From positions 690,001 to 722,000 of the forward strand of contig NZ_CP011035.1 in the NCBI RefSeq assembly GCF_001465295.1: DNA of 32,000 nucleotides, read 5' to 3'. This document shows, piece by piece, positions 1 through 32,000 of this stretch. A program made the translations under genes and the position numbers. The DNA is from Pseudoalteromonas translucida KMM 520. GTDB lineage: Bacteria; Pseudomonadota; Gammaproteobacteria; Enterobacterales; Alteromonadaceae. Within the stretch, counting starts at the first letter, position 1, and every line of letters begins with the position of its first letter. The notes beneath the pieces were generated by a model, which worked only from the letters and a program-made list of their open reading frames with translations, was not told the origin of the DNA and did no database searches.

Positions 1-1034
1 CCATCTTCGTTATAACGCGGGCGTCCTTTTAAAGCCGGAATTTGCGCGCCTAACCAAGCACCAGTAGAGTCCATCAAGTTACGGCCTACCTGATCGCTCG
101 AGTTAGCTAAACCTTTAGGGTGTTTGGCTGTTTTAGAGTTCAGCAAAATACGCGCTGATTCACATGCACTGGCAGCAAGAATTACCACATCAGCTGAGAG
201 AGTATGCTCAGTTACAGATTTTTTCTCAACATAGGTCACACCCGTTACTTTACCAGCGTCATTTACCGCGACAGATTTAACCATAGCGTCGGTAACAATT
301 TTTAAATTACCGGTCGCCATTGCCATAGGTAGTAGGGAAGTTGTGGTTTGAAAAGCAGCACCAATAGAGCAGCCGCTACCACAAGGTGTCGCATAAAAAC
401 ACGCCATGCGATCATCTTTATTACGTGTAAGTACGGCTCTGTGCATAGGGACTGCAGCAATACCTAATTTTTTAGCACTGGCTGCAATTAGTAACTCCGG
501 CACTCTGGGTGTTGGTGGCGGCTGTAAAACACCGGGTGCAGAAGGAGGCATATCGTCTAAACCTGTATTAGTTCCACAAATACCAACGAGTTCTTCAGTT
601 TTGTCATACCAAGGTGCAATATCTTCATACACAAACGGCCAATCGGCGCCTTGGCCGTCTTGACTCTTACCTTTAAAGTCGTGTTCACTAAAGCGCAACG
701 AATAGCGTCCCCAGTGATTGGTTCGCCCACCGAGCATACGTGCTCGCCACCAATAAAAATCGGTACCTTTGGCATTTGTGTAGGGCTCGTCTGGTACTTG
801 CCAACCACCATCTACGGTAGCATCGTAAAAACCAAAGCTTTTATCTTTAGTGCCTGCTCCCATTAGAGGGGCTTCGCTATTGCGGCGAAACATTGGGCTT
901 TCCGTTTTCGGATCGTAGTCTCTACCAGCTTCTAATAATAAAACTTTATGGCCCAGTTTAGTTAATGTATAAGCGGCCATTGCACCGCCAGCACCCGAAC
1001 CAACAACCAGTACTTTATGATCGAATTTAGACAT
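1..1034 (-). CDS. GMC-family FAD-dependent oxidoreductase, N-terminal ~344 aa; the 3' end runs off the window
   Basis: Absent from the ORF track because it is open at the window edge. My minus-strand translation from the ATG at 1034 reads MSKFDHKVLVVGSGAGGAMAAYTLTKLGHKVLLLEAGRDYDP...FYWWRARMLGGRTNHWGRYSLRF...ILAASACESARILLNS. It has a GxGxxG FAD Rossmann N-terminus and GMC / gluconate-2-dehydrogenase-flavoprotein-like blocks. It starts 2 nt after the stop of the upstream gene 1037..1729. Confidence 0.8.
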   Translation of the reverse strand, partial: MSKFDHKVLVVGSGAGGAMAAYTLTKLGHKVLLLEAGRDYDPKTESPMFRRNSEAPLMGAGTKDKSFGFYDATVDGGWQVPDEPYTNAKGTDFYWWRARMLGGRTNHWGRYSLRFSEHDFKGKSQDGQGADWPFVYEDIAPWYDKTEELVGICGTNTGLDDMPPSAPGVLQPPPTPRVPELLIAASAKKLGIAAVPMHRAVLTRNKDDRMACFYATPCGSGCSIGAAFQTTTSLLPMAMATGNLKIVTDAMVKSVAVNDAGKVTGVTYVEKKSVTEHTLSADVVILAASACESARILLNSKTAKHPKGLANSSDQVGRNLMDSTGAWLGAQIPALKGRPRYNED

Positions 1035-1036
1035 AG

Positions 1037-1729
1037 TTATAGCTCCTTAATTTTTATATTTTTAAACCAAACTTTGTCACCATGATCTTGCAGACCAATA
1101 TGCCCTTGCTCAGCCGTTGCAAAGTTTTCCCACGTAGCAAATTTACTATTGGCCACTAAGGTGTTCCAGGTAGTACTGCCAATTACAATACTGGTAGTGC
1201 TGATACCGTTTTGCCAGACCTGTAAGTGCATATCCTGCATGCGAATACGTACATGGTTCCAGTTATTTGCAAGTTTATGAGCTGCTTTTGGTGCTGCAAA
1301 AAGATCGTAAATAGAGCCAGATAAATGAGAATCTATTTTATTATCTGAGTGTTCTACATTATCTAAAATTTGAATTTCTGGCGCATGGGAATAGATCATA
1401 CTGCCAGTTTCGTCGGCTAATACAAAAATACCGCTGTTGCCTTTTGTAGAGATCTTCCAATCCATTTGTAATTCGTAGTCGCGGTACATTTTTTTAGTGA
1501 GAATATCGCCGCCACCTTGCGTTAGGGTCATGGCGTTATCTTCAATTTTCCATGCTGAGTTAACCGTGTCACTTTTAAAGTTACGCCACATAGACATATC
1601 TTTACCATTAAAAAGTGATTGCCAGCCGGCTTTTTGCTCTTCTATGGTTAGTTGGTTATCTGGTGTATGGGCATAAGCACAGCTACTAAAAGCCAGTGCA
1701 AGTGACAACATTTTGAATGATTTAAGCAT
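1037..1729 (-). CDS. Secreted DUF1080 (3-keto-disaccharide hydrolase family, PF06439-like) protein
   Basis: 230-aa ORF with a signal peptide, MLKSFKMLSLALAFSSCAYA. DUF1080 hallmarks are present: GWQSLFNGKDMSMW, GNSGIF, EIQILD, GHIGLQDHGDKVWFKNIKIKEL. Confidence 0.8.
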   Translation of the reverse strand: MLKSFKMLSLALAFSSCAYAHTPDNQLTIEEQKAGWQSLFNGKDMSMWRNFKSDTVNSAWKIEDNAMTLTQGGGDILTKKMYRDYELQMDWKISTKGNSGIFVLADETGSMIYSHAPEIQILDNVEHSDNKIDSHLSGSIYDLFAAPKAAHKLANNWNHVRIRMQDMHLQVWQNGISTTSIVIGSTTWNTLVANSKFATWENFATAEQGHIGLQDHGDKVWFKNIKIKEL

Positions 1730-1752
1730 AATGTAACCTCGTTTATTTATTT

Positions 1753-2982
1753 TTAATGGTTGCTAGACGCGTTTTTTAGCGTTTTATTTTTATTCATAAC
1801 CAGATGAAACCCAGCAAAAACCACAATTAATATAATAGGGAAAATAAGCAGGTTTCCTAACACTGTTTGCCCTGCTAATACTTGAGTTTGCTGCACCGTT
1901 AAGTTTGCCGCTTCGGCTTCTTTACTTGCGGCATCAATCCAATGACCGATTACCGGGTTCCACATGCTAACTGCAAACATGCCGGCACCGCCCATTAATG
2001 ACATACCCAAAGCGCCTGTTTTAGGGGCGAATTCTGCAACGCAGCCAAGCATGGTGGGCCAAAAGTAAGTGACGCCAACGGCAAACATTGCTGCTGCAAA
2101 GTAAATAGCGTTACCTTGCACTTGGCTCATTAAAAATATTCCTGCGGTTGCAAAGATTGCTGATCCAAGCAGTACCCCAGTTGGGCTAAAACGATGAACA
2201 ATTGGCCCTGCAAAAAATCTGCCTGTAGCCATAAGGCCAGTTATAAGCGCTAAAATCACCATAGGTGAAGCACCCGAAGAGCCTAAAATCTTTTCTATCC
2301 ATTGTTGTGTGCCAAACTCGGTAATGGCAGTCACTGTCATACAAACAATCAGGAATAAATACACAGGTGATAGTAGATTTTTTAGGTTTTTGCTGGTTGA
2401 GTTTACTTGCATATCAAACTGTGGAAACTGTGATTTGAGTATCATCACACCATATATAATGGTTGGAATAAGAATTAATGCCACTTGCCATTGCCAGTTT
2501 AATCCTACAGCAGTCATAGCGCTTGAAGCCAAAGCTCCAATTACGATGCCACCTGGAAACCAAACGTGAAAACGATTGAGCATAGTGGTGGTGTTTTTTG
2601 GAAACATTTGAGCAATTAGTGGGTTACAGCCAGCTTCAACAGAGCCATTAGCAAAACCAATTAAAAAGGTAGAGACTAACAATCCCCAAAATCCGTCTGC
2701 GGTAATGGTTAAAATGAGCCCAGCAAAGTGACAAACAAAAGCCAGTGCTACAAGTCGTTTAGCTCCAATAGCATTATATATAAAGCCGCCGACCATGGTG
2801 GCAACCGGGAAACCTAAAAAGGCCATGGCGTTAACCCAACCTAGCTGAGTGCTAGTAAGGCCAAACTGTTCACCTAGTTGGCCTAATATTCCGGCGCGGA
2901 TCGCAAATGTCATTGAGGTAACAATTAATGCAATACAGCAGAGCCTAAATACTAGGCGGTTGTTATTATTATTATCATTCAT
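1753..2982 (-). CDS. MFS transporter, probable sugar or sugar-derivative permease
   Basis: 409-aa ORF with about 12 hydrophobic segments and an MFS-like organisation. It lies 23 nt from the DUF1080 gene and 10 nt from the isomerase gene on the same strand. Confidence 0.8.
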   Translation of the reverse strand: MNDNNNNNRLVFRLCCIALIVTSMTFAIRAGILGQLGEQFGLTSTQLGWVNAMAFLGFPVATMVGGFIYNAIGAKRLVALAFVCHFAGLILTITADGFWGLLVSTFLIGFANGSVEAGCNPLIAQMFPKNTTTMLNRFHVWFPGGIVIGALASSAMTAVGLNWQWQVALILIPTIIYGVMILKSQFPQFDMQVNSTSKNLKNLLSPVYLFLIVCMTVTAITEFGTQQWIEKILGSSGASPMVILALITGLMATGRFFAGPIVHRFSPTGVLLGSAIFATAGIFLMSQVQGNAIYFAAAMFAVGVTYFWPTMLGCVAEFAPKTGALGMSLMGGAGMFAVSMWNPVIGHWIDAASKEAEAANLTVQQTQVLAGQTVLGNLLIFPIILIVVFAGFHLVMNKNKTLKNASSNH

Positions 2983-2992
2983 TAGCGATATC

Positions 2993-4048
2993 CTATTTAA
3001 TACCTAAAATGCGATTGTTACGTTGGGTATCTGTTTCAGCTCGACTAAAATCGTCGAATGCCTTATCAGTTGGGCGGATCAGATGGTGTTTAATAAATTC
3101 AGCCCCTTCTTTTGCGCCATCCTCTGGATGTTTAATACAACATTCCCACTCTAAAACAGCCCAGCCATCAAAGCCGTACTGAGTTAATTTGCTAAAAATA
3201 CTTTTAAAGTCAATTTGCCCATCACCTAAAGAGCGAAACCTTCCTGGGCGGTCTTGCCAGTTTTGATAGCCGCCATATACGCCAGAGCGACCGTTAGGAG
3301 TAAATTCGGCATCTTTAACATGAAATGCTTTTATCCGTTCATGGTAAATGTCTATAAATGCAAGGTAATCAAGTTGTTGAAGTACAAAATGACTAGGATC
3401 ATAAAGAATATTTACGCGCGGATGATTATTGGTTGCCGCTAAAAAGCGTTCAAACGAAACACCGTCATGTAAATCTTCACCAGGGTGAAGTTCAAAGCAC
3501 ACGTCCACACCCATTTCGTCAAAGCAATCTAGTATAGGCAGCCAACGTTTAGCTAATTCTGCAAACCCTTGTTCAACCAGTCCTTGTGGACGTTGCGGCC
3601 AAGGATAAAAAGTATGCCAAAGTAATGCCCCAGAAAAAGTTGCATGGGTTTTTAATCCCAACTTTTGGCTTGCTTTGGCTGCTAGCATTAATTGCTCTTT
3701 TGCCCATACGGTTCTTGCTGCGGGGTTACCTTTAACTGCTTGCGGCGCAAAATTATCGAACATTTCATCGTATGCTGGATGTACTGCGACTAACTGCCCT
3801 TGCAAGTGAGTCGACAACTCTGAAACTGTAAGCCCTGCGTCTGCTGCAATACCAGTTACTTCATCGCAGTATTGCTGGCTTTGAGCTGCTTTTTTTAAAT
3901 CAAATAGGTCAGAATTTGAAGTTGGCAGTTGAATTGCCTTATAACCTAAGTTACTCGCCCAGTGGCAAATGTCTTTAAAATTATTGAATGGCGGTTTATC
4001 TGAGATAAATTGTGCTAAAAATATCGCCGGTCCTTTTATTTCTTTCAT
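2993..4048 (-). CDS. Sugar phosphate isomerase/epimerase (xylose-isomerase-like TIM barrel) family protein
   Basis: The track ORF 2993..4162 overlaps the upstream gene. I place the start at Met39 (ATG at 4048, MKEIKGPAIFLAQF...), 7 nt after the upstream stop. The sequence is AP-endonuclease-2 / xylose-isomerase-like (FELHPGEDLHD, HVKDAEF, EWE). Confidence 0.8.
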   Translation of the reverse strand: MKEIKGPAIFLAQFISDKPPFNNFKDICHWASNLGYKAIQLPTSNSDLFDLKKAAQSQQYCDEVTGIAADAGLTVSELSTHLQGQLVAVHPAYDEMFDNFAPQAVKGNPAARTVWAKEQLMLAAKASQKLGLKTHATFSGALLWHTFYPWPQRPQGLVEQGFAELAKRWLPILDCFDEMGVDVCFELHPGEDLHDGVSFERFLAATNNHPRVNILYDPSHFVLQQLDYLAFIDIYHERIKAFHVKDAEFTPNGRSGVYGGYQNWQDRPGRFRSLGDGQIDFKSIFSKLTQYGFDGWAVLEWECCIKHPEDGAKEGAEFIKHHLIRPTDKAFDDFSRAETDTQRNNRILGIK

Positions 4049-4055
4049 TATTATT

Positions 4056-5216
4056 TTATCCAATTTTAAAAGTATGCCATTTGGTATCTTGTGCTGATGC
4101 AGACACCGCATTTTCAATAAATGCCATGCCACGAATTGCTTCATGAATACCGGGTACATCAAACTCGCTGTTTACTGTTGTCAGCCCTGATTTACTGGCT
4201 TGAACTTGCTTCGCAAAATTTACATAAATATTAGCGAACGCTTCAAGGTATCCCTCAGGGTGGCCTGCTGGAGTGCGTAATGCATTTGTGGCAGCGTTAC
4301 AAAGTGGGCCAACACCAGCGCGTAACAAAGTAGCTGGAGCGTTATGGCTTCTTAACCACAAGCTATTAGGCTCCATTTGTGACCATTCAATACTGGCCTT
4401 ATCGCCATATATACGCAGGGTAAGGTTGTTTTCTTCGCCCAAGGCAATTTGGCTGGCAATTAACACACCTTTACTGTGATTGTTAAAGCGTAGCAATACA
4501 GTGCCGTCATCATCGAGAGTTCTACCGGGGACAACGTGATTTAAATCAGCGCATAGTTCAGTAATTTCTAGGCCACTTACATATTCGGTTAAGTTGGCTG
4601 CATGGACCCCAATATCTCCCATGCAACAACTAATACCTGATTTGCTAGCATCTAAACGCCATTGTGCTTGCTTAGATGTTTCATCATCGCTATTGGCTAA
4701 CCAACCTTGGTTATATTCAACAATTATTTTACGAATATTGCCAAGCTCGCCATTGGCAATACGATGGCGAGCTTCTTTAACCATAGGGTAACCTGTGTAG
4801 GTGTGGGTAAGCCCGTATACAACATGACTACTATCTAGCTGTTTTTTTAGTGCTAACGCTTGTTCTAAATTAAGAGTAGCGGGCTTATCGGAAAGTATAT
4901 GAAAACCATATTGAATAGCGAGTTGTGCAATAGGAAAATGTAAATGGTTTGGCGTTACAATAGCGACAAAATCGATACGTTGATCTGCTGGTAATAATGA
5001 CTCTGCCTCAAACATGGCTTGATAACTTGCGTAGCAGCGAGCGGGATCTAAGCCAAGCATTTGTCCTGCAGCCATGCTCCGTGCTGAGTCTGAACTAAAA
5101 GCACCGGCCACTAACTCTATTAATCCATCTAAACGTGCTGCAATACGATGTACAGCCCCTATAAAAGCACCTTCGCCGCCGCCCACCATGCCCATACGTA
5201 TTTTGTTACTATTCAT
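4056..5216 (-). CDS. Gfo/Idh/MocA family NAD(P)-dependent oxidoreductase
   Basis: 386-aa ORF. The N-terminal Rossmann segment is IRMGMVGGGEGAFIGAVHRIAARLDG, followed by IVTPNHLHFPIA. An AAGGAG RBS lies 7 nt upstream of the ATG at 5216. It is the first gene of the operon. Confidence 0.88.
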   Translation of the reverse strand: MNSNKIRMGMVGGGEGAFIGAVHRIAARLDGLIELVAGAFSSDSARSMAAGQMLGLDPARCYASYQAMFEAESLLPADQRIDFVAIVTPNHLHFPIAQLAIQYGFHILSDKPATLNLEQALALKKQLDSSHVVYGLTHTYTGYPMVKEARHRIANGELGNIRKIIVEYNQGWLANSDDETSKQAQWRLDASKSGISCCMGDIGVHAANLTEYVSGLEITELCADLNHVVPGRTLDDDGTVLLRFNNHSKGVLIASQIALGEENNLTLRIYGDKASIEWSQMEPNSLWLRSHNAPATLLRAGVGPLCNAATNALRTPAGHPEGYLEAFANIYVNFAKQVQASKSGLTTVNSEFDVPGIHEAIRGMAFIENAVSASAQDTKWHTFKIG

Positions 5217-5275
5217 GGAAAAGCTCCTTTTAGTAAATAAGATTACTAAAGTAAGTTAAAAACATGTTATTTATA

Positions 5276-5339
5276 ATAGGGAAATGAAATGTTAAGTGAT
5301 AATAGTAATTCGGTTAACAATGAGACAAAATCGGCGTTT
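5276..5339 (-). promoter_or_regulatory. Conserved 64-nt cis element, copy A; predicted operator/promoter of the oxidoreductase operon
   Basis: The reverse complement is aaacgccgattttgtctcattgttaaccgaattactattatcacttaacatttcatttccctat. It matches 7905..7968 at 48/64 positions with no gaps. It points toward the ATG at 5216, 60 nt away, and lies 43 nt from the divergent araC-type ATG at 5382. Confidence 0.6.
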
Positions 5340-5381
5340 GCAAGATATAAATAAATACGCGTAGGGGCGCTAAATAGCACA

Positions 5382-6107
5382 ATGGATGAAGATAAAATTA
5401 TAACTAAAGCGGGTATACACCAATTAATAGCCGCATTTGACCTACTACCTGATATTTTGTTTTGGGTTAAAGATACGCAAAGTAGAATTTTACATTGCAA
5501 TCAACATTTTATTGAGCACCAAGGATTTAAGTCACTTGATCAAATTTTACTAAAAACTGATTTTGACTTTTCCCCAAAGCATCTGGCTTTTCAATATGTA
5601 AATGATGATAAACGGGTTATGCAGGGTCATGTTGTTACCGACAGACTTGAACTTAATCAAACACTAAGTGGTGAATTAGCGTGGTTTTCTACTTCTAAAC
5701 AGGTACTTAGAGGGGATAATGATACTATTTTAGGCACCTATGGCGTAACTCGTCACTTAGAAAAAACATCTAAAGCATTATCTCATGTTAGGGTAATTGA
5801 AGAGCCCGTTGAATACATCAGAAAATACTATCATCGTACAATAACTATTGATGAACTCGCTACATTAGCGCACCTTTCAGTAAGTGCATTAGAGCGGCGT
5901 TTTAAAAAACATCTAGCTAAAACGCCGAATCAATTTATTAACGAAATCCGCCTTGAAAATGCACGTAAGCTGTTAGTTGAAACACGCTTACCTATTTCAC
6001 AAATTGCCTATCAATGTGGTTTTTCGGAGCCGAGTTATTTTAGTAAGCAATTTAGGCGGTTGTTCGGTGAAATACCGTCTCAATTACGTAATAAAATAGA
6101 AGATTAA
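5382..6107 (+). CDS. AraC/XylS-family transcriptional regulator with an N-terminal PAS-like sensor domain
   Basis: 241-aa ORF. The C-terminus has the double HTH of AraC type (ITIDELATLAHLSVSALERRFKK...ISQIAYQCGFSEPSYFSKQFRRLFGEIPSQ). The N-terminus (DILFWVKDTQSRILHCNQHFIEHQGF...DDKRVMQG...W...GTYGVTR) looks like a PAS fold rather than a cupin. Confidence 0.85.
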   Translation: MDEDKIITKAGIHQLIAAFDLLPDILFWVKDTQSRILHCNQHFIEHQGFKSLDQILLKTDFDFSPKHLAFQYVNDDKRVMQGHVVTDRLELNQTLSGELAWFSTSKQVLRGDNDTILGTYGVTRHLEKTSKALSHVRVIEEPVEYIRKYYHRTITIDELATLAHLSVSALERRFKKHLAKTPNQFINEIRLENARKLLVETRLPISQIAYQCGFSEPSYFSKQFRRLFGEIPSQLRNKIED

Positions 6108-6988
6108 AGTATTTTATGGTTGTGTTTTGCTAATTGAATTGCACCTTGCTCAGGAGTCGATTTAGCTTTGCTAAGGTACTGTTGTGTTTGTGCAGTTAAC
6201 CAAGGCGTAATTTTTACTGCTGTACCACCGATTAAAGAAACCCTGGGGTAACCCATACTCACTAGGTGATCTACATAGCGGGTTATAAATTTAGCGGCAT
6301 ATTGTAAAAGTGATTTAGCATAGGGATCATCAGGCATAGAAAACACTAAAGGAGCAAAACTGGCAAAGTAAGCAGGCTTTGCTTTAAGTGCTATTTGAGT
6401 GATGTCGCTACTAGAGGTACAGTTAATTTGTGCTAAAAGCGCATTAATTAATGGGCTAGTTGGTAACAAACCATCGGTTACTTCTAACGCATAGCGAAAT
6501 AAGTTTAATCCTAACCATCCGCCACTTGCACCATCGCTTAACAGTAAGCCATAGCCACCAAAGTCTATGCATTTATTAGATTTTTTAGCTCCTGCACAAA
6601 ATCCAGTACCTAAAATAATTACGGCTCCAGGTTCATTAAAATGAGCCCCTTGGCAGGCAATATCTATGTCTGTGGTTAAGCTCAGTTCGGCAAATGGATG
6701 TTGCCAATCGCGCATTACTAGCATAGCGCTTTTTATATTCGCTCCAGCAAGTCCAGCGCAAGCCACAATGGATGATATTGCGGTGGTAGGTAAGTTTGCT
6801 TTGCTTAATACTGTATGTGTTGCTGCAATAATTGACTTTTGCGCCACCTCAATAGAAGTGGCAATATTTGCAGGCCCACTTATAGCTTCAGCTAATAGTT
6901 TACCTTGGGCATTTTCGAGCCTAACTTTACACTTTGTACCGCCACCGTCAATGCCTAAAAATAGCGCAGTAGATGTATTATCGTTCAT
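6104..6988 (-). CDS. BadF/BadG/BcrA/BcrD-type ATPase; N-acetylglucosamine-kinase-like sugar kinase
   Basis: 294-aa ORF. It has the ASKHA phosphate-1 motif LFLGIDGGGTKCK, plus ILGTGF and SLIGGTA. It resembles eukaryotic-type GlcNAc kinases. Its start overlaps the cutC stop by 11 nt. Confidence 0.75.
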   Translation of the reverse strand: MNDNTSTALFLGIDGGGTKCKVRLENAQGKLLAEAISGPANIATSIEVAQKSIIAATHTVLSKANLPTTAISSIVACAGLAGANIKSAMLVMRDWQHPFAELSLTTDIDIACQGAHFNEPGAVIILGTGFCAGAKKSNKCIDFGGYGLLLSDGASGGWLGLNLFRYALEVTDGLLPTSPLINALLAQINCTSSSDITQIALKAKPAYFASFAPLVFSMPDDPYAKSLLQYAAKFITRYVDHLVSMGYPRVSLIGGTAVKITPWLTAQTQQYLSKAKSTPEQGAIQLAKHNHKIL

Positions 6989-7718
6989 TCTTTTTTCCTA
7001 TTATTTCAGCAAGAGTGCGCACTGCTAAAGGATCTAAATACCCATCTTGTTTATATACAGCAGAGTGCACATGCAGCGAAACTTGATTATTGTTATGTGT
7101 TGCTATTTGCCACAGTTTAGCTGCATTACTGCAAGTAACTCCACCACCAATAACGACCTCTATTCGATTGTCAGCAAAGTTTATTAGCGTTTTTAAGTGT
7201 TGTATATTTTGTATTACGCTAGTGTTACTAAGCCACTTTGTTCCGTTAGTTAATACACGACTAATGCCAAGTTCTATGAATAAATTGAGAGCGTCTTGCC
7301 AGTTTTCAATACAATCGAATGCGCGATGAAAAGTAACACTGAGGTGATATTTTTGTGCATGTTTTACCAGTGTTCTAGTGGTTTTAATATCGAGTTTACC
7401 GTGACTAATAGCACCAAATACAACTCCTGTTGCACCTAACTTAGCCGCACTTTCAATTTGTTCTAACATAGTAGATAGCAGTGCTCTATCGACTTCAAAT
7501 AAATTGCTAATGGGTCTTATCATTACTAATAAGTCACCGTCATGTGGCATATTTTCACGGGCAACCTTAATCGCTGCAATGCTAGGAGTTAGGCCATCAA
7601 GATGCATGGCACTACACAGTTCTACTCTGCTTGCACCACAGGTAAATGCAATGTGAATATTACTAGCTAACTTATCAAGTTCATCTGCGCTTAAGCAGAT
7701 TTCCAAATTATTACGCAT
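6978..7718 (-). CDS. cutC: CutC-family (copper homeostasis protein CutC) TIM-barrel protein
   Basis: It aligns by eye with E. coli CutC: LEICLS.. vs LEICCYS, GASRVELCSA..GLTPS, VMIRP, VTFHRAFD, ISRVLTNG. I chose the start at Met23 of the track ORF (MRNNLEIC). Met18 at 7733 is also possible. Confidence 0.8.
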   Translation of the reverse strand: MRNNLEICLSADELDKLASNIHIAFTCGASRVELCSAMHLDGLTPSIAAIKVARENMPHDGDLLVMIRPISNLFEVDRALLSTMLEQIESAAKLGATGVVFGAISHGKLDIKTTRTLVKHAQKYHLSVTFHRAFDCIENWQDALNLFIELGISRVLTNGTKWLSNTSVIQNIQHLKTLINFADNRIEVVIGGGVTCSNAAKLWQIATHNNNQVSLHVHSAVYKQDGYLDPLAVRTLAEIIGKKNER

Positions 7719-7800
7719 TGTTGAGCCTATCATTTCTTTAAAAAATCCGATTAGCAAATAAATCGAAAAGTGAATGCTTATCAAAAATTGTAATATAAGA

Positions 7801-7830
7801 TATTTAAATCAAAGTATTACGATTTAAATA
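7801..7830. promoter_or_regulatory. Perfect 10-bp inverted repeat TATTTAAATC-N10-GATTTAAATA in the cutC / TBDR divergent region
   Basis: Read directly from the sequence. Arms are 7801-7810 and 7821-7830. It lies about 70-85 nt upstream of the cutC start. Confidence 0.4.
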
Positions 7831-7904
7831 GGTGTCGCTCAAAATAACAAACAGAGCATGGATACTATAAACCAGGTTGAGATTAATAAAATCTATTTAT
7901 TAGT

Positions 7905-7968
7905 AAACGCCGATTTTTTACTAGTGTTCACCGAAATACTATTATCACTTTTTGTACTGTATCCCTAT
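7905..7968 (+). promoter_or_regulatory. Conserved 64-nt cis element, copy B; predicted operator/promoter of the TonB-dependent receptor gene
   Basis: Sequence is aaacgccgattttttactagtgttcaccgaaatactattatcactttttgtactgtatccctat, 48/64 identical to the reverse complement of 5276..5339. Exact blocks are 13 nt (AAACGCCGATTTT) and 14 nt (TACTATTATCACTT). It points toward the ATG at 8091, 123 nt away. Confidence 0.6.
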
Positions 7969-8090
7969 CCTGAAACGCAGCTTAACAAAATGTTAACTCG
8001 TACAAAGCAAAGCTGTGGAAGTATATAACCTAAGCGTTAATTGCTGGCGAACACTATTTGACAACACTTATAATACTACTGGAGATAACA

Positions 8091-10919
8091 ATGGTTAATA
8101 ATAACAGTGGAAAAATAATAAAAAACGCCTCAGGATTTAAAAAACAGAGAACACACCGCTCTCCTGCATCTTTATTCAAAGCATCATTAATTAGTTGCGC
8201 TGTTTTAGGCGTGCTTTCATCTAATGTATATGCAGAAACGACTGATGAAGAAATTGAAGTAATCCAAGTAAGAGGAATTTACTCGAGTACAGCTAAAAAC
8301 TTATTGCTTAAGCGTACATCAAATTCTGTTGTTGATGCTATTACCGCTGAAGATGTGGGTAAGTTTCCAGATAAAAACATTGCAGATTCTCTTCAACGTG
8401 TATCAGGGGTAATGATTGACCGAAGTGGCGGTGAGGGAAACCGCGTTAGTATTCGTGGTACCTCATCAGACTGGACGTTAACTCAATTAAATGGCAACTA
8501 TATTGCCTCGTCAGATTCTGGCGTTCCATCGCGCAGTTTTAACTATGCTTTATTACCAGCAAATATGATTAGCAGTGTTGAGGTTTATAAAAGCCCCGAA
8601 GCACGAATAGATGAAGGCGGAATTGGTGGCACAGTCATTTTACACACGCGAAAACCGTTAGAAATGGAAGCTAATGAAGGCGTTGTTAGTGCCGAATTTA
8701 CTTATGCGGATGTTACTGAGAAAACAGAACCACAGCTTAACTTACTGTATTCATGGAAAAATCAAGAATCAACATTTGGTATTCTTGCTGGGTTTACACG
8801 ACAAGATAGAACAGTAAAAACGATTTCGAATGATGCGTTACATTGGCGATTACACTCAGATACAGTTGAAGGAGCAGAGCGTCCTGCAATAGTGGATCAG
8901 GCAACCGGGGAGGTTTACAATAATGTCTGGGCGCCTAGAGCTATGGTTGTCAATAATTCGACTCAAGATCGTACTCGTGATGGTTATCAGCTAGCAGTGC
9001 AGTGGACCCCGAGTGCAAATTTAGAGTTAAACCTAAATTATTTTGGGGCTAAAGTAGGCTACGATGAAGCCGGGCAAGGTATTACTTTTGCAGAGTGGAA
9101 CGATAACCATAATCCATATTTTGGTGTGCAATTAGACGGTGATACTGTTATTGGTTACGGCAATGCAGATAATGGCCTGCTCAATGATCAAAACTGGGGA
9201 GATGCCGATGTTAATAATGGTGTTGCTATACGCCGTGGTTTGTTATCGCCGCAATTAACAGGTCGTGAAAAAATTGGTGAATCAAATTCAGATACCTTTG
9301 ATTTTGAAGGGATCTACCATGGCGACACATTTACAGCATCTTTTAAAGTAGGTCGCACCCAAGCCGAGGGTGGTACCTCAAAAGAAACATACGCCAATAT
9401 AGATGCCCGTCAAGGCTCAGTAAATAGCTGGCATTGGTCAACGGTTGGTGGCAAGCCCAGTTACGACATTTCAACAGATCTGGCCTCGGATAAAAAAGCA
9501 TATCAATACTATGATTGGTTTGACTCATTCTCATCTGAAAATAAAGACACTGAAGATTACGTACAAACAGATATTAAGTTCGATGTAGACAGCAGTATAT
9601 TCACCACTATTTTCACAGGTGTTAAATATCGAGATCATCAAATTGAAGGCTTAAGAAATGACTTCCGATGGGATGATGGTATAGCTGATAACGGTGGTTA
9701 TCGTGGCTATTTACCAGGCACAGAATGGTTTCATAACCCTGACTTTCACCCAGATCCTGAGTCACTCGTTAGCGATAACGTGGTTGATAACAGTGCGGGT
9801 AATACAGGAGCATTTGATTTTCTTGCACTAGATTTTGCAGCAATGAATGCCTATCTTCTAAATAACTTCACTCAAACAGTGGTTCCTACTTTAGCGGGTA
9901 CTTATACGTTAGAAGAAAAAATATGGTCGGCTTATGCTCAGTCTAATTTTGAATGGCAAGATTTTAGAGGGAATATAGGTGTAAGATACGTTAAAACAGA
10001 TTTATCAACTCTTACTTACGATGATGTAATTGGTCAAGATGACGATAATATAACACCTAATAATCGCAGCAGTAATAACAGTGAGTTTTTACCTAGCTTT
10101 AACTTAGCATGGGATGCAAGTACTGATATTGTGGTTCGATTTGCTGCTGCACGTACTATGTCTCGAGTAAGTTATGCTGATTTGAGTCAAGCTGAGTCTT
10201 ATGGCCCGCCTGTAAATATTAACTCACCAGACTCATGGACAGGTAGAGGTACGGGGACAGCTGCTAATACTGGTTTAGAGCCTATGATATCAGATCAGTT
10301 TGATCTAGGATTTGAGTGGTATTACGGTGAGGGTTCGGCGCTAGGAGCGACTTTATTTACCAAAGATATTGCTAACTTGCCAATTTCCAGTGTAGAAATT
10401 GTGCAGCGTGAACATGCTTGTTGTAACGGCCCAATTGAGGTGGAAATGAACACCAAAGTTGGTGGCGGTGATGCAAGCTCTGACGGAGTAGAACTTTTCT
10501 TCCAGCACTCATTTGAAAGTGGCTTTGGTGTACTTGGAAACTACACATATACAGAAACCAGCAGTAGTAAAGTATCAACTGACGGCCAAGTAACTGAAGC
10601 TGAAATTCCGGGTACGGCTAAGCATCAATATAATCTTTCAGTTTACTTTGAAAATGATGACTTTAGTGTACGAGCATCTTATAACTGGAAGGACGACAGG
10701 GCTAATGGTATTCATCAAGGCTATAACTTATATACTAAAGCATACGGTCAATTAGATGTTAACGCTGGTTATAATATTAATGAAAGCCTTTCAATCACGG
10801 CCTCTATTGTTAATTTAACTGAAGAGCTTGAAGAAGGCTATTGGAAACAAAGTAACCGCTTTACTTATAATAAATATTCAGGCCGACGCTTTTACTTAGG
10901 TGCAAATTATAAATTTTAA
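8091..10919 (+). CDS. TonB-dependent outer-membrane receptor, carbohydrate/oligosaccharide-type
   Basis: The track ORF begins at TTG 8058. I prefer ATG 8091, which has a GGAGA RBS at 8081-8085. It has a signal peptide ending VYA and a plug domain (VVDAITAEDVGKFPDKNIADSLQRVSGV, NRVSIRG). A long beta-barrel ends ...RRFYLGANYKF. Confidence 0.9.
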   Translation: MVNNNSGKIIKNASGFKKQRTHRSPASLFKASLISCAVLGVLSSNVYAETTDEEIEVIQVRGIYSSTAKNLLLKRTSNSVVDAITAEDVGKFPDKNIADSLQRVSGVMIDRSGGEGNRVSIRGTSSDWTLTQLNGNYIASSDSGVPSRSFNYALLPANMISSVEVYKSPEARIDEGGIGGTVILHTRKPLEMEANEGVVSAEFTYADVTEKTEPQLNLLYSWKNQESTFGILAGFTRQDRTVKTISNDALHWRLHSDTVEGAERPAIVDQATGEVYNNVWAPRAMVVNNSTQDRTRDGYQLAVQWTPSANLELNLNYFGAKVGYDEAGQGITFAEWNDNHNPYFGVQLDGDTVIGYGNADNGLLNDQNWGDADVNNGVAIRRGLLSPQLTGREKIGESNSDTFDFEGIYHGDTFTASFKVGRTQAEGGTSKETYANIDARQGSVNSWHWSTVGGKPSYDISTDLASDKKAYQYYDWFDSFSSENKDTEDYVQTDIKFDVDSSIFTTIFTGVKYRDHQIEGLRNDFRWDDGIADNGGYRGYLPGTEWFHNPDFHPDPESLVSDNVVDNSAGNTGAFDFLALDFAAMNAYLLNNFTQTVVPTLAGTYTLEEKIWSAYAQSNFEWQDFRGNIGVRYVKTDLSTLTYDDVIGQDDDNITPNNRSSNNSEFLPSFNLAWDASTDIVVRFAAARTMSRVSYADLSQAESYGPPVNINSPDSWTGRGTGTAANTGLEPMISDQFDLGFEWYYGEGSALGATLFTKDIANLPISSVEIVQREHACCNGPIEVEMNTKVGGGDASSDGVELFFQHSFESGFGVLGNYTYTETSSSKVSTDGQVTEAEIPGTAKHQYNLSVYFENDDFSVRASYNWKDDRANGIHQGYNLYTKAYGQLDVNAGYNINESLSITASIVNLTEELEEGYWKQSNRFTYNKYSGRRFYLGANYKF

Positions 10920-10946
10920 ATAAGCTATTTTAATACTGAACCAAGA

Positions 10947-10963
10947 AGAGCCTAAGTGGCTCT
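10947..10963 (+). terminator. Weak hairpin directly after the TBDR stop
   Basis: agagcc-taagt-ggctct, a 6-bp stem followed by ctgttcatattc with a poor U-tract. Confidence 0.3.
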
Positions 10964-11075
10964 CTGTTCATATTCAAAATATAATACTAATTTAACCAGA
11001 ATCTAGGCTAATTTAATTAAACATATGGTCATTCTATTTGTAATTAATATAAGCCAATAAATTTTAAACTTAAAA

Positions 11076-11111
11076 ATAAAAAAGCCGTTCACTTTAATGA
11101 ACGGCTTTTTT
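11076..11111. terminator. Bidirectional rho-independent terminator between the TBDR gene and minE
   Basis: An 8-bp GC-rich stem, gccgttca (11084-11091) / tgaacggc (11098-11105). It is flanked by an A-tract upstream and TTTTTT downstream, so it can work on both strands. Confidence 0.85.
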
Positions 11112-11142
11112 GCTAACAGTAATTTAATGCTTAATTACTGCC

Positions 11143-11409
11143 TTATACTTTTGGCTCTTCGTCAGGCAAGGTTACGTTTAGCTCAAGTACGGCTAAGTCA
11201 TCTTCGTTCTGATCAAATTGAACTTGGACTGCGTCACTGCTCACGTTAACGTATTTACGGATCACATCTAAAATATCTTGTTTTAATTGTGGCAAGTAAT
11301 CCGGCGTTCCTCGTTGAGAACGTTCGTGCGCGACTATGATCTGCAATCGCTCTTTTGCTAATGACGCACTGTTTTTCTTTTCTGAGCGGAAGTAGTCAAG
11401 TAAAGACAC
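11143..11409 (-). CDS. minE: Cell division topological specificity factor MinE
   Basis: [29 protein letters not shown]... aligns with E. coli MinE. I place the start at GTG 11409, giving 88 codons. A GGAGG lies 5 nt upstream and overlaps the end of minD. The TTG at 11421 in the track is an over-extension. Confidence 0.93.
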
Positions 11410-11410
11410 G

Positions 11411-12220
11411 TTAACCTCCAAATATCCGTTTGAATAAACCTTTTTTCTCTACATCTAAGAAGCGAAAGTCGACAGTCTCACCTAGTAAGCGGCTAATAGC
11501 GTCTGCATAAGCTTGGCCTGCATCAGATTCGCTGTCTAAAATAACAGGTTGGCCAGAGTTAGATGCACTTAATACTGCTTGAGACTCAGGAATAACGCCT
11601 AATAAATCAATCGCTAAAATATCCTGAATATCTTCAACCGATAACATTTCACCTTTCGAAACACGATCTGGGTTGTAGCGAGTAATTAATAGATGTTCTT
11701 TTATATTTTCTAAGCCTTCTTCAGCGCGCTTAGACTTACTGTGTAAAATACCTAAAATACGATCTGAATCTCGCACTGAGGATACTTCAGGATTTGTTGT
11801 TACAATTGCTTCATCGGCAAAGTACATTGCCATCATAGCGCCAGCTTCAATACCCGCTGGTGAATCACAAACAATGTAATCAAAATCTTCTTTTAATTCG
11901 TTAAGTACGCGCTCAACACCTTCACGTGTTAGGGCATCTTTATCACGTGTTTGCGACGCAGGAAGTAAAAATAGTTTATCAACGCGCTTATCTTTAATAA
12001 GTGCTTGGTTTAATTTGGCTTCACCATTAATTACGTTTACAAAGTCATACACTACACGACGTTCACAACCCATGATTAAATCAAGGTTACGTAAACCAAT
12101 ATCGAAATCGATAATAACTGTTTTGTAGCCTTTTAATGCTAAGCCTGTGCCAATTGCGGCACTTGACGTTGTTTTACCAACACCGCCTTTACCCGAGGTA
12201 ACGACAATAATTTTTGCCAT
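11411..12220 (-). CDS. minD: Septum site-determining ATPase MinD
   Basis: [18 protein letters not shown] is the deviant Walker A. The protein is 269 aa and collinear with E. coli MinD, with a C-terminal amphipathic helix [11 protein letters not shown]. Confidence 0.97.
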
Positions 12221-12225
12221 GAGAT

Positions 12226-12930
12226 TTATCCTTTAACCAAAGCTGAAATTTCTAATGATTCATTTTTTTGTTGTATCTGCACAGCGCTACCCCAGTGTTC
12301 ACCTTGCAGAGAATCACTGATCCAGTAATTGCCATTAATAGAAACAAGTTCTGCTTCTAAGCGATTACAAAATATATGTGCGTTTTTAAACCCTTTTGCG
12401 CCAGCGATTGCTCTGCCACGCAGGGTTCCGTATATATGTACGTTGCCATCAGCAATAACTTCTGCGCCATGACTTACAGCACCTAGTACCACTAAATCGC
12501 GATCTTTTGCATAAACTTGCTGACCAGAGCGTACCGTGCCATTAATTATTTGTGCAGGCAAGTGCACTGTTTTTTCAACAATAGATGTATTGGGTTCTTT
12601 TTTAACAGATTCACTCTTAACGTCTTGTGAATAATTTAATACCGATAGGCCAGCAGCTTTTGCTTGCGTATGTTGCTCGTCTGAGCCATTACATACACCA
12701 ATCGCATTAAAGCTCATGCGCTCAAGTAATGATTTTAAATGGACAAAATCGAGAGAGTTATTTTTTATCTCATTTAAGTTAACAACAATAGGCGCACCTT
12801 CAAAAAACTTGGGTGCTTGGGCTATTTTTATATACAGTTGCTCTGCTAAAAGATTTATATCAGTACTATAAAGATGTAAAACTGATAACGTAAAAAGATT
12901 CCCTTTTAGCTCAAAAATTTGTTCTGACAT
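12226..12930 (-). CDS. minC: Septum site-determining protein MinC
   Basis: FELKGNLFTLSVLHL at the N-terminus and a C-terminal beta-helix region VRSGQQVYAKDRDLVVLGAVSHGAEVIADGNVHIYG match MinC. It sits upstream of minDE. Confidence 0.95.
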   Translation of the reverse strand: MSEQIFELKGNLFTLSVLHLYSTDINLLAEQLYIKIAQAPKFFEGAPIVVNLNEIKNNSLDFVHLKSLLERMSFNAIGVCNGSDEQHTQAKAAGLSVLNYSQDVKSESVKKEPNTSIVEKTVHLPAQIINGTVRSGQQVYAKDRDLVVLGAVSHGAEVIADGNVHIYGTLRGRAIAGAKGFKNAHIFCNRLEAELVSINGNYWISDSLQGEHWGSAVQIQQKNESLEISALVKG

Positions 12931-13084
12931 ACACGCTCAATTGAATTATCTGATCAGAGATTAAATTTAGATAAACGCAGGCTGAATAAGGCCTTTATTG
13001 AAATTTCAATCTAATTTTTCTAACTTATTATTGCTCTCATGTTATAGTGTGAATCATTGTTAAGCAAGAATTTATAGGGCCATA

Positions 13085-13366
13085 ATGCTCACTGCGGTAT
13101 ATAAAAGTAAGAAAAAAGCGGATAGCTTCTTATTTGTTGAAAAAAGAGATGATTTTACTAAAGTTCCGGAACCTTTAATGGCTATGTTTGGTCAACCTAA
13201 ATATGTGATGCTGATAAACCTAGCAAAACGTGAGGTGTTAGGTACAGCTGATTTAGAAACCGTAAAAGAAGCATTGACAGAAAAAGGGTATTATTTACAA
13301 ATACCGCCTCCGCAAGAGAATCTGTTAAGCCAATTGCGAAAAGAAAACGGAGCCGAGAATGATTAA
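13085..13366 (+). CDS. ycgL: YcgL-domain protein
   Basis: VYKSKKKADSFLFVEKRDDFTKVPEPLMAMFGQPKYVM...KGYYLQIPPPQENLL is collinear with E. coli YcgL. It is divergent from minC, as in enterobacteria. Confidence 0.9.
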   Translation: MLTAVYKSKKKADSFLFVEKRDDFTKVPEPLMAMFGQPKYVMLINLAKREVLGTADLETVKEALTEKGYYLQIPPPQENLLSQLRKENGAEND

Positions 13367-14375
13367 AAAATTAGCCATAATTTTATGTGGAGTATGTTTA
13401 AGCACATCTGTAATGGCAAAAACCCAAGCTGAATTTCAAACATATTTAGATGCTTTAAAGCAAGAAGCAATTGCAAAGGGTTACGACAGCCAGCTTATTG
13501 ATCAAGCATTTGCTGGTGCAAGCTATAAAGAAAAAATAGTATCTGCTGATAAAAATCAGCCAGAAGTCAAAGAAACGCTTGAAACCTATTTACCTAAACG
13601 TGTACCGCAATGGAAAATTGATCGTGCCCGTAAATTATACGCCGAAAATCAAGAAGTGCTGGAAAAAGTAGCTAAAGACTTTGGCGTGCAAGCGCGCTTT
13701 ATTGTGGCAATTTGGGGCCTTGAAAGTAACTTTGGTGCTATACAAGGTGGCCATAATGTAATTTCATCGCTCGTTACGCTCGCATTCGATGGTCGCCGCG
13801 AAACCATGTATAAAAAACAGCTTTGGGCTGCGCTTGATATTTTAAAGTCAGGGCACATTACCCTTGATAAGTTTAAAGGCTCTTGGGCAGGTGCTATGGG
13901 GCAAACGCAATTTATGCCAACCTCATTTAACGCTTACGCGGTTGACTATAATAACGATGGTCGCAAAGATATTTGGACGACCAAAGAAGATGCATTCGCC
14001 TCTATTGCTAATTACCTAAAGCAAGAAGGTTGGAACGACTCGCTTACATGGGGTCGCCAGATTAAGTTACCAGAAAATTTTGACAGTAAATACGTGCTAG
14101 TGCGTGGTACTAAAACGCGCAAGCAATGGTTAGAATTTTGGAATGATTCAGAACGTTCATTAGCCGAATGGCAAGCATTAGGTGTGCGCCGTGCAGATGG
14201 TAGTGATCTGCCAAATGTAGATGTGCGAGCAGCGTTGGTAATGCCAGATGATATGAATGGTCGTATGTACTTAGCCTACGATAACTATAAAGTATTTATG
14301 CACTGGAATCGCTCATACTACTTTGCTACCAGTGTAGGTTACTTGTCAGACAGAATTGGCTATCCAAAAATATAA
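13359..14375 (+). CDS. Lytic murein transglycosylase (MltB/Slt35-like, SLT_2 family)
   Basis: It has a signal peptide and the catalytic region IWGLESNFG. GQTQFMPTSF and YNNDGRKDIW (EF-hand-like) are typical of MltB-like enzymes. The ATG overlaps the ycgL stop by 8 nt. Confidence 0.88.
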   Translation: MIKKLAIILCGVCLSTSVMAKTQAEFQTYLDALKQEAIAKGYDSQLIDQAFAGASYKEKIVSADKNQPEVKETLETYLPKRVPQWKIDRARKLYAENQEVLEKVAKDFGVQARFIVAIWGLESNFGAIQGGHNVISSLVTLAFDGRRETMYKKQLWAALDILKSGHITLDKFKGSWAGAMGQTQFMPTSFNAYAVDYNNDGRKDIWTTKEDAFASIANYLKQEGWNDSLTWGRQIKLPENFDSKYVLVRGTKTRKQWLEFWNDSERSLAEWQALGVRRADGSDLPNVDVRAALVMPDDMNGRMYLAYDNYKVFMHWNRSYYFATSVGYLSDRIGYPKI

Positions 14376-14395
14376 TACAGATTAAATAAGTATCT

Positions 14396-14423
14396 AAAAA
14401 AAGCCGCAATTGCGGCTTTTTTT
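14396..14423. terminator. Bidirectional rho-independent terminator
   Basis: The palindrome gccgcaattgcggc (14403-14416) is flanked by AAAAAAA and TTTTTTT. It lies between convergent genes. Confidence 0.85.
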
Positions 14424-14432
14424 AGATTTAAC

Positions 14433-14978
14433 TTACTCTTTCTTAAATATTTTATCTTTTAAATCAATTACCTTACCGATACCAGAGCCTAGCTTCATTA
14501 GCTTATTAAGTTGCTCAGGAGTTAAACGCTGTAGTTCAGACGACCATTTAGTCACTGTTTCAAGCAAGTTATGAATTTCGCCCATTTGTTTTTGTGCGTA
14601 AAGTTCATCTTCGTTGTTTGCTGTGTCTAACAGGTTATCACGCAGTAAGCTTAGAGTAGGCTCTACTTCGCGTTTTTTACGTTCTTCGAACACCCGGTTA
14701 GCCATGTCCCAAATATCACCCGCAGGGGCATAATATTCTTTTCTGTCGCCAGGAATATGTTGTACTTTAATTAGCTGCCACGATTGGAGCTCTTTAATGC
14801 CCATACTAACATTACCGCGTGAAATACTGAGGGATTCTGCAATTTGGTTTGCGGTCATCGGATTTTTAGTAATAATCAATAAGCCACACATTTGTCCAAT
14901 AGTACGATTGAATCCCCAGCGGCTACCCATTTCACCACAGTGCATTACAAAGGAAAAATTTTTGTCGGATAAACTCAT
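14433..14978 (-). CDS. GbsR/MarR-family winged-helix transcriptional regulator
   Basis: 181-aa ORF. The HTH segment is MTANQIAESLSISRGNVSMGIKELQSWQLI. The N-terminal WGFNRTIGQMCGLL is typical of GbsR-like regulators. It is divergent from adhP. Confidence 0.75.
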   Translation of the reverse strand: MSLSDKNFSFVMHCGEMGSRWGFNRTIGQMCGLLIITKNPMTANQIAESLSISRGNVSMGIKELQSWQLIKVQHIPGDRKEYYAPAGDIWDMANRVFEERKKREVEPTLSLLRDNLLDTANNEDELYAQKQMGEIHNLLETVTKWSSELQRLTPEQLNKLMKLGSGIGKVIDLKDKIFKKE

Positions 14979-15066
14979 AACTTCTTAATTTTTAGTAATT
15001 TCAGAAACTAATGCTAGCACGCTTATTGAGTATGGCAAGGGCTTACAGCGAGTTAAGCAATTACTG

Positions 15067-15082
15067 TCAAACTAAAGTTTGA
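15067..15082. promoter_or_regulatory. 16-bp palindrome TCAAACTAAAGTTTGA; candidate operator in the gbsR-like / adhP divergent region
   Basis: Perfect 7-bp arms with a 2-nt centre. It lies 89 nt from the regulator ATG and 122 nt from the adhP ATG. Confidence 0.4.
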
Positions 15083-15203
15083 TTTAGATTAATAATCACT
15101 CAGCTATATTGGTTTAAGTTGTAATGGGTATAAAGCAATGACGTTTATTTTTAATACACATTAATACTTATTTTATAGGTATTACTTAAACGATGGAATG
15201 ATT

Positions 15204-16214
15204 ATGAAAGCTGCAATTAATAATGAATTTAAAGGTAAATTACAGATAATAGATATGCCTATCCCAGAGGTTGGCATAAATGATGTACTAGTAAAAATAG
15301 CGGCCTGTGGGGTATGTCATACCGATTTACATGCATGTCATGGCGATTGGCCTGTTGCACCTAAAATGCCTTTAGTACCGGGCCACGAAGGCGTAGGTGT
15401 AATTGAAAAGGTTGGTAGCAATATTAAACACCTAGAAGTAGGCGATCGCGTTGGTGTACCTTGGCTTTATAGTGCATGCGGGCATTGTGAGTATTGCTTA
15501 GATGGCAGAGAAACCCTGTGTTTGTCACAACATAATACCGGCTACTCTATAGATGGTAGTTACGCCGAATATTGTTTAGCACACGGTGACTACGTAGTAA
15601 AAATACCCGAAGGGCTTGGTTTTTCAGAAGCGGCGCCATTATTTTGCGCTGGAGTAACCACGTATAAAGCACTTAAAGTGTCAGGGGCTAAACCCGGGCA
15701 ATGGGTCGCTATCGTGGGAGTGGGCGGTCTTGGGCACTTAGCTGTACAGTATGCTAAAGCAATGGGGTTTAATGTTATAGCAGTTGATACCGGCAAAGAA
15801 AAACTAGCGCTGGCTAAAGAGCTTGGCGCAGACATTACCCTCGACTTTAAAGAAGTGGTCCCCAGCGAAGCCATTTTTGAACAAGTAGGCGGCGCGCATG
15901 CAGTCGTGTGTACTGCAGTTTCAAAGCCTGGTTTTGAGCAAGCTTATAAAAGTGTACGCCGTGGTGGTAAGTGTGTGTTAGTTGGTTTACCGCCAGAGGA
16001 TATGCCATTACCTATTTTTGACACAGTATTAAATGGTGTGTCAGTTGTGGGCTCTATTGTAGGTACTCGAAAAGATTTACAAGAGTGCTTAGAATTTGCA
16101 GCACAAGGTAAAGTAAAAGCAATTATTGAAGAAAAACGCTTAGAGGATATTAACGAAATTTTTGATGATATGCTTAAAGGCGAAATTAACGGTCGTATAG
16201 TTGTTACTATTTAA
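15204..16214 (+). CDS. adhP: Zinc-dependent alcohol dehydrogenase, AdhP-like
   Basis: MKAAINN..., the catalytic zinc motif [15 protein letters not shown], the structural zinc cluster [15 protein letters not shown] and the NAD site VGVGGLGH are all present. I prefer ATG 15204 over 15198 by alignment with the E. coli AdhP N-terminus MKAAV. Confidence 0.93.
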
Positions 16215-16230
16215 AGGTTAAAAAGGCAAT

Positions 16231-16266
16231 AAAAGGCGTACATATTAAGTATGTACGCCTTTAATT
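16231..16266. terminator. Bidirectional terminator between adhP and the convergent TBDR gene
   Basis: A perfect 10-bp stem, aggcgtacat (16234-16243) / atgtacgcct (16251-16260), with a 7-nt loop and A/T-rich flanks. Confidence 0.75.
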
Positions 16267-16285
16267 ACTTTAGTGACAAACCTAG

Positions 16286-18706
16286 TTAAAGTGTGTAGCT
16301 AAAGCTCAATTTAGCATTGCGCTCTTGCCCAGGCATACCGCCTAAAAACATGGCTTTAGAGTAATAACGCTTATTAAATAAATTATTAAGATTTAGCTGC
16401 ATATGCCATTTATCAGTTGTGTACGAAATGGCAGTGTCATAAATTGTATAGCTAGGTACATAACCATCCGGAATCGAAAACGAGCTAGAGTTAGTGCTGC
16501 GGTTATCTACAAAAGTAATACCGCCGCTAATATTTACTGCCTCTGGTAAATTAAACATGTTTGCGTAGTAAGTTACCCAAGTGCTGGCAGTTACATAGGG
16601 CACACCTTTTTGGCGAGTATCGAAACTGCTGCTATTAGGATTACTTTGATCGCGCGCATCTTGGTATACGCCGTTGACGTTTATTTTCCATTTATCGTTT
16701 AAGTAAGCGTTTAAATCAAGCTCCACACCTTTGGTTTCTTCCTTACCATTATAAAAGCTTTCAACTACACCCTCTGCAGATACACCCGCTTCATAAAGAG
16801 GATTAGCATACTCTAAATTAGTTCGTGCGCTTTCAAATACCACAATAGAGGCTAATAACTGATCGTCAAAGGCCTTAAAGCGAAATCCTAAATCGTTACT
16901 TAACGATTCAGAATCTTCTCTGTCGGCTTCATTACCACTTACAGAGCCTAAAACACTGTAGGCTGTACGCCCTTTAGAATGATTAACAAATATCGAAAAA
17001 TCTTCAGTTGGCTGATAAGTTGCACCTAAATTATAGGTTAAACCACTGTCTGATGTATTTGCCTCAGGTGTTGGGTTTGCACGGCTTGAACTGTAGCGCT
17101 CATCTACACCTAAATGCTCGTAACTTTGTTTAATGCGGTTATAGGCAACCCCAATACGTGTAGTAAGGGCTTCATTAATATAGCTTACATGTTGAATACC
17201 TACCCCCCAAGCTTGTACTTTTTTATTATAGTCGCTGGTTTTAAGTGGGTCGTAATCGGCAAAGTTACCGGTTGGCCAGTTAGGCTCTCGTATATCGTAA
17301 ATGTAGGGCAGTGTGCCTTGGTAAAGTAAGTTACCGTCGCTATCGTTGATCACTTTATCGGCATCATAAATAGAGTACTGTTTAAAGCCAATATCTCTAT
17401 CTTCATAATTAGCGTTTACTAATAACTCGTTGTCTATATCGGCTACTGAAAAGTCGTAACGCAAATCGGCAAAGTACTGCCACGACTTCTCGTCGGCCTC
17501 CACTTGTCGATACTCTTGGCGGCGTGCTGCAAACGGGTAAAGTACACCGTCTTCAACTAGTGGCGCGCGCGGATCTTGATTTATTACTCCACTGCGGGTT
17601 GAATACACGTAATTATAAGCCCCGGTTTGACGAGCAAAGCTTGAGGTGTAATTACGATACTGCAATTGTTGATTTAAAAACAAATCATCGGTAATAAAGT
17701 AGTTGTGGGTTAATTTAAAACGCAGCTCCTCACCTTCGTTATCTTTAGCCATAGGTGAAATAATACCATTAGTACCAAAGCTGTAAGGCGTTAAACCATC
17801 TGAAGACGATAATGAATTTGCAAGCTCAATGCGCTGCGCTTCAGATAATTGCAAGCCATTGCCAGACGGATCATTTACTAAATCAGCACCGGTTACTTGA
17901 TCAGACGTTAGTCCATTTACCGAATTTGCATCGTAAATACGAATAGGGTGACCAATTGAATCCACTGCAATGGCATCTTTAATGTAGGCCGCGGAGAGCA
18001 TAATATTTTGTTTGTTATCGAATACATATTTAAGCGAGGTATAAATTTCGTCGCGATCTTCTTTTAAGTCACGAAAACCGGCACTAGAAGCCGTTTTAGC
18101 CATGACTCTGTAGGCTAAATTATCGGTTATAGCATTGGTGCTATCAATCGAAAGTGCATAACTATCCCACTGGCCAAGCTCTACGCCCACTTTATGTTTT
18201 TCGTTAAACTCAGGCTTTTTTTCAATAAGGTTTATTACGCCACCAGCGCTACCAATGCCATATAAACCAGTAGCAGGGCCTTTTAGTACCTCAACCGATT
18301 CAACATTAGTAAGCGAACGAGTCGGGTTAAAGGTATTACCTAGCCCCGCACCGCCATACATGCCGTCGTAGGTGTAATTGGCATCTAAGCCGCGAATAAC
18401 TAAATTATCGCCAATACCGTAGTTATTGCCGGCTTGAGTTAAACCACTTACGTTGCGTACTAAATCTTGCAGGCTATTAACCCCTTGTGATTCTATAAGT
18501 TCACGGTCAATAATAACCACAGGAGCTGGGGTTTCCATTAACGACATATTTGACTTAGTAGCTAGGCCAGAACTCATAACAACACGGTTTTGTTTTTCGT
18601 AAACGCTAATGTGCTCTATGTTGTCTTCAACTTTTATGTCATCGGCAAAGGCTAATTGCGCATTTAAACAAGCAAGGGTAAGTAAAGAATATTTAAAGTT
18701 ATGCAT
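16286..18706 (-). CDS. TonB-dependent siderophore-type outer-membrane receptor
   Basis: I prefer the start at MHNFKYSLLTLACLNAQLAFA (ATG 18706), which gives a signal peptide. The plug has LIESQGVNSLQDLVRNVSGL and VIRG, with VEVLKGPA also present. The barrel ends KLSFSYTL. A Fur-box-like site lies upstream. Confidence 0.9.
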   Translation of the reverse strand: MHNFKYSLLTLACLNAQLAFADDIKVEDNIEHISVYEKQNRVVMSSGLATKSNMSLMETPAPVVIIDRELIESQGVNSLQDLVRNVSGLTQAGNNYGIGDNLVIRGLDANYTYDGMYGGAGLGNTFNPTRSLTNVESVEVLKGPATGLYGIGSAGGVINLIEKKPEFNEKHKVGVELGQWDSYALSIDSTNAITDNLAYRVMAKTASSAGFRDLKEDRDEIYTSLKYVFDNKQNIMLSAAYIKDAIAVDSIGHPIRIYDANSVNGLTSDQVTGADLVNDPSGNGLQLSEAQRIELANSLSSSDGLTPYSFGTNGIISPMAKDNEGEELRFKLTHNYFITDDLFLNQQLQYRNYTSSFARQTGAYNYVYSTRSGVINQDPRAPLVEDGVLYPFAARRQEYRQVEADEKSWQYFADLRYDFSVADIDNELLVNANYEDRDIGFKQYSIYDADKVINDSDGNLLYQGTLPYIYDIREPNWPTGNFADYDPLKTSDYNKKVQAWGVGIQHVSYINEALTTRIGVAYNRIKQSYEHLGVDERYSSSRANPTPEANTSDSGLTYNLGATYQPTEDFSIFVNHSKGRTAYSVLGSVSGNEADREDSESLSNDLGFRFKAFDDQLLASIVVFESARTNLEYANPLYEAGVSAEGVVESFYNGKEETKGVELDLNAYLNDKWKINVNGVYQDARDQSNPNSSSFDTRQKGVPYVTASTWVTYYANMFNLPEAVNISGGITFVDNRSTNSSSFSIPDGYVPSYTIYDTAISYTTDKWHMQLNLNNLFNKRYYSKAMFLGGMPGQERNAKLSFSYTL

Positions 18707-18740
18707 ATAATGGTAAGTATTCGTATTTAACAAGTTTCAC

Positions 18741-18760
18741 GAATGATAATGGTTATCGTT
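18741..18760 (-). promoter_or_regulatory. Fur-box-like operator upstream of the siderophore receptor
   Basis: The site is gaATGATAATggTTATCgtt. The core ATGATAATGGTTATC matches the Fur consensus segment ATGATAATCATTATC at 13/15. It lies 35-54 nt upstream of the ATG at 18706. Confidence 0.6.
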
Positions 18761-18935
18761 ATACAAATAAATAAAAAGTTTTAAAAAAACCTTAATAACA
18801 ATCTGTTTGCTGGTTTTTTAAGCGAGCTGGAGTTAGCAAGCGTAACTTATGCTTTTTAAATGCACGATTATCTTTTTCAGCCTAAGTTGGTCAGAGTTTC
18901 AGCTATTAATTGTTTAGGCATAAAAATTATTTAGA

Positions 18936-18974
18936 CTTAAAATAAAGGCCCGCTATAAACTAAAAGCGAGCCTT
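18936..18974 (-). terminator. Rho-independent terminator after the amidohydrolase gene
   Basis: The stem aaggcccgct (18945-18954) / agcgagcctt (18965-18974) pairs at 9 of 10 positions. On the minus strand it is followed by TTTATTTT. Confidence 0.65.
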
Positions 18975-18999
18975 ATGTAGATCTACTTAAAAAGAGTTA

Positions 19000-20271
19000 C
19001 TAGTTTTTGTAAACTACCCCTGCTTTCATTACAAAAGGAATGTGCTCAAGCGTTGCTATATTTTTAAGCGGATTGCCTTTTACTGCAATAATATCGGCTG
19101 CAAAGCCTGTTTTAAGTTGGCCTAATTGCTTATCCATTTTTAATAGCTTTGCGCTATTTACAGTAGATGCTTGAATTGCTTGCAGTTCAGTCATACCAAA
19201 CTCAACCATGCGAGAAAACTGTTTAGCATTATCGCCATGCGGGTAAATAGCAGCATCGGTGCCAAATACCATATTAACGCCGGCGTTAACTGCACGTTTA
19301 AAGCTGTCACGCTGCACCTTAGATACTTGGCGTTCTTTATCTAGATTTTCCTCATCTACACCATTTTGCTCGCCAAAACTCAATGTATATTCGGTATTGT
19401 AAATATCCATTGAGAGCCAAGTGCCATGATCTTTAGCCAGTTTAATTGCCTCGTCATCTAAATAACTGGCATGCTCTACGCTATCAACACCGGCTCTAAT
19501 TGCGGTTTTTATACCATCTGTACCATGAGCATGCGCGGCTACTGGTAAGTCGCGAAGATGCGCTTCATCTACAATGGCTTTCATTTCTTCAAATGAGTAC
19601 TGCTGTGCACCCAATTTAGTCCCTTTTGAAAATACTCCTCCTGTGGCACAAAATTTAATGGCGTTGGCACCGTATTTAATATTTTCGCGCACTTTAACGC
19701 GTACCGCCCATGGACCATCGGCAACGCCTTGCGAGGTATATTTAAGCTCAGGTGGCAAACGGTTGTTATCACAATGGCCGCCGGTAATACCTAAAGAGGG
19801 GCCTGCTGCCCAAATACGAGGGCCAATTATATCGCCTGCATTAATTCCATCGCGTACTGCAATTACGCTGTAACCTTCTGCGCCCACATTACGCACAGTA
19901 GTAAACCCAGCTTCTAGGGTTTTTTTCGCAAAGTATGCTGCTTTTACAGCCATACGCGGTATCGATTGTCCTACACGCTCACTGCGAGGTACCGTTGGAT
20001 CGCTGGTTAAATGCACGTGCATGTCCATTAATCCTGGCATAAGTGTCAGCTCAGGCAGCTTAATATGTTCATCCCCTTTATTAAGCTTAGGCGTTTTATT
20101 GCTATCAATTGCGGTGATCACGCCATTATCTATGGTAACTAGGGGCGACTGTATTAACTTACCACTTTGAACATCAAGCATTGCCTTAGCAGATACATAA
20201 GTAACAGCGTAAGCATTTATACTGTTTAAACATAAAAGTGCGATAGAAGCAGACAGTAGTTGTTTTTTCAT
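19000..20271 (-). CDS. Secreted metal-dependent amidohydrolase (COG1228-like; imidazolonepropionase / Xaa-Pro dipeptidase-related)
   Basis: It has a signal peptide MKKQLLSASIALLCLNSINAYA. The metal-binding HxH is in GLMDMHVHL. Further blocks are IKFCATGG, AAHAHG, SVEH and FGTDA. Confidence 0.85.
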   Translation of the reverse strand: MKKQLLSASIALLCLNSINAYAVTYVSAKAMLDVQSGKLIQSPLVTIDNGVITAIDSNKTPKLNKGDEHIKLPELTLMPGLMDMHVHLTSDPTVPRSERVGQSIPRMAVKAAYFAKKTLEAGFTTVRNVGAEGYSVIAVRDGINAGDIIGPRIWAAGPSLGITGGHCDNNRLPPELKYTSQGVADGPWAVRVKVRENIKYGANAIKFCATGGVFSKGTKLGAQQYSFEEMKAIVDEAHLRDLPVAAHAHGTDGIKTAIRAGVDSVEHASYLDDEAIKLAKDHGTWLSMDIYNTEYTLSFGEQNGVDEENLDKERQVSKVQRDSFKRAVNAGVNMVFGTDAAIYPHGDNAKQFSRMVEFGMTELQAIQASTVNSAKLLKMDKQLGQLKTGFAADIIAVKGNPLKNIATLEHIPFVMKAGVVYKN

Positions 20272-20428
20272 ATTAAGGGATCTTTTATTAGTATTTTAAA
20301 TTAACTCGACTTTACCAAGCTAAACACAAACTGCAAATAAATAGCGATGACTGCAATCTATCGTAATTTCTTTATTTAGTTGATGTAACTACGCATACTC
20401 GTTAAGTAAATATTAACAGGGTATCAGC

Positions 20429-22282
20429 ATGAAATTAATAAACTTGGCGGTTGTAGCCAGTGGTGTACTGCTTGCTTTAAGTGGTTGCACTAATATGAAT
20501 AAAAGTAAGCATGAAAGTAACAACACCAGTGGCCACGCGCAATTAAGCATGGGTAATACTGGCAAAGCAGTGGTGTCAGAGCTCTCAGCGCAGCAACAGC
20601 TTGATGTACTGGTAGCGCAATATTACGATGAATCGCTTATGTTTAGCCCTCTTAGTGCCACTTACAATGGTCGTAATGAGTTTAATAACCAATTTACACC
20701 TATTATTTCATCAGCTAACCGCGATAAAAAAGCCGCTTTTTATAAAAAGTATCAACAGCGCTTAACACTTATTGATAAAGAGCAGCTAGTAGGGCAAGCA
20801 TTATTAAGCTTTGAAGTATTAACCCAAGACTTAGCGCTTAAACTTGAAGGAATGCAATACCCAGATTATTTATTGCCAATTAATCAAATGGCAGGGGCGC
20901 ATAATACCTTTGCAGGTTTTGGCTCGGGACAAAGTGCACAACCTTTTAATACAGTTGAAGATTACACCAACTTTTTAGCCCGAAGTAAGGGCTTTATTAA
21001 CTGGCTTGTAAGTGTGCAAGAATCAATGGCGCAAGGCATAAAGCTTGGCGTAGTGTTACCAACGCCACTGGCTAAAAAGCTGCAACTACAATTTGCAGCA
21101 CATGTGGTAACTGACGCCGAAGACTCACTATTTTGGGCGCCAATTAAAAACTTCCCAGAGTCGTTTACAGCACAGCAAAAGCAACAAATTACAGCACAAT
21201 ATAGAAAATTGATTATAGAGCGTTTAGTACCTGCATATAACAGCATGAGCGAGTTTTTAGCTAATCAATATATTCCTAATAGCCGAGAAAGTGTTGGTTA
21301 TAGCGATTTACCTAACGGTAAAGCGTGGTACGAATACCAAATTAAAAAACACACTACGCTTAGTTTATCTGCTAACGAAATTCATGAGATTGGTTTAAGT
21401 GAAGTAGCGCGCATTTTAAGCGAAATGAAAAAAGTAAAAGCAACCGTAGGTTTTAAAGGTGACTTATCTGCATTTTTTGACCACTTACGTGATTCGGACG
21501 AATTTTATTACAACACCCCTGAAGAGCTAATTGCGGCATATGAAAACGTTAAGAAAAAAATAGATGCGCGTTTGCCACTGCTTTTTAACATAGCACCCAA
21601 AGCGCCATATATTGTAAAAGCGGTAGAAGCTTACAGAGCACAATCGGCTGCGGGCGCATCTTATGCGTCTCCAGCACCGGATGGCTCTCGTCCAGGTGTT
21701 TTTTATATTAATACCTATAACTTAAAGGCGCAGGCTAAGTTTTTACTCGAAACGCTCTCGATTCACGAAGCAGCGCCTGGGCATCACTTTCAAATAGCAT
21801 TACAGCAAGAAATAGATGGCCTGCCAGATTTTCGTAAATTTGGTGGTTACACCGTATTTGCCGAAGGCTGGGCGTTATACGCCGAAAGTTTAGGGAAAGA
21901 GCTGGGCTTATTTACCGACCCTTATATGTGGTATGGGCGTTTGTCAGATGAGCAATTACGCGCCATGCGTTTAGTACTCGATACTGGTTTTCATACAAAA
22001 GGTTGGACGCGTCAGCAGGGTATTGATTACATGCTAGCTAATTCGTCTATGGCTAAAAGTGATGTAATAGCCGAAGTTGAGCGTTACATAGCATGGCCAG
22101 GCCAAGCGTTGTCGTATAAATTAGGGGAGTTTAAAATTAGCGAACTGCGCGACTTCGCACATAAACAGCTAGGTAATAAGTTTGATATTAAAGCGTTTCA
22201 CACGCAAATACTCATAGATGGCGCATTACCTATGCCAATTTTAGAACAGAAAATAAAGCGCTGGGTTAAATCAGAGCAATAA
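20429..22282 (+). CDS. DUF885-family lipoprotein (metallopeptidase-like)
   Basis: 617-aa ORF with a lipobox LALSGC. It carries the conserved DUF885 block SIHEAAPGHHFQ and the sequence EVERYIAWPGQALSYKLG. Confidence 0.8.
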   Translation: MKLINLAVVASGVLLALSGCTNMNKSKHESNNTSGHAQLSMGNTGKAVVSELSAQQQLDVLVAQYYDESLMFSPLSATYNGRNEFNNQFTPIISSANRDKKAAFYKKYQQRLTLIDKEQLVGQALLSFEVLTQDLALKLEGMQYPDYLLPINQMAGAHNTFAGFGSGQSAQPFNTVEDYTNFLARSKGFINWLVSVQESMAQGIKLGVVLPTPLAKKLQLQFAAHVVTDAEDSLFWAPIKNFPESFTAQQKQQITAQYRKLIIERLVPAYNSMSEFLANQYIPNSRESVGYSDLPNGKAWYEYQIKKHTTLSLSANEIHEIGLSEVARILSEMKKVKATVGFKGDLSAFFDHLRDSDEFYYNTPEELIAAYENVKKKIDARLPLLFNIAPKAPYIVKAVEAYRAQSAAGASYASPAPDGSRPGVFYINTYNLKAQAKFLLETLSIHEAAPGHHFQIALQQEIDGLPDFRKFGGYTVFAEGWALYAESLGKELGLFTDPYMWYGRLSDEQLRAMRLVLDTGFHTKGWTRQQGIDYMLANSSMAKSDVIAEVERYIAWPGQALSYKLGEFKISELRDFAHKQLGNKFDIKAFHTQILIDGALPMPILEQKIKRWVKSEQ

Positions 22283-22318
22283 TGCTTAGGCAAAGCCTTT
22301 ACCAGCACGGTATTGGCT

Positions 22319-22347
22319 TTGCGCCATTTGCAGCAATACGGTAGAAT
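22319..22347 (+). promoter_or_regulatory. Predicted sigma70 promoter for ycgN
   Basis: TTGCGC (22319-22324), a 17-nt spacer, then TAGAAT (22342-22347). It lies 29 nt upstream of the ATG at 22376. Confidence 0.4.
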
Positions 22348-22375
22348 GCGCGCTCTTTAGGGGCGCGAGTACATT

Positions 22376-22888
22376 ATGTTTGATCAACAATTAGCAAATA
22401 CACAATTTTGGCTTGAAAAAAGCCTAAGCGACATGAACCAAAATGAATGGGAAGCCATTTGTGACGGCTGCGGAAAATGCTGCTTAAATACCTTTATTGA
22501 TAGCGAAGATGAAGATGAATTTACCGCCACCGATCAATTACGCGAAGGTGAGCAGTTAATATTTACTAATATTGTGTGTCAGTATCTCGATAATAATACC
22601 TGTGGTTGTAGCGAATACGAAAATCGTCAAACGCTGGTTCCATCTTGTGTAAAACTTACCAAAGAAAACCTCAAAGATATCTTTTTTATGCCACAAAGTT
22701 GCAGCTACCGCCGTTTGCACGAAGGACGAGGATTAGCCTCGTGGCATCCGCTGTTAAATAATGGCGACAAAACAAAAATGCATCAGCAAGGCATTTCGGT
22801 AAAAGACAAAACAGTAAAAGATTGCGACGTTAAGCTCGACGACTTTGACCTATATATAGCCGAGTGGCCAACCAAGGATAGCGATTAA
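22376..22888 (+). CDS. ycgN: YcgN (UPF0260) cysteine-cluster protein
   Basis: FWLEKSLSDMNQNEWEAICDGCGKCCLN...CQYLD...C.C..YENR...CVKLTKENL...SCSYRRLHEGRGLASWHPL is collinear with E. coli YcgN. Confidence 0.9.
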   Translation: MFDQQLANTQFWLEKSLSDMNQNEWEAICDGCGKCCLNTFIDSEDEDEFTATDQLREGEQLIFTNIVCQYLDNNTCGCSEYENRQTLVPSCVKLTKENLKDIFFMPQSCSYRRLHEGRGLASWHPLLNNGDKTKMHQQGISVKDKTVKDCDVKLDDFDLYIAEWPTKDSD

Positions 22889-23400
22889 TGAGCAAGCAAC
22901 AGGCTGTTATTGGTTTATTAAATCCCAAAAGCCCAACTAATGTGGGCGGTGTATTACGTGCTGCAGGTTGCTATGATGCGCAGCAGGTGTTTTTTACCGG
23001 AAACCGTTATTTAAATGCACAAAAATTTCATACCGATACAAAAAATGTGGTTGAGCGAATTTCACTAACGGCCACCGATAATTTAGAAAAGGTAAAGCCA
23101 CAAGGTGCCACGGTTGTGGTTATTGAGCTAATTGAAGGTGCTACGCCACTGCCTGAGTTTACCCACCCAGAAAATGCATTTTATGTGTTTGGCCCAGAGG
23201 ATGGCTCAGTGTCTAAAGAGGTTTTAAAGTGGGCCGACGAAGTAGTGTACATTCCTACTATTGGCTGCATGAACCTCGCTGCCACTTGTAACGTGGTGCT
23301 ATACGACCGCTTAGCAAAACTAGGCGGCGTAGAGAGCAGCGATACTACAATTATCAATTCGCGCGATACCAATAATAAAATGAAATGGGAAAAAGCATAG
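22888..23400 (+). CDS. SpoU/TrmH-family RNA 2'-O-methyltransferase
   Basis: 170-aa ORF. SPOUT motifs are present: NVGGVLRAAG, FVFGPEDGSVS and IPTIGCMNLAATCNVVLYD. The start overlaps the ycgN stop (TAATG). Confidence 0.8.
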   Translation: MSKQQAVIGLLNPKSPTNVGGVLRAAGCYDAQQVFFTGNRYLNAQKFHTDTKNVVERISLTATDNLEKVKPQGATVVVIELIEGATPLPEFTHPENAFYVFGPEDGSVSKEVLKWADEVVYIPTIGCMNLAATCNVVLYDRLAKLGGVESSDTTIINSRDTNNKMKWEKA

Positions 23401-23468
23401 CGTTTTAGTCGCTGTGCAGCGTATTTTAAAACGACATAAATTCCCCGTAGTTAAGTGCAATCAGTAAT

Positions 23469-23494
23469 AAGCCTCGTAAGGGGCTTGTATTCTT
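23469..23494 (+). terminator. Probable terminator hairpin with a GNRA loop after the methyltransferase gene
   Basis: aagcctc-gtaa-ggggctt forms a 7-bp stem including one G-U pair. It is followed by gtattctt, an imperfect U-tract. Confidence 0.45.
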
Positions 23495-23679
23495 AAGTAC
23501 ATAATTTAAACAACACACCTTAATCTCCTCCGTTCTTTTCAAGTTCATGAATAATCATAATTAAGCCTTTATTACTGTTTTAGCTTTTTTGTTGCTTGTA
23601 AGTTTTAATAACTAAGACATTTAGTTAAATATTTGCTAAAACTGTACGTGCTAATAATAACAACTAAAAAAGGGCACTT

Positions 23680-25569
23680 ATGCTTGGCTCGTTAAAATTT
23701 ACCTCTAAGGTCACTATTGCTGCATCACTGGTATTAGTATTGGTACTTGGTGTTTTTACAATTAATAACTATGTATCTATGCGTAATCAAACCGAGCAGC
23801 AACTTGCTCTTGTACTGCAACAAAGTTCAGAATCTGTTTCGCAAAACATTGCTAATTGGCTAAACGACAAACTGGCAATTGTTATAGCCATAGCAAAAAC
23901 GCACCAATCTAGTGACAGCAAAGCACTTACCCTTACACAGCTTAATACCGCTGAGTTGGCCGGAAACTTTAAAAATACCTATATTGGTAAATCCAATGGC
24001 GTGTTTATATTAAACGATCAAAGTGTAGTATTGCCCGCTGATTTTGATGCCACGTCTCGCCCTTGGTACAAGCTAGTAGAAAACAAAGCCAATACTGCGT
24101 TTACTACCCCCTATATAGATGTAACCAGCAATGAACTTACTATATCTGCGGTTGTGCCGATGCAGCAAAATGAGCAGTTTATTGGCGTAGCCGGCGCCGA
24201 CATAGAAATGAGCATTATTACAAAAATTATAAACGATATAGACTTTTTAGGCTTAGGTTACGGCTTTTTAATAGACAGTAACGGCCAAGTGTTAAGCCAC
24301 CCTAACAGAGCGCTTAATTTAAAAAACACTACTGAGTTATTTGGTACCCATACAGCTTTACAAAGCGAATTTACAGAGTATCAAGTGGCAGGGCAAAGTA
24401 AGCTTATATCGTATACAAAAATACGCGGTATAGAAAATGTTGACTGGTACTTAGGCGTGGTAATCGATAAAGATAAAGCCTTTGCCAGTGTGTCGGCCTT
24501 TGGTAAAACGGCCGCTATATATATGCTTATTGGTATCGTTGTTATCATTATTATGATGCAACTATTATTGCGCTATTTAATGCGCCCAATGCAGCGATTA
24601 AACGACGCTATTAAAAACATTGCCCAAGGTGAAGGCGACCTAACGTGTAGATTAGAAGTTGAAAATGAAGACGAGTTTGGCGAGTTAAGTCATTCTTTTA
24701 ATTTATTTATTGAAAAAATACAGCACTCTATTGAACAAGTAAAACACACCACAGAGTCATTAGATGTGGCTATTTCGAGTTTAGTGGCACAAACCGATTC
24801 AACATTATTAATGTACGAAGACCAAACTAAACGCACCGACAGTGTAGCTACCGCAATTAATCAGTTTTCTGCCACCGCAATGGAAATATCAAACAGTGCT
24901 GAGCGTGCCTCTAAGTTAGCTAAAAATGCCGTTCAGCACTCAGCGCAAAACCAGCAAACACTCAGTAATAACGTGGCCAGTATTCATCAGTTATCAAAAA
25001 ATATGGAACAGGCACAGCAAACTATTAATAGCTTAAATGTGCATACAGCCAGCATTGGCCAAGTACTTGAGGTAATTAAAGGCGTAAGCGAGCAAACAAA
25101 TTTACTTGCCCTTAATGCCGCAATAGAAGCTGCACGGGCTGGTGAAGCTGGGCGTGGTTTTGCTGTGGTTGCCGATGAAGTTCGCCAATTAGCGCATCGA
25201 ACCCAGCAATCAACCCAAGAAATAGAAGACACCGTAAGCCAATTACAAAAAGGCTCTAATTTAGCGGTAGAACTAATGAAAACCAGTTTAAGCGACAGTG
25301 AAACAAGCGTGCAACAAGCCGATGCGGTAGGTGTTGTAATGCAACAGATTATAGATGCAATACAAAAAATTAGCGATGCGAATCATGTTGTTGCTAGTGC
25401 AACCGATGAGCAAAATCAGGTTGTTAAGTCTCTCGATTCAGACATTCATAATATAAGTGAGCTTTCAATACAGGGCAAAGCTAATTTAAACCGTACCTTG
25501 GATGAATGCACCAAGCTTAAACAACAATTTAGTGATTTAGAGCGCATGGTTAAAAAGTTTAAAGTTTAA
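23680..25569 (+). CDS. Methyl-accepting chemotaxis protein with a periplasmic dCache-like sensor and HAMP domain
   Basis: Two TM segments flank a Cache-like region of about 250 aa (RPWYKL..., [10 protein letters not shown]). HAMP follows ([22 protein letters not shown]). The highly conserved signalling hairpin is [38 protein letters not shown]. Confidence 0.93.
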
Positions 25570-25665
25570 AAACAATCGCTAACAGCAGTTTAGCTATTAA
25601 CCATTATAGTATGTGTAAATGCTGGTGGCTTACATTAAGCACGAGCTGTTAATGCGGAGGAGCAA

Positions 25666-26280
25666 ATGGCTCAAAGTAAACTTGTTTATGTACACGACCC
25701 TATGTGCAGTTGGTGCTGGGGTTATGCACCAAGCTGGCTTAAATTAAAAGCCGCTCTTGAGAGTAAACTAGTGGTTGAATACAAAGTCGGGGGGCTTGCT
25801 CCTGATAGCCAAGATCCTATGCCACAAAACATGCAGGATATGCTACAAAACACCTGGCAAAAAATAGCAGCGCAATTGGGGACTGAGTTTAATTTTGACT
25901 TTTGGCGCAACTGTAAACCAAGGCGCTCAACGTATCCTGCGTGTAGAGCGGCGCTTATTGCGCGTAAAGCGGGCAAAGAAAGTGCAATGGTTGCAGCCAT
26001 TCAGCAAGCCTATTATTTAAATGCTCAAAACCCCTCAGATGAAAGTACATTAATTAGCTTAGCCGAGCAAATAGGTTTAAATAAAGCGCAGTTTGCAAAT
26101 AGGCTTCAATCAAAAGAGCTTAATGATGAGTTAATTGCAGAGATTAATTATGTACATAGTTTACCTATTCAGGGTTTTCCATCTTTAGTGCTTATTAATG
26201 AGGGTAGCGCGTACCCAATAGCAATAAACTACACCGACTGGCAAAAAACATTAAACCAAATTAATGCTATTTTAAGCTAA
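25666..26280 (+). CDS. DsbA-family thioredoxin-fold protein (CxxC = CSWC)
   Basis: 204-aa ORF. The N-terminal VYVHDPMCSWCWG motif is typical of the COG3531-like DsbA family. A GGAGG RBS lies upstream. Confidence 0.8.
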   Translation: MAQSKLVYVHDPMCSWCWGYAPSWLKLKAALESKLVVEYKVGGLAPDSQDPMPQNMQDMLQNTWQKIAAQLGTEFNFDFWRNCKPRRSTYPACRAALIARKAGKESAMVAAIQQAYYLNAQNPSDESTLISLAEQIGLNKAQFANRLQSKELNDELIAEINYVHSLPIQGFPSLVLINEGSAYPIAINYTDWQKTLNQINAILS

Positions 26281-26350
26281 ATAACGTGAACACGGGTTAA
26301 GTATTGCTAAATTGTGCGTGTTTGCTTGTCAAACACTCACTCCTCTTATA

Positions 26351-26377
26351 ACACTTCTTACACAACACTCCTTACAC
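26351..26377 (+). repeat. Tandem 13-mers ACACTTCTTACAC / ACACTCCTTACAC inside a 50-nt G-free tract (26329-26378)
   Basis: Read directly. The units are 12/13 identical and separated by 1 nt. A third degenerate copy, ACACTCACTCCTCTTA, lies just upstream. Confidence 0.6.
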
Positions 26378-26566
26378 TGCACCCTTAGGCAGGCTATTTA
26401 TTAACGCTGTCATAAAAGCGACTTCTTTACGCAACATGCTTGTCATTTTTCATCTATACACTTTCGCTCATTGAAAAAAGTTAGTTTTTAATTGTTTGTA
26501 TCAAATATTTAAAACTAACAAAAACAAACTAGCAAATCTGCTAACTAACGAGTAAAGGTGTATGCG

Positions 26567-27319
26567 ATGAAAGGCGTTAAACCATTAATTATAGCTGGTA
26601 TTGTGGCCGCAAGTGCCGCGGTACACGCAAACGATTTAAATAAGGTTATTGATAAAAGCAGTGAAATTACTAAATCGGCTGCGCAATCACAAACAAAAAT
26701 AGACAAAATTGCAGATTCAATGCAAGGACGTCTGCAACAGTTTAAAACCCTTAATAAAGAAATTGATGGTTTAGCTGTGTATAACGCTCAGCTTACAAAA
26801 CAGTTAAATAACCAAATTGCAGAAATGCAATCGATGAACCTCTCTATGGATCAGGTTTCAATTATTGAGCGTCAAATTACGCCATTAATGATGCGTATGA
26901 TCACCGGCCTTGAACAGTTTGTATTACTCGATGTGCCATTTTTAAAAGACGAACGTGAAAAGCGTTTAACCTCTTTAAAAGCCATGATGGAACGTGCCGA
27001 TATTACCTCTAGCGAAAAGTTCCGCCGCGTACTCGAAGCCTACCAAGTAGAAGTTGATTATGGCCGCACTATTGAAGCCTACAGCGCACTGCTTGAGGTA
27101 GATGGTAAAGAGCGCGAAGTCGATTTTTTACGCATTGGTCGCTTAGAGCTCATTTACTTAACCCGCGATAGTAAATTAGCTGGTAGCTGGGATACACAAA
27201 CAAAAACGTTTGCAGCACTTCCAGACTCAACCATTAGCCAAATTAATAAAGGTTTACGCATTGCGCGTAAGCAACTTGCCCCAGATATGTTAACTCTGCC
27301 AGTTCACGCTGCACGATAA
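26567..27319 (+). CDS. ttpB: DUF3450 periplasmic coiled-coil protein (TtpB-like component of TonB2-type systems)
   Basis: I prefer ATG 26567, with an AAAGG RBS 8 nt upstream, over the GTG at 26558 in the track. It has a signal peptide ending VHA and a coiled-coil-rich body. It is the first gene of the TonB2-type cluster. Confidence 0.8.
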   Translation: MKGVKPLIIAGIVAASAAVHANDLNKVIDKSSEITKSAAQSQTKIDKIADSMQGRLQQFKTLNKEIDGLAVYNAQLTKQLNNQIAEMQSMNLSMDQVSIIERQITPLMMRMITGLEQFVLLDVPFLKDEREKRLTSLKAMMERADITSSEKFRRVLEAYQVEVDYGRTIEAYSALLEVDGKEREVDFLRIGRLELIYLTRDSKLAGSWDTQTKTFAALPDSTISQINKGLRIARKQLAPDMLTLPVHAAR

Positions 27320-27329
27320 GAGGTCGAAA

Positions 27330-28697
27330 ATGAAATTGTTTACTCAAATGACAAAAATGGCCGTACTTGCTGCAAGTATAAGTTTTACATGCGCAAGTGT
27401 AGCAGCAGAGCCAATGGATTTAGATTCATTACTTAAAAACCTTGAACAAGGTAAATCTGCGCAAAGTGTGCAAAATACTCAGCGTGAACAACAATTTACT
27501 GCGCGTCAAAACGAGCAAGTACAAATACTAAAAGACACGCAAGCAAAACGTAGCCAAATGCTTAGTGAATCAGACCGTTTAGAAACACAGTTTGAAGAAA
27601 ACGAAATTAAACTGGCTAATTTAACCGATACTCTATCAAAGCGTATGGGATCACTTAAAGAATTGTTTGGTGTGTTGCAACAAGTGGCAGGCGATTCAAG
27701 CAATAAGTTTGCTACCTCTGTGGTATCGGCAGAAATACCTGGTCGAAGTGTTTTTATGGACGATCTGGCACAAAAAATGGGATCTACTTCACAACTTGCT
27801 TCAATCGAAGATATTGAAAAAGTGTGGTATGAGCTACAACGTGAAATGACTGAGCAAGGCAAAGTGAGCCGCTTTAATACTCAGGTTATTATTGAAGGTG
27901 GTAACAAAGCAGAGCAAGAAGTTGTGCGAGTTGGTGCTTTTAACCTTATTTCCAACGGTAAGTATTTAGAATACAGCCCAAGCACAAATACGCTAAGTGA
28001 GCTTACGCGCCAGCCGGTATCGCGCTATACATCAACCGCAGGCGATTTACAGCAGGCTAAAAACGGTATTGTGCAGTTTGCACTAGACCCAACTGGTGGC
28101 TCAATTTTAGGTTTACTAGTACAAGCCCCAGATACCGCTGAGCAAGTACACCAAGGCGGCGCTGTGGGTTACGTTATTTTAGGTGTGGGTTTATTAGCAC
28201 TGTTAATTGCAATTGAGCGTTTTGTATCTTTATTGCTAGTGGGCGGCAAAATTCGCCGTCAGCTCAAAGACACGGTTGCTCGCGACGACAATCCACTTGG
28301 CCGTGTTATGAAAGTAAAAGACGACTACCCAAATGTAGCCTACGACACCCTAGAGCTTAAATTAAGCGAAGCTATACTGCGCGAAATGCCAAAAATAACC
28401 CGTAATTTAACCCTGATAAAAATTATTTCAGTAGTGGCTCCGCTGCTTGGTTTACTTGGTACAGTTACCGGTATGATCAATACCTTCCAAGCCATTACCT
28501 TGTTTGGCACCGGGGATCCTAAGCTCATGGCAGGCGGTATTTCTCAAGCGCTTGTAACAACAGTACTTGGCTTGGTTGTGGCAATACCCACAGTATTTAT
28601 TTACACCATACTCAACACCCGAGCAAAAAGCTTACTGCTTATTTTACAAGAGCAAAGCGCGGGCATTATTGCAAAACGAAGTGAAAAAGGAGCATAA
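27330..28697 (+). CDS. ttpC: Long MotA/TolQ/ExbB-family proton channel protein (TtpC-like)
   Basis: 455 aa. A signal/anchor and a periplasmic extension of about 270 aa precede a C-terminal ExbB-type module (APLLGLLGTVTGMINTFQAI, GGISQALVTTVLGL). Confidence 0.88.
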   Translation: MKLFTQMTKMAVLAASISFTCASVAAEPMDLDSLLKNLEQGKSAQSVQNTQREQQFTARQNEQVQILKDTQAKRSQMLSESDRLETQFEENEIKLANLTDTLSKRMGSLKELFGVLQQVAGDSSNKFATSVVSAEIPGRSVFMDDLAQKMGSTSQLASIEDIEKVWYELQREMTEQGKVSRFNTQVIIEGGNKAEQEVVRVGAFNLISNGKYLEYSPSTNTLSELTRQPVSRYTSTAGDLQQAKNGIVQFALDPTGGSILGLLVQAPDTAEQVHQGGAVGYVILGVGLLALLIAIERFVSLLLVGGKIRRQLKDTVARDDNPLGRVMKVKDDYPNVAYDTLELKLSEAILREMPKITRNLTLIKIISVVAPLLGLLGTVTGMINTFQAITLFGTGDPKLMAGGISQALVTTVLGLVVAIPTVFIYTILNTRAKSLLLILQEQSAGIIAKRSEKGA

Positions 28698-28700
28698 ACC

Positions 28701-29228
28701 ATGGTGCTATTGATTGATTCAATCAATGCTATCCGTGATTTTCTCGACACTGGTGGCCAAGTTCTCTTGGTCATTGGGGTGTTAATCTTCGCGATGTGGT
28801 TATTGATACTCGAGCGATTTATTTACTTTTTTAATGGTTTTCGTGGTTACAAAAAAGCCATCAAAAACAGTTGGCTTGCCCGCAGCGAGCGTAATAGCTG
28901 GAACGCAGAACAAATTCGCCAAGTGATGATCTCACGCGCCAGTATGCGCCTTAACGCTAACTTAGCACTTATTAATGTGATGGTTGCATTGTGTCCGCTA
29001 CTTGGCCTACTTGGCACAGTAACAGGAATGATTGAAGTGTTTGATGTTATGGCAATTACAGGTACAGGCAGTGCGCGCTCTATGGCGTCGGGTGTATCTA
29101 AAGCAACTATTCCAACTATGGCAGGCATGGTCGGTGCGTTATCTGGGGTATTTGCCTCAACGTACTTACAGCGCCGCGCTAAACGTGAAGTAGCGCTACT
29201 TGAAGACAGCATGGTTTTAGACCATTAA
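28701..29228 (+). CDS. exbB: ExbB/TolQ-family proton channel protein
   Basis: 175 aa. The conserved block is CPLLGLLGTVTGMIEVF...GVSKATIPTMAGMV. An AAGGAG RBS lies 8 nt upstream. Confidence 0.9.
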   Translation: MVLLIDSINAIRDFLDTGGQVLLVIGVLIFAMWLLILERFIYFFNGFRGYKKAIKNSWLARSERNSWNAEQIRQVMISRASMRLNANLALINVMVALCPLLGLLGTVTGMIEVFDVMAITGTGSARSMASGVSKATIPTMAGMVGALSGVFASTYLQRRAKREVALLEDSMVLDH

Positions 29229-29240
29229 GCAATTATTAAT

Positions 29241-29264
29241 AAGTGGCTCTACCTATAGCCACTT
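29241..29264 (+). other. Intercistronic stem-loop between exbB and exbD
   Basis: A perfect 8-bp stem, aagtggct / agccactt, with an 8-nt loop, followed by ATTTTA and then the exbD RBS AGGAGA (29270-29275). Confidence 0.55.
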
Positions 29265-29281
29265 ATTTTAGGAGAATAAAA

Positions 29282-29692
29282 ATGAGAGCCCCATTAGGAA
29301 ACCTATTTCAAGAAGACGAAGCAGAAGAAATAAACATGACCCCCATGCTAGATGTAGTATTTATCATGCTTATTTTCTTTATTGTAACCGCCTCATTCGT
29401 AAAAGAGTCGGGTATTGATGTTAACCGCCCCGAAGCCGCCACTGCAGTAAAAAAAGAACGCGCTAATATTTTGGTCGCTATTTCAGACACAGGTGAAATT
29501 TGGATTAATAAACGCCAAATAGATGTACGTGCGGTGCAGGCAAATATTGAGCGTTTAAAAGCCGAAAATCCACAAGGGAGCGTGGTTATTCAAGCTGATA
29601 AAAAGTCGACCACCGATACTTTAATTAAAGTAATGGATGCAGCGCGCGCCGCAGGTGTGTTTGATGTGTCGATTGCGGCCCAAGAAGCCTAA
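29282..29692 (+). CDS. exbD: ExbD/TolR-family biopolymer transport protein
   Basis: I prefer ATG 29282 (MRAPLGN...), which has an AGGAGA RBS. The GTG at 29243 in the track lies inside the hairpin. INMTPMLDVVFIMLIFFIV is the classic ExbD TM segment. Confidence 0.9.
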   Translation: MRAPLGNLFQEDEAEEINMTPMLDVVFIMLIFFIVTASFVKESGIDVNRPEAATAVKKERANILVAISDTGEIWINKRQIDVRAVQANIERLKAENPQGSVVIQADKKSTTDTLIKVMDAARAAGVFDVSIAAQEA

Positions 29693-29701
29693 GGGTTAGC
29701 T

Positions 29702-30307
29702 ATGCGTTATTTAATAGCATTTGTAATAGCCATTTTAGTGACCTTTATGCTGTTTTTAGGCATGCAGGCACTTATTACTGGTGGTGAGGGCGCAATGAGT
29801 GAACCTGCAAAGGGGAACGTGCTTGACTTTGTACGGCTTAAAAAAGAAGAAAGCTTACAAACAAAACAGCGCAAACCTCAAAAGCCACCCACACCTAAAG
29901 AGCCACCACCACCAATGGAGTCACCAAAAATGCAAAACAGCGATGCCAATGCAAAAGCTAATAATTTTGACTTTGCGGCCAATGTTAATGCCGAGGTGAA
30001 TTTAGCCGGTGGTTTAGCCCTTGAATCAAGTGATGGTGAATACCTGCCCATTGTAAAAGTGGCGCCAGTGTACCCAAGGCGCGCACTGTCTCGTGGGATT
30101 GAAGGCTACGTTATTGTTGAGTTTACAGTAACCAAACAAGGCACAGTTCGCGACCCGCAGGTATTAAAGGCAGAGCCTGAATCGCTATTTGACCGAGCGG
30201 CGATGGATGCAGCCCTTAAATTTAAATATAAGCCCCGCGTAGTCAATGGTGAAGCCGTTGAAGTTGCGGGAGTGCAGAACAAAATATCTTTCCAGATAAG
30301 CGGTTAA
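29702..30307 (+). CDS. tonB: Energy transducer TonB
   Basis: It has an N-terminal anchor, a Pro-rich spacer KPQKPPTPKEPPPPMESPK and a C-terminal TonB domain (YPRRALSRGIEGYVIVEFTVTKQGTVRDPQV...ALKFKYKPR). Confidence 0.92.
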   Translation: MRYLIAFVIAILVTFMLFLGMQALITGGEGAMSEPAKGNVLDFVRLKKEESLQTKQRKPQKPPTPKEPPPPMESPKMQNSDANAKANNFDFAANVNAEVNLAGGLALESSDGEYLPIVKVAPVYPRRALSRGIEGYVIVEFTVTKQGTVRDPQVLKAEPESLFDRAAMDAALKFKYKPRVVNGEAVEVAGVQNKISFQISG

Positions 30308-30355
30308 TTTTTGGATTAATTAATTCAACCTATTAATGGATAGAAAAGCGAGGCG

Positions 30356-31684
30356 ATGATGAAACTACAACCAATAGCAGTTATTTTTAAATTAACACTT
30401 TTTTGCACTGCAGCAATAAGCGCAAGTATTGTAACCCCCAGTGCACTTAGTTTATTACCAGGTGTGAGTGCTTTTACGGCGCAAGCCGCAGAGCAAAAAA
30501 CCAAACGAGTACCGGCCCTGCGTGAAAAAGTATATAGCCAGTTAGCGCGAGCCCAAAAGCTTGCAGACGATGGCGATGTTAAAGCAGGCCTTGAAGCGCT
30601 TGATTCCATACAAGATCGCGCATCAAGCATGAACTCCTACGAAATTGCGATGATGCATAACTTTTATGGCTTTATTTATTACAACGAAAACGACTTACCC
30701 AAAGCAATAGCCGCGTTTGAAAAAGTAGTCGCAGAGGAAGGTATTCCAGAAACATTACGTTTAAGCACTACGTTTAGTTTGGCTCAATTGGCAATGGCTA
30801 ACAGTGACTACAGCAAAGTAATTACGTTTTTAGATCAATGGGATGCAATTAATACAAAAGACAAGCCAGAGAGCTACTATGTGTTAAGAGCGCAAACTTA
30901 TTATCAGCTAAAAGACTACCAGCAAGGCCTTAACTACATAACACAAGCTATTACACTAAGTGACAGCGAAGGCAAAGTACCAAAAGAGAACTGGCTAGTA
31001 TTACAGCGTGCTATGTACTACTCACTTAATCAAACTGATAAAGTAGTAAAGGTACTAGAGCGCATGGTAAAGCTGTATAACAAACCAGAATACTGGGTGC
31101 AGTTAGCAGGTATGTATGGCGAAACAGGTCAAGAAAAACAACAACTCGCAATTATTGAAGCGGCATATCAGCAAGGCTTTTTAACCTCCAAGTCAGATTT
31201 ACGCCAATTAGCACAGGTGTATTTATACAATGGCTTGGCTTATAAAGCAGCCATAGTGATGAGTAAAGCAATTGAGGCAGGGATAGCTGAGCAAACCGCT
31301 AAAAACTATGCCTTTGTAGCCGAAGCTATGATCCAAGCTAAAGAAGATGCGCAGTCGATTAAATACTTTGTAAAAGCGGCGCAGTTATCAAGCAGCGGTA
31401 ACTACGATCAGCGCTTAGCACAAGTGTATATTAATACAGAGCAATATGAAGAGGCTGCCGACTCTGCGCGTAAAGCACTTGATAAAGGCAATCTTGATTT
31501 TGAATCAAACGCATTTGTGGCCTTGGGCATGGCGCAGTTTAATTTACAAAACTTTGATGCCTCTATTTTAGCGTTTGAACAAGCGCAAATACATAAAAAA
31601 TCGCAGCGTTTAGCCAAGCAATGGATTAAATATGTAAAGCGCGAAAAAATACATGCTGAAACCCTAAAAACAGCGCTACTTTAA
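30356..31684 (+). CDS. ttpD: Tetratricopeptide-repeat protein (TtpD-like, last gene of the TonB2-type cluster)
   Basis: 442 aa with a signal peptide and repeated TPR-like helical pairs (YNFYGFIYYNENDLPKAIAAFEKV etc.). The start may be the second ATG at 30359. Confidence 0.8.
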   Translation: MMKLQPIAVIFKLTLFCTAAISASIVTPSALSLLPGVSAFTAQAAEQKTKRVPALREKVYSQLARAQKLADDGDVKAGLEALDSIQDRASSMNSYEIAMMHNFYGFIYYNENDLPKAIAAFEKVVAEEGIPETLRLSTTFSLAQLAMANSDYSKVITFLDQWDAINTKDKPESYYVLRAQTYYQLKDYQQGLNYITQAITLSDSEGKVPKENWLVLQRAMYYSLNQTDKVVKVLERMVKLYNKPEYWVQLAGMYGETGQEKQQLAIIEAAYQQGFLTSKSDLRQLAQVYLYNGLAYKAAIVMSKAIEAGIAEQTAKNYAFVAEAMIQAKEDAQSIKYFVKAAQLSSSGNYDQRLAQVYINTEQYEEAADSARKALDKGNLDFESNAFVALGMAQFNLQNFDASILAFEQAQIHKKSQRLAKQWIKYVKREKIHAETLKTALL

Positions 31685-31749
31685 TGTTTTTACTGCTGCG
31701 CTAGGTGCTAAATAAATAGCGTATAAAAACAGTTTATAATCGCAACGCC

Positions 31750-31786
31750 AAACCGCGCTAATATTAATTTAGTGCGGTTTTTTTTA
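31750..31786 (+). terminator. Rho-independent terminator of the TonB2-type operon
   Basis: The stem aaaccgcgcta / tagtgcggttt has 11 pairs including one G-U. It is followed by TTTTTTTT. Confidence 0.85.
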
Positions 31787-32000
31787 TTTCTGTAAAGTTA
31801 ACCATTTGAATATGCTTATTTATTATTGTCACATAGTGTTTATTAAAATGTAACGGCACTGTCATATCTCTCCCGTATTGTACTCCTATTCGATAACTCA
31901 AGTGACCTTAATGCATGAGTATCGTGCCTTAAAGTGACTTAAGTTATTACTTAATGCGCTAACAAAATAATTAAATACTTTAACGGAGTGAACAATGAAA

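Follow-up and report, generated by a model that had tools for sequence, protein, structure and literature searches.

A 64-nt element most likely links a sugar receptor of the outer membrane with a sugar-oxidizing operon through a PAS-AraC regulator in marine Alteromonadales

A non-coding element of 64 nt, which occurs twice in the 32-kb window (the whole stretch of DNA that was analyzed, 32,000 nt), appears to tie an outer-membrane sugar receptor to a sugar-oxidizing operon in marine Alteromonadales, most likely via the PAS-AraC regulator encoded beside it. Judging from the sequence and its conservation across genomes, each copy is very probably an activator-dependent sigma-70 promoter carrying a bipartite operator for this adjacent regulator; the original prediction of an operator/promoter module is supported in this respect by the co-localization of regulator and motif and by the architecture of the site. 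The features concerned are:

5276..5339, minus strand: element copy A, 64 nt, pointing to the Gfo/Idh/MocA operon (pair alignment, consensus and matrix scans)
7905..7968, plus strand: element copy B, 64 nt, pointing to the TonB-dependent receptor gene (pair alignment, consensus and matrix scans)
5382..6107, plus strand: PAS_4 + AraC-type (HTH_18) regulator, 241 aa, divergent from copy A
1..5216, minus strand: putative target operon 1, five genes listed, the first cut by the window start
3-1034, minus strand: GMC oxidoreductase, cut by the window start (operon 1)
1037-1729, minus strand: DUF1080 protein of the 3-keto-disaccharide-hydrolase family (operon 1)
1753-2982, minus strand: MFS transporter (operon 1)
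2993-4048, minus strand: xylose-isomerase-like TIM barrel (operon 1)
4056-5216, minus strand: Gfo/Idh/MocA oxidoreductase (operon 1)
8091..10919, plus strand: putative target 2, TonB-dependent receptor (TonB-Xanth-Caul subfamily), 942 aa

Results

When the alignment was recomputed, positions 7905-7968 and the reverse complement of 5276-5339 matched without gaps at 48 of 64 positions, with 39 identities among the first 46, the very counts first reported; both exact blocks described earlier, AAACGCCGATTTT and TACTATTATCACTT, were recovered as well, as was the terminal TCCCTAT. The chance of such agreement in the window is ~1e-7 for 39/46 and ~4e-7 for 48/64 (binomial tail times the number of pair positions in the window), and the two copies form the best inverted pair of the window (46 nt, 85%), the runner-up being 33 nt long at 76%. 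A degenerate 46-nt consensus with up to 3 mismatches matched the window twice, at the two known copies, and matched nothing in 100 shuffles, and a weight matrix derived from 80 sites in other genomes scored the copies 60.1 and 45.2, the next-best score in the window being -25 and the shuffle maximum -10. Neither scan revealed further copies in the 32-kb window. Across the window and nine related loci, soft weight-matrix scores were bimodal (38-66 for true sites, below 0 for all else), and no weaker extra sites were found there, for example before cutC-nagK, the DUF1080 gene, or the GMC gene. The distances to the downstream start codons given earlier are right as coordinate differences (5276-5216 = 60 and 8091-7968 = 123).

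Beyond the window, a scan of 185,579 species genomes with a strict 38-nt pattern found 113 sites, distributed over 79 genomes that all come from Alteromonadales-type genera or Kangiellaceae; the 79 genomes exclude the source species, whose own count covers the 32-kb window. The strict pattern undercounts, as it missed a module of Shewanella sp. D64 with CGCTGA in its distal box and, likewise, the third site of locus L001. These sites define an operator made of two 14-bp half-sites of the form CCGA-N5-T-N2-Y-A, one at element positions 6-19 and its direct repeat at 27-40, with a period of exactly 21 bp. The repeat pattern is kept in 82 non-redundant sites and in the 13 distinct sites that were located via protein homology, and the 21-bp phasing, which had been correctly described from CGCCGA and (A/C)ACCGA in the two copies, is invariant over at least 13 genera. 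The strict pattern fixes many columns, so that invariance there is partly built in; T15, A19, T36, and A40 were already invariant in the 13 distinct sites collected by protein homology and a looser expression, columns 31-34, left free by the search pattern, repeat the composition of columns 10-13 (W31-T34 resembling W10-T13), and the C at position 42, also outside the pattern, is conserved at 96%. Conservation comes in blocks, with divergent spacers between them, and this is kept across genera. With bipartite direct-repeat half-sites, a period of ~21 bp, and boxes about one helical turn apart, the geometry of the element is, as far as sequence tells, that of a class II AraC/XylS activator site. 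The operators and half-sites are:

5300..5337, minus strand: refined operator of copy A (element 3-40), half-sites 21 bp apart
5331-5334 and 5321-5325, minus strand: copy A distal half-site, CCGA and TCTCA
5310-5313 and 5300-5304, minus strand: copy A proximal half-site, CCGA and TATTA
7907..7944, plus strand: refined operator of copy B, two half-sites
7910-7913 and 7919-7923, plus strand: copy B distal half-site, CCGA and TACTA
7931-7934 and 7940-7944, plus strand: copy B proximal half-site, CCGA and TATTA

The position of the promoter bears on the sign of control. The TATTAT of the second exact block (element 36-41) had been put forward as a -10 hexamer, and it would serve as such if the same regulator acted on the same site by repression, sitting on the promoter until an inducer releases it, with a -35 in the TTTTGT region. 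TATTAT is indeed found at 36-41 in both window copies, and a promoter scan returns TTGTCT-18-TATTAT and TTTACT-17-TATTAT inside both, but position 41 is T in only ~35% of the 82 non-redundant sites, and TAnnnT occurs there in 28/82 as opposed to 73/82 for a hexamer starting at position 62/63, so the earlier assignment was dropped and TATTAT at 36-41 is counted as part of the proximal half-site. The distance from the operator to this downstream -10 is constant within 1 bp across many genera, a register that activation needs and repression does not. Because AraC-family proteins of sugar catabolism are, in addition, mostly activators, we regard repression as unlikely. The conserved hexamer at 62/63, whose interior letters vary (TATTAT, TATAGT, TATTCT, TACACT, and others), coincides with the TCCCTAT block, and a -35-like TTAnCA at element 38-43 overlaps box B of the proximal half-site (36-40), the spacer between the two hexamers being 18-19 bp, which is above the optimum. 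In this -10 register, the proximal half-site thus overlaps the -35-like hexamer of the inferred promoter, as in class II sites. The -35 and start sites are predicted from consensus and conservation:

5297..5302, minus strand: -35-like hexamer TTATCA of copy A, overlapping the proximal half-site and including the 96%-conserved C42
5273..5278, minus strand: inferred -10 TATTAT of the oxidoreductase-operon promoter (element 62-67), at the conserved hexamer position; the start site would lie near 5266, with a leader of ~50 nt
7942..7947, plus strand: -35-like hexamer TTATCA of copy B, overlapping the proximal half-site
7966..7971, plus strand: inferred -10 TATCCT of the receptor promoter (element 62-67), at the conserved hexamer position; the start site would lie near 7978, with a leader of ~113 nt

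The gene at 5382..6107 had been read as a PAS-AraC regulator, and domain matches bear this out: the N-terminus matches PAS_4 (39 bits) as a PAS fold of ~125 residues, not of the cupin or XylS type, and the C-terminus matches HTH_18 (94 bits, cut-off 33.6) and HTH_AraC (60.9 bits), the domain of the AraC/XylS family. AraC-type DNA-binding domains in the PDB match residues 133-238, and an AlphaFold2 model (pLDDT 85) consists of a five-stranded PAS fold and a seven-helix AraC DNA-binding domain, the helices of which superpose on the DNA-binding domains of AraC, SoxS, and AdpA with target-normalized TM-scores of 0.8-0.9. The regulator is a domain-architecture variant inside the AraC/XylS family; PDB sequence searches and Foldseek returned no match in which PAS is combined with an AraC-type DNA-binding domain, and literature searches, which did not cover regulon databases such as RegPrecise, found no specific description of this regulator or its regulon. 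Both recognition helices (S166-x-SALERRF174 and S218-Y-F220) are invariant in 50 homologues of 55-83% identity, thereby matching an invariant operator.

Regulator and motif also travel together. In the window, 43 nt separate the regulator ATG from the distal end of the copy A operator, and elsewhere the regulator is typically divergent, 42-120 nt from the distal half-site; of 124 site instances, 101 have a regulator homologue within the same 8-kb block, and the regulator gene adjoins the motif at nearly every Gfo-type site, over at least 13 genera. Every orthologous locus fetched carries the module, and the comparison of orthologous intergenic regions, suggested in the original prediction, located it in both of them even where the regulators are as low as 57% identical. 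It is therefore quite improbable that the operator belongs to another transcription factor encoded elsewhere and that the PAS-AraC gene is a mere neighbor, a view that could appeal to some receptor-promoter sites and to Glaciecola and Ningiella esterase-operon sites without a regulator in the fetched 8-kb block. This adjacency, the matching taxonomic ranges of the motif and the regulator family, and the invariance that recognition helices and motif have in common all argue against it, as do 21-bp direct repeats with two boxes per half-site, which are typical of AraC/XylS proteins. Sugar regulators of the LacI, GntR, and ROK families, on the other hand, use palindromes.

A dispersed repeat of the REP or MITE kind, or a promoter fragment that was recently duplicated and has no specific regulatory role, might account for two copies forming an inverted pair 2.6 kb apart, but has next to no probability given the genomic record: 47 of the 79 genomes hold one site, 30 hold two, and 2 hold three, with none outside Alteromonadales-type genera or Kangiellaceae, all sites precede one functional gene set, the window has no more copies, and block conservation with divergent spacers persists across genera. 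Scattering of the motif over the genome without relation to gene starts was looked for and not found in these 79 genomes, and REP/MITE elements were ruled out by copy number and promoter context, the fold being no better than that of shuffles. Practically negligible, too, is the idea that the conservation reflects small peptides (the NADF... ORFs) or a structured RNA: the two ORFs are real, with similar translations containing NADFVSLLTELLLSL and NADFLLVFTEILLSL, and several public assemblies annotate as a gene the 56-codon ORF that covers copy B, but an in-frame ATG upstream of the motif is absent in 89 of 106 distinct sites and the "NADF" frame varies between 9 and 92 codons from stop to stop, which rules out a peptide, the reading frame not being conserved, and bears out the earlier argument for constraint on DNA rather than protein; an RNA element was ruled out by the lack of an Rfam match to the element (the sole match in 5000-8300 is a chance snoRNA inside the regulator gene, E = 0.74) and by folding energies that do not surpass those of shuffled sequences for either strand (z -0.5 to +0.8), and the conserved part lies mostly upstream of the conserved -10.

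A small regulon had been predicted, and the genome-wide search proposed with it agrees, with one to three sites per genome in the 79 genomes, located before oxidoreductase-operon genes or TonB-dependent receptors. Downstream genes nearly always belong to one functional set, in that the readable ORFs encode Gfo, AP_endonuc_2 (xylose-isomerase-like), DUF1080, or receptor homologues; alternatives in other genera are a CE2 esterase, a sugar porter, a DUF1080-cytochrome c protein, and a Gluconate_2-dh3 and GMC pair. All 120 Gfo homologues among the matches listed are from Alteromonadales, at 65% identity or more. In sister strains, operon 1 extends further, to genes for a small subunit with a Tat signal and for a secreted AP_endonuc_2 protein; the Tat motif of the small subunit is SRRESLK, and the DUF1080 and second AP_endonuc_2 proteins have signal peptides, which supports a split of the enzymes between periplasm and cytoplasm.

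The Pfam families of the regulated genes include 3keto-disac_hyd (163 bits), GMC_oxred, Gluconate_2-dh3, GFO_IDH_MocA, and AP_endonuc_2. DUF1080 proteins are 3-keto-disaccharide hydrolases and the GMC-type LacABC is a glucoside 3-dehydrogenase (PMC8121099), and the gene content of the regulon, as predicted, resembles a 3-keto-glycoside catabolic route. The Bacteroides BT2156-2160 and Caulobacter LacABC clusters share with it the DUF1080, Gfo/MviM-like, IolE-like/xylose-isomerase-like, and GMC-type families (PMC8121099), whereas the Bacteroides cluster has a regulator of the SusR family instead of PAS-AraC. The likeness to the named 3-keto-glycoside enzymes is at the level of family, as the regulated enzymes fall far under the curated cut-offs of named NCBIfam families (97.7 against 650 for the levoglucosan dehydrogenase equivalog, 32 against 750 for the glycoside 3-dehydrogenase BT_2158_fam).

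Discussion

We infer that the regulator binds both copies of the element and that its control is positive. Two monomers would bind head-to-tail on the two half-sites 21 bp apart, probably dimerizing via their PAS domains, and the boxes of one half-site, about one helical turn apart, would fit the two helix-turn-helix motifs of the AraC-type domain. The putative promoter would combine a weak -35 (TTAnCA), overlapped by the proximal half-site, with a TAnnnT -10 located 18-19 bp downstream, and since the operator would occupy approximately -71 to -34 relative to the predicted start, a regulator sitting on it would touch RNA polymerase and turn the promoter on, as in class II activation. A sugar or keto-sugar bound by the PAS domain is the likely trigger, and, as the operator begins so close to its start codon, the regulator probably controls its own promoter too. 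Such a regulon would couple TonB-dependent outer-membrane uptake to a periplasmic enzyme set (Tat-exported GMC dehydrogenase, protein of the DUF1080 3-keto-glycoside-hydrolase family, and secreted AP_endonuc_2 protein) and a cytoplasmic one (MFS importer, Gfo/Idh/MocA oxidoreductase, and xylose-isomerase-like protein).

As a regulon prediction this is conventional, and the regulatory principle itself is not new; the outcome is a precise, testable map of operator and promoter for an uncharacterized regulator conserved in at least 79 marine species. The motif links outer-membrane receptors and accessory enzymes, such as CE2 esterases, DUF1080-cytochrome c proteins, and sugar porters, to a widespread sugar-oxidation cluster, and may be used for regulon annotation across Alteromonadales and for the design of reporter or inducer screens for the substrate. 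It is quite possible, although we stop short of favoring it, that the PAS-AraC proteins constitute an undescribed AraC subfamily, in which a PAS sensor replaces the usual cupin-type domain, and that CCGA-N5-TnnYA at 21 bp delimits an "oxidative glycoside catabolism" regulon across Alteromonadales, with an effector that may be a 3-keto sugar. If so, the regulon would couple TonB-dependent uptake with periplasmic C3-oxidation and hydrolysis and with cytoplasmic reduction or isomerization, and the motif would be a genomic tag for the substrates and functions of Gfo/Idh/MocA, xylose-isomerase-like, DUF1080, and GMC clusters, which are widespread in marine heterotrophs.

Known systems share parts of this design. 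Over its full length, the regulator model finds its closest structural analogue in Vibrio VqmA, which likewise has a ligand-binding PAS domain at the N-terminus and a DNA-binding C-terminus; VqmA, however, has a LuxR-type HTH and a palindromic site, so that the analogy (TM-score ~0.45, identity ~18%) is one of architecture and not of family membership. At the Pm promoter, XylS recognizes two direct repeats in which a short spacer parts box A, on the 5' side, from box B, on the 3' side, and two monomers take the distal and proximal sites and then contact RNA polymerase (PMC5481539). XylS/Pm of the Pseudomonas putida TOL plasmid therefore has the same plan of two direct repeats with box A and box B as the element, whereas its boxes read TGCA-N6-GGNTA instead of CCGA-N5-TnnYA, its N-terminal domain is of the XylS/AraC type instead of a PAS fold, and its targets belong to aromatic catabolism instead of sugar oxidation and uptake. 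AraC binds araI1-I2 of the Escherichia coli pBAD promoter at direct-repeat half-sites 21 bp apart from center to center, the proximal one overlapping the -35, and E. coli araC is divergently transcribed and autoregulated next to a sugar-catabolic operon. The element shares with this system the 21-bp direct repeats, the overlap with the (here predicted) -35, the divergent and probably autoregulated regulator gene, and the presumably sugar-catabolic operon; on the other hand, the element gives no sign of an O2-like distant site or of looping as at pBAD, and AraC carries a cupin arabinose-binding domain where the present regulator has a PAS domain. Unlike araI1-I2, the module is proposed to drive a TonB-dependent receptor gene as well.

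Gene context of the paired element

The 64-nt element proposed in the original prediction is present twice in the window, at 5276-5339 on the minus strand (copy A) and at 7905-7968 on the plus strand (copy B). Aligned without gaps, copy B and the reverse complement of copy A agree at 48 of 64 positions and, as counted originally, at 39 of the first 46. The copies form the top inverted pair of the window (46 nt, 85%; runner-up 33 nt, 76%), and the binomial chance of such likeness, scaled up for every possible pair position, is ~1e-7. A degenerate 46-nt consensus allowing <=3 mismatches finds only these two places in the window and has no match in shuffles, and a weight matrix trained on sites of other genomes only scores 60.1 and 45.2 at the two copies, the next best score in the window being -25 and the shuffle maximum -10. 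Each copy faces its own downstream unit, in the following surroundings.

Minus-strand operon faced by copy A: Gfo/Idh/MocA oxidoreductase (Gfo), xylose-isomerase-like TIM-barrel protein (AP_endonuc_2 family), MFS transporter, DUF1080 protein, GMC oxidoreductase
5382-6107, plus strand: regulator, 241 aa, PAS_4 and HTH_18/HTH_AraC, divergent from copy A
6104-7733, minus strand: cutC-like and nagK-like (BadF/BadG ATPase) genes, flanking copy B
8091-10919, plus strand: TonB-dependent receptor gene faced by copy B

The DUF1080 protein belongs to the 3-keto-disaccharide hydrolase family. The GMC oxidoreductase gene is truncated by the window edge, and in sister strains the operon extends to a Gluconate_2-dh3 small subunit and a second AP_endonuc_2 protein. 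The small subunit bears a Tat motif (SRRESLK), and the DUF1080 protein and second AP_endonuc_2 carry signal peptides, whereas the export-signal check of the operon proteins found no signal peptide on Gfo or the first AP_endonuc_2; because some products have export signals and others lack them, the operon mixes periplasmic and cytoplasmic enzymes, as had been suggested. ORF 2993-4162 (-) has a mechanical start at TTG 4162, overlapping the 3' end of the Gfo gene by ~100 nt; related-locus gene calls and homology alignment place the true start of the xylose-isomerase-like gene at ATG 4048 (351 aa). The cutC-like and nagK-like genes overlap by 11 nt, are called as a single 537-aa fusion in GCA_015864415.1 (locus L001, 10723-12336), are missing from several orthologous loci (L008, L010) and have no motif copy facing them.

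Conservation in marine Alteromonadales

Loci were fetched around regulator homologues at 82, 81, 75, 69, 61, 58 and 57% identity from Pseudoalteromonas, Thalassotalea, Fluctibacter/Aestuariibacter, Alteromonas and Saccharobesus. In all of these loci a Gfo-AP_endonuc_2-MFS operon is transcribed away from the regulator, and the module lies in the regulator/Gfo intergenic region, facing Gfo; where the TonB-dependent receptor comes next, it has a separate copy. Sister strains of the source organism harbor a third copy before a second receptor gene, at 15784-15826 (+) in L002, likewise in L003, L004 and L006, and at 15783-15825 in L001, where the distal box is CGCTGA in place of CGCCGA. In these strains, whose regulator is identical, the second receptor (995 aa, 36% identical to that of the window) and an F5/F8 type C domain protein lie between the first receptor and minE; both are absent from the window and from L005.

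A scan of 185,579 species, one genome each, with the pattern ACGCCGAWWWWNTNNYANNNNNNACCGANNNNNTRWTA (~0.5 chance matches estimated) returned 113 sites on 96 stretches of 79 genomes, an undercount, since the Shewanella sp. D64 arrangement with distal box CGCTGA was missed. All matches fall in Pseudoalteromonas, Colwellia, Cognaticolwellia, Thalassotalea, Alteromonas, Glaciecola, Aliiglaciecola, Shewanella, Neptunicella, Ningiella, Fluctibacter, further Alteromonadaceae and Kangiellaceae, with one site in 47 genomes, two in 30 and three in 2. Where readable in motif orientation, the downstream ORF is nearly always a Gfo, AP_endonuc_2, DUF1080 or receptor homologue. The few new contexts (a secreted AP_endonuc_2 with a sugar porter, CE2/GDSL carbohydrate esterases, 1,135-aa DUF1080-cytochrome c proteins, a Gluconate_2-dh3 and GMC pair, and further receptors) are thematically alike to the other targets. 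In Glaciecola siphonariae (L094), two back-to-back modules at 5342 (-) and 5464 (+), 122 nt apart, share one divergent intergenic region, the first driving a CE2 esterase/DUF1080 operon or a secreted AP_endonuc_2/sugar porter operon and the second its counterpart, in an 8-kb block without a regulator gene.

Anatomy of the predicted operator and promoter

The information profile of 82 non-redundant sites shows CCGA-N5-T-N2-Y-A twice, at element positions 6-19 and 27-40 (numbered from the distal end), spaced by exactly 21 bp. Columns 31-34 (W, T 0.85, T 0.90, T 0.67), which are free of the search pattern, mirror 10-13 and confirm the direct repeat. T15, A19, T36 and A40 are also invariant among 13 distinct sites that were reached through protein homology, using an expression far less strict than ACGCCGAWWWWNTNNYANNNNNNACCGANNNNNTRWTA. 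Positions 38-43 read TTAnCA (variants TTATCA, TTAACC, ATAACA and others), with C at position 42 in 96% of sites, and resemble a weak -35 that shares bases with the proximal half-site.

The TATTAT at 36-41, described originally as -10-like, is in fact box B of the proximal half-site. Only ~35% of sites have T as the last of these six bases, and TAnnnT occurs there in 28/82. The predicted genuine -10 is instead a TAnnnT hexamer, entirely outside the search pattern, that starts at position 62 in 36 sites and at 63 in 37 (73/82 in total; 0-2 at each neighboring position) and is kept while its interior letters vary freely (TATTAT 17, TATAGT 11, TATTCT 10, TATGCT 6, TACACT 5, others). With the -10 at 62-67, transcription would start near position 74, and the operator (3-40) would span about -71 to -34.

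5273-5278, minus strand: predicted -10 of copy A, TATTAT; predicted start site near 5266
7966-7971, plus strand: predicted -10 of copy B, TATCCT; predicted start site near 7978

A CTGAA-like conserved stretch often follows the -10 at element 66-73 (window 7970-7977 and related loci, e.g. TATCCTGAAAC, TATTCTGAACGAG, TACACTGAA and TATACTGAAT) and may be a discriminator, a start-site preference or the start of a conserved leader.

Regulator and probable mode of control

The regulator has a double helix-turn-helix domain, both recognition helices of which are invariant in 50 homologues (55-83% identity), in step with the invariant operator. Its N-terminal half is modeled as a PAS fold (pLDDT 85), and the closest full-length structural analogue is VqmA, which likewise combines a ligand-binding PAS with an HTH; neither sequence nor Foldseek searches of the PDB returned a PAS joined to an AraC domain. 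The element would follow the plan of class II AraC/XylS activators, in which two bipartite direct repeats are spaced by 21 bp and the proximal one overlaps a poor -35 and keeps a fixed register to the -10. AraC at araI shares this 21-bp geometry. The repeat plan is also that of XylS at Pm, where two homologous direct repeats are each built from box A plus box B; monomers fill the proximal site first and the distal one second, and contact with RNA polymerase follows (PMC5481539).

From this plan, the double HTH domain and the co-conserved recognition helices, we conclude that the element is likely to serve the adjacent regulator as its operator-promoter module, with control most likely positive. 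Only 43 nt separate the operator from the regulator ATG, which makes autoregulation likely. Repression by the same protein, which would keep the owner and reverse the sign of this class II arrangement, is rather improbable. Ownership by a foreign transcription factor is more improbable still; a regulator homologue occurs within the same 8-kb block in 101/124 site instances, mostly encoded on the other strand, at 42-120 nt from the site's distal end. A REP or MITE-like repeat, the reading named at the outset as contrary to the proposal, is ruled out by the scan because there are one to three sites per genome in restricted taxa, before one functional gene set and alongside the regulator. Peptide coding is rejected: two ORFs with similar peptides do cover copies A and B, as noticed originally, but 89/106 distinct sites lack an in-frame ATG upstream and the frame varies from 9 to 92 codons. 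An RNA element is likewise rejected (no Rfam match; folding z-scores -0.5 to +0.8). The 56-codon ORF over copy B (7858-8028, plus strand), annotated as a gene in several publicly available assemblies (L002, L003, L004 and L006) and without a Pfam match, is almost certainly an annotation error over a promoter.

Meaning of the predicted regulon

The 3-keto-glycoside route combines a GMC-type glycoside 3-dehydrogenase of the periplasm with a DUF1080 3-keto-disaccharide hydrolase and with enzymes resembling Gfo and IolE (PMC8121099). Judged by sequence, the enzymes of the predicted regulon belong to these families, with scores that fall far short of the curated cut-offs for the named enzymes. A literature search, with regulon databases outside its scope, found no paper on the regulator, motif or regulon. 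The regulatory principle itself is textbook knowledge; the novelty lies in the specific operator, the predicted PAS-AraC owner of it and the regulon outlined in marine Alteromonadales. The finding is well supported and of use for annotation and for tracing the substrate, and would not surprise a specialist. In Colwellia sp. MB3u-45 (L100, 3600-6300), the motif is followed by a receptor, two FAD-type proteins (N-terminus GGGTAGWM), presumably resembling tryptophan-halogenase-like proteins, and a GMC oxidoreductase, a gene content unlike that of the window's regulon.
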